Positions 1 to 37,363 of a DNA stretch of 37,363 nucleotides are shown piece by piece (position 1 is the first letter of the stretch; every line of letters begins with the position of its first letter). The translations under genes were made by a program, and so were the position numbers. This stretch comes from a virus (Duplodnaviria; Caudoviricetes): positions 1 through 37,363 of IMG/VR virus record IMGVR_UViG_3300030708_003795; one strand, 5' to 3'. The notes below the pieces were generated by a model. That model had not been told where the DNA came from and made no database searches. It saw only the letters and a list, made by a program, of their open reading frames with translations.

Positions 1-68
1 TCGAAATTTGCATCCTGATCATCGTTATTTGGTTCCTGATTATTTCCAAGGATCGAAAAATCAGATGA
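1..68 (+). CDS. 5'-truncated copy of 23-aa hydrophobic peptide (..EICILIIVIWFLIISKDRKIR)
   Basis: Same peptide as 36940-37011; differences are synonymous (CGA/CGG, ATC/ATA, AGA/CGA). Confidence 0.65.
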   Translation, partial: EICILIIVIWFLIISKDRKIR

Positions 69-73
69 TGATT

Positions 74-134
74 TATCGGAACATCCCGACATTTTTAACA
101 TCCGATATTATTGGATGGTCGGGATGTTCCGATA
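74..134 (+). other. Long stem-loop (17-bp perfect arms plus inner 8-bp stem)
   Basis: TATCGGAACATCCCGAC (74-90) is the reverse complement of 118-134; inner CATCCGAT/ATTGGATG (99-117) with one G-U pair. Confidence 0.8.
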
Positions 135-194
135 TTCCCTTGCCACTTCGACCCTGGCAGCCTAACTCGCGACGCGGAAACCAGCTCCAATCGT

Positions 195-235
195 CACAGA
201 AACCACAGAAATCACAGAGACCACAGCAACCACAG
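195..235 (+). repeat. Tandem array of 5 CACAG motifs with exact 9-nt period
   Basis: CACAG at 195, 204, 213, 222, 231. Confidence 0.9.
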
Positions 236-255
236 TAGAAAGAAAGGTACCCCCC

Positions 256-495
256 ATGGAAATTTACAACGATGCCGATATCGAATCGAGGAACGCAGAA
301 AATTTTGGGAACTCGATTCCTGAACCGGATGAAACAAAAAAGATGCATCCCTTGGAAGCCCTTAATTTAGATGGATTCTGGTACGGTGATATAAAAACCG
401 ATATCGAAAAACGGGCTGGGATTTGGTTTGTTGCTGGAACAACCCATCGAATCGGCAAACCTGGATCGCAAGAATTGTACAGATTTAAATCCTAA
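256..495 (+). CDS. Hypothetical early protein (79 aa)
   Basis: AGAAAGG SD-like motif upstream; allelic copy at 37147-37363 differs mostly by synonymous or conservative changes in this frame. Confidence 0.85.
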   Translation: MEIYNDADIESRNAENFGNSIPEPDETKKMHPLEALNLDGFWYGDIKTDIEKRAGIWFVAGTTHRIGKPGSQELYRFKS

Positions 496-508
496 GAGAG
501 AGAACAAG

Positions 509-787
509 ATGAAACCGATCCCCTGGAAACTCAAAAAAGCTTTAGTCAATTGTCCCCATTGGAAAAAAGATGCCGAGCTGTTTATCTCACTCTGTATTCT
601 GATTTCCTATGGGGAAGATCACTTGCCAGATGATTTCAGATTGCCGATGGATATCCCTTTGGCTGCCGATTTCACAATTAAAAAGGGATCACGGATTACC
701 CCGTTTATCCTGGATGCAATCAAATCCCGGATTCCAAGGTGGATTCAGGAAATTAAAGATGCCGAAAAAGCTAATACCAGATCCTAG
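509..787 (+). CDS. Hypothetical early protein (MKPIPWKLKK..., 92 aa)
   Basis: ATG at 509 follows a GAGAGAGA purine tract just after the upstream stop; part of ORF 428-787. Confidence 0.7.
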   Translation: MKPIPWKLKKALVNCPHWKKDAELFISLCILISYGEDHLPDDFRLPMDIPLAADFTIKKGSRITPFILDAIKSRIPRWIQEIKDAEKANTRS

Positions 788-875
788 AGAATGGCACCAT
801 CTACCGGGATTTCCCGATCCTAGTCGATGGTGCCCTATCACTCGCGAATGGTATATGGCTGCCCTGGTACTTGCC

Positions 876-1016
876 CACAGATCACAGCAACCACAGAAAG
901 CTGAGGTGGCATTTCTTCAGGAATGGGCAGACGCAGAACACAGAGACCACAGAAAAGAGCTGACCGCCGGCAGAATGCTCAACAGCGGCAGAACACAGAA
1001 ACCACAGAAACCACAG
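876..1016 (+). repeat. Three further clusters of CACAG motifs (mostly 9-nt spacing)
   Basis: CACAG at 876, 883, 892; 939, 948; 994, 1003, 1012. Confidence 0.8.
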
Positions 1017-1094
1017 GACGAGTGGATTGAAGGCTACCACCGTTACTATTTTTCATTGGCCTTTTTACACCCTAGCTCAGGAATAGGAGGAGAA

Positions 1095-1535
1095 ATGAGC
1101 CGGTTGCACAACTACAAACACCCCGTTAAAAACCCCACCAGGAAAAGGCTGATCTTCAAAAGGGAGATTCTGGAGGGAGAAAACAGCCGTGAGTATCTTG
1201 CCCGTTTGGCCTATGTAGAAATGCACCCTCTTTGGCAGTTAATGAGGGAAAGAGGCTATAATCCGTCAAGTTTGGCCCGGAAAATGAAGAAATCGCCGGC
1301 TTATATTTGGCAGAAACTGGAACACAATCGGTGCGATACGGAGATTTTCCTCAATCATATTAAGAAAATCTGGCCTAAAACCGATTGGGGCAAATACCTG
1401 AAAGACCTTTATGTCTGGTACGCCACCGATTATCTGGAAGATCCGGTGCATTTTGTGGCCCAGGCCATGGAGACTCTGGATAAGAATTTCGGCAAAATCA
1501 AAGGAAGAAAGTACTTTCCCAACAAACTAAAATAG
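1095..1535 (+). CDS. Putative XRE-like helix-turn-helix DNA-binding protein (start may instead be the in-frame ATG at 759)
   Basis: GGAG-type SD before ATG 1095; LMRERGYNPSSLARKMKKSPAYIWQKLE resembles an HTH. Confidence 0.6.
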   Translation: MSRLHNYKHPVKNPTRKRLIFKREILEGENSREYLARLAYVEMHPLWQLMRERGYNPSSLARKMKKSPAYIWQKLEHNRCDTEIFLNHIKKIWPKTDWGKYLKDLYVWYATDYLEDPVHFVAQAMETLDKNFGKIKGRKYFPNKLK

Positions 1536-1576
1536 CGTACCTTTTCTAGCCGCCAAAAAGAAAGAGAGGCAAAATC

Positions 1577-2452
1577 ATGGTGATTAGCGCAGAAGAGAAG
1601 GAATTCCGCAGAGGAAGTATCGGTGCTTCTGATATTGGGGCGATTATGAACATTTCCCCTTTTGTGAATGCTCACGATATTTTCATGCAGAAAGTGTATG
1701 GAACGGATGAGCCAAAAAGTGAGGCCATTGATATCGGAAACGACTGTGAGCCGATGCTGGTCACCTGGGCACACCATCAAATTGGTGCTGACTGGAGTTT
1801 AGGCGTGGATATCAAAGTGACCAAAACTACCGAAAATGGTTACAACTTTCCGCACCACGCCAACTTGGACGGTCTACTGGTGAAAGACAACCGCAGAATT
1901 GGAATCGAAGCTAAAACTTCCTCCATGTACCAGGCATTTGGTGAAGACGGGTCTGACGAAATCCCCGACCACATCATCATGCAGTGTCAGTGGCAGATCT
2001 GGACTGCAAACCTGGAGAAAGTGGCGGTGCCGGTGCTGACTGCTGAGGAAGGGCTGAAAAGAAAGCTCTACTGGGTGGAAAGAAACGACCAGCTGATCGA
2101 TCAGGCCATCATGCACGGGAAACACTTCTGGGAAGAAAACGTGGTCAAAGGGGTGGCTCCGGAAGAAGTGAGTCCCAGTCTGGAAACTCTGAAGAGGGTT
2201 CGCAGAGAGCCTGAGACCAGTGTGAAAATTGATGAAAACTTGGTCCGAGAGTGGAGAGCCAAGGAAGATATTGCCAGAGAAGCAGCCAAAGAGGCGAAGG
2301 AGGCAAAGGCGAAAGTGCTGGCGACTCTGGGCAATGCAGAAGCAGGTGTCTGCGATCTCGGAACCTTGACCTATTTTGAACAAGCGAGAAAAGAATTTAC
2401 GGTGAAAGCCAGCACTTCTCGCGTTGCCCGTTGGAAAGGCAATAAGAAATGA
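1577..2452 (+). CDS. YqaJ-like viral recombinase / lambda-exonuclease-family 5'-3' exonuclease
   Basis: RRGSIGASDIGAIM, G..CEP, HANLDG, IEAKT, QCQWQ motifs; adjacent to RecT. Confidence 0.92.
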   Translation: MVISAEEKEFRRGSIGASDIGAIMNISPFVNAHDIFMQKVYGTDEPKSEAIDIGNDCEPMLVTWAHHQIGADWSLGVDIKVTKTTENGYNFPHHANLDGLLVKDNRRIGIEAKTSSMYQAFGEDGSDEIPDHIIMQCQWQIWTANLEKVAVPVLTAEEGLKRKLYWVERNDQLIDQAIMHGKHFWEENVVKGVAPEEVSPSLETLKRVRREPETSVKIDENLVREWRAKEDIAREAAKEAKEAKAKVLATLGNAEAGVCDLGTLTYFEQARKEFTVKASTSRVARWKGNKK

Positions 2453-3636
2453 ACACTTTGCAAAGAGTGGACAATTGGCTGGATAAATCTGGCCCGAAAC
2501 TTTTAGAACTGTTGCCGGCAGGAATCGACCAGCCTCGCTTTCTTAGAAACGTGAGCAGCCAGGTCAAAATGAATCCTGCGATTCAGCAGTGTCGCCCGGA
2601 TACGATCATCAATTCCATTGTGAAGGCCACCCACCTGGGCCTGGATATCGGAGTTCTTGGTTCTGCCTACATTGTGCCCTATGGAAATCAGGCTTCTCTG
2701 GTCATTGGGTATGCCGGCCTGATTGATTTGGCCTTCCGCAGTGGAACCGTGAAGAACATTCACAGCGGCGTGGTGAGGGAAAACGACACTTACGAGCGCA
2801 CCCACGACGATTTCTGGCACAAATACAACGCCTTTGATTCCACGGAATCGAGGGGTGAAGTCGTGGGTGCTTACTGTCTGGTGGACCTGAGCAATGGTGG
2901 CCGGCAGATCGAAACCATGAGCCGGGACGAAATCGACCAGATTCGCAATGCCAGCCGGAGTGGAAATGGTCCTGCCTGGACCCAGTACTACGACGAAATG
3001 GCCAAGAAATCGGTGATTCGCAGGGCTTTGAAGCGGATTAAGCTTAGCCCGGAGGCTCAGGAAGTGATTCAGGCTTCGGACGACGCGGAGTTCATTCCTG
3101 CTGAGGTGAGACCTGCCCCGAAAAAGAGGGGTGCGACTGGTTTGGCCAAGCGTCTTGAGGAGCAGGAGAAGGCCCCTGAGGAGCCTGTCGAGGCAGAGTT
3201 CAAGGAAGCACCCCCGGAGCCGGAGCCGGACGTTCAGGAGGCCCCTGAGGAGCCTGTCGAGGTGGCAAAGGTGAATGTTTGGGATCTGCACAAGGAGAGG
3301 GCCAATAAGCTGGCAGCTAAAATGGGCGACCCAATTCGCAAGTGGTACAAAATCACCAAACCCAGGGAGAAACTGCTTCAGGAGCGAATCACCACAGAAG
3401 GGTTCACTGCCAAGCAGGTTGACGAGTTCTGGGATATGGTTGATGGTGTCCTGACTCCCTTCGACAAGTCGAAAGTGGAGCAGTGGAAAGATTCCTGCGA
3501 CCTGGATGTTCTGCTGAGATTGCCGAAGAGAGGCGGAAAAGACCACTTTGAGGCGGCTCGGGAGGGTGCCTACAAGCCCGAGGACAACGGAGTAGTCACC
3601 AGCTCAGTGAGTGTGGAGGACTTGCTCCAGGATTAG
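2449..3636 (+). CDS. recT: RecT-family single-strand annealing protein with long C-terminal extension
   Basis: LGL..G.LGSAYIVPYG..A.LVIGYAGLIDLA.RSG and W..YYDEMAKKSVIRRALK motifs; ATGA-coupled to YqaJ. Confidence 0.92.
   Translation: MNTLQRVDNWLDKSGPKLLELLPAGIDQPRFLRNVSSQVKMNPAIQQCRPDTIINSIVKATHLGLDIGVLGSAYIVPYGNQASLVIGYAGLIDLAFRSGTVKNIHSGVVRENDTYERTHDDFWHKYNAFDSTESRGEVVGAYCLVDLSNGGRQIETMSRDEIDQIRNASRSGNGPAWTQYYDEMAKKSVIRRALKRIKLSPEAQEVIQASDDAEFIPAEVRPAPKKRGATGLAKRLEEQEKAPEEPVEAEFKEAPPEPEPDVQEAPEEPVEVAKVNVWDLHKERANKLAAKMGDPIRKWYKITKPREKLLQERITTEGFTAKQVDEFWDMVDGVLTPFDKSKVEQWKDSCDLDVLLRLPKRGGKDHFEAAREGAYKPEDNGVVTSSVSVEDLLQD
3170..3262 (+). repeat. 24-bp direct repeat (3170-3193, 3239-3262) encoding APEEPVE in the RecT linker
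   Basis: AGGCCCCTGAGGAGCCTGTCGAGG occurs twice. Confidence 0.9.
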
Positions 3637-3663
3637 CCCTGTTGTTAGGACTCGATCATAAAC

Positions 3664-4194
3664 GTGCTAGCCGAAGAGACCATCGGTCAAATTGAGATTG
3701 AATCCGGGGGAACAAGGTTTTCCGTCGAGATTCTCTCAATGTACGGCACGGTCAGGTTGGAAATCACCTCCTCCAATACGCCTGATAATGATCGAGTCCT
3801 TGTTTATTACCCTGAACCTGACGATGAATATCCAGGAATCGTTTTCTACGACACAAAATCCAATCACGATATGGAAGATTGGAGTGTGTTGGAGATTTTC
3901 TGCCACTTGTTCCAGGTCTGGGACGAGGAACCCACGGATGTATTTATCTTGGGTCTAGCCTTACAACCTGAGTATCTGATAATCTCAGAGATGATCCGCA
4001 TCGCTGCCGACAAGGCTAATCTTTGGTACGCCTGGGGTTGCCCCATGAAAAAAGTGATGCGAGTCGCCTTTAAACAAATGATTAAACAGAATGCTGACGC
4101 AAAAACTCCGTTAAGTAAGGCAATTTATCGCCATGCTTTTCAGGTTTTGGCGGCGGTTCAGGCATCGCGTCGAGCAGAAATCAGAGAACAATGA
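3664..4194 (+). CDS. Hypothetical protein (176 aa)
   Basis: Fills the gap in the plus-strand operon; stop overlaps next ATG (ATGA). Confidence 0.7.
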   Translation: MLAEETIGQIEIESGGTRFSVEILSMYGTVRLEITSSNTPDNDRVLVYYPEPDDEYPGIVFYDTKSNHDMEDWSVLEIFCHLFQVWDEEPTDVFILGLALQPEYLIISEMIRIAADKANLWYAWGCPMKKVMRVAFKQMIKQNADAKTPLSKAIYRHAFQVLAAVQASRRAEIREQ

Positions 4195-4391
4195 AAAAAA
4201 AACGACTTATTCAAATCAAGCCCGGTGAGAACTACAACGGATACCTCAATGATTTGGAGTACGATGTCTACCATGGGGAAACCGGGAAAGAAGTCTACGT
4301 CTCCACGCCGGAAGCGGTCTTCGAGATCCAGCTCAAGAACCAGCAACCTGGAACTGGCTGCCAAGCAGATTCTGCAAGCTCACAAAGTTGA
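4191..4391 (+). CDS. Hypothetical protein (66 aa)
   Basis: ATGA coupling to upstream gene; overlaps the next gene. Confidence 0.5.
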   Translation: MKKKRLIQIKPGENYNGYLNDLEYDVYHGETGKEVYVSTPEAVFEIQLKNQQPGTGCQADSASSQS

Positions 4392-4689
4392 GCCTTTTGT
4401 CCAGGAGTACAAGTTTCACCCTGTCAGAAGGTGGCGATTTGATTTCGCTTGGCCTGAAAAGAAACTGGCTCTGGAAGTAGAAGGCGGAATATTTAGAGGG
4501 GGAAGGCACACTTCACCCAAGGGCTTCATCAATGATTGCGAAAAATACAACACTGCGGCCCTTATGGGATGGCGGGTGATTCGTGTGACTTCCCCCCAAA
4601 TTAAGTCTGGGGAACTTCTCGAGTGGATTCAGCAAGGGCTTTCGTCCGGCGGTTCACTATTGACTTGGCATGACAAACGTCCCACATGA
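4264..4689 (+). CDS. DUF559/Vsr-like PD-(D/E)XK endonuclease (start uncertain)
   Basis: QEYKFHPVRRWRFDFAWPEKKLALEVEGG...GRH...D.EKYN.A.LMGWRVIRVT signature. Confidence 0.85.
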   Translation: MSTMGKPGKKSTSPRRKRSSRSSSRTSNLELAAKQILQAHKVEPFVQEYKFHPVRRWRFDFAWPEKKLALEVEGGIFRGGRHTSPKGFINDCEKYNTAALMGWRVIRVTSPQIKSGELLEWIQQGLSSGGSLLTWHDKRPT

Positions 4690-5134
4690 GCTTGTCGCTG
4701 GCAGTGTCATACTCCTGCTGACTGAGAGCGTGAACCCGGAGGTAGTCATCTTCCGGCATGGGACAGCCTTCCTCGAAGAACAGCATACAGCGGCGGTGGT
4801 ACTGATCGAGAGTCTGGAGCCACTTGCGAGCATTCTCGTTTCGCTTCACCGCGTCGCTGTATTCTTCCACGTTTGACCAGAGGGGAAGGTCCACCAAGCC
4901 CCGGACGAACTGGTGCAGTCCTGTAACATGAATGTAATTGCCGTCCCAGCTTCTGAAGTGGCCGGCATCCAGGCTCTCGTCCCACTGGCAAATCCAGTAG
5001 GAAAGCCGCTCTCCAAAGTCATTACTGTTGTGGACGTAGACCCTGCCGTAACTGAGGTGAATGGTTGATTTCAACTGGCCATTCTTAAATCGAAACTCTG
5101 TTTTTTCCTTATGCATATTCGCCTTTCGGGACAA
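4601..5134 (-). CDS. Hypothetical protein (177 aa), last gene of the minus-strand block
   Basis: Follows the CoiA-like gene; convergent overlap with the DUF559-like gene. Confidence 0.6.
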   Translation of the reverse strand: MSRKANMHKEKTEFRFKNGQLKSTIHLSYGRVYVHNSNDFGERLSYWICQWDESLDAGHFRSWDGNYIHVTGLHQFVRGLVDLPLWSNVEEYSDAVKRNENARKWLQTLDQYHRRCMLFFEEGCPMPEDDYLRVHALSQQEYDTASDKLMWDVCHAKSIVNRRTKALAESTREVPQT

Positions 5135-5894
5135 TTACTTTAAGGTTACTAGGAATACAATTTTCATTGTGCCTTCCGTACACAAATTGATTCGTTGATT
5201 TGTATCCCAAGTATCTGTTTTGAAACAAAACATCTGGGTAAAAATGGTGAGACTCCACAATCTTGTACTTACTTCTAGAAAGTTTTTGCAACTCTAGAAA
5301 AACGTACTTGTCGTTTTCACGAATACCGTATTCATAAAACCAAAGACCATTATTTTTTGTTCTTTGCATTATGGACAAATGCTTTTTCCAAGCATTTATT
5401 GTGATGTCATACATTTGGTAAGGAAGTTTGTTTACAGGAATAATCCACCACACTGAAATGCCTAAAGAATTCCAGTATTGAGTTCTTTCGTTAATGGTAT
5501 CTACGGTGATGTCGCTTTTTTGAACTTCAACAGCCATTGAGCCTTGTTTGTTTGGAAGTCTAAGAAAGACATCTGCCCTTTTGCCTTTAGGGCCACTGTT
5601 TGGATGCTTGTATTCCAGTTCAACTACTGCACCTGGTGTGTCGTACTCTTCCTGAAAGAAAAGTTTGAGATCGTTATAAATAGCAATTTTACACTCAATA
5701 TGTTCTGAAGACTCTCCGCTTCCATAATTGCAATTAGATTCTCTGGTGTGGGCAAAGTGGTCTCTGCGAACAGAACATTTTTTAAAGATCACCACGCCGT
5801 TGCATTCAGGACAGCGAAGATCCGCTTGCCTGGCATCATTTGGATGAATGTCCCATGCATAAACCCTTTGCCCATTCACCAGACAGGTAAACAT
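5109..5894 (-). CDS. CoiA-like nuclease (N-terminal Zn-binding CxxC..HFAH, PD-(D/E)XK core)
   Basis: CPEC...HFAH...C...GESSEH, RADVFL, AVEVQKS, ERT..W...GISVWWI. Confidence 0.85.
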   Translation of the reverse strand: MFTCLVNGQRVYAWDIHPNDARQADLRCPECNGVVIFKKCSVRRDHFAHTRESNCNYGSGESSEHIECKIAIYNDLKLFFQEEYDTPGAVVELEYKHPNSGPKGKRADVFLRLPNKQGSMAVEVQKSDITVDTINERTQYWNSLGISVWWIIPVNKLPYQMYDITINAWKKHLSIMQRTKNNGLWFYEYGIRENDKYVFLELQKLSRSKYKIVESHHFYPDVLFQNRYLGYKSTNQFVYGRHNENCIPSNLKVIVPKGEYA

Positions 5895-6154
5895 TACCTT
5901 GCCTCTTCCCGAGCTTCGTCCACCTGCATCTCTTCGTAAGCGTCTCGCATTTCGTCGATCTGCTCCTGTGAAGGAGCCTCACAATCCAACCGGATATCGG
6001 CTTCTTTCTCGTCAGCCATATCCAACATATGCTCATACGAAACCTGCAACCCCAAAGCCAGGTTAAACCTTCTGTTTGGATGTGCATTTTTCAGCGCTTC
6101 AAGATCCTTCAAAAACTGACGAATCAACTTCTTTTCCCTGTCACTGTAAACCAT
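5894..6154 (-). CDS. Hypothetical acidic protein (86 aa)
   Basis: TAATG coupling to the CoiA-like gene; overlaps the end of the MTase beta ORF. Confidence 0.7.
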   Translation of the reverse strand: MVYSDREKKLIRQFLKDLEALKNAHPNRRFNLALGLQVSYEHMLDMADEKEADIRLDCEAPSQEQIDEMRDAYEEMQVDEAREEAR

Positions 6155-7457
6155 GAGTTTGCCTTTCCTGACATAAAACTCTCATTGCCAAAAGTAACTG
6201 CTGCGGGACTTGGCCATTCCCGCAACATTTTAATCTCTGCGCTCTGTTTTCTTTTTTCATGGTAAGTCTCGGGGTGTGGTATTTTTCTCCCACTGGAATG
6301 TCAGCAGGATCTTCCTCCCAGTACCTGGCTGGCTCTTCGGTCATGCAGTATCTCCACCAGCCTTTATAATCGATGTTGATAAAGTCCAGCGAAGTCCAAC
6401 CTATCGGCCAGCCCATCAGCCATTCCACCCAGTCTGGGTTGAGCCGTAATGCTGGCTTTCCAGTCACTTCGTTAACGTGGTCCAGGCGGTCAGTGCGTAA
6501 TTTTCCAGTGTCTTTTCTTATTGAAGAATTTTTCCCTTTGTGGTCCGAGGCTGTTGGAGTCGGCCAATTCTTTTCGTGAGCAGGAACAGCATCTCTCAAG
6601 GGGACTCCCCAACGAACGCCGTCTTTGTTTTTCCGGGAGTATGCTCCTGATTCAGATATCTCTGTATCTTTAGCAATTCCACCCCCGCTGTCGGTTGCAC
6701 TTGGGGTGGGCCATTCTTTAACAGCCCCTTGTGCTGAAAAGGGAGACTTCCCATTCAGCATTTGAGTGGCTTCTTCCTCGCTCAACTTTCCTTCAAGAAC
6801 CTGTTTCCGCAGCAGACGGACATTGCCTTCGTTAGGTCTGGTGTTGACCGTTGGGGTGGGCCATTCCGCTTTATTTGAATACTCGCCCCGATTCCTCAAT
6901 CCTTCTTTTATCATCACTTCTTCATTAAGGATTTTGCCGCCTTTTCCATTTACTCTTGACCCAGGATTAGCGGCTCTGGGGGTAGGCCACGCACCACCAT
7001 CTTTTTCGTTGATGTTTAGCTCCGGCTTCTCTAGCGGCAACAACTCCCCATTTAGCGTCATACCCCAGATCGGCAAGATCTCTAATGACTGTAGGGTACT
7101 TTCTGATGGGTGGGACGTTTTCGAGAATAACTCGAGCTGGACGAACTTCTCCGATGATCCTGGCAGTGTCGGGCCAGCAATTTCTTTCGTCGTCTGCCCC
7201 TCTTTGCCGGCCCGCTTTTGAGAAGGGTTGGCATGGGAATCCAGCAGAAATGACATCGACAAGGCCATTCCAGGGGTGCCCGTCGAAGGTTTTAACGTCG
7301 TCCCAGATGGGGAAGACTGGGAGGCATTTGTCTTCTTGCCTCCGCATAAGGATCTCTCTGCAATACGGATCTTTTTCCACCGCGCACACGACCCGGTGAC
7401 CCATACTTTCGCTTGCGAGAATTCCGCCACCAACTCCAGCGAACAGTGCCAACTCAT
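6141..7457 (-). CDS. C5-cytosine methyltransferase second polypeptide (variable region with 4 WPTP repeats, motif IX and motif X), in the +1 frame
   Basis: WPTP x4, LNPDWVEWLMGWPIGWT, RLKCCGNGQVPQ; ATG 4 nt downstream of the catalytic ORF's ATG. Confidence 0.8.
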   Translation of the reverse strand: MSWHCSLELVAEFSQAKVWVTGSCARWKKIRIAERSLCGGKKTNASQSSPSGTTLKPSTGTPGMALSMSFLLDSHANPSQKRAGKEGQTTKEIAGPTLPGSSEKFVQLELFSKTSHPSESTLQSLEILPIWGMTLNGELLPLEKPELNINEKDGGAWPTPRAANPGSRVNGKGGKILNEEVMIKEGLRNRGEYSNKAEWPTPTVNTRPNEGNVRLLRKQVLEGKLSEEEATQMLNGKSPFSAQGAVKEWPTPSATDSGGGIAKDTEISESGAYSRKNKDGVRWGVPLRDAVPAHEKNWPTPTASDHKGKNSSIRKDTGKLRTDRLDHVNEVTGKPALRLNPDWVEWLMGWPIGWTSLDFINIDYKGWWRYCMTEEPARYWEEDPADIPVGEKYHTPRLTMKKENRAQRLKCCGNGQVPQQLLLAMRVLCQERQTHGLQ

Positions 7458-7461
7458 TCAA
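6967..7461 (-). CDS. C5-cytosine methyltransferase catalytic polypeptide (motifs I-VIII only)
   Basis: LFAGVGG (I), AGFPCQPFS (IV), ENV (VI), HQRKRWW (VIII), then stop. Confidence 0.93.
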   Translation of the reverse strand: MNELALFAGVGGGILASESMGHRVVCAVEKDPYCREILMRRQEDKCLPVFPIWDDVKTFDGHPWNGLVDVISAGFPCQPFSKAGRQRGADDERNCWPDTARIIGEVRPARVILENVPPIRKYPTVIRDLADLGYDAKWGVVAAREAGAKHQRKRWWCVAYPQSR

Positions 7462-7564
7462 AACACCCCCCTAAAAACAACAACGTGCTGGCAATCACCA
7501 GCACACCAATCGCTAAAAGAACTTGTTCAATTCGATCCCAGATTTGTTCAATCCTGGTCTTCAT
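7454..7564 (-). CDS. Small membrane protein (MKTRIEQIWDRIEQVLLAIGVLVIASTLLFLGGCFE, 36 aa)
   Basis: GGGG SD-like motif before ATG 7564; one hydrophobic helix; stop overlaps the MTase starts. Confidence 0.55.
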   Translation of the reverse strand: MKTRIEQIWDRIEQVLLAIGVLVIASTLLFLGGCFE

Positions 7565-7571
7565 AGTCCCC

Positions 7572-7865
7572 CTAAAAGACTCGGGCCATTCCCGTAACCC
7601 CGTATTGTGCATTCTTTTGGATTTTGTAAGAAACGTGCCAGAACTTTTTTCGTTCTTCTGGGTCGCTGATCTTTTCAGCAGCTTCTGCTCTGACTCGGTT
7701 GTACGCCTGGCCCATATGCCGGCCAATCAAAGTTTGTTTGCCGTCAGGTTCCAGGAAAAAGTATCGGGTGGGTCGCTCGCTCATTACCAAATGATCTTTG
7801 GCAACGCTACTTAGGACTCGAATCGTTCGAGTCACCTCCCTTGCGGAGAATTCCCTTGGTCTCAT
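7572..7865 (-). CDS. Hypothetical protein (97 aa)
   Basis: AAGGGC purine tract upstream; fits operon tiling. Confidence 0.6.
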   Translation of the reverse strand: MRPREFSAREVTRTIRVLSSVAKDHLVMSERPTRYFFLEPDGKQTLIGRHMGQAYNRVRAEAAEKISDPEERKKFWHVSYKIQKNAQYGVTGMARVF

Positions 7866-8193
7866 TTTTGCCCTTCCTTTTCTTAGCTGACTCTCTCAAA
7901 GTCGCTTTCTTGAGTATCGACGCGGCACTCTCTCTTTTTAACTCTTCAATGCTCACCACCACGCCTTTCGGTATAGCAGTGGTGCCTCCCAGCGTTCGGT
8001 CCTGAGTCGCAGAATCTGCCAGAATCAAGGTGTCTTTTGTGTCGAGGATGATCCAACCGACCGTTACGCAACGAATCGGTTGGATCTCCTCAAGCACTTC
8101 CTCGTAGCTCCCGACCCAATCAGCCCTAGCCGTTATGTCTTTCCAAACGACCAGCACCAAGCGGTTTAGGGACTTATTAACCCCCGAGGCCAA
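7807..8193 (-). CDS. Conserved phage protein of unknown function (V.W.D....W....C.TVGW....IP.G.V pattern)
   Basis: LVLVVWKDI...W...CVTVGWI...LILA...IPKGVVVSIEEL matches a pattern I recall from many environmental phages. Confidence 0.7.
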   Translation of the reverse strand: MASGVNKSLNRLVLVVWKDITARADWVGSYEEVLEEIQPIRCVTVGWIILDTKDTLILADSATQDRTLGGTTAIPKGVVVSIEELKRESAASILKKATLRESAKKRKGKNETKGILRKGGDSNDSSPK

Positions 8194-8204
8194 AACAACG
8201 TACC

Positions 8205-8441
8205 TTATTTTTTCTCAGGAGGGGAGGACAATTTTCGCTTGGCTGTCCACCAGGTCGCCACAGCCGTCACAACGGCCACAGCGGCCTCGCTCCAGGGAGT
8301 GGGGATCAGGGGCCTCGCCACCTGCACAGCGTCCTCTGCGGTGCTGGAGGAGCCTTCTCCACGGTAAAAGAGGGTGTCTGAGATATCTGTCAGAGTCTCA
8401 CAGCCCACCAAAAGCAACATTATCAGAACCAGGTATTTCAT
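8205..8441 (-). CDS. Lipoprotein with C-terminal hydrophobic segment; candidate spanin
   Basis: MKYLVLIMLLLVG|C lipobox; C-terminal AAVAVVTAVATWW followed by KRK. Confidence 0.7.
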   Translation of the reverse strand: MKYLVLIMLLLVGCETLTDISDTLFYRGEGSSSTAEDAVQVARPLIPTPWSEAAVAVVTAVATWWTAKRKLSSPPEKK

Positions 8442-8728
8442 TTCCTGATCTCCTCTCGAAGCCTTCTGACTTCCTTCAGGGTTTCCTCTGAATCCTTCCT
8501 GTTCTCCTTCAGCTCGTGATGCATCAGGTTCAGGACTTGATTTAAATTGTTGATCGCATGACTCACTTTGCGAATCTCAACTTCTAAACGTGTAATTGTT
8601 TTGTTGGTATCCAAAGCAACATGGCCATTGCCGTTTTTTGATTTTCCCACGAAGGCGAACACTTCCCGCAAAATGAGTATTGTCAGAGCTATCGCACCCA
8701 GGCCGCCTGTCCATTCAAGATTTTCCAT
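8438..8728 (-). CDS. Single-TM coiled-coil protein; candidate holin or i-spanin
   Basis: N-terminal TM (LGAIALTILILREVFAFV) then heptad-rich helix; ATGA-coupled to the lipoprotein; at end of virion operon. Confidence 0.6.
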   Translation of the reverse strand: MENLEWTGGLGAIALTILILREVFAFVGKSKNGNGHVALDTNKTITRLEVEIRKVSHAINNLNQVLNLMHHELKENRKDSEETLKEVRRLREEIRK

Positions 8729-8732
8729 CGCA

Positions 8733-11700
8733 TTAGAGTCCTTGCAGGTTATCTCTGATTCGTTGCTGCAAGGGGCGGATCGCTTGCATGGGTTCGTAAT
8801 TAAACTTTGAGGGGTTTTGTCTGTATTCCAACAGACTTGGGGCTATATCCAATCCCAAGCGGATAACGTGGAGGTTCTGGAACCACAACATTCTCCGGCT
8901 GGCATTGTAGTCACCTTCAGTAAAGGGTTCTCCGTGCAAGACTTTATCGACAGTGGCACCAGCTACTGCCGTTATATCGTTGATAAATCCGGCGGTAGGG
9001 CCGAGGACGGTATCGACCCTGGACCTGGCTTGCATACGAGTCAAAGCTCCGGTGCCTGTCAAAGTTGACACTCCGAAGCCAGTCATTCTTTCGAGGATTG
9101 CGTTTCCTTGGGAAATCCAACCTAGCGTACCTCCCCGGTCGATACCCTCGACAATCGACTTTTTCCACCAGGGCACTCTTGTAACAATTTTTCCACTTCG
9201 GTCTTTTTTGACTTCGTCTTCAAATGGATCCTTTCCAGAAAGAGCCTGACGCAACCAGTAAGAAGCAGCCCCTAAAGTGCTGGTTCCTACAAACATGAGA
9301 GCTTGGTTCATATCTCCCATAGCAAACTTCTGCATCATAGGAAGCAATACCTGGTTTGTAGCCGCCATTGAGAAAGACCCGAACTGGCCAGCCAAGCGAC
9401 CAAACTCTGTATCCGTCATCCAACGAGGCAAGTCGCCGGCACCTGGAGTGACAATTGTTTGATTTGTTTTCTGAAAGATAAAGCGATCCAGGGCAAGTCG
9501 GTCGGTGTTTGCTTGGTTTTCGTCAATCGCCCCTGTAGGTGACCACTTCTTAGATCCTGAGAAGTAAAAATTTGAACCTGTTAAAGTTTTTTCAGATCGA
9601 CCGTAGGCCTCTTGCAGTATCGACCAGCGCACTAGCTGATCTTCTTGCAATCCTGACCCTTCAAGAAACATTTTCTCAGATCGCTTAAGCTTTTTATTAT
9701 TACGAACTTTGTTCGCAATGTGGAAGATTCGACTTTCAATGGCCATTGCATTGATGTCTTTCATCATTCCATTCCACAAATTAAGACCCAAAAAGTCGCC
9801 AAACTTTTCAGAACCTATAGCAGACGCTCTCTCAAAAGCAGTATCTCGATCTGGGTCTAATGGATCTAGTCCACCAATCCTTCTGTTTCTTTCTCCGCCC
9901 AGCACAGCTTCTGCTGCATACAAATACTCGGAAGCATCTGCCCGGAATTCTGTAGTAGGCTTACCTAACAATTTGCGAATCGGCTCTGTCAGATACCTGG
10001 CCAGTGATCGCATATAAGTAGGCAAAGTAACCATGCCCACTCCGACAGCCAAGTCGGGAATGCTCGAAATCAGGAATCCACCACCTAGTCGAAGGTAGTT
10101 CCAATCACGGACAGTCTTTCCAACTCGACCGCCTTTTTCTCCAGGTGGTTTCTGGTTTCTCATTCTGTTAAAGATTGCAGCGAGGTCATCGAGGTCACGT
10201 TCTCGCTTCTTTGCTAGTTTTTCTTTTTCCCGCTGCTTCTTCTTAAACTTTAATTGCTCATCGTAATCTCTGTTGACCTGGACTTTTAACTGCTCTGAGC
10301 TGTTATTGATTTGGAATGCCAGCCTTCTTGAATCGCTGACAGCTGCAAGGATTCTTGCTTTATTATTACTTAGAAGGCTTCTCAACTGTTGCACTTCAGT
10401 AACGCCTTGAAGAGCAACCGTGTTAGCCCCAAACTTCGTTTCTTCGTAATCAAATTTTATGTCTGATTTAGACTCAGGGCCTCGTTGAGCGTTATTTGCG
10501 TATTCGTTGATTCCGTCCCTGGTTGTAGACAGTTTCTTGTTTAGTTTGTTTGTTTCTTTCCGGAGGGTCTTAACTTTCATTTCCAGTACTTCGATATCCA
10601 GTTCCATATCAGGGATTCTGGTATCGTTTGGATTTGAAGCCCGGACTGCGTCGAAATCGCTGACAAGAAGCCGCAACTCTTCTGCTTTTTTGTTTAAGGC
10701 AGATTCACTGGCTCGCCATTCTCTTCTTTGTCTTTTAAGAAGTTGAACCCGATTGTTCAGTTGCTCCTGAAGTTCAGCCTGGCTTGTGATTTTCCCGAAT
10801 GCTTCAAGCTCCCTATTCAACCTGAGGGCCACTTGCAGTTTCAGGTGAGACGCATCGTCCAGGATTTCTTCTAGTTCCAAGCGAACCTGGAGAATATCGT
10901 CAAATGAGACGTTGGGATCTTGGTTCATTTGCTCAAGTTTTTTAGTCGTCGCGGTGTACTTTGCTTGCAATCCAGGGTTAAGCCTAAATCCATCCATCAT
11001 GTTGTCCATTTGAGCGGCTGCCATGACTTGGGGAAGGATAACCCTGACTTGTTGCTGCTGAAGTTTCTTCACATCATTTTCAATAAAACCCGCTAAGAAC
11101 CGATCTTCAACTTCTAGCACTCGATTTCTCAAGCTGTTGGTTTGTCGAAATGCATCGCCGTCATCTGTGAGATTGTCTGCTATGTGGATGCGAATCTTGT
11201 TTGCTAGTTTCTGCCACTCAGCTTTGTTCCCTAACTGCTCAATTAGGGTTTGATACTCAGCGATTTGATTGTTCAGGTAGTCAGCATCGAATTGAACCGC
11301 AGCTCTTTGAGGGTCGTCTGGTTCCATACCCAGAAGTTGCATTTCGATTCTCTCAAGATCTCCTCGAAGGTCAGATTGCTCAGACTCAAGATCTGGCAGC
11401 AAAGTCCTCTGCTTATGTTCCAGAGCTTTAAAAACTCCAGATTCAAATGCCTCTCTGTTGGTATCAATCTTGGCTTGTTTGTATCTTCTTTGGAGGTAGT
11501 TTCTGATTAAAGATTCGTCCAACTCTTCAGCCGTAAATGCTCCAGACTCAATGGCTGTTTTCCTGATTGCGTCAGAAAACTTCCTGTTGATATCTGCAAC
11601 TTGTTTTACTACGTCAATTTCAGCCTGGTTAAGAACTCTTCTTTGACCATCCCGAACAACGGTAAATGGATTTACCTCAATCAGCTCACCAGTAGCTTCG

Positions 11701-12983
11701 TCTACCAGAAATTCTAATCCAGGATTCTCAATGTCAACTTCGTCGCCTCGGACTGCTGCTTTACCTGCCATTTCCAGTATCTCGGATTTTGTAAGGCTTT
11801 GCCTGTCTACAACATTTAAGGCTGATCTTGTTACATTGCTGTCTGAAATCACCTCGTCGATTCTGTGCTGGACTCGCATTGCCGCAGTTTCTGCAAGCAT
11901 CAGCACTGACTCCACCGACTGACGGTCTACGGTGTTTTGCCGAACAATCGCCGGCTTCACCAGAACATCCAGCGCAGTCCTGGCAAACTGAGACTCTGAA
12001 CGAGCCAGATTCATAGTTGGATTCAGGAACATAAACCGAGTCAGCATTCGACCGAAGAAGTTATCTTTTGTTGATCCAATAACACGAGCAAGTTCTGGAT
12101 TGATTTCCTTGGTTATTTCCAGAAGGATTCCTTGAGCTTCTTCTGGCACTTCTGCCAATGCAGCAAATCCCTGGTCACTTTCAATAAAATCGTCGATTCT
12201 TTTACCCAGGTCAGGATTGTTCTGAATCACCCCTCTAACAGAGTTGGGGTCTAGTACGTCTTCTGCGGAATCGGCACCAATCAATGCTCGGTTCATCGCT
12301 ACGCGGCCAGAACTCATAGATCCCGCCACAGAACCAAACCCAAAGCCCAGGACTGCTCCACCTACCAAATCACGCAAAAACTCGTCCTCTGAGCGAGTCA
12401 GTTGTCCAGCTTGCAGGAAAGGCTCTGCAAGGCTCAGAGCGGCCACATTCTCTGCCGCACCCACTGCACCTACCGCAAGGGGCCGGGAAGCCAGAGAGGC
12501 GGCCTTTGCGGCCCTGAGGGCACCTCCGAGAGCGATGTAGTTAATCGGGTCGGAAAGCCCAGCAAAAAGGCCGGCAGATAACGCAGTTCCCGGGCCAGCA
12601 TTCTCAATTATCCTACGGTCATTATGCTCTGACAAAACTCGGTCTATTTTGAGCTTTGCCTCCAGGGCACTGCCAGAAGTGTTGATGGAAGCGAAGACGC
12701 TGGGGTACACCTCTTTAATCCAGCTGTTGGCCTGGATCAGCGGGTCAGCAGTAGGATCGTATGAGGGATCTTCGACAGTCATGCTGTCGTCCATTGCCAA
12801 CATTGCATTGCGAAACGTGTTGGTTTGTCGGAAGAAAGCACCAGCAGTTTCCATGAAGCCACTCGTGATAGGGGCATCTGGAATATCTACCTGATCGTAC
12901 AAAAGACTTTGAAACTCCAACGCCTGAGCTTGAGGCGACAGACTTCCATAGTTTTTCATAAAGATTTCTTGCTGATTGTTCAA
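8733..12983 (-). CDS. Large internal virion (ejection) protein, T7 gp16-like position (1416 aa)
   Basis: Size, position, helical composition; C-terminal L.GQF.SF.MA and LGPT.G segments typical of this class. Confidence 0.75.
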   Translation of the reverse strand: MNNQQEIFMKNYGSLSPQAQALEFQSLLYDQVDIPDAPITSGFMETAGAFFRQTNTFRNAMLAMDDSMTVEDPSYDPTADPLIQANSWIKEVYPSVFASINTSGSALEAKLKIDRVLSEHNDRRIIENAGPGTALSAGLFAGLSDPINYIALGGALRAAKAASLASRPLAVGAVGAAENVAALSLAEPFLQAGQLTRSEDEFLRDLVGGAVLGFGFGSVAGSMSSGRVAMNRALIGADSAEDVLDPNSVRGVIQNNPDLGKRIDDFIESDQGFAALAEVPEEAQGILLEITKEINPELARVIGSTKDNFFGRMLTRFMFLNPTMNLARSESQFARTALDVLVKPAIVRQNTVDRQSVESVLMLAETAAMRVQHRIDEVISDSNVTRSALNVVDRQSLTKSEILEMAGKAAVRGDEVDIENPGLEFLVDEATGELIEVNPFTVVRDGQRRVLNQAEIDVVKQVADINRKFSDAIRKTAIESGAFTAEELDESLIRNYLQRRYKQAKIDTNREAFESGVFKALEHKQRTLLPDLESEQSDLRGDLERIEMQLLGMEPDDPQRAAVQFDADYLNNQIAEYQTLIEQLGNKAEWQKLANKIRIHIADNLTDDGDAFRQTNSLRNRVLEVEDRFLAGFIENDVKKLQQQQVRVILPQVMAAAQMDNMMDGFRLNPGLQAKYTATTKKLEQMNQDPNVSFDDILQVRLELEEILDDASHLKLQVALRLNRELEAFGKITSQAELQEQLNNRVQLLKRQRREWRASESALNKKAEELRLLVSDFDAVRASNPNDTRIPDMELDIEVLEMKVKTLRKETNKLNKKLSTTRDGINEYANNAQRGPESKSDIKFDYEETKFGANTVALQGVTEVQQLRSLLSNNKARILAAVSDSRRLAFQINNSSEQLKVQVNRDYDEQLKFKKKQREKEKLAKKRERDLDDLAAIFNRMRNQKPPGEKGGRVGKTVRDWNYLRLGGGFLISSIPDLAVGVGMVTLPTYMRSLARYLTEPIRKLLGKPTTEFRADASEYLYAAEAVLGGERNRRIGGLDPLDPDRDTAFERASAIGSEKFGDFLGLNLWNGMMKDINAMAIESRIFHIANKVRNNKKLKRSEKMFLEGSGLQEDQLVRWSILQEAYGRSEKTLTGSNFYFSGSKKWSPTGAIDENQANTDRLALDRFIFQKTNQTIVTPGAGDLPRWMTDTEFGRLAGQFGSFSMAATNQVLLPMMQKFAMGDMNQALMFVGTSTLGAASYWLRQALSGKDPFEDEVKKDRSGKIVTRVPWWKKSIVEGIDRGGTLGWISQGNAILERMTGFGVSTLTGTGALTRMQARSRVDTVLGPTAGFINDITAVAGATVDKVLHGEPFTEGDYNASRRMLWFQNLHVIRLGLDIAPSLLEYRQNPSKFNYEPMQAIRPLQQRIRDNLQGL

Positions 12984-15900
12984 TTTCTACCTGCTTCGTA
13001 CATGGCTTGCATTAACTCGCAGACACGGAAGAACTGCTTATTGGTCAAACCCGTAATGAATGAGGCTGAGTTTCCAGGCATCCCACGGGAAAGACCTATT
13101 TTCAGGGCAGCCAAACTGGCATTCGGGTCCATTCCGTCTGCTCGATCCACCTGGACCTTTCCCCATCGCTGATTCATCCAGCCAGACTTTCTGGCTCCAG
13201 TGGGCTTGGAAAGTGGTCCCAGGTCAAAGAGGTTCTTCTGATCGGTGGGAGTCATGCCCTTAAACAAGATCGACGCGATTTCTTCAGTCGCCTGTTTGGT
13301 ATTTTTTGACAAGGTGGATTGAACCACCCTTACGTCTTCTGTGTATCCTTGAGGGTAATACCTGCCAGACTGACGAGGCATAATCGGAAACTGTTGTTCT
13401 TTTTCCCAAATGGCAATGTTCTTTGCCATCTCTTCTCTGTTTTGCGGGTTTTCGATTTCCATTTGTAAAGGAATCAAACCTATCTGGCTAATGTCTACTT
13501 CATTGACCTGGTAGATTTGATCGATTATCCGCTCTTCTATGCTTGGCAAAGGCTCAATTATCTCCCTGCCGTACAATGGCATGGCTTTTTGCCGCACTTC
13601 TTTTTCGTCTGGCAAGTCTGTGTACGCATGAATAAAGTCATCGTAAGACTCCACCAATGGGCTGACTTTACCTGCATTTATAAGGCGTTTAGCCAAGCTA
13701 GGATCTTTGGCCAATTCCAATTCAAATTCATTCCTGAGAATGTCTGTGGCAATTGAAGCGACAACATTTTCATAAGACCTAATGAAAGGCAAAGATCTCA
13801 TAGCACCTGGAACCCGCATTCTCATTACACTTTTGAGTTCTTTGAATGCTTTCTGGATTCCTGGGTCCATGCTTAAACCAGATGACAATTCGATTGCTTC
13901 AAAATCTTCATTGTTCATTTGCTTGGAAACAGAAGTCAGTATTTCGGAAAATCGCTCTCTGTATTCAGGATCGTTCATAAACACAGGAAGCGTGACCGGA
14001 GGTTCAGCCAAATTCTCTAGCATTCTTTGTACTAGTCGAGGATTCATAATATGTCGAAAGTTGTCAGTAAAATCTCCTTCAGCTAAAGCCGCTTCTATTG
14101 CTGCTTGGGATGCGTCAACACCCATGCCGATAAAACTTGATAACTGAGAAAAGAAATTGCTCACTCCAGAAATCGGGGCACTAGAAATATCTTCAAATAT
14201 CTGCCCAAAGGTATCGACTGCGAACCCAGAGTTTTCAGGGCCAAAGATCTGTTCTGCAAGAAACTCCGTGGCCTCTGCTTCTGTGTCCACATCTGCGCCG
14301 GCATTCAGGGAATCCAGGCTGGACTGAAGAACCTTTAATGGACTTTCACCGTAGTTCAGCTCCAACATGACCGGCTGACCGTCAGAAAGAGTAAATCGGT
14401 AGTTATTTGGCAATGGCATACGAGTGGCAGTAGCCCCGTCAATAAACTCGTCCTGCTGCTCTGAAGTCAGTTGGTTGAATGGAACCGGCTTGTCGCCAAA
14501 GTCAACCGTGGTGTTGTTTCCGACTAGGTAACTTTTGATTTGGCCAGGAATCCAATTTGCGTTAGGGCCGTTTTGCTCATTTGTTCCAGACAATCTTGGA
14601 AGCAAAACCTGAGAACCTGGATCTCCAGCGACTACGAACTTGTTAAGAGCATTTTCCATTGCCAGTTGAGCCACATGACTTACTCGGTTTTCTGGAGCAA
14701 TATTTGGGTTTTGAAAGGTGATATAAGCGTACAGGTCAGTCAGATCCTCTGCTCTGTTCTGGATCATCCCCTTGAATTCTTCAGGCAAAGCTGTCCCAAA
14801 GCGCATTTGATACAAGGGACCAATCTTTGAAACAATTTCGTTACTGATTTCCTGCGATTCTTCTTTGCTAAATGGTGTTTTTTCTTTGTCAGGCAACTGC
14901 ATATAATCAATTGCCTCCAATGGATTAAAACCACTTTCTCTTAAAGACTGATATTCTACCCGTTTGCCATTTTGAGCTTCACTTAATGATTCTTCACCAG
15001 AATAGTTTATGTGCCCGTTTGGGTAATACTGGTAAATTGATTCCATAACTTCAAGGTCGTAGGCATCAATGCCTTGTTTCATTCGTTCGACTAAAAGATC
15101 TGGAATGCCTCCAAAATTTTCCGTAAACATTTGAAAGTTGGCTCTATTCGGATCAGCAAGAACCTGGTTCGCTATTTTATTGCTTGCAATCAAACTGAGG
15201 ATTGAGTCTCGTTGAGCTTTGGAGTAACGGCGAGGTTGAATCGCTCCACCCTGGGACAAGCCAACCACATCGTTCATCATTTTGGCAACTTCTGAACCAG
15301 CAGCGTCCATCCGTTGTTGATTTTTGTATGAGTTTTCTAAAGACTGTCTTAATTCACGAACTTCAAAACCATATTCCTTTTCCAGATTCTTCAAAGTAGT
15401 CTCAAGAAGGGTTCTTCTTTTTTCTCTGTCTTGATCTGAACCAGGCGTAAATGAAGCAACACCATTCTTTATTTCGATTTCCCCTGAATTTAAGGAAGAA
15501 ATTTCAGTATTAAAAGACCCAGAGATTTTCATGGGATTTACGCTAGACTTCATTTGATTCAACATGGACCCAGGTAGACCCTGCAAGGCTCCGTTAGGGT
15601 CATACAAATCGTTCAGATACTCCATTGGTCCTGTTGACCCAGTGTATGAATTGGCAATCCCGGAGATCGAGAGTTGCTGCCAGTTCTGCAATTCTCCTGG
15701 ATTCAGAGATCCTTTTGCAACACGAGAAGTCAGGAACTCAAAATCTTTAACCACCTGAACCGATGCGTCTAAACCAGAATAACCTGTGTTTGCACGGCTA
15801 ATGGCTCCAGAAACCTGGCCTTTTTCGTACTGGTCCATGAAGTCTTCTATGGACAAGTCCAGGTTATCTCGCATCGATTTCGTAGCATTTGCTATTTGCG

Positions 15901-16267
15901 GCTGAAGTCTTTTCTTGGTCAGAACAGATGTGCCTTCAAGCTGCGCTTCAGAAAAAGACGCAATATCGTCAATGTAGTTTTCTACAAGACCTCTGACATC
16001 TGCTGGATCAGCTTCATTAAATCCCAACTCGTGAATCTGTTCTGAAAGATTCTTAGAAGCACGTTTCTCATATCCTTTAAGTTCAGTGGCAATCTGCTCG
16101 GCTTCTAGTTTGGATTCTCGATCTGCATACTTGCCGACTTCCTGGATGCCAATGTTGACCAATGCCCCAAACGTGCGAGCCACCTGGCCGGCTTCACTGG
16201 CAGGAAGCAGGCTTCTCCGCTGGGTAGCGGCTTGACTAATCGGACTACGAGGAATGTTGATTGCCAT
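12980..16267 (-). CDS. Internal virion (ejection) protein, T7 gp15-like position (1095 aa)
   Basis: Position between gp14-like and gp16-like genes; MAINIP start; helical. Confidence 0.7.
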   Translation of the reverse strand: MAINIPRSPISQAATQRRSLLPASEAGQVARTFGALVNIGIQEVGKYADRESKLEAEQIATELKGYEKRASKNLSEQIHELGFNEADPADVRGLVENYIDDIASFSEAQLEGTSVLTKKRLQPQIANATKSMRDNLDLSIEDFMDQYEKGQVSGAISRANTGYSGLDASVQVVKDFEFLTSRVAKGSLNPGELQNWQQLSISGIANSYTGSTGPMEYLNDLYDPNGALQGLPGSMLNQMKSSVNPMKISGSFNTEISSLNSGEIEIKNGVASFTPGSDQDREKRRTLLETTLKNLEKEYGFEVRELRQSLENSYKNQQRMDAAGSEVAKMMNDVVGLSQGGAIQPRRYSKAQRDSILSLIASNKIANQVLADPNRANFQMFTENFGGIPDLLVERMKQGIDAYDLEVMESIYQYYPNGHINYSGEESLSEAQNGKRVEYQSLRESGFNPLEAIDYMQLPDKEKTPFSKEESQEISNEIVSKIGPLYQMRFGTALPEEFKGMIQNRAEDLTDLYAYITFQNPNIAPENRVSHVAQLAMENALNKFVVAGDPGSQVLLPRLSGTNEQNGPNANWIPGQIKSYLVGNNTTVDFGDKPVPFNQLTSEQQDEFIDGATATRMPLPNNYRFTLSDGQPVMLELNYGESPLKVLQSSLDSLNAGADVDTEAEATEFLAEQIFGPENSGFAVDTFGQIFEDISSAPISGVSNFFSQLSSFIGMGVDASQAAIEAALAEGDFTDNFRHIMNPRLVQRMLENLAEPPVTLPVFMNDPEYRERFSEILTSVSKQMNNEDFEAIELSSGLSMDPGIQKAFKELKSVMRMRVPGAMRSLPFIRSYENVVASIATDILRNEFELELAKDPSLAKRLINAGKVSPLVESYDDFIHAYTDLPDEKEVRQKAMPLYGREIIEPLPSIEERIIDQIYQVNEVDISQIGLIPLQMEIENPQNREEMAKNIAIWEKEQQFPIMPRQSGRYYPQGYTEDVRVVQSTLSKNTKQATEEIASILFKGMTPTDQKNLFDLGPLSKPTGARKSGWMNQRWGKVQVDRADGMDPNASLAALKIGLSRGMPGNSASFITGLTNKQFFRVCELMQAMYEAGRN

Positions 16268-16269
16268 TA

Positions 16270-16665
16270 TTAGCCTCCCATTGAACCGGCAACACGCATA
16301 CCCGTGCCCACCGCTTCACCAATCGCAGAGATTCGAGCAATCTTTGCTCTCTGACGATAAGTTCTGGCTTCAGATCTTGCCCCTGCCAGAATTGCTTCTT
16401 GTTCCCGTACAGAATTTGCCAAAGTTTCCAGCATGATTTGCTGAGGGCTTCCGTACCCAATATCGACTCCAGCAGCTCCGTAACCGGCTCTTTGAGTGCC
16501 ACGCATTCTGCCAGCTTTTTCTTGTTCAACTTTGGCTTTTTCACGACCAACACGCTCAGACTCTCTTGCCTGGGCTTCATTGGCTTCTGCTTCCATTTGC
16601 CCTGCGGCAATAGAAGTTCCTGCACTGATCGTCCCCAAAATGGCCATTATGGTAAATGGGTCCAT
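16270..16665 (-). CDS. Small internal virion (ejection) protein, T7 gp14-like
   Basis: MDPFT hydrophobic Gly/Ala N-terminus; GTQRAGYGAAGVD.G.GSP motif. Confidence 0.8.
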   Translation of the reverse strand: MDPFTIMAILGTISAGTSIAAGQMEAEANEAQARESERVGREKAKVEQEKAGRMRGTQRAGYGAAGVDIGYGSPQQIMLETLANSVREQEAILAGARSEARTYRQRAKIARISAIGEAVGTGMRVAGSMGG

Positions 16666-16673
16666 GAGTCCCC

Positions 16674-19370
16674 CTAGTCCGAGTACGTCACTTCAACCGA
16701 GAGACTCTGAATCTCGATTGTGTATGGATTGTTGTGAGTAATGTTGAAGACCGGGCTTTTTCCGTAAAGTCCGATCACTGGAACGTCTTCCCAACCGTTG
16801 ATTTCACTCGGCTGGGCGTAACCTGCTGCTGGAAGTGTTTGCAGACTGTAGCCGGCAACCACTGGCCCTCTAGTCTTATTGAAGTAAACCAGGGAGCGGT
16901 CGTAACTTCTTTTGTGGCCGTGAGTGAATCCGCTTCTTCCCTGAATTTCCTGCACGGCTGGGGCAAGCTTGAATTCGTACCCCTTGCCCACGATTGTTCC
17001 GCTTCCTGTACTAGTAGGAAGAGTAATCGTGCCGTTTGTTACCGTAAATTCTCCGATGTAAAAAGTCGCATATATGACTTGTACAGTGTCTCCTTCAAAA
17101 CGATCTAAACCTGTAACCTGGTTATTGCTCGGAGTAACTGAAACTTGAGAATCTAAAACAGAACCTTCTTCAAAATACTCAATCGTTTTAGTTGAAGTAT
17201 TCCCACCGCTGTTTTCTGAGTGAAATCTTGTCGCTAACATCCATACTCTGTCGTACTTTTCATTAGTTCGACTAGGAAGCATTGCGATATCATTAACGTG
17301 GTCATATTGGACTAAATCAGAAGAGTAATTTCGTGCATCTCCGCTAAAAAAGGGAGACCAACCTAAAATCCCGTTTTCGCGTCGGTAACTGAGAATATCG
17401 ACTGTATTTCCACTTTTAGCCACAACCAGCTGGTCGGGACTATTCAGCAGCAACACCTTATCTAGCGACTTTTCAAAAAACCGCCCGACCTCTCTGGTGT
17501 GGCCGGCCCACAAATGGTCAGCCAGGTCCGTGAGGTCTGCACTCTGGTATCTGTTGGTGGATTCATTGTAGGCAAACTCTCGAAGCCCTTTGCCTCCACG
17601 GGTCACAAATAGCGTTGCAGAGCCGAGGTGGGCCGGCATGGCCACTTCTGCCCCGTATGTGCTTTGGAGGTCCACGGACACGTTGGAGGGCGTTAGAGGG
17701 GCACCTGAGAGCCTGAACTCGGCTAGATCAGATCCGACCAGCAAATCCTGCTGACTAATCAGCCAGCGAATCCCGTTGCCCACCTGGTTACTGATCTTGA
17801 ATGCCAAGCCCTCGTCGTCATTTGGGCCTGTAGTAAAATCGTCAGGCTCGCCGCTTCGAGATCCAACAATAATGTTCTGAAACTCCTTGGAGAATCCGCT
17901 CATAAACAAACGGCCCTGGTGAGAAGCTCCAGTTGTCGGAAATCCTGTACCGTTGGAGTAACCGTAACCAAAGTTAAAAGTGGGTCCGTAGTAGTTTCTG
18001 TTAGAAGTTTCCGAGCAATCGTAAACTCGTGTATTTGTTTGAGAGTTTGCCCTACCGGCTCCCCCTGCAATATACACAGTGCCGCCTTTGTCTGCTGTTC
18101 CAGAATTACCGTCGAAAGCAGTTGTGTGGCCTTCTGGAAGAAAGTTTTCTTCATTAAAAACCAGTTCAAAATCGTCAGTTAGAACTGTAGAGGCCGCACC
18201 AGAGTTTCTTGCATAAGCGGCTGTTTTGGGGATTCCTGGGCGTTCTGCAAGTTTCTTTATTGAAATTTGTTGAGATGATGATCCGACCAAACTTGCATCG
18301 CCACTGCCATTACCCAGAGAAAGGGCTTCGACAGAATCAGAGTCAATGACTCGATGAATGAAAAACAAAAACTCTCTATTTACTCCATTTGCTTCCAAAA
18401 TTACGGTAAAAACTTTGCCATTGTCGGCTTCTGAAAACATTCCAGTCGCTGTGACTGTTTGAAACTCGTATATGTCTCCGCCGGAAAAAGTTGCGTCAAC
18501 ATAACGCTCATGGACAAAAGGCCCGGTCCAATCTGTAGGATCTGGCCCCATTGGGTTTGTGAGTCTTTTGCCCACAAGTTTCCTAGAAGAACCAAAAGTT
18601 CTAGCTACAAACCAACAGGAAAGACCGTTTCGATACCTGCTTGCTGGAAAAGAAGTTTCAGCTGAAGGAGCAGAACCCCCACCCAATCTCCAGATTGAAT
18701 GGAGATTACTTGCAGTATTGCCAGCAGAAGCATCTACGTCAGATGCCTGGAACAAATCTGCGTCTGCTTCAATTGTGCGATCAAGATCGAGGCTGCCGGT
18801 GGTTCCATCTTCCATGGTAATGGCAATGCTAGGCTTGTAATTTTTGATTTCTGGCGAGCCATTTTTAATTGGTGCTAAACCAAATTTAAATGTTGGCGTT
18901 GTTGCGTATTCTTTCTCAAAATACACGGGTGGGTCTGCTTGGCTGAAAACATAGACTCTGTTTTCGTGTTGAACGTGATAGAGAGGCCCAGCATTCGCAC
19001 CGAAACCGTGGTTTCCTTGAGTGGTGACTGGGTCTGCTGCGAAGGGACCGTGGTCTAAACCGTCATTCCAGGCAACCAACTGCCCTTCTTCGTCAAAAAC
19101 GTAGAGTTTTTGGGCAGAAACAGAATACCCAAAAACCAGCATATAGTTTTGATCCGCTGACTGGTAAGGGACCAAATACGCGTCGGTCACATCTGAAGGC
19201 AGATCGGCAACGTACTTTGTACCAGGTCGCCGCCTCACCCCGCCGGTTCTGGTGACCACCGCATTTTCCAGGGTTTTACAGCCCTGCTTCACTTGATCCG
19301 AAGAACCCATCCCCAAGAGACGAGGACTCAGTTCTCCATAACTAAATCGTTCTTGAGGAAGCCAGACCAT
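16674..19370 (-). CDS. Tail tubular protein B / nozzle (T7 gp12, P22 gp10-like)
   Basis: FSYGELSPRL, LEN.V...GGVRRRPGT, HQGRLF, SRSG.P.DF motifs; 898 aa. Confidence 0.88.
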   Translation of the reverse strand: MVWLPQERFSYGELSPRLLGMGSSDQVKQGCKTLENAVVTRTGGVRRRPGTKYVADLPSDVTDAYLVPYQSADQNYMLVFGYSVSAQKLYVFDEEGQLVAWNDGLDHGPFAADPVTTQGNHGFGANAGPLYHVQHENRVYVFSQADPPVYFEKEYATTPTFKFGLAPIKNGSPEIKNYKPSIAITMEDGTTGSLDLDRTIEADADLFQASDVDASAGNTASNLHSIWRLGGGSAPSAETSFPASRYRNGLSCWFVARTFGSSRKLVGKRLTNPMGPDPTDWTGPFVHERYVDATFSGGDIYEFQTVTATGMFSEADNGKVFTVILEANGVNREFLFFIHRVIDSDSVEALSLGNGSGDASLVGSSSQQISIKKLAERPGIPKTAAYARNSGAASTVLTDDFELVFNEENFLPEGHTTAFDGNSGTADKGGTVYIAGGAGRANSQTNTRVYDCSETSNRNYYGPTFNFGYGYSNGTGFPTTGASHQGRLFMSGFSKEFQNIIVGSRSGEPDDFTTGPNDDEGLAFKISNQVGNGIRWLISQQDLLVGSDLAEFRLSGAPLTPSNVSVDLQSTYGAEVAMPAHLGSATLFVTRGGKGLREFAYNESTNRYQSADLTDLADHLWAGHTREVGRFFEKSLDKVLLLNSPDQLVVAKSGNTVDILSYRRENGILGWSPFFSGDARNYSSDLVQYDHVNDIAMLPSRTNEKYDRVWMLATRFHSENSGGNTSTKTIEYFEEGSVLDSQVSVTPSNNQVTGLDRFEGDTVQVIYATFYIGEFTVTNGTITLPTSTGSGTIVGKGYEFKLAPAVQEIQGRSGFTHGHKRSYDRSLVYFNKTRGPVVAGYSLQTLPAAGYAQPSEINGWEDVPVIGLYGKSPVFNITHNNPYTIEIQSLSVEVTYSD

Positions 19371-19371
19371 C

Positions 19372-20013
19372 TTATCGCCTCACATCCAGCAGGGAGGTTG
19401 TGCTAAACATACGAGGACTGCTTTCCTGGCCGTCCACACCCTTAGCCGCCAGCAGTGCGTCCTGGGCCTTCTGGTTCAACTGCTGCTGCTCGCTCGGGTT
19501 CTTACCGAAGTTAGTGGCAACGTGAGCTGCAAGAGCCAATCCACAAGCGTGGGCCACTAGGGGAGACAACAAAGAGATATTGTCATTTCCAATATCCATG
19601 ATGTATTCCAGGCTGACTGATCCTTCATTGGAAAGAAGGCACCGTTTCAAAGTAGGGTCTGTAGCCCCGTCACTGACGATTTCGATTTCCCAAGCATTTT
19701 GACCCATTGAGGTGTTTGGCTGCATGGCCAGTCCATTGATGGTCAATGCTCGAATGTAGTCTGTAGGAAGTTCGTAGGCATTGCTCCACCGGCTTCCAGA
19801 GGGCTTTACAGCATTTCCGCTGGAATCCGTAAAGAGGCTTAAGCTCTTCGTGGTCTTTGCTCCGTGAAAAGCATGGTCTGCCAGGAACTGCTGACGGAAT
19901 CCACCGTTCCACACATTTGACAGCAATTGGGCTTGTGGAGAGGTATCCACTTCCGTCACTGTTGCAATGCCTAACTCAACCAAAGCCACATTCCAAATTT
20001 CCGTGATTGTCAC
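19372..20013 (-). CDS. Predicted stand-alone tail adaptor isoform (213 aa) from internal GTG
   Basis: AAGGAG (20027-20022), 8-nt spacer, in-frame GTG at 20013 exactly at the adaptor domain boundary. Confidence 0.6.
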   Translation of the reverse strand: MTITEIWNVALVELGIATVTEVDTSPQAQLLSNVWNGGFRQQFLADHAFHGAKTTKSLSLFTDSSGNAVKPSGSRWSNAYELPTDYIRALTINGLAMQPNTSMGQNAWEIEIVSDGATDPTLKRCLLSNEGSVSLEYIMDIGNDNISLLSPLVAHACGLALAAHVATNFGKNPSEQQQLNQKAQDALLAAKGVDGQESSPRMFSTTSLLDVRR

Positions 20014-22347
20014 AACATCAGCTCCTTGCAAGAGAGGGGCACCAATGGTTCCTACGCCATCAATATCCGCTTCCGTCCTTAATCTTTGAGACAATGTGGC
20101 TCCCACAGTGCCTATGCCATCAATGTCTGCAAACACCTGGAAGGTAGACCCCGAGGCTTGATCTGTTGACGCAGAAAAACTAAACGTGGATTCTACGTCT
20201 CGTTCTATTTTTCCACCCGTAATATCTGCGTTTGTCCCTGCACTTCCAGAGACCGAAATAATTTTTGTAATTTCTCTTTTGACCGTAATCTGACTGTTCA
20301 AAGAAACAGCAGCAGGTGACTGCGTTTCTGTATCAGTGTTGACATTTAGGCTGACCTGCAAAACTCTTTGATAAGGATATCCGGCAACAGAATCACTTAG
20401 TTTAAAAGCAGCCGAAGCGGTTCTGGATATGACCTTGGCGGCATTTAGCTCAATAACGCTGTTGATTCCAAAAAGCAAATCAGGAGCATTTGTAATGAAG
20501 TTAGCTAACGGAGCCTGAACAGTAAGGCTTGCTCCAACTTCCGGGAATCGATCCATTACAATGGTCGATGTTGTTGTTCGTGGCGGGAAGTTGAATACCG
20601 CAGCCTCTAGTGCTGGGGTAACCGTTTTTCCACCAATGGAAGAAGAGCTTAATGTAAATACGCCAGTGCTGGTTTTTACATAATCTACTTTGCTTGTAGA
20701 AAGATCTGTTTTTAGCGTAAAGACAGCTGTGGCGGTTTCATTGTAAGTAATTGCCGCAGAAGCATTCGTTTCAATTGCCGGCGGTTCTGCTGTTCTTCCA
20801 TATTCAACTGCGTATGTGGCTGAAGGGTCTTCAAGTGTTGCAACCCCAGGGTTAATACTCGGATTGTAAACTCTAGCGACATCGGAAATAACACTAGCCG
20901 ACTGCGTGAACTCCGGCGGTGTTGCGGGTGACCTGGTAAACGTGCGACCTATTGTGTATACAGAGGTCGCTGATTGTTGGAAGCTCGGAGAAGCGACAGT
21001 CGGCGAAAAGTTCACAGATACTTCTGGAGTATCTATTTCAATCGTAAACGACCCGTCTCCAGATCGCGGAAATGTTCCCGATACGGATACATTAGCTGTT
21101 GCGGATAAACTAAACTGTTCTGAAAGTTCTCTATTAAGCTTAGATACGGTAGCGCCTGGGCTCCCACTGATAACCAGGGAGAACTGTTCTGTTTCAGATT
21201 TTGCGAAAACGGCAGCATAATCAACACTGGCTGATTGGGTAAACTGGGCCGGGGTTGGAGTCTCACTGTAAACCCTAACAACATCATAAATTGCTGACGC
21301 GGATTGGGTAAACTGCGATGCTGAAGGAGTTTTGTTGTACTCAGAAGACACATCATAATCAGCCGATGCTGAAGAAGTAAAGACTTCTGTAACAATTCTG
21401 TTTAGTTTTGAAACATCTGCTGTTGGAGGAGTGCTAATAGACAGCGAAAATTGTTCTGTTTCAGATTTTACGAAAACTGACTCTGCGATAACGCTGGCTG
21501 ATTGAGTGAACTGAGGTGGAGTCGGGGTTTTAGCAAAAACCTTGGCTACATCATAAGTCGCTGAAGCTGATTGAGTGAACTGGGGTGGAGTCGGGGTTTT
21601 AGAGAAAGTTTTTGCAACAACGTAACTAGCTGAAGCCGATTGAGTAAAAGACTCTATTCCAGACCTGGTGTAAGTAGTCGCTGCCGGAGCCATATTAATG
21701 ACAAGAGCATTGCTTTTGATATCTCTGTCGTCGCCGGGGGGACCGATGCTAATGTTGGTAACAGCAGACGTAAGGTCTAAGTCATAAGTAGCACAAACGG
21801 AGCCTTCACCGGCGTTGCTACGCCCAGCAATGGTGAAACCCGCAGGACTAGGACTGCTAAAGTTCCCACCTCTTTCGCTTGACCAACCCGCTACATAAGC
21901 AAACTCAGTGTATGTTTCAGGGACGCTAGGCTCATTAACAGCACCTGTAGTATTGGTGGCAAAACTGCCAATAGTGATGCTGCCGGCAGCCGCAGAAACT
22001 CCACGCAAGACGACAACGCAAACATGATTTCCGTTTCCACGCCATCCCGAACCAAGATGTATGTTATCGTCGGTAGAGCCTGTCCAATACCGGTACCAAA
22101 AAGAAAGGCGGCCTGGTTTACTGTTGCTGGCACCAAGCAAACTGAATAAGTTTGAGGTAGAGTTACCTGAGCTGTCTGTTTGACTTGGAGCGTCATCTGG
22201 GTCAGCATCTGGAACATCTCGAGATCGCTTACCCCCAGCACATACAAGAACAACTAAGTCACCTGCTTGAATGGTGGTAAAAGGACTTGTAAGCGTTCCG
22301 TTACTTGAGGCACTTTGAGCAAAGGATCTTACTAAGGTGATTGCCAT
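19372..22347 (-). CDS. Fibre-like Ser/Thr-rich repeat protein fused to a C-terminal tail adaptor (T7 gp11-like) domain
   Basis: N-terminal ~780 aa beta-rich with FTQSAS repeats; C-terminal EIWNVALVELG, YELPTDY, LALAAHVA, A..VDGQE motifs; directly upstream of nozzle. Confidence 0.85.
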   Translation of the reverse strand: MAITLVRSFAQSASSNGTLTSPFTTIQAGDLVVLVCAGGKRSRDVPDADPDDAPSQTDSSGNSTSNLFSLLGASNSKPGRLSFWYRYWTGSTDDNIHLGSGWRGNGNHVCVVVLRGVSAAAGSITIGSFATNTTGAVNEPSVPETYTEFAYVAGWSSERGGNFSSPSPAGFTIAGRSNAGEGSVCATYDLDLTSAVTNISIGPPGDDRDIKSNALVINMAPAATTYTRSGIESFTQSASASYVVAKTFSKTPTPPQFTQSASATYDVAKVFAKTPTPPQFTQSASVIAESVFVKSETEQFSLSISTPPTADVSKLNRIVTEVFTSSASADYDVSSEYNKTPSASQFTQSASAIYDVVRVYSETPTPAQFTQSASVDYAAVFAKSETEQFSLVISGSPGATVSKLNRELSEQFSLSATANVSVSGTFPRSGDGSFTIEIDTPEVSVNFSPTVASPSFQQSATSVYTIGRTFTRSPATPPEFTQSASVISDVARVYNPSINPGVATLEDPSATYAVEYGRTAEPPAIETNASAAITYNETATAVFTLKTDLSTSKVDYVKTSTGVFTLSSSSIGGKTVTPALEAAVFNFPPRTTTSTIVMDRFPEVGASLTVQAPLANFITNAPDLLFGINSVIELNAAKVISRTASAAFKLSDSVAGYPYQRVLQVSLNVNTDTETQSPAAVSLNSQITVKREITKIISVSGSAGTNADITGGKIERDVESTFSFSASTDQASGSTFQVFADIDGIGTVGATLSQRLRTEADIDGVGTIGAPLLQGADVVTITEIWNVALVELGIATVTEVDTSPQAQLLSNVWNGGFRQQFLADHAFHGAKTTKSLSLFTDSSGNAVKPSGSRWSNAYELPTDYIRALTINGLAMQPNTSMGQNAWEIEIVSDGATDPTLKRCLLSNEGSVSLEYIMDIGNDNISLLSPLVAHACGLALAAHVATNFGKNPSEQQQLNQKAQDALLAAKGVDGQESSPRMFSTTSLLDVRR
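20880..21660 (-). repeat. Imperfect ~23-aa coding repeats (KTPTPPQFTQSASA.Y.V) plus duplicated KSETEQFSL..S..P.A.VSKLNR units
   Basis: Near-identical DNA units at 21497 and 21566 (69-nt period); repeats visible in the translation. Confidence 0.85.
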
Positions 22348-23516
22348 TAGGTGTACGTCACCTTAACCAACAACTCGCCTACGTCTTGAAAGTTGGTAGG
22401 AAAAATTCTTACTACCTCTCCAGCATCAACTGATTCGCTTAGAGATGCAGTATCCCAGTCGCTAGGAGAAGTCCCGCCGCCATTAGAAAAACTTGGCTCT
22501 GATGAAGGGTTGTATTTGTTTTTACCGCTTGAAAGGCTTAGATCTGAAGCCATGACAAAAGTGTCATAGCCTGTTCCTCTAGGGTCTGAAGACTTGTAGG
22601 GATGGGTAGAATCAAGACCTCCGGTCAAGCTCCATTTGTGGGCCAAGTATCCTTCTATTTGTTCACGGACAGTCGTCGTGTTTCCAAATACGTCTTCTTC
22701 GCTACCCATTGATGAAATGCTATCTGAGTAAACTAACACTTCAAAGAGTCTAAGAGTTCCGCTACTTTGCCCACTACGGGTTAAGGCATTGTTGATATAG
22801 GTGAACTTAAACTCTTTATCACAAGTGTTATCGTCAGTAAGCGTTTGGGTTCCATCGACGTACTCGTCCATGTTTCCACTACTTCTCCTAGAAATGCACC
22901 TTATTTGTGAGCCTGACGGAATGTGACTAGTGCTTATAAAATCATTTTCATCGTTGTCGATTAAGGCTCTTCTACTGTTGTATATCCCGTAACATGAGCG
23001 ATAGTCACTGCCTCCTGTGTTTGTTCCTCCGAGAATAAAGGATTCATTATCGCTGTTGGCTGTCACCATTCCCGTCACAATAAAAATCGTAAACTCTTCA
23101 TCTTCGTCGAAGGAAAATGGGGTTGCTGGTAAGTCAAAGTGATCTCCAGGAAAGCCGGATGCAAAATGAACGTAGTTAGAACTTGACCACATAGGCTGGT
23201 CATCGCTCGTAGACTGTGAGGCTGACTCGGATGGGTTTATAGCGTTAAGCCAATCGCTTATAGCATCCCCGCTTGTAGGGCTTCCCAAAGTCATAGTAAG
23301 GTCGGCGGCTAATGCAAACTCAAGACCACTACCAAAAAACGAAGACCTTTTATCCCCAATAGACAAGTTGATTTTCAGGTCTTTTGTGGCGTTTTGGCTT
23401 TGAATAGCAATTTCAGTGATCGTGTGAGCCTCTGGGATCGAGTAAGCGAGGCCACCTGGAACGCCATCCCTGCCAGACAAACCACTAGAATCTAGCGACA
23501 ACATAAAAGAAGGCAT
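22347..23516 (-). CDS. Virion/receptor-binding protein with ConA/LamG-like domain (389 aa)
   Basis: GGAG SD before ATG 23516; FTIFIV, YVDG, EVLVYS, IEGYLAHKW.L...HPYK pattern; TAATG-coupled to the fibre gene. Confidence 0.7.
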   Translation of the reverse strand: MPSFMLSLDSSGLSGRDGVPGGLAYSIPEAHTITEIAIQSQNATKDLKINLSIGDKRSSFFGSGLEFALAADLTMTLGSPTSGDAISDWLNAINPSESASQSTSDDQPMWSSSNYVHFASGFPGDHFDLPATPFSFDEDEEFTIFIVTGMVTANSDNESFILGGTNTGGSDYRSCYGIYNSRRALIDNDENDFISTSHIPSGSQIRCISRRSSGNMDEYVDGTQTLTDDNTCDKEFKFTYINNALTRSGQSSGTLRLFEVLVYSDSISSMGSEEDVFGNTTTVREQIEGYLAHKWSLTGGLDSTHPYKSSDPRGTGYDTFVMASDLSLSSGKNKYNPSSEPSFSNGGGTSPSDWDTASLSESVDAGEVVRIFPTNFQDVGELLVKVTYT

Positions 23517-23524
23517 ACCGCTCC

Positions 23525-23567
23525 AAAAATAGAGGAGGGGCAACAGCCCGCCAGGTCGCCCCCCCTC
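23525..23567 (-). terminator. Intrinsic terminator after the capsid/small basic protein genes
   Basis: Minus strand GAGGGGGGGCGAC-loop-GTTGCCCCTCCTC followed by TATTTTT. Confidence 0.75.
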
Positions 23568-23579
23568 AGAGGTGTGTGT

Positions 23580-23858
23580 CTACCATTTTGTCTTAGCGGC
23601 CCAGTACGCCGCACTCAGTTTGCCTTTGGCAATGTTCTTCCCGTGTCTCGCCATAAAGCTCTTCTTGCGAGCCTTTTGTTTGGCTGACTTCGGATTCTTG
23701 CCGGCTCCTCGCACCCCTTGCTGACCAAAGCGAATCGTTTTGACCTGGTCTCCCACTTTTGCCACCACCACATGACTTTTCGTTTTGTGGTTCGGAGTCC
23801 TCTTTGGTTTGTTGAAACCACTGACTCCAGCTCTGGCTAAACGAGGGTCTTTTGCCAT
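23580..23858 (-). CDS. Small basic conserved phage protein (IRFGQQG...RKKSF.ARH...SAAYW...KW)
   Basis: Pattern common in environmental phages; very Lys/Arg-rich; coupled to upstream gene. Confidence 0.85.
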   Translation of the reverse strand: MAKDPRLARAGVSGFNKPKRTPNHKTKSHVVVAKVGDQVKTIRFGQQGVRGAGKNPKSAKQKARKKSFMARHGKNIAKGKLSAAYWAAKTKW

Positions 23859-23860
23859 TA

Positions 23861-24019
23861 CTACTTCCGCTTTCTCTTCTTGGCTGTCTTTGCAGACTTT
23901 TTGAAGGCCGCAGCAGTCGGTGCCCCTTTTGACCCAGGTTTACGCATTTTCTCGCCTGATCCGGCTTTGATTCGCTTTCTCTTTGCGTGAATGTTTGCGT
24001 ACAAACCTTTTTTGGCCAT
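23861..24019 (-). CDS. Tiny basic protein MAKKGLYANIHAKRKRIKAGSGEKMRKPGSKGAPTAAAFKKSAKTAKKRKRK (52 aa; not in ORF track)
   Basis: Translated by hand; TAATG overlap with upstream gene; GLYANIHAKRKR motif recognisable from environmental phages. Confidence 0.85.
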   Translation of the reverse strand: MAKKGLYANIHAKRKRIKAGSGEKMRKPGSKGAPTAAAFKKSAKTAKKRKRK

Positions 24020-24138
24020 TAGTAACCCTTTTTCTTTTTAGTCTTCTTCATTGCCTTGCCGGTCTTCTTGGCGTACTTCTTTGCCGCCTGGACTCCCGAC
24101 TTGGTGTAGGAGAAACGCTTCTTACCTACTTTTGGCAT
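24019..24138 (-). CDS. Tiny basic protein MPKVGKKRFSYTKSGVQAAKKYAKKTGKAMKKTKKKKGY (39 aa; not in ORF track)
   Basis: Translated by hand; TAATG overlaps at both ends. Confidence 0.8.
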   Translation of the reverse strand: MPKVGKKRFSYTKSGVQAAKKYAKKTGKAMKKTKKKKGY

Positions 24139-24818
24139 TAAGTGACCACCAGTTGCATGGTGAACGTAACATTTACGGTGTCGTCAGTTGCAACAGTGGC
24201 GATTCCGCTAGAGAACGCTGCTGAAGCCAAAAGAACGCCGTCAGTGCCGCCGCTATTTTCGGCGTACACAGCCGCACCTACCACGTTGGATGCACTAAGA
24301 CCGGTAAAACCAGTGGGGTTCGTATTGGTAAAGCTCTTTGTGGTTGTTCCACTTAAGGTAAAGTTACCAGTACCCGTACCATCCGCGGCGACACCCCAAG
24401 TCAATCCACCGTTAGCGTCTGCGTCAGTCCAACCCGTCTCAACATTGAAGGTGCCGGTGTGGAAACTAGCACCTGTACCACTGATTCCCGTGGCGTAGGT
24501 GTCTGAAGTCAGCAAGGTGGGGGCTGTGTTGGCTGCACTATTACTAAACAAAACAATGTTTGCCGTGCGGCCCGACTGACCCAAAATTAATCCTGTAGAA
24601 TCAGGATCAATCAAATTGAAAACTTCCGTAGCCAGTTCTTGAGTCGTTCCGTTGTATGCACGGAATTTGGATTTCACGTTGCCGTGTTTGTCCAAATGCT
24701 CAATGTCAAAGTAACCTGTTTCAAAAGAAATCGAAGGTCCACCCATAGTCGCTTGTACTTTTTTCGATTTCACTATTTGTGGAGTTGCGTTGCAACTCAT
24801 GTTTCCAGACGCTTCCAT
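24138..24818 (-). CDS. Beta-rich virion protein, paralogue 3 (fibre-base/decoration-like)
   Basis: AAGGAG SD; ends G.LLASA.F.....V...DTVNVTFTM like the two upstream genes. Confidence 0.75.
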   Translation of the reverse strand: MEASGNMSCNATPQIVKSKKVQATMGGPSISFETGYFDIEHLDKHGNVKSKFRAYNGTTQELATEVFNLIDPDSTGLILGQSGRTANIVLFSNSAANTAPTLLTSDTYATGISGTGASFHTGTFNVETGWTDADANGGLTWGVAADGTGTGNFTLSGTTTKSFTNTNPTGFTGLSASNVVGAAVYAENSGGTDGVLLASAAFSSGIATVATDDTVNVTFTMQLVVT

Positions 24819-24826
24819 TTCACTCC

Positions 24827-25372
24827 TTATGGATTAAGAGTCATTTCAAATGTGACTTTTACAGTTTCGCCGGCTTCAATGGTTAGATTACCGCCTGTAA
24901 AAAGGGCACAAGCAAACAAAGTCCCAGAAGTAGAACCACTTGTTTGATTACTAACGATAAACGCACCAGCCGCCGTCTCCTCGTTTGAAGTAATGGCAAA
25001 AGTAGCATCTGTAAAAGAAACTTTATTAGAAGCCGAAGTAAAACCCAAAGTAGACGTTGCTCTTTGAGAGATTCCGGCGTTCACCAGTTCAGTCCAGTTA
25101 TTATCGTAGGGTGGACTGGCTGTATCTTCTTTTATATTCAGAGCGGTGTTTGTTGCCGCTACTGTTCTTCCACTAGACGGAACCGTTGAAGAAATCAGGC
25201 CAGTGTAGACCGTGTCTTCTCCTGGTGCAGAACTGGTATTAAAAGCCAGGTTTAAAATCCGGTTTGCACCTTCATTTGTCATGGTATTGTGGGCTTTTCG
25301 CTCCACTCGAAGTTCACCATTAGGCTTGTATACCCGGAAGGTAAACACTCCGTGTTCTTTTAGCGTGAGCAT
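24827..25372 (-). CDS. Beta-rich virion protein, paralogue 2
   Basis: HN.MTNEG.N.IL, YTGL, GTLFA...F.....I.AGETVKVTF. Confidence 0.78.
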   Translation of the reverse strand: MLTLKEHGVFTFRVYKPNGELRVERKAHNTMTNEGANRILNLAFNTSSAPGEDTVYTGLISSTVPSSGRTVAATNTALNIKEDTASPPYDNNWTELVNAGISQRATSTLGFTSASNKVSFTDATFAITSNEETAAGAFIVSNQTSGSTSGTLFACALFTGGNLTIEAGETVKVTFEMTLNP

Positions 25373-25840
25373 TTAGTCCTCCCGAATAACCAGGCTGCCA
25401 GCTAGAAACTGGAACGTGTCACCGTTTTGAATGAACCTGGGATTGTCTAAAACATCCCAGTACAAAAGATTCCCACCTGTTTCGGCATCCCAAACACCTA
25501 CGCCGACCACTGTGTCACCAGAAACATTCATTCCAGAAATATTGACCCAACCAAAAAGAGTGCTGTTTTTAATTCGACAGCGATTGGTGTTGATATCGTC
25601 TATTTCTGGACCGTCCCAGTGAGGATTGCTGACAGGATTAGAACCAGTAAAAACCTGAGACCGACCACCGCCCCATTCAACATAGTCAGTACCCGGTATT
25701 GGGTATGAGCTGGTTGAAGACCCATCGGTGGTGGGATTTGTCGTGAAAAGACTGACCCATGTCTGGCTGTGCAATGCCGGCTGAGTGCCTGTAAACAGGC
25801 CCAAAACCGCTGCCGAAACCGGATTGGTTTTACCAGACAT
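25373..25840 (-). CDS. Beta-rich virion protein, paralogue 1 (tail-fibre-associated WDA.TGGN family)
   Basis: WVSLFTTNPT, GVWDAETGGNLLYW, I.NGDTFQF.AGSLVI.ED. Confidence 0.8.
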   Translation of the reverse strand: MSGKTNPVSAAVLGLFTGTQPALHSQTWVSLFTTNPTTDGSSTSSYPIPGTDYVEWGGGRSQVFTGSNPVSNPHWDGPEIDDINTNRCRIKNSTLFGWVNISGMNVSGDTVVGVGVWDAETGGNLLYWDVLDNPRFIQNGDTFQFLAGSLVIRED

Positions 25841-25862
25841 GGGTCACTCACCTATTCAGCGA

Positions 25863-26969
25863 TTAGGACACAGTACCGATACGAACAACCTTCTTCGGGT
25901 CCATCCGCACAGAACCCAGTCCAAGGCTGTGGAAAGCCTGGAGAGAGTAGCCACGCTGAGGAAGCTCGTCGAAGCGAACGCTCATGTCCTGTGCCATTCC
26001 AAACACCATGGAGCTACGAGTGTACATATACGCGTAAGAACCATCAGCAATCTCGCTAAGAGTCGTTGCGTCATCGGCAGTCATTGCAGTAGTGATTCCT
26101 GTCTCAATCTCATTAGAAAGACGGAACTCACAACCGAGGAAGTTGGCAATCTCACCGCTCATCAACGGACGAATCGCGTTGAAGTCGTAGCTGGTCAGGC
26201 TGGTATCGGCCAGAAGGAATCGAGCAATGGCCGGGTTCATGGCAACGTAAACCGGATCACCAGGATTAATGGCACCCTGCTGCTCCAAGATCTGACGACC
26301 TTTGACCAAGTCTTCCACCGACAAAGTGGAATTGTCAGCACCTACGTCAACGGTGTTGGCCATCAAGGTGTAATTGCCATCAGTCATGGCTGCACCAATG
26401 GAACCTGCCGGAGGAGCCGAAATTCCAGTCCCTGCACTGCTTCCAGCAGTGGCTCCACCCTGAGCAACGGAAATGTCTTGAACATAATTATAGGTGGAAG
26501 CAGAGCCAGCTGAAGTCACCCCAGCAGAACCCGAAAGAGCGGCGTAAATCACTTCGTCCTTTTTACGAGCGAAGGCGGCTGCCACGTTCATCAGGTAGTT
26601 GGAATCGGGGCGAATAGCACGAAGAAGAGCTGGCTCGTCGCGAGGATCGAACAACTCGGCAAACTCGTGGAACTCTGGAACCACGGTTCTACGCTCGGTC
26701 AGAGTTTCAGAGTAGTTCTGATCGTTAGTCTCCGCACCAAAAAGCTGACCACGATCACGAGTGGTCGTTGCGACCGGCTTGTAAGAATCCAGGTTCAGCG
26801 GATCACCACGAAGCTCCTCGTAAGTACAGGTATCGGAAAGACGACTTTCCATGGTCTGTGCTTTGAGGCGAATGGTGTCGGCGTAAGCCTGTTTGAAAAG
26901 ATCGACATAGTTGGTGTCGCCGCCCACTGATCCAGGCCAATTAGCCGCAGTGGTTGTTGGGTATGCCAT
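25863..26969 (-). CDS. Major capsid protein (HK97 fold, podovirus type)
   Basis: GAGGAG SD; AAAFARKKDEVI, L.SGEI.NFLG.EF, G.VRMDPKKVV.I; 368 aa after scaffold. Confidence 0.92.
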   Translation of the reverse strand: MAYPTTTAANWPGSVGGDTNYVDLFKQAYADTIRLKAQTMESRLSDTCTYEELRGDPLNLDSYKPVATTTRDRGQLFGAETNDQNYSETLTERRTVVPEFHEFAELFDPRDEPALLRAIRPDSNYLMNVAAAFARKKDEVIYAALSGSAGVTSAGSASTYNYVQDISVAQGGATAGSSAGTGISAPPAGSIGAAMTDGNYTLMANTVDVGADNSTLSVEDLVKGRQILEQQGAINPGDPVYVAMNPAIARFLLADTSLTSYDFNAIRPLMSGEIANFLGCEFRLSNEIETGITTAMTADDATTLSEIADGSYAYMYTRSSMVFGMAQDMSVRFDELPQRGYSLQAFHSLGLGSVRMDPKKVVRIGTVS

Positions 26970-27002
26970 TGCATACTCCTCTCTGAAAAGTTAAGTAAAA
27001 AC

Positions 27003-27112
27003 TTGTCCGAGAGGGTATCCGCAATCGGGCCTCACCGTGGGCTATCGGGTGCCTTGCCGCTATTCTTTCACAGCGTCAGGGACCGGCCTCAAGAGAGGGT
27101 GTCGGCTCCAAG
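27003..27112 (-). promoter_or_regulatory. Putative structured 5' leader of the capsid mRNA
   Basis: Hairpins CGCUGU-GAAAGA-AUAGCG and GAGG-C-CCG-AUUG-CGG-AUAC-CCUC; GAYA(C/G)CC occurs three times. Confidence 0.5.
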
Positions 27113-27130
27113 GATATTCATCCCTAGTTT

Positions 27131-27349
27131 TCAAACTTTGTCAACACTTTTTTTCCTGGGCCGACCACCCTTTAACTCCGATTGTCTCTGAGGAAACGTC
27201 CCACCTTTTTCGCCTTCCAGCCGATCCACTTCTTTATGAATGGCTTGGCTGACCAGACAGGAAAGGGTGAGGTTTTCCAGGTCACAAACTGCGTTTCTCG
27301 CCCGATTCACCGCTTCCTGATCGACTAAAAAGGTGTGACGTATTTTCAT
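27131..27349 (-). CDS. Ribbon-helix-helix DNA-binding protein (plasmid ParB C-terminal-like), 72 aa
   Basis: RHTFLVD beta strand, RARNA helix, TLS.LVSQAI..EV.RLE....G.FP.....L.GGRP; ATG 1 nt after scaffold stop. Confidence 0.65.
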   Translation of the reverse strand: MKIRHTFLVDQEAVNRARNAVCDLENLTLSCLVSQAIHKEVDRLEGEKGGTFPQRQSELKGGRPRKKSVDKV

Positions 27350-27350
27350 G

Positions 27351-28130
27351 CTAAACCTTGAATCTGGGGTCTGTGAGGCCCTGATATCCGGCATTCATCA
27401 GGATTTCCTGAATCTCCATGTATCGCTTGAAGTCGGTGCGGTAATCCTCGTGGCGAGGGTCAAGGGGGCTGCCCTTGCTCATCAACTTCAGTCCTTCATT
27501 GACCAAAGCATCAATGTTATCTCCACCGGGAGTGCTGACTGCCTGATCGGGGCTTTTATCGTCTGCCATTGTTTCTCCTGTTTGAATCATCATTTCCAAA
27601 ATGGCCGGATGGTCCACCAAACCCGTTTTTGACAGCACAGAGCTGATATCCGGGTTTGCCTCAACCAGGCCGTCCAAGGTTCTTTTTGCCTGAGCCAGTT
27701 TTTCGTCCAAAGCTTCGCCATAACGCAACTTTGCACTGTTTTGCCACTCTTCACGCATTTTCTCGATCTGAGCATTTTCTGCTTCAGAATCGCGCACCAG
27801 CTGGTCTTTGGCGACCTGGCTCAACGCGTCCCACTGACCTTTGGTCAAACCTGCCTCGTGGGCCACTTTACTCATGGGGTCCAGCACTTGTCTCTGCTGC
27901 TCATTTTCGGGCATGGAGTATCCGTGTGGCGTTTCAGGTCGCCCCATTTTGCCCCAAAACTTCTCCCACTCGTCAGGAGTTGCCCCAGAATCGGGCACCC
28001 GCAACGTGCTGCTGAACTTTTTATTCAGACTATTGTACGCAGATTCCAAATCTTCCGGAGATTCGTACTTATTGGCGTACTTTCTCGGAGGGGATTCAGA
28101 TTCCACGGAATCCTGATTCTCTTCACTCAA
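27351..28130 (-). CDS. Capsid scaffolding protein
   Basis: KY.S.EDL..AY..L.KK, P...A.PDEW..FW.K.GRPE.P..Y motifs; acidic; between portal and capsid. Confidence 0.85.
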   Translation of the reverse strand: MSEENQDSVESESPPRKYANKYESPEDLESAYNSLNKKFSSTLRVPDSGATPDEWEKFWGKMGRPETPHGYSMPENEQQRQVLDPMSKVAHEAGLTKGQWDALSQVAKDQLVRDSEAENAQIEKMREEWQNSAKLRYGEALDEKLAQAKRTLDGLVEANPDISSVLSKTGLVDHPAILEMMIQTGETMADDKSPDQAVSTPGGDNIDALVNEGLKLMSKGSPLDPRHEDYRTDFKRYMEIQEILMNAGYQGLTDPRFKV

Positions 28131-28422
28131 CGGACTTCCTTTCTTTCTTCAGCCTCTTGGCTTCCTCAATCATGGCCACAATCTTCCAATAGGCAGACTG
28201 CAACCCTTTCCTTTTTGCCATTCCAATGGGACAAATGCCCATCACTTTCAACTCGCCCTGATTCCGCAAGACCGTGTTCAGGTGTTCTTCCGGCTCCACG
28301 GTTTCCCGCACTCCGAAAAACTTTTCCATCCACTTCAACACTCTTTTGCCTTCTTCAGTGCCAAACACCTGGTCAAAGTCCCCAAACATTTGAAGATCTT
28401 TGTCTGAGTAAACATTACTCAT
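28123..28422 (-). CDS. Bbp19-like small protein
   Basis: F..VFGTEEGKRVL..M motif; canonical position between portal and scaffold. Confidence 0.75.
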   Translation of the reverse strand: MSNVYSDKDLQMFGDFDQVFGTEEGKRVLKWMEKFFGVRETVEPEEHLNTVLRNQGELKVMGICPIGMAKRKGLQSAYWKIVAMIEEAKRLKKERKSVE

Positions 28423-28643
28423 TTACTGCCCTTCTTCCTGTTCACTCGCCGGCTCACAATCCGCAGATTGCTTTTGTGATTCGTGCCTCCCTTGGACAAG
28501 GGGCGTTTGTGGTCCACCTCTTGACCAGGTTTGGCATTCATTTTCCTGCGAGCTTGATTTCTCATGCTTCTTCTTTTGATTTGCTCAGGCTTTCCATGGA
28601 AATCACGGTACTCTTTTTTGTAGTCCCGTTTTTTCTTGGCCAC
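28419..28643 (-). CDS. Small HNH endonuclease-like protein
   Basis: RDYKKEY...RN.ARR; VDHKRPLSKGGTN..SNLR.VS...NR.K. Confidence 0.88.
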   Translation of the reverse strand: MAKKKRDYKKEYRDFHGKPEQIKRRSMRNQARRKMNAKPGQEVDHKRPLSKGGTNHKSNLRIVSRRVNRKKGSK

Positions 28644-30319
28644 TATTGCCCTCCCACTTCTGGCGGAACACTGCTCCCTGGAAGATTGCCGGCACTCACA
28701 GGGATCGGACTTGGCCCACTGGCCGGAGTGCCCCCCTGGGAAGCCATCATCATTTCCATCATTCTCTGCTGGGCGGCCTTTTCTGCCTTGGCCATTCTCC
28801 GCTGCTCGATTTCTTCTTCGGTGCGGAAGATATCTGCCGGCACATCGCTCATTCGACTGTCGTATTCTGCAATACGATCTGGGTCGAGATCGTCGATAAA
28901 GGCCGTGTCCTGAGTAGCCTGGAAGAGAGAAAGTCTTCTTTCTAGGAAAGCCTGGACCCGCAGAGCAGAGGCCGCTTTGGCTGCCGTGAAAAAGGGGCTG
29001 GCAAACTCCACATCAATGGTGATGTCTTCTCCGAGTATCTCTGCCACCTCATTCAGTTCAGCTAAGGCACCGCCCCTTTGCATGATCCTGATGATTGTCC
29101 CGATGACCGGTTGCAAGAACTCGTAGTTCACCACTTCAGCTGGAGCCGCCAGCCGTTGTATTGCTCGCATTTGTCTTTGACGGGATTCTTCCGCAGATCG
29201 AGGCTGAGTGTCCGGTTCCTGCAGCACATCGCCCAAGAATACTTTCAAGATCTGCTCACGGTCCTGACGAGCAATCAGATCCGCTACTCCGTAGTCAGTC
29301 CCACTTTTCAGGAACTGCGGAGCCACCTTCTGAGGGGGTCGGGTCACCATGATTCCATTGGGAGCAATGTCCAACTCCACCATGGTATCGTGTTCCACCA
29401 TGAGGGGTGGGTTCAGGTCTCTTCCTGCGGCAATCAGAACCTGTCTTCTCAGCTCATTGATTCCAGCAGCGTCTGGACGAGCCAGGTGACCTTTGCCCCG
29501 TCCATATTCCTCACCATCAACCACCATGTATCGAGAAACCGTGTAGGGCATGAAGTCATATCCACCCTGGCGAACAATCGTTCCACTTTCTCCGCACAAA
29601 TACACGCTGGCATAGTCTTTTTTCGTGGCCACTGCTGAAGTGACGGGGCTGTATCGACCCGTGGGGAAAACAAAGTGATAGTAAGGCACCATTTCCATGG
29701 GGTTGCCTCGCATCATCATGTCTTCTGCACTGGGGCCAGCATTGCCATCAAAATATTTCATGGCATCCGCTGCCGGCAGTTCCATTTCCCGGCAAGCCAT
29801 GACAATCTTTTGCCCTTTGCCCAGAAGCCACCACATATTTTCAATCGGCACTGCTTCAAAAATCAGTCCACCAAAAGTAGAATCGTCTTTGTTCAACACC
29901 GGAGTGTCTTCTTCTACATAGAGGGTGGAGTTTCCCAGAATGGCAAAATCCCTCAATGCACTGGTGGCCTGGATGTAGAAGTTGGAATCTGCAAGAGCTT
30001 CCAGGATCTTCATTGCCGCCCGGTCGAGTTGAGTCCTCACCGCAACGTCTGCTTCACGATCCCGAAGTTTCAATCGAAGCCAGTCTGAAGAACTGGGCAA
30101 AACCGCACTTTTGAGAAAGTTGACGAAAGAATCGGCGGCATTCATGGCGGTAGTATCAAACACCGATCCAATCCTTTTGCCTCCAGGACTCTTCTTTGTC
30201 GTAATATCTCCACGGAATGGCTGCATCAAATCATTGATTTCTTGCCAAGTATTCTCGTGGTTGTTTCTTCTGCCCTTCAGGTATCCCAACCTGATGTTCA
30301 GTTCCTGATCCAAACTCAT
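28643..30319 (-). CDS. Portal protein (head-tail connector, T7 gp8/Bbp21-like)
   Basis: FDTTA..A, SNFY......L.D...LGN, GEEYGRG, R.AEE...R motifs; 558 aa. Confidence 0.93.
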   Translation of the reverse strand: MSLDQELNIRLGYLKGRRNNHENTWQEINDLMQPFRGDITTKKSPGGKRIGSVFDTTAMNAADSFVNFLKSAVLPSSSDWLRLKLRDREADVAVRTQLDRAAMKILEALADSNFYIQATSALRDFAILGNSTLYVEEDTPVLNKDDSTFGGLIFEAVPIENMWWLLGKGQKIVMACREMELPAADAMKYFDGNAGPSAEDMMMRGNPMEMVPYYHFVFPTGRYSPVTSAVATKKDYASVYLCGESGTIVRQGGYDFMPYTVSRYMVVDGEEYGRGKGHLARPDAAGINELRRQVLIAAGRDLNPPLMVEHDTMVELDIAPNGIMVTRPPQKVAPQFLKSGTDYGVADLIARQDREQILKVFLGDVLQEPDTQPRSAEESRQRQMRAIQRLAAPAEVVNYEFLQPVIGTIIRIMQRGGALAELNEVAEILGEDITIDVEFASPFFTAAKAASALRVQAFLERRLSLFQATQDTAFIDDLDPDRIAEYDSRMSDVPADIFRTEEEIEQRRMAKAEKAAQQRMMEMMMASQGGTPASGPSPIPVSAGNLPGSSVPPEVGGQ

Positions 30320-30327
30320 GTCATCCC

Positions 30328-31779
30328 CTAACCAAAGAAATCGAACTCGGGCAACTTAAACGGCAATCGATACCCCCCAGAGTTAGGGGGTTCTGCTTCC
30401 CTCAACATCATCACACCCTTGTGCATTGCGTCGATCAGGTGGTCATCCTGCTTCGTTTTCACTTTTCCAGAATCATGCCGGTAAGTTCTCTTTTCCTTCA
30501 ACAACTCCTGGCAACTTCTGAAAATCTTAAAACTTCCCATTTGCATTCGATCTATCACGGCTTCAATCACCGTCATAATCGCAAAAGTCTTTTTTCCATC
30601 GTGGCCGATCATATGACTGCTGGTATTGAGCATTTTCAGACCAAACTCGTCATACTTTTGTTTAATCGTGCCTCCGTCTATGAATCCTCGACCCGCGTCG
30701 TGGGGCCAAGCGCAGTTAATGCTCTCAGCTCCCATTGCCAAGGCCCGGTGAGCATAGTGGACCGTGTCTCTACCCTGGTCTTTGTACTCACCCACCACAT
30801 ACAGCACATCATTGGATTCATCGTAGGCCAGTTTCACCAAAGCGAAAAATCCCACTCCGTGAGGAAAGTCCAAACCTATGATTTGGGGCCAATCCGCCGG
30901 CACGTTGAAATCATCCACCACCAGCAGCTCATCTGGCATGGTGTAGATAATGCCGGCTCCCCTGACGGGCCTTCCATGCAATCGAGCTTCTGCCAGGGGG
31001 TGATTTTTGTATTTCTCGATCAGGCTGGCCCGGTGGTCGTCGTCCATGTGGGTCGCGTCGGTGATATCGTAGTTCACCAACTCCCTCACCCCACTCTTGT
31101 CCTGCTCAAAGAGAATGTACAATTCTGTTTCGCCCTGGAGGGGAGTCATGGAAATATCCATTCTCCCTTTCGTGGCGTTGAGTCGAGCAGAAAACTCGTC
31201 GTAAACCGGGAAGGGTGGCTCCTCGTCAATCCCGATCCAATTCAGGGTATATCCCTGCAAACGCTGCCAGCCCGTGGAGTATGAGAAAACCATGCACTTG
31301 CTCATACCGTCGAATCGACCGTCTGCGTCATAATGCTTCACCATGAAATAATCGATTTGGTTGGCGATTCCCCCACTCAACCGAACGATATCCTTTTCAG
31401 GGTCAAAGCAATGTTCCGGGATATAACCACTTCCCCGTTCCTGAAGACCTCCCAGCAATCGGTCGCACAAAAGATCTCGTGTACTTTGTGCGGTTTCTCC
31501 CCCAATGGCTGCATTGATTGGACCTTCAAATCTAGGACCCTCATATTCCGGCGGATACAAACCCGTGAGGTGGTACGCCGCTTTCATACACAAAGCCGTA
31601 GATTTTCCAGCCTGGTTCAATCCTGCAAACAAAGTTTCGTGAGTTTCACTATTGATGAAATCCCATTGACGAGGATTGGGAGCTAATCGACTGAGTTTGT
31701 CATACTCAGCCCTCCGAGCCAGTTCCTGCTCAATTTCCAGCTCTGCTAAAAGCTGGTCTCTATTGAGGGCCTCGCTCAT
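30328..31779 (-). CDS. terL: Terminase large subunit
   Basis: Walker A AGLNQAGKS, Walker B IGIDEEPP, SMTPLQG coupling motif, nuclease IIGLDF ... DDHLIDA. Confidence 0.95.
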   Translation of the reverse strand: MSEALNRDQLLAELEIEQELARRAEYDKLSRLAPNPRQWDFINSETHETLFAGLNQAGKSTALCMKAAYHLTGLYPPEYEGPRFEGPINAAIGGETAQSTRDLLCDRLLGGLQERGSGYIPEHCFDPEKDIVRLSGGIANQIDYFMVKHYDADGRFDGMSKCMVFSYSTGWQRLQGYTLNWIGIDEEPPFPVYDEFSARLNATKGRMDISMTPLQGETELYILFEQDKSGVRELVNYDITDATHMDDDHRASLIEKYKNHPLAEARLHGRPVRGAGIIYTMPDELLVVDDFNVPADWPQIIGLDFPHGVGFFALVKLAYDESNDVLYVVGEYKDQGRDTVHYAHRALAMGAESINCAWPHDAGRGFIDGGTIKQKYDEFGLKMLNTSSHMIGHDGKKTFAIMTVIEAVIDRMQMGSFKIFRSCQELLKEKRTYRHDSGKVKTKQDDHLIDAMHKGVMMLREAEPPNSGGYRLPFKLPEFDFFG

Positions 31780-32381
31780 TCCTTAAACTCCTCTTCTTCC
31801 TCTTCCTGCTCCTGCTTCTCCACATAGGACAAGCGAGCCTGGTCGGCCTCTTCACGCTCCTGCATGGCCAACTGACGAGCGTCTCGACGATCCTGGAGCA
31901 TTTTCACCAGTTCCTCGTCACTCAGCTCATTCAGATTCTCCTTCTGGGTATGCTCCACCTTGGAAGCCACCTCTTTCGGAAGAATGTCTTTAATGAGGTA
32001 TTTAATCATAAAGCCCAGCACTTCTCGGCCTTCGGGAGTGTCAGGATCGGCACCCTCCACCATTTGAGGAATCTTGTCAAAAAGGCCGGCTTTGGCCAGT
32101 TTGTTGACAAAATCCTTCTTAATTTGCATGGGGTTCATTTTCTCGACCATGTTTTTGCGTTTGGCAAGTCTGGGTCGATCCTGGGTCAGTTTCCACCAAC
32201 CCTGGAATTCCTCGTCGGTGGCCACCGCTCCCATTGCCACTTCATACGGAATCCCGGCCTTATCCGCCGCGTCCACAAAATGCAACCCCTGCTCTATGCC
32301 CTTTTGCATATCGTGCCGGCGCTGCTCACGAATCAAATAAACACCCACTTTTGTCTGGCGTTTACTTCCTACCTTTGGCAT
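31776..32381 (-). CDS. Probable terminase small subunit (start uncertain)
   Basis: ATGA-coupled to TerL; HTH-like AADKAGIPY; L.ELSDEEL motif; acidic tail. Confidence 0.65.
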   Translation of the reverse strand: MPKVGSKRQTKVGVYLIREQRRHDMQKGIEQGLHFVDAADKAGIPYEVAMGAVATDEEFQGWWKLTQDRPRLAKRKNMVEKMNPMQIKKDFVNKLAKAGLFDKIPQMVEGADPDTPEGREVLGFMIKYLIKDILPKEVASKVEHTQKENLNELSDEELVKMLQDRRDARQLAMQEREEADQARLSYVEKQEQEEEEEEFKE

Positions 32382-32444
32382 CTTATGTTGGTGACTCAAG
32401 TTTCCCCCTAGTGCTTCCTTGCACTGTATCAGAAAGGTAAGACC

Positions 32445-32927
32445 TTGACACAAGAACTTTTAGACGCACTCGCCACTCTCAATGAGAACATGGAGAAAAA
32501 CAACCAACTTCTCCGGGGCATCTCCAACCTCATTGAGGAAAACCCAGGTCTCGACAAATTTGCCCAGGAGCTTCACAAACTTTCCACTTCCATTGGGCAA
32601 ATTGGCAAAATAGCCGCTTCTGAAATACAGGGGAAATCTGGAAACACCGACAGCAAGGGCCGCTCGATTGTCAAGCCCCAGTGGGAAAAGTGCGACACCA
32701 AGGGAGACTGGGTTTGCCGGAAACCCGAAAATGCCAAAGAAACCGAATGCAAAAAGTGCGGGAAAAAGATTATTTGGACCGTGACCAAAAACAACAAAAA
32801 AATGCCCATTTCAGAATGCCCCACAAGACCCTCCTGGTGGGTCAGCCATTTCGATTCCTGCAAACCCGACAATCCCTCGCCAGCTCCTGCCGCTAAAAGC
32901 GACCAAGACATGGACTTCCCCTTCTAA
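32445..32927 (+). CDS. Coiled-coil + Zn-binding protein with SSB-like acidic tail (DQDMDFPF)
   Basis: AGAAAGG SD before TTG; CKKCGKKIIW..T...KKMP...SHFDSC. Confidence 0.75.
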   Translation: MTQELLDALATLNENMEKNNQLLRGISNLIEENPGLDKFAQELHKLSTSIGQIGKIAASEIQGKSGNTDSKGRSIVKPQWEKCDTKGDWVCRKPENAKETECKKCGKKIIWTVTKNNKKMPISECPTRPSWWVSHFDSCKPDNPSPAPAAKSDQDMDFPF

Positions 32928-33297
32928 ACGGATTTCTTTTGACAGCCCCCCAGATATGAGGTACATCCCCTCTTGACATAGTGTCAGTACCAAGTTCTGG
33001 GGGGTCTTCGGTACGCTGCGACAAACTCAGAGGCAACTCAGGAGCATAATCGCGGGTCAATTTCTCCTCTTACCCACTCCAGATTAGTGCCATCAGAGAA
33101 ATTTCTCTCTGGGGGGGTAAGGGGGGGTTTTGACCTGCTCCAAATCTAGGAAACAATCTAGGAGCATTTAGTTACTAATAACTCCTATATTTGACCTGGA
33201 TTCCTAAATTTCGATCTCTCTCCAGGGCCAGCAAGACTAGTGTTTCGCCTTTCTCACTTTTCCTTGTTGGCCCTATCTACATACAAAAAGAGGCAAA

Positions 33298-33579
33298 TTG
33301 AGAAGACCATTTGTGATTAAGCTATTTTTGGAAGAAAGTAACCCAGAAGCAATTCTTCTCGATAATCTTGACCAGGCTCTTATTGGACACTGCAAAATCA
33401 AACAAACTGACAGCCAGGTAGCTGTTTATTCAGAAACGAAGATTCTTCAAACTCTCATGAAGAATAATAGCTGGGGGTATAATCAAGCCCTAAACTATTT
33501 CTACCAGAATGTCGATTGTGCCTATATGGGGCCAAATACCCCTATAATCGTTAGTGATCTGCCCTCACACACGGCGTAA
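33298..33579 (+). CDS. Conserved phage protein of unknown function
   Basis: LD.ALIG...VAVYS..KI...L.......A..YF..N...AYMG..TP pattern recalled from marine phages. Confidence 0.75.
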   Translation: MRRPFVIKLFLEESNPEAILLDNLDQALIGHCKIKQTDSQVAVYSETKILQTLMKNNSWGYNQALNYFYQNVDCAYMGPNTPIIVSDLPSHTA

Positions 33580-34058
33580 TTGTGGAGAGAGTATATATAT
33601 ATGCACACGCAGCGCCGCGCTGGGGGGCCCCACCCCACCACCCCTCGGCCATGTTCCGATAACTGCTCTTATGGGATGTGGATTATTGGACCATTGTCGG
33701 CCTATCATGCCAAATTCGGGCAGTATTCGCCAAAATACGCAAGATCGACCAAATACTGCTTTTGTTCTCCCCAGGTTTTCGGTCCGATGTCCTGGCGAGC
33801 CGGTCACAAAACCGGTCAGGGTCCGATTTCTCCCGGTTCCGCAGACCACAAGACATCCACAAACTTTCCTCCAATTGAGAATCTCCGCTAGAAATCTCCA
33901 AAATCTAAAAATGAGACCATCGATGATGCAAAATCCCAAAAATCGATTCTAAGGGATCCAAAAAACCTGTGACTGATTACATAGGGTGGGATCTGAAAAC
34001 GTCACACAATTGAAATACGGGATTCGATTTTTTGCCGATTCTCTGAAATTTGGCCAAA

Positions 34059-34125
34059 TGATAGGAAAATGATAGAAAGCTGCGGTGATAGTTAGTCCAG
34101 GTGATAGATGAAAAAATTATGATAG
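34059..34125 (+). repeat. Five TGATAG motifs upstream of the early promoter
   Basis: TGATAG at 34059, 34070, 34086, 34102, 34120. Confidence 0.75.
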
Positions 34126-34147
34126 ATTTGCCGGATACTATAGATCC

Positions 34148-34177
34148 CTGACGTTTTACGGCCATTTGTGCTAAAAT
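34148..34177 (+). promoter_or_regulatory. Putative sigma70-type early promoter
   Basis: CTGACG-18 nt-TAAAAT with extended -10 TGn, ~45 nt before first early ATG. Confidence 0.55.
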
Positions 34178-34222
34178 ACGGGTGTCCGGATCGGTTTCCG
34201 GGCTAGAAATTGGAGAGAGAAA

Positions 34223-34669
34223 ATGGCCAAGTTGAATGAAGTTGAGACTTTGAAGGGGCTTCGGGTGAAGTTGAATCAGGTCCTGGCTGAGGTTTTGGAG
34301 TCCGAAGGCCTGACTGCGACCATCGGAAATATGAATTATGAACGTGATGGTTCGCAAGTCCGGATGAAGTTGACCATCGACACTGTCGAATCGGCATCGA
34401 TGTGTGAGTTTGCTAAACCACTCCAAAATGAGAACATCACCGGCTACCTGTTTTCCGAAAAGAAGAAATTCATCATTACCAAGGATCACATCGGAAAACC
34501 TGTAACCATCAATGGCAAGGAAATGCAGTTTCTCGGATACAAGCCAAAAGGTCGCAAAAAAAATTGGGCCTGTGGAGTTCCCGGTGAAGATGGGCATTTT
34601 GCATTGGATGCGGAATCTCTTGTTTACGTTTCCGCTGATTTCGGATGGCTGAAACTCGAAGATCTGTAA
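34223..34669 (+). CDS. Hypothetical early protein (148 aa)
   Basis: GGAGAGAGA SD; first gene after the long non-coding region. Confidence 0.85.
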   Translation: MAKLNEVETLKGLRVKLNQVLAEVLESEGLTATIGNMNYERDGSQVRMKLTIDTVESASMCEFAKPLQNENITGYLFSEKKKFIITKDHIGKPVTINGKEMQFLGYKPKGRKKNWACGVPGEDGHFALDAESLVYVSADFGWLKLEDL

Positions 34670-34734
34670 TCCGAAACTCGGGGATTTCCCCGAGTCATCG
34701 CATCGTGGCGGATGCGGTCTGAAGATGGAGCCAT
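34670..34734 (+). ncRNA. Type II hammerhead ribozyme 1 (predicted cleavage after GUC at 34696)
   Basis: UCC-GAAA; stem III ACUCGGGG/CCCCGAGU; C17; stem I AUCGCAUC/GAUGCGGU with loop GUGGCG; CUGAAGA-U-GGA; GCCAU pseudoknot. Confidence 0.9.
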
Positions 34735-34752
34735 ACAGATTGGAGAGAGTCG

Positions 34753-34941
34753 ATGCGTGGCTATATCTCTTGCGACTTTGGTCCTGGTGAAAAGTTTCTC
34801 TATTGTGAGGAGTGCGGACGCGAAGCCTTGCATTGGCATGGTTTGGAAATTGACGGTCGCAATGTTTGTGAAGTTTCCGAAAACGATTTAGACGACGATG
34901 CAAAGTGTGATTGTTGTTTAATCAAGAAAAACGAAGGGTAA
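34753..34941 (+). CDS. Small Cys-rich (Zn-finger-like) protein
   Basis: GGAGAGAG SD; CEEC...CDCC. Confidence 0.75.
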   Translation: MRGYISCDFGPGEKFLYCEECGREALHWHGLEIDGRNVCEVSENDLDDDAKCDCCLIKKNEG

Positions 34942-34945
34942 AAAA

Positions 34946-35275
34946 ATGAAACCGATGACTCAAGAACAAATGGATTTTTGCACTGCAATTGAGGATTACA
35001 AAAAAGAAAAAGACAAACTGTTTTTGTCGTGGTGCGAGGTGCTGCAGATCGTAAAAGATTTAGGTTACACCCGTCAAACCTCATATGACATCTATGAAAC
35101 TAGGGCACGGGAAATTATTGAGCAGATGGAAACCGATCCTGATCTGATGGATAACTGGCATCAGGATTTGGAAGATGAAGCACAAGGGGATTATTCGCGG
35201 GGTGATACCGATGCATATTTTTATTGTGAAAAGGTGAAATCAATAGTCTGGAAACTTTTGGAAGGGAAAGAATAA
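34946..35275 (+). CDS. Early protein with N-terminal Planctomycetota-like domain
   Basis: MT.EQ.DF..AI.DYK.....LF.SW.EVL.IVK.LGY. Confidence 0.75.
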   Translation: MKPMTQEQMDFCTAIEDYKKEKDKLFLSWCEVLQIVKDLGYTRQTSYDIYETRAREIIEQMETDPDLMDNWHQDLEDEAQGDYSRGDTDAYFYCEKVKSIVWKLLEGKE

Positions 35276-35433
35276 TGTCTAGATTTTTCGAAATCCTGTT
35301 TTTGATTGTGTATTTGCCATTCATGTTCATCGGCATCTGGATCCACGAATTACGGGGATTGTGGGATAAAGAACCGGGAATGCACATCGAGCCGGAATAC
35401 ACTGAACCTGAGAGGAGAGGAAAAGATGAATAG
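35275..35433 (+). CDS. Small membrane protein MSRFFEILFLIVYLPFMFIGIWIHELRG... (52 aa; not in ORF track)
   Basis: Translated by hand; TAATG coupling; N-terminal TM helix. Confidence 0.65.
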   Translation: MSRFFEILFLIVYLPFMFIGIWIHELRGLWDKEPGMHIEPEYTEPERRGKDE

Positions 35434-35926
35434 GAAAACCGCAAACATCGAGAAAGTACTGAATCATCTTCGGAACGGGAACCGGGCCAGGGTTGCCGAT
35501 TGGGATGAAAAGGAATTTATTCAGTACGACCCGACAAAGGGAATCGTCACGGAAACCGATGAAGAATGCAACGGGATGGTTTTTATCGTCAACTCTGACT
35601 GGGAACTGATTCCTCCAAGAGATGAAGAAAAGGAATTTCTCGTTTTCTCGACGCGGATCCGTCGAAATACTAACGAGTCCGATCATGAAGAAACCGAGTG
35701 TGTGGATACTCCAGAAAAGCAGACCATTAAAGAAATTCTTGAGTGGTGGAATGAATCAGACCTGGGTCGCAAAAATAAAGATGATATCGATCTGGAGGAA
35801 AAACTTTATAAGGCCGATGCCGGATCGACCATCACCGTTGAATCTGGTGCGAGTGGTGGATGGGATTGGTGGCTGAACAATTTTGTTTGTCTCGACGGAC
35901 AAGATGATTGGTGGATCGAGTACTAA
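35426..35926 (+). CDS. Acidic early protein (166 aa); N-terminus weakly DUF2829/Tad2-like
   Basis: GAGGAGAGG SD before ATG 35426; IEKVL..LRNG.RAR...W...DWEL. Confidence 0.75.
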   Translation: MNRKTANIEKVLNHLRNGNRARVADWDEKEFIQYDPTKGIVTETDEECNGMVFIVNSDWELIPPRDEEKEFLVFSTRIRRNTNESDHEETECVDTPEKQTIKEILEWWNESDLGRKNKDDIDLEEKLYKADAGSTITVESGASGGWDWWLNNFVCLDGQDDWWIEY

Positions 35927-35989
35927 ACCGAAACCGGGAATTTTCCCGGTCGGGTGATCGTGGCGGATCACTCCTGATGATGGTAGCCA
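35927..35989 (+). ncRNA. Type II hammerhead ribozyme 2 (predicted cleavage after GUC at 35951)
   Basis: ACC-GAAA; stem III ACCGGGA/UCCCGGU; C17; stem I GGGUGAUC/GAUCACUC with loop GUGGCG; CUGAUGA-U-GGU; GCCA pseudoknot. Confidence 0.92.
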
Positions 35990-36067
35990 GTGATAGACCA
36001 AGCTTTATGATAGGGAGAGAGAGAAAATGATAGACGATCAAGTTACTAACGATGGGAGAGAGTAAAG

Positions 36068-36943
36068 ATGGGCAAATCCTACCCAATCGGAAACCCCAGA
36101 GAGATTCGCAAGTTGTGCGGATTGCATTCTGGGAAATCCCGTGCAGACCTGGGGAGAGAAATAAAAGAAAATTGGAGCCGTATACAGGTTCGGGCAATGG
36201 CATCCGGTTTTAAAAACTGGATTCCCACCTTGCCAAATAGTCTGGAGATTCTGGGAACATCAACCAAGGTAGAAAAATCGCGGAAACTGAAAACGAAAAC
36301 GAAAATCCAGTATCTCAACCCAGGCCGACAGTCTGGGATCGAATTGTGCGGTTTCAGATGTTCAGGTTGCACAGGTGGATGTCTAGGCAATACCGCATCG
36401 AGACTCCGGATGTTTTCAGGCAAGAATTCCAAAACTTGGAAAACGATGCTACTGATCGGGGATCCCGTCCGGTATTTTTCCCTTTTGCAAATCGAAATTG
36501 ATTCCCACATCCGGAGTTGCCATCGGGATGGGATTGCTCCATCTCTCAGGTTGGATGGTTCCTCCGACACGGGGATGGCGGATGCATTATCCGAAATCTT
36601 CCCCGATTGCATTTTTTACGATTACACAAAATCCCGATTTCGGATGAATCGATTTCTGGACGGCAGCTTTTCCGACAATCGGCATCTCACGTTTTCCCGA
36701 TCCTCCAAAAATCACGATGCGAGTTTGGATATTTTGAATCGTGGCGGATCGGTTGCGGTTCCGGTTCTTCAGGACAAATCAGACTGGCCATCAGAGTGGC
36801 AAGGATTTCCGGTCTATGATGCGACCGAAACCGATGCAAGATTCTGGGATTCTCCCGGTTGGCAATTTCTCACTTGGGTTGGCCCGAAATCAGACCATGC
36901 CGAAAAATCGGGGTTCTTGGTAAACCTGGGGGAATCCCGATGA
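36068..36943 (+). CDS. Gp88-family protein (Cys cluster, radical-SAM-like)
   Basis: LC....SGC...CL, RLDGSSD, FYDYTK, HLTFSRS, D.T.TD.RF.D motifs. Confidence 0.8.
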   Translation: MGKSYPIGNPREIRKLCGLHSGKSRADLGREIKENWSRIQVRAMASGFKNWIPTLPNSLEILGTSTKVEKSRKLKTKTKIQYLNPGRQSGIELCGFRCSGCTGGCLGNTASRLRMFSGKNSKTWKTMLLIGDPVRYFSLLQIEIDSHIRSCHRDGIAPSLRLDGSSDTGMADALSEIFPDCIFYDYTKSRFRMNRFLDGSFSDNRHLTFSRSSKNHDASLDILNRGGSVAVPVLQDKSDWPSEWQGFPVYDATETDARFWDSPGWQFLTWVGPKSDHAEKSGFLVNLGESR

Positions 36944-37011
36944 TCGAAATTTGCATCCTGATCATCGTTATTTGGTTCCTGATTATTTCCAAGGATCGGA
37001 AAATACGATGA
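36940..37011 (+). CDS. 23-aa hydrophobic peptide MIEICILIIVIWFLIISKDRKIR
   Basis: ATGA overlap with Gp88-like stop, GGGGG upstream; synonymous-only differences from the copy at 1-68. Confidence 0.7.
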   Translation: MIEICILIIVIWFLIISKDRKIR

Positions 37012-37017
37012 CTGTTT

Positions 37018-37070
37018 GGGGAGTTGGCCAGTTGGTCGGCTCCCCCCATTTTCCGCGTCGCGACGCGGAA
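37018..37070 (+). other. GC-rich hairpin followed by a perfect 20-bp palindrome
   Basis: GGGGAGUUGGCC/GGUCGGCUCCCC stem (G-U pairs favour + strand); TTCCGCGTCGCGACGCGGAA at 37051-37070. Confidence 0.75.
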
Positions 37071-37085
37071 TCCGGACCTGGCAGC

Positions 37086-37126
37086 CACAGATACCACAGA
37101 AAACACAGAGAACACAGAAACCACAG
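37086..37126 (+). repeat. Tandem array of 5 CACAG motifs with 9-nt period (allele of 195-235)
   Basis: CACAG at 37086, 37095, 37104, 37113, 37122. Confidence 0.9.
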
Positions 37127-37146
37127 TAGAAAGAAAGGTACTCCCC

Positions 37147-37363
37147 ATGGAAATTTACAACGATGCCGATATCGAATCGAGGAACGCAGAAAACTTTGCA
37201 AACTCGATTCCCGAACCGGAGGAAACAAAAAAGATGCATCCCCTGGAAGCTCTCAATTTAGATGGCTATTGGTACGGTGATATAAAAACCGACATCGAAA
37301 AACGGGATGGAATTTGGTTTGTTGCAGGAACAACCCATCGAATCGGCAAACCTGGATCGCAAG
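37147..37363 (+). CDS. 3'-truncated allele of the 256-495 gene
   Basis: MEIYNDADIESRNAENFANSIPEPEETKKM...; 4 amino-acid changes and about 9 synonymous changes versus the left copy. Confidence 0.8.
   Translation, partial: MEIYNDADIESRNAENFANSIPEPEETKKMHPLEALNLDGYWYGDIKTDIEKRDGIWFVAGTTHRIGKPGSQ

What the first reader, a model, noticed from the sequence alone, without database searches (positions are those of the whole stretch)
2449..3636. RecT fused to a replication-initiator-like C-terminal domain in a genome without replication genes
Seen: after the RecT core (~215 aa) and a Pro/Glu linker with a 24-bp duplication comes a folded-looking ~120-aa domain, VWDLH...KITKPREKLLQERI..EG...EFW...W...DLDVLLR...HFEAAREGAY. 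Recalled: C-terminal domains of phage replisome organiser/O-like initiators follow a similar pattern (W.....T..R...I..R..E...W..DFDWL.....F.K..EG.Y) and are thought to recruit helicase loaders. No polymerase, primase, helicase or separate initiator is recognisable here. Inference: a single protein could couple strand annealing to host replisome loading (recombination-initiated replication).
Basis: partly seen in the sequence, partly recalled or inferred. Interest (0 to 1): 0.7.

Follow-up and report, generated by a model that had tools for sequence, protein, structure and literature searches.

The report
Phage annealase with replication-initiator tail
In a group of small uncultivated phages with no recognisable replication genes, the DNA-annealing protein (RecT, or in one branch the unrelated ERF) carries a C-terminal domain also found on phage replication-initiator-type proteins, which likely lets it bring the host's DNA helicase to recombination joints so that copying would start without an origin-binding initiator.

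Summary
Observation confirmed. ORF 2449-3636 is RecT plus a Pro/Glu linker plus a conserved ~100-aa all-helical domain (model pLDDT 94). A profile search of 1.84 billion proteins gave 39 hits: the domain sits behind RecT (11), behind the unrelated annealase ERF (3), behind initiator-type winged-helix N-termini (6), alone, fragmentary or on unknown domains (17); 2 hits are spurious. The family is a remote homologue of the HK022-O/P22-gp18-type initiator C-terminal domain (profile score 37, controls at most 20; top viral fold hit an initiator, TM 0.64, E 0.21). It does not match lambda O's or Red-beta's C-terminal domain, though those tests are weak. In 10 of 13 annotated phages that canonical domain's gene is followed by a DnaB-type helicase. 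Six 89-100% complete phages share YqaJ - annealase+domain - small ORF - nuclease and show no helicase, primase, polymerase or initiator. Best reading (about 0.47): the domain recruits the host helicase at recombination joints. No binding partner was shown, and repurposing as an exonuclease/SSB-binding tag remains possible. I found no description of the fusion in four paper searches.

The parts
2449..3093 (+). RecT annealase core (residues 1-215)
   Evidence: Pfam PF03837 residues 30-205, E 5.6e-41; phrog_148; matches solved RecT 7ub2 only over the core
3094..3270 (+). Pro/Glu-rich variable linker with a 27-nt duplication (3167-3193, 3236-3262)
3271..3576 (+). Initiator-type C-terminal domain, about 100 aa, six helices; near-invariant W, R, R, W, L, R, D, H
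3577..3636 (+). Variable acidic tail and stop codon
1577..2452 (+). YqaJ/RecE-like exonuclease; its stop overlaps the RecT start
   Evidence: PF09588 E 1.1e-12, phrog_434; directly upstream in 6 of 6 fully read genomes
3664..4194 (+). 176-aa ORF of no known family, in the slot where initiator operons carry the helicase or loader
   Evidence: Homologues in G001-G006, G046, G047; homology to the same-slot ORFs of G044 and G048 not shown; no Pfam, PHROG or PDB match
4225..4689 (+). phrog_503 protein, last gene of the module; likely a nuclease (branch-resolving role is inference)
   Evidence: phrog_503 E 7.9e-42 plus weak endonuclease PHROGs; conserved position
1095..1535 (+). XRE-like helix-turn-helix protein upstream of YqaJ (frame open from 609; about 290 aa in relatives)
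   Evidence: HTH_26 E 0.096; family vs G047 XRE 91%, no match to 6 initiator N-termini; alignment
32445..32927 (+). Small CxxC protein ending in an SSB-tip-like tail (..DMDFPF); possible accessory
   Evidence: Tail ending in PF after a hydrophobic residue in 8 of 8 homologues checked; phrog_5984

Best explanation
The protein is a RecT annealase fused to a domain shared with phage replication-initiator-type proteins, and that domain likely recruits the host's DnaB-type helicase (directly or through an adaptor) to the recombination joint that RecT would make, so replication would start from recombination rather than from an initiator-bound origin. Steps: (1) YqaJ resects DNA ends to 3' tails (family knowledge). 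(2) RecT oligomerises on the tail and anneals or invades a homologous phage genome (family knowledge; documented for SPP1 G35P, PMC3485210). (3) The RecT oligomer displays many copies of the domain on flexible linkers, standing in for the initiator oligomer on iterons (inferred). (4) The domain loads host helicase, which recruits host primase and polymerase (inferred from homology and gene context). (5) The downstream nuclease would process branches into packageable concatemers (inferred). Shown: fusion, conservation, fold, homology, gene order, absence of recognisable replication genes. Not shown: any binding partner.
For: The same domain is the C-terminus of 6 of 39 hits with initiator-type N-termini. 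Five are strong (phrog_2509, phrog_9474, phrog_270, HTH_36; E 3e-30 to 4e-9) and one is weak. Family vs 18 canonical initiator C-terminal domains: probability 86.9, P 4.2e-6, score 37, 75 columns. RecT-fused members alone give 84%. Controls: 100 column shuffles reach at most 19.7, reversed 10.9; 15 windows of real families and 2 other initiator tail types reach at most 14.4. phrog_345 (O-like initiator) is the only PHROG hit by more than one member, 5 of 39. Top viral fold hit is a replication initiator (TMq 0.64, prob 0.98), with three more named replication proteins at TMq 0.55-0.61. The canonical domain's gene is followed by an annotated helicase in 10 of 13 GenBank phages. The domain is kept while the annealase is swapped: ERF phage G048 is closer to the window (terminase 64%, portal 55-56%) than RecT phage G044 (45-46%, 41%). 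No helicase, primase, polymerase or initiator in six 89-100% complete genomes. phrog_345 found in 0 of 6 fusion records against 11 of 37 plain-RecT records. Precedent: SPP1 G35P loads a replisome at a D-loop through helicase G40P (PMC3485210, passages).
Against: The link to the canonical family is remote. The 8 closest members alone give only 10%, all Foldseek E-values are 0.21 or worse, and phrog_345 E-values are 0.017 or worse. I saw no paper that maps helicase binding to the HK022-O/P22-gp18 C-terminal domain; that role is inferred from gene order. All 5 IMG/VR canonical initiators are followed by a Cys-rich non-helicase protein. No contigs were available for the 6 initiator-type members, so their neighbours are unknown. 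The domain also occurs alone or behind unknown domains (17 of 39), so it is a mobile module that may have changed job. Its tree is unresolved and gives no direction of transfer. Profile absence cannot exclude an unrecognised initiator: only 98 selected ORFs of the relatives and the window went into, and the Walker-A pattern missed G044's terminase. Only 3 of the 11 phrog_345 matches cover the C-terminal part. Annealases are poor strand invaders in general (recalled). The host is unknown.
Confidence: 0.47

Rival explanations
1. The domain came from an initiator family but now does the ordinary annealase-tail job: it binds the cognate YqaJ exonuclease and/or host SSB to load the annealase. Replication starts by some other, unrecognised route.
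For: Red-beta's C-terminal domain binds Exo and SSB (PMC6393309 abstract). RecT tails vary widely in fold (PMC13490951 section 20). YqaJ lies directly upstream in 6 of 6 genomes, including the ERF one, which also explains retention through an annealase swap.
Against: YqaJ is only 25-37% identical between the deeper branches while the domain keeps near-invariant residues that it shares with initiator-type and stand-alone proteins. No similarity to Red-beta's tail (0.18%, single-sequence test, weak). This reading leaves replication of six near-complete genomes unexplained.
Confidence: 0.24
2. The domain binds DNA (single-stranded or forked) rather than a helicase. It stabilises the displaced strand or open bubble, and host restart proteins (PriA-type) load the helicase, perhaps helped by the SSB-tip-like protein at 32445-32927.
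For: The invariant residues are mostly Arg, Trp and His, which would suit nucleic-acid binding. An SSB-tip-like tail is conserved in 8 of 8 homologues. DnaD/DnaT-type initiator tails bind ssDNA (recalled).
Against: No match to the DnaD-like or second initiator tail type tested (0.04% and 0.6%, two-sequence profiles). The canonical relatives mostly sit directly before a helicase gene.
Confidence: 0.16
3. Split initiator: replication does start at an origin. The XRE-like protein at 609/1095-1535 binds the 9-bp ACCACAGAR repeats, and the RecT-borne domain supplies helicase loading in trans.
For: Clusters of 9-bp repeats at 202-229, 872-1019 and 37093-37129 (10 matches, none of 100 shuffles as many). 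A helix-turn-helix gene precedes YqaJ in 5 of 6 genomes.
Against: The repeat clusters occur only in the window and L074/L075. They are absent from G001, G044, G046, G047, G048, L003 and L004. The protein resembles XRE regulators, not initiator N-termini.
Confidence: 0.1
4. The similarity to initiators is convergent or a relic, and the domain has no replication-related role.
For: Remote scores against the canonical family; no solved-structure match.
Against: Database-wide E-values of 2e-13 to 4e-6 to proteins with initiator-type N-termini; purifying selection; retention across RecT and ERF.
Confidence: 0.03

Closest known systems
HK022 gene O / P22 gp18-type replication initiators (PHROG phrog_345, C-terminal domain) with a downstream DnaB-like helicase (HK022 P, P22 gp12)
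   Same: Remote homology of the C-terminal domain, including the R..I..R, W..L(D/E).L and F....EG.Y motifs; same end position behind a low-complexity linker.
   Different: The origin-binding winged-helix N-terminus is replaced by RecT or ERF. No helicase gene follows. The family has its own LLRVPxRGxxDH insert. No family-wide iterons.
SPP1 recombination-dependent replication: G34.1P exonuclease, G35P (RecT-like), G36P, G38P, G39P, G40P
   Same: Exonuclease-annealase pair proposed to start a fork at a D-loop by contacting the helicase (PMC3485210, passages).
   Different: SPP1 encodes and needs its own initiator, loader and helicase. Here none is recognisable and an initiator-type domain is fused to the annealase.
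Lambda Exo-Red-beta and RecE/YqaJ-RecT pairs
   Same: YqaJ followed by RecT with overlapping stop and start; annealase core plus linker plus helical tail.
   Different: Red-beta's tail is a three-helix bundle binding Exo and SSB (PMC6393309 abstract). This tail has six helices and is shared with initiator-type proteins. It was found in 6 of the 60 RecT loci.
Staphylococcal phage 80alpha and phi11 Sak/Sak4 recombinases needed for replication
   Same: Annealase tied to phage DNA replication (PMC5499656, passages).
   Different: Those phages have a separate initiator and DnaC-like loader.

Membership tests
RecT family annealase (PF03837) | RecT core above the Pfam cut-off | tested here: met
   140.7 bits against cut-off 24; 7ub2 match over the core
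RecT family annealase (PF03837) | Adjacent cognate 5'-3' exonuclease gene | tested here: met
   YqaJ at 1577-2452 overlapping the start
RecT family annealase (PF03837) | ssDNA annealing activity | not testable with these tools
   needs an assay
HK022-O/P22-gp18-type initiator | C-terminal domain homology | tested here: met
   Probability 87%, score 37 against controls of at most 20; top fold hit TMq 0.64. Remote and family-level only.
HK022-O/P22-gp18-type initiator | N-terminal winged-helix origin-binding domain | tested here: not met
   The N-terminus is RecT
HK022-O/P22-gp18-type initiator | Four or more iterons inside the gene | tested here: not met
   Only a two-copy 27-nt linker duplication
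HK022-O/P22-gp18-type initiator | Helicase or loader gene directly downstream | tested here: inconclusive
   No helicase. The downstream 176-aa ORF matches no family and not lambda P or HK022 P (single-sequence tests).
HK022-O/P22-gp18-type initiator | Binds a DnaB-type helicase | not tested
   Host unknown, no cognate helicase available
Lambda O C-terminal (P-binding) domain | Profile similarity | tested here: inconclusive
   0.45% against the single lambda O sequence; the same test also misses HK022 O (0.38%), so it is weak. The canonical profile does not match lambda O either.
Red-beta C-terminal Exo/SSB-binding domain | Three-helix bundle homologous to Red-beta CTD/Orf | tested here: inconclusive
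   Model has six helices; 0.18% against the single Red-beta tail; not listed in the fold searches, which does not exclude it

The most novel reading that the evidence does not exclude
A clade of small podovirus-type phages has dispensed with origin-binding initiators. An exonuclease-annealase pair makes the primer-template joint, and a helicase-recruiting domain taken from phage initiators, grafted on either RecT or ERF, loads the host replisome there. This would be a minimal, purely recombination-initiated replicon in two or three genes.
Probability: 0.35. Interest if true: 0.87.

Novelty: new variant of a known kind. Interest (0 to 1): 0.7.

Why it matters
How annealase-made joints are handed to a replisome is unresolved even in SPP1, lambda and staphylococcal phages (PMC3485210, PMC5499656). 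A natural fusion names a candidate hand-over domain and makes the question testable with one small protein. It would explain how many uncultivated phages with no replication genes copy their DNA. It also gives a handle on the uncharacterised C-terminal domain of P22/HK022-type initiators, which has no Pfam family and no solved structure found by sequence. An annealase that loads a helicase could matter for recombineering.

Tried and rejected
Complex prediction of the domain with the 176-aa downstream ORF gave no verdict (score 0.00); it is no evidence either way. The isolated domain matched nothing in Pfam, PHROGs or NCBIfam, PDB sequences or GenBank phages, and the ESM Atlas gave no usable hit (ORF176). 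The good model found no PDB fold (best Z 4.8; Foldseek none). A motif scan of GTDB genomes returned 37 loci, none with the full domain, so no host was obtained. Names on two homologues (a Planctomycetota MAG; an archaeal MAG) are bin labels, not host evidence. Of 10 loci, 7 were true; of 15, the new true ones were L156, L159, L160, L163, L164 and three inspected were chance. Five further terminase relatives were 28-72% fragments without a match, uninformative. P0014 and P0047 were dropped as spurious repeats before alignment A3; P0003 was left out as near-identical; P0018 and P0020 were left out of the tree as fragments. The idea that ORF176 is one family across all genomes was not supported for G044 (0.5%) or G048 (4%; reversed controls 2.2% and 0.1%). 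G048's ATPase is a MoxR-vWA pair, not a loader. The linker duplication as iterons was rejected: two copies, not conserved beyond close relatives. No RNA holder was listed. One paper on annealase classification was not held, and supplements of PMC13490951 (Figs S10-S11 on RecT tails) were not read; either could bear on novelty.

Full report
Observation. window:2449-3636(+) encodes 395 aa. RecT covers residues 30-205. A Pro/Glu linker follows with a 27-nt duplication, then a domain of about 100 aa and a variable acidic tail. In 8 relatives the domain is 56-97% identical while the linker is 27-78%, and pN is far below saturated pS in 4 of 4 pairs. A contig from another study bridges core, linker and domain. 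The window is a virus record rated 100% complete with podovirus-type head, portal, terminase and nozzle genes. Tool labels for runs that hold it are mostly marine metagenomes.

Where else the domain occurs. A profile of 8 close tails searched against 1.84 billion proteins gave 39 hits. By Pfam and PHROG, 11 have RecT in front, 3 have ERF, and 6 have an initiator-type winged-helix N-terminus (five at E 3e-30 to 4e-9, one weak). Seventeen are stand-alone, fragmentary or behind unknown domains, and 2 are spurious repeats. The 39-row alignment has three invariant and five nearly invariant columns and folds at pLDDT 94 into six helices.

Relation to known initiators. The top viral fold hit is a replication initiator (TMq 0.64, probability 0.98, E 0.21). 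Three more named replication proteins score TMq 0.55-0.61, and none reaches E 0.001. The PDB has no match. phrog_345 is the only PHROG hit by more than one member (5 of 39, E 0.017 or worse). I built a profile of 18 canonical phrog_345-type tails, including HK022 O, annotated as similar to P22 gp18. It aligns with the family over 75 columns at 86.9%, score 37. RecT-fused members alone give 84%. Shuffled, reversed and real-family controls stay at or below 20, 11 and 14.4. Against this, the 8 closest members alone give 10%. Lambda O and Red-beta tails do not match, but single-sequence tests also miss HK022 O, so they are weak. In 10 of 13 GenBank phages used, the next gene is annotated as a helicase; 2 are hypothetical and 1 was not shown. 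In 5 of 5 IMG/VR loci it is a Cys-rich protein.

Genomic context. Thirteen virus records carry the fusion: G000-G006, G044, G046 and G047 with RecT, and G048-G050 of the ERF type, G050 cut before the ERF part. The six that are 89-100% complete and were read in full share the order YqaJ, annealase plus domain, a 160-185-aa ORF, phrog_503, then the oppositely oriented virion genes. PHROG and Pfam scans of the window ORFs and of 98 selected ORFs found no polymerase, primase, helicase or initiator. A Walker-A scan of all ORFs of 100 aa or more found only terminases and a MoxR ATPase in ATPase-like context, and it missed one terminase. phrog_345 rang in 0 of 6 fusion records and 11 of 37 plain-RecT records. 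The 15 fused RecT cores form one side of a branch against 21 plain RecTs (SH-aLRT 98, quick tree, biased outgroup sample), consistent with one old fusion. The ERF phage is closer to the window than the most distant RecT phage by terminase and portal, so the annealase was likely exchanged while the domain stayed. The domain tree is unresolved.

Mechanism. Most likely (0.47), YqaJ makes 3' tails, RecT pairs them with another genome copy, and the tethered domains recruit the host DnaB-type helicase as the canonical domain is inferred to do for its phage helicase. Fusion, fold, homology, gene order and gene absence are shown. The partner is inferred. The rivals are an ordinary exonuclease/SSB-binding role (0.24), DNA binding with host restart (0.16), a split initiator using the upstream XRE-like protein and 9-bp repeats, which are not conserved across the clade (0.10), and no replication role (0.03). 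Earlier scan notes raised the hidden-initiator caution (e1-132755) and the tag rival (e1-10063108), and reported initiator tails on other proteins (e1-9837359, e1-7781535, e1-9586921). They are unchecked leads.

Literature seen. PMC3485210 (passages): SPP1 G35P forms D-loops and loads the replisome through G40P, but SPP1 needs its own initiator. PMC5499656 (passages): Sak and Sak4 are needed for replication beside an initiator-loader pair. PMC6393309 (abstract, outline): Red-beta tail is a three-helix bundle binding Exo and SSB. PMC13490951 (passages, section 20; supplements not read): RecT tails are diverse, with no mention of initiators. PMC2896510 (passages): recombinases lie in replication modules and replace one another; no fusion mentioned. 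bioRxiv 2020.10.05.325894 (passages): P22 gp18 is the origin-binding protein and gp12 a DnaB-type helicase. Searches listed no paper describing an annealase-initiator fusion; the library lacks most subscription papers.

Verdict. A real, conserved, apparently undescribed architecture made of known parts: an annealase carrying an initiator-type C-terminal domain, in a phage clade with no recognisable replication genes. It is not a member of the initiator family, since it lacks the origin-binding domain and iterons, but it likely works like the helicase-recruiting half of one. New variant of a known kind; interest 0.70.

Noticed in passing
window 32445-32927 (+): Small CxxC protein (phrog_5984) whose 8 of 8 checked homologues end in a hydrophobic residue plus PF, mostly after acidic residues (DMDFPF, DDVPF, EQVPF). 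This resembles the SSB C-terminal tip (FDDEIPF in PMC13490951). It may mimic SSB to recruit or block host SSB partners.
   Followed up: partly
window 4601-5134 (-): Unannotated 177-aa ORF is a paralogue of the 176-aa ORF behind RecT (98% probability), facing it on the other strand; also present in L075.
   Followed up: partly
window 6141-7457 and 6967-7461 (-): DNA methyltransferase split over two overlapping reading frames. The same split appears in L002, L005, L006 and L007, suggesting a programmed frameshift or a two-chain enzyme.
   Followed up: no
window 202-229, 872-1019, 37093-37129: Clusters of 9-bp ACCACAGAR direct repeats on one strand, more than shuffles give; expanded in L074 and L075, absent in more distant relatives.
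   Followed up: partly
window 1-466 and 36944-37357: Genome ends repeat at 90-96% identity: likely a circularly closed genome assembled from two strain variants.
   Followed up: no
L170 14033-17142 (G048): MoxR AAA+ ATPase with a vWA partner in the ERF-type phage.
   Followed up: partly
L062, L064, L093, L094, L096, directly after the initiator: Canonical initiators followed by a 193-209-aa Cys-rich protein with no Pfam match in the two scanned, in the helicase/loader slot; a possible undescribed loader.
   Followed up: no
P0016, P0021, P0027, P0029, P0033, P0035, P0044: The same domain stands alone or behind unknown N-terminal domains; some of these may be fragments.
   Followed up: no
window 5109-5894 (-) and 35306-35926 (+): CoiA-like nuclease (E 2.7e-13) and a weak Tad2-like anti-defence match (E 0.0034).
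   Followed up: no

Follow-up and report, generated by a model that had tools for sequence, protein, structure and literature searches.

Introduction

Cleavage by a hammerhead ribozyme leaves a 5'-OH on the downstream piece and a 2',3'-cyclic phosphate on the upstream piece. In retrozymes and viroid-like circular RNAs, two tandem hammerheads release a unit with ligatable ends. T7 RNase III sites also yield a fixed, hairpin-bearing 5' end, with a requirement for a host enzyme and with other end chemistry.

Type II hammerheads, their pseudoknot, their clusters flanking prophage genes and the hypothesis that they process transcripts were described by Perreault 2011 (PMC3088659). Cleavage of three arrays is reported there: tandem type II arrays cut 2-kb transcripts in vitro, and cleavage by one array was also seen in E. 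coli. In Desulfovibrio vulgaris cells, type II hammerheads near phage-like genes cleave, one locus being inconclusive by read ends (PMC8782182). RiboJ, which cuts upstream of a ribosome-binding site and leaves a fixed hairpin-bearing 5' end, as we propose below, raises mRNA about twofold and protein two- to tenfold; its stabilising mechanism has the status of a proposal, and it is synthetic with an added hairpin, unlike the elements studied here (PMC6206723). The biological role of bacterial and phage hammerheads is still called open (PMC6765202), so that an earlier note on the present DNA was fair in describing these roles as largely unknown.

Here we analyse the 37,363-base record of a marine phage (the window, that is, the whole stretch of DNA under study; CheckV completeness 100), in which two hammerheads, HH1 and HH2, flank a short gene block (Table 1). 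Like the RF02276 type II hammerheads (PMC3088659), they have the same topology and core, a short stem II and a 4-bp pseudoknot, UGGC/GCCA. They differ from typical members in stems of lower G+C, in a 3-bp stem II starting C-G, C-G, and in an extra U. The two copies are co-oriented and intergenic, like the tandem, same-strand, intergenic copies of the prophage clusters of Clostridium scindens, Azorhizobium caulinodans and Agrobacterium tumefaciens (PMC3088659); D. vulgaris loci 2 and 3 are of the same tandem kind (PMC8782182). With both, the phage shares flanked genes that are not constant and a proposed processing of polycistronic RNA. The Agrobacterium array flanks the anti-restriction gene ardA (PMC3088659), whereas the phage block has a domain of predicted Tad2 fold instead. 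In contrast to the prophage clusters, the phage is a free marine genome of podovirus type with four genes between the copies.

Two other comparisons show less likeness. Retrozyme-type elements mostly carry type I or type III motifs (PMC13725137), as opposed to type II here, and long terminal repeats, a unit size and a reverse transcriptase are all absent from the phage pair; similarity between its copies is confined to the 65-nt motif, and self-blastn showed no repeat at this place. The “PK hammerhead” of PDB 8YDC (PMC11300833) also combines a hammerhead core with a pseudoknot, but there the pseudoknot replaces helix II, whereas HH1 and HH2 keep helix II and make their contact between loop I and the tail, which is a different architecture. 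Overall, HH1/HH2 are one clean example of a known, common arrangement described in 2011.

Results

Two complete type II hammerheads lie at gene junctions

Both elements match Rfam Hammerhead_II (RF02276; gathering score 37) over model positions 1-66 of 66, HH1 with 49.4 bits (34669-34736, E 2.3e-07) and HH2 with 50.5 bits (35926-35992, E 1.2e-07), and they are the only two gathering-level Rfam matches in the record. An independent type II descriptor scan of both strands returned exactly the same two; its control, 20 Markov-simulated windows, gave one loose match and no strict one. No further ribozyme was found at E up to 10 in 32000-37363, and a custom covariance model gave, in the rest of the genome, one 16-bit match only, on the antisense strand of the portal gene. 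A match of a three-type descriptor at 33466 on the minus strand was weak, with a 1-bp stem II, and was rejected.

All the required core residues (C3 U4 G5 A6 N7 G8 A9, G12 A13 A14, A15.1-U16.1, H17) are present in both copies. Loops close both stem I and stem III, and stem II is open, as in type II. Stem III has 8-9 bp in HH1 and 7-8 bp in HH2, with 8 bp in stem I and 3 bp in stem II of each copy, and every stem pair is Watson-Crick or G-U. The 4-bp pseudoknot joins UGGC of loop I to GCCA of the tail behind stem II, which follows directly in HH1 and after one A in HH2. An extra residue between A9 and G10.1, as found here, is a tolerated natural variant, and U at this place is compatible with fast cleavage (PMC3705267). 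The two copies are identical in 48 of 65 columns, with a longest identical run of 12 nt; in five of the eight stem I pairs and in the outer pair of stem II, both bases differ between the copies.

These results agree with most of what the earlier note had read from this DNA. The two type II hammerheads are real: both pass the Rfam search that it proposed, and the GUGGCG loop, the GCCA tail, the 3-bp stem II, the extra U and the stems that differ and yet stay paired are all there in both copies. The limits given for HH2 (35927-35989) stand, whereas HH1 does not end at 34734, its tail ending at 34733. As described, each element starts directly after a TAA stop (34667-69 and 35924-26), which abuts stem II, and the two predicted cuts, 1255 nt apart, enclose four ORFs, each preceded by a purine-rich leader. 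The claim that the Shine-Dalgarno of the next gene follows holds for HH1, where the tail lies 20 nt before the next start. For HH2 (38 nt), the first Shine-Dalgarno serves a mini-ORF and the GP88-like gene uses the second.

Table 1 Coordinates of the features discussed (positions of the window unless a relative is named)
Feature	Position	Strand	Description	Evidence
Candidate early promoter	34148..34177	+	CTGACG-18-TG-TAAAAT	46 nt upstream of first gene
First gene of block	34223..34669	+	148 aa, no family, TAA abuts HH1	
HH1	34670..34733	+	Type II hammerhead: stem II 5' strand 34670-72, GAAA 34673-76, stem III, GUC, predicted cut 34696/34697, stem I 34697-34718 with loop GUGGCG, core CUGAAGA 34719-25, extra U 34726, stem II 3' strand 34727-29, pseudoknot tail GCCA 34730-33	Rfam, descriptor scan, pair list
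Predicted released RNA	34697..35951	+	1255 nt, from HH1 stem I hairpin to HH2 stem III hairpin plus C	Sequence and folds
Bracketed gene 1	34753..34941	+	62 aa, Cys-rich, no family	
Bracketed gene 2	34946..35275	+	109 aa, no family	
Bracketed gene 3	35275..35433	+	52 aa, hydrophobic N-terminus, no family	
Bracketed gene 4	35426..35926	+	166 aa, residues 5-63 predicted Tad2/AcrIIA7-like fold, TAA abuts HH2	
HH2	35927..35989	+	Type II hammerhead: stem II 5' strand 35927-29, GAAA 35930-33, stem III, GUC, predicted cut 35951/35952, stem I 35952-35973 with loop GUGGCG, core CUGAUGA 35974-80, extra U 35981, stem II 3' strand 35982-84, A, tail GCCA 35986-89	Rfam, descriptor scan, pair list; identical in another study's run
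Mini-ORF	36027..36065	+	12 codons, own Shine-Dalgarno, contains next gene's Shine-Dalgarno	
GP88-like gene	36068..36943	+	Conserved boundary of variable slot in relatives	PF17338, E 1.4e-21
RadC-like JAB gene in relatives	L127:7400-7855, L132:7447-7884, L133:7441-7875	-		PF04002, E 2e-33 (L127)

Minimum-energy folds computed without the pseudoknot differ from the active fold, HH2 being the worst case, and an active-like fold costs 2.2 (HH1) and 4.9 (HH2) kcal/mol, with a family median of 5.0. Folds of the predicted products keep the terminal hairpins. Stem III terminates both 5' products, and stem I of the 3' products has a mean pair probability of 0.82 (HH1) and 0.66 (HH2). The first base of the 3' products pairs with a probability of only 0.28 and 0.34, so that the 5' cap frays.

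The ribozymes sit in a divergent plus-strand block of a closed genome

The runs that hold the record are mostly labelled marine metagenome; among 12 such runs none is listed as RNA, which weighs neither for nor against expression. A late block of podovirus type on the minus strand encodes terminase, head-tail adaptor, major head, tail and internal virion proteins. The divergent plus-strand block begins with gene 34223, includes the GP88-like gene and continues over the contig ends as far as RecE- and RecT-like genes, and from this layout we infer that it is the early operon. The contig ends (1-472 and 36944-37363) overlap with 90-96% identity as two haplotypes of one region, each of the runs X1 and X4 containing both. 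This means that the genome closes on itself and that the phage population is mixed in this region. Both ribozyme copies are also found in contig CEOG01003962.1, with 1 mismatch in 4510 nt and possibly from the same source. In addition, another study's marine run of 2016 yielded a contig that spans 35830-35994, and with it the whole of HH2, at 0 differences. The ribozyme-bearing sequence is therefore no assembly artefact. The pattern of the candidate promoter occurs at chance level (7 sites against 6.0 expected), its position being the sole argument for it. No terminator-like site was found on the plus strand from this candidate until 36455.

The pair lies inside the range of its family

The exact pattern with the same loop was found in 123 stretches in 44 of the 64 parts of IMG/VR (about 180 estimated overall) and in 87 stretches of GTDB genomes, 55 of 80 among the GTDB matches listed carrying Desulfovibrio-like or other deltaproteobacterial names. 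The exact stem II plus U of HH1 and HH2 was seen in no other IMG/VR stretch by pattern search. Among 121 distinct viral copies, the base added after A9 is U in 11 and C in 1, and stem II has 2 bp in 65, 3 bp in 35 and more in 21. A stop codon lies within 10 nt upstream of 95 of these copies, as compared to 8.6% of random places, and a Shine-Dalgarno-like site with a start lies within 40 nt downstream of 96, as compared to 17% (2400 random places; upstream stops counted for ORFs of 40 or more codons). The stop-to-start placement of the viral copies is under selection.

Covariation was scored after aligning HH1 and HH2 with 68 of the 121 viral copies; in this alignment, 97.7% of 1466 cells are paired and 13 of 21 pairs are changed on both sides. 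The score, strong in stems I and III, is 0.511, versus 0.132 for shuffled and at most 0.109 for slid alignments. The pseudoknot is paired in 95% of cells, but the search pattern fixed the loop, so this figure is not evidence of conservation; one copy found by the covariance model (L075:2115-2183) has a compensated pseudoknot, UGUCC/GGACA. With the same kind of model, 17 of 78 viral loci contain two or three co-oriented copies within 4 kb (2 overlapping duplicates were left out, and L004 and L045 look like one element), spaced by 92 to 2090 nt over 21 intervals. Two or more copies within 3 kb are present in 14 of 78 bacterial loci, one of which has eight. The HH1/HH2 pair lies inside this range, and its extra U, pseudoknot and stop-to-start placement are ordinary for the family.

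Two unusual arrangements were seen in the survey. On a contig of Streptomyces sp. NPDC048057 (L224, 667-4602, minus strand), a stretch of under 4 kb contains eight hammerhead-like matches, of which seven are divergent (33-42 bits). At L004:3892-4054 and L045:3997-4159, a very short reading frame starts between a type II pair about 92-95 nt apart.

Related phages fill the same slot without ribozymes

A related terminase was found in 16 IMG/VR loci and 17 metagenome loci. Three of the IMG/VR loci (L127, L132 and L133, about 80% terminase identity) extend across the slot that the homologues of genes 32445 and 36068 delimit. In these, the slot holds a RadC-like JAB gene along with further small ORFs, which vary among the three, none of the phage's five genes (34223 and the four bracketed ones), and no ribozyme by Rfam, descriptor or custom model. 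The custom model gave 0 matches in 26 loci besides the phage itself. Terminase relatives at 91-97% end before the ribozyme block, and between 80% and 100% no relative covering the block was found except the same phage. IMG/VR scans with genes 36068, 35426 and 34223, as single proteins or alignments, gave no loci. The four bracketed genes, compared by tblastn with the fetched loci, matched the same phage only, and 50,697 records of cultured phages gave one 20-base chance match.

Whether ribozymes are present or not, the slot is hypervariable. That three relatives do without them there marks the ribozymes as a lineage-specific add-on that is optional. This comparison is one part of the value of the locus. 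The comparison of gene content that the earlier note had suggested, between ribozymes in relatives, did reveal differing slot genes, but these relatives have no ribozymes.

The bracketed genes include a predicted Tad2-like domain

The last bracketed gene (35426) matches Pfam PF11195 (Tad2-like) weakly, with 19.1 bits against a cut-off of 25 (E 0.002), and one of its 12 small stand-alone relatives passes (P0005, 28.4 bits). Neighbours of the Tad2-like family in the Atlas, at 0.86-0.87, are a lead only, and sequence searches of solved structures with this gene gave no Tad2 match. In the full-length model, residues 1-64 remain under pLDDT 50. A domain model of the first 66 residues, built from nine sequences, has pLDDT 89.9. 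It compares with AcrIIA7 (8kbi) and ModTad2 (9eib) at Z 8.1 and 8.0, the next row being at 5.1, and superposes on them with an rmsd of 2.0-2.1 over 59 residues. With this model, the first 11 Foldseek rows are Tad2 chains, though with weak E values of 0.1-0.46. The domain (35426-35623, plus strand) is shorter than the solved chains (73-104 aa) and has as its fusion partner a 100-aa domain that belongs to no known family. Residues 5-63 are thus predicted to adopt a Tad2/AcrIIA7 fold, which is a statement on fold, not on function; the domain may be considered a candidate sponge for immune signals.

Residues 1-48 of bracketed gene 2 (34946-35089) resemble unnamed clusters, mostly from Planctomycetota, with TM 0.86-0.89 over 46-48 residues; this is a weak hint at the host and a lead only. 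Another protein, P0004, joins the N-terminal modules of bracketed genes 2 and 4 directly, which indicates that the domains of the block shuffle.

The Tad2-fold domain echoes the ardA case, a hint that such ribozymes may mark counter-defence genes, which would be a second value of this locus. A literature search, with subscription journals mostly outside it, found no paper linking hammerheads to anti-defence genes. Between other tandem copies, 14 intervals gave 23 proteins (7 of 21 intervals gave no ORF under the filter): two N6 methylases, three DUF2786/DUF7168, two DUF6874, one HNH, one weak Lar match, one weak AprA match and 13 without family. An anti-defence trend is not clear in this small sample. 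The DUF2786/DUF7168 proteins (L020, L007, L036) and the DUF6874 proteins (L019, L032) recur between tandem hammerheads.

Self-cleavage probably splits the early message into capped pieces

In our reading, which we consider probable, HH1 and HH2 are ordinary pseudoknotted type II motifs at gene junctions that are likely to cut themselves and to split the early message into three hairpin-capped pieces. Docking of stems I and II by the pseudoknot between loop I and the tail would promote fast cleavage after GUC. The pseudoknot is a known accelerator of type II hammerheads (PMC3088659), and given the complete core, this accelerator and a tolerated extra U, cleavage is expected to be fast and constitutive. 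The early message would then be cut soon after transcription, with four small variable genes on the middle piece. Stem II being the open helix, both new ends of each cut would bear a hairpin, stem III at the 3' end of the upstream piece and stem I, with a 5'-OH, at the 5' end of the downstream piece; the type II topology alone would cap both products with their own stems. Hairpin and 5'-OH ends should protect the pieces from 3' exonucleases and from 5'-monophosphate-dependent decay. Each piece would have its own half-life and a fixed 5' leader, independent of the upstream gene, and the ribozymes, working in the manner of RiboJ or T7 RNase III sites, would naturally insulate an early region that is hypervariable. 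Cleavage would not act as a switch, the end hairpins likely tuning stability. For this phage, such processing is suggested by the motif, the pairing, the family match and the placement. The earlier note had proposed a protein-free processing of the polycistronic message; it stands as the best reading, but it is not new, being a published hypothesis (PMC3088659). As a test case for what such hammerheads do for their carriers, this uncultured phage offers no advantage over the loci of the cultured D. vulgaris or A. tumefaciens.

The same cuts could serve to switch off the early genes quickly, if a host RNase J-type 5'-3' exonuclease degrades the 5'-OH pieces. There is a precedent in glmS, where cleavage leads to decay (PMC6765202), and the D. 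vulgaris reads consist mostly of the ribozyme motif alone, which its authors relate to a possible degradation of flanking RNA (PMC8782182). The fraying first bases of the products would also suit such a timer. However, it is hairpins that both new ends carry, and the ribosome-binding site near the tail in 96 of 121 copies fits a product meant for translation; we hold rapid decay to be unlikely. A regulated cleavage, gated by upstream translation or unmasking the downstream ribosome-binding site, is very unlikely. The stop codon abuts stem II, so that a terminating ribosome would cover part of the core, coding bases upstream of HH1 can pair with the 5' strand of the core, and the HH2 Shine-Dalgarno opens after the cut (0.54 to 0.70). 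On the other hand, the HH1 Shine-Dalgarno keeps a constant access (0.74 and 0.74), the tails end 20 and 38 nt ahead of the next starts, and forming the active-like fold costs less behind the real upstream sequence than behind shuffled sequence (2.2 versus 5.2 and 4.9 versus 6.4 kcal/mol). The cost is lower than shuffled in 72 of 120 family copies as well (p 0.019, relatedness ignored). Neither gating by upstream misfolding nor unmasking of the ribosome site is supported by these fold costs and access values.

Two further readings bear on the DNA and on the fate of the released piece. The ribozymes may be passengers on acquired modules, or short homologies by which RecE/RecT exchange cassettes, with cleavage tolerated more than useful. 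The phage does encode RecE- and RecT-like proteins, 48 of 65 columns are identical between HH1 and HH2, the P0004 fusion shows module shuffling, and the slot is hypervariable, with ribozymes absent from relatives at 80% terminase identity. Yet the same relatives vary in the slot without ribozymes, which are therefore not needed for cassette swapping, and exact matches reach no more than 12 nt. Divergence of the stems has been compensated, a sign that selection acts on RNA structure and not on DNA identity. Contigs of 4 runs, 2 of which cover the block fully, showed no joint that removes the block, contigs being prone to drop rare variants. This reading appears decidedly unlikely, and the suggestion in the earlier note that the repeats could serve as recombination points is not supported, given the at most 12 identical bases and the three syntenic relatives with different genes and no ribozyme in this slot. 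The note had also found a circular mRNA conceivable, by RtcB-type ligation; closure of the 1255-nt piece would be the work of a host RtcB-type enzyme or of the reverse ribozyme reaction. A 5'-OH and a 2',3'-cyclic phosphate are the substrate of RtcB and are the predicted ends here, and, brought together, they would form a chimeric hammerhead whose stem II has two C-G pairs. The phage genome (CheckV completeness 100) has no match to the RtcB, RNA ligase and reverse transcriptase families (PF01139, PF09414 or PF00078), so that ligation would need the host. Moreover, the junction of HH2 stem III with stem I, core and tail of HH1 would make a complete hammerhead (stem III probability 0.95 and stem I 0.64 in the circular fold), and the circle should re-cleave at this rebuilt core. 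Both ends are tied up in hairpins, the gain in stability is modest (-350 versus -328 +/- 11 kcal/mol for 8 base-shuffled circles), the tandem spacing over 21 intervals (92 to 2090 nt) reveals no unit size, and Perreault 2011 sought spliced or circular products and detected none in the arrays reported (PMC3088659). Closure of this piece is highly improbable, and circularisation of the released RNA is unlikely and not supported. That a host RtcB-type ligase makes a nuclease-resistant circular four-gene anti-defence mRNA, its last gene encoding a Tad2-fold sponge, is a very long shot. If true, it would be a natural circular mRNA of a DNA phage, with counter-defence proteins supplied through infection; our literature search, with the same restriction to mostly non-subscription journals, found no paper showing a natural circular phage mRNA.

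Further features around the early block

The hexamer TGATAG occurs five times in 67 nt (34059-34125, plus strand), just upstream of the candidate early promoter, and three times directly behind HH2 (35991-36033, plus strand). A cluster of three in 80 nt was seen in 0 of 400 simulated strands, and the cluster is absent from L127, L132 and L133. These sites are possibly operators, which could mean a second control point behind HH2. In the mini-ORF region (36012-36070, plus strand), the stop lies 2 nt before the GP88-like start, an arrangement that resembles a two-cistron leader; the region may be a decayed tandem duplication of a ribosome-binding region. Repeats of 9 nt of the CACAGA type occur in the contig-end region. 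Lastly, genes 32445 and 33298 are separated by a stretch with a 24-bp inverted repeat that has a G-rich arm (33052-33148). Four relatives at 80% terminase identity retain part of this repeat with 92% conservation over 39 nt, and it may be a functional site.
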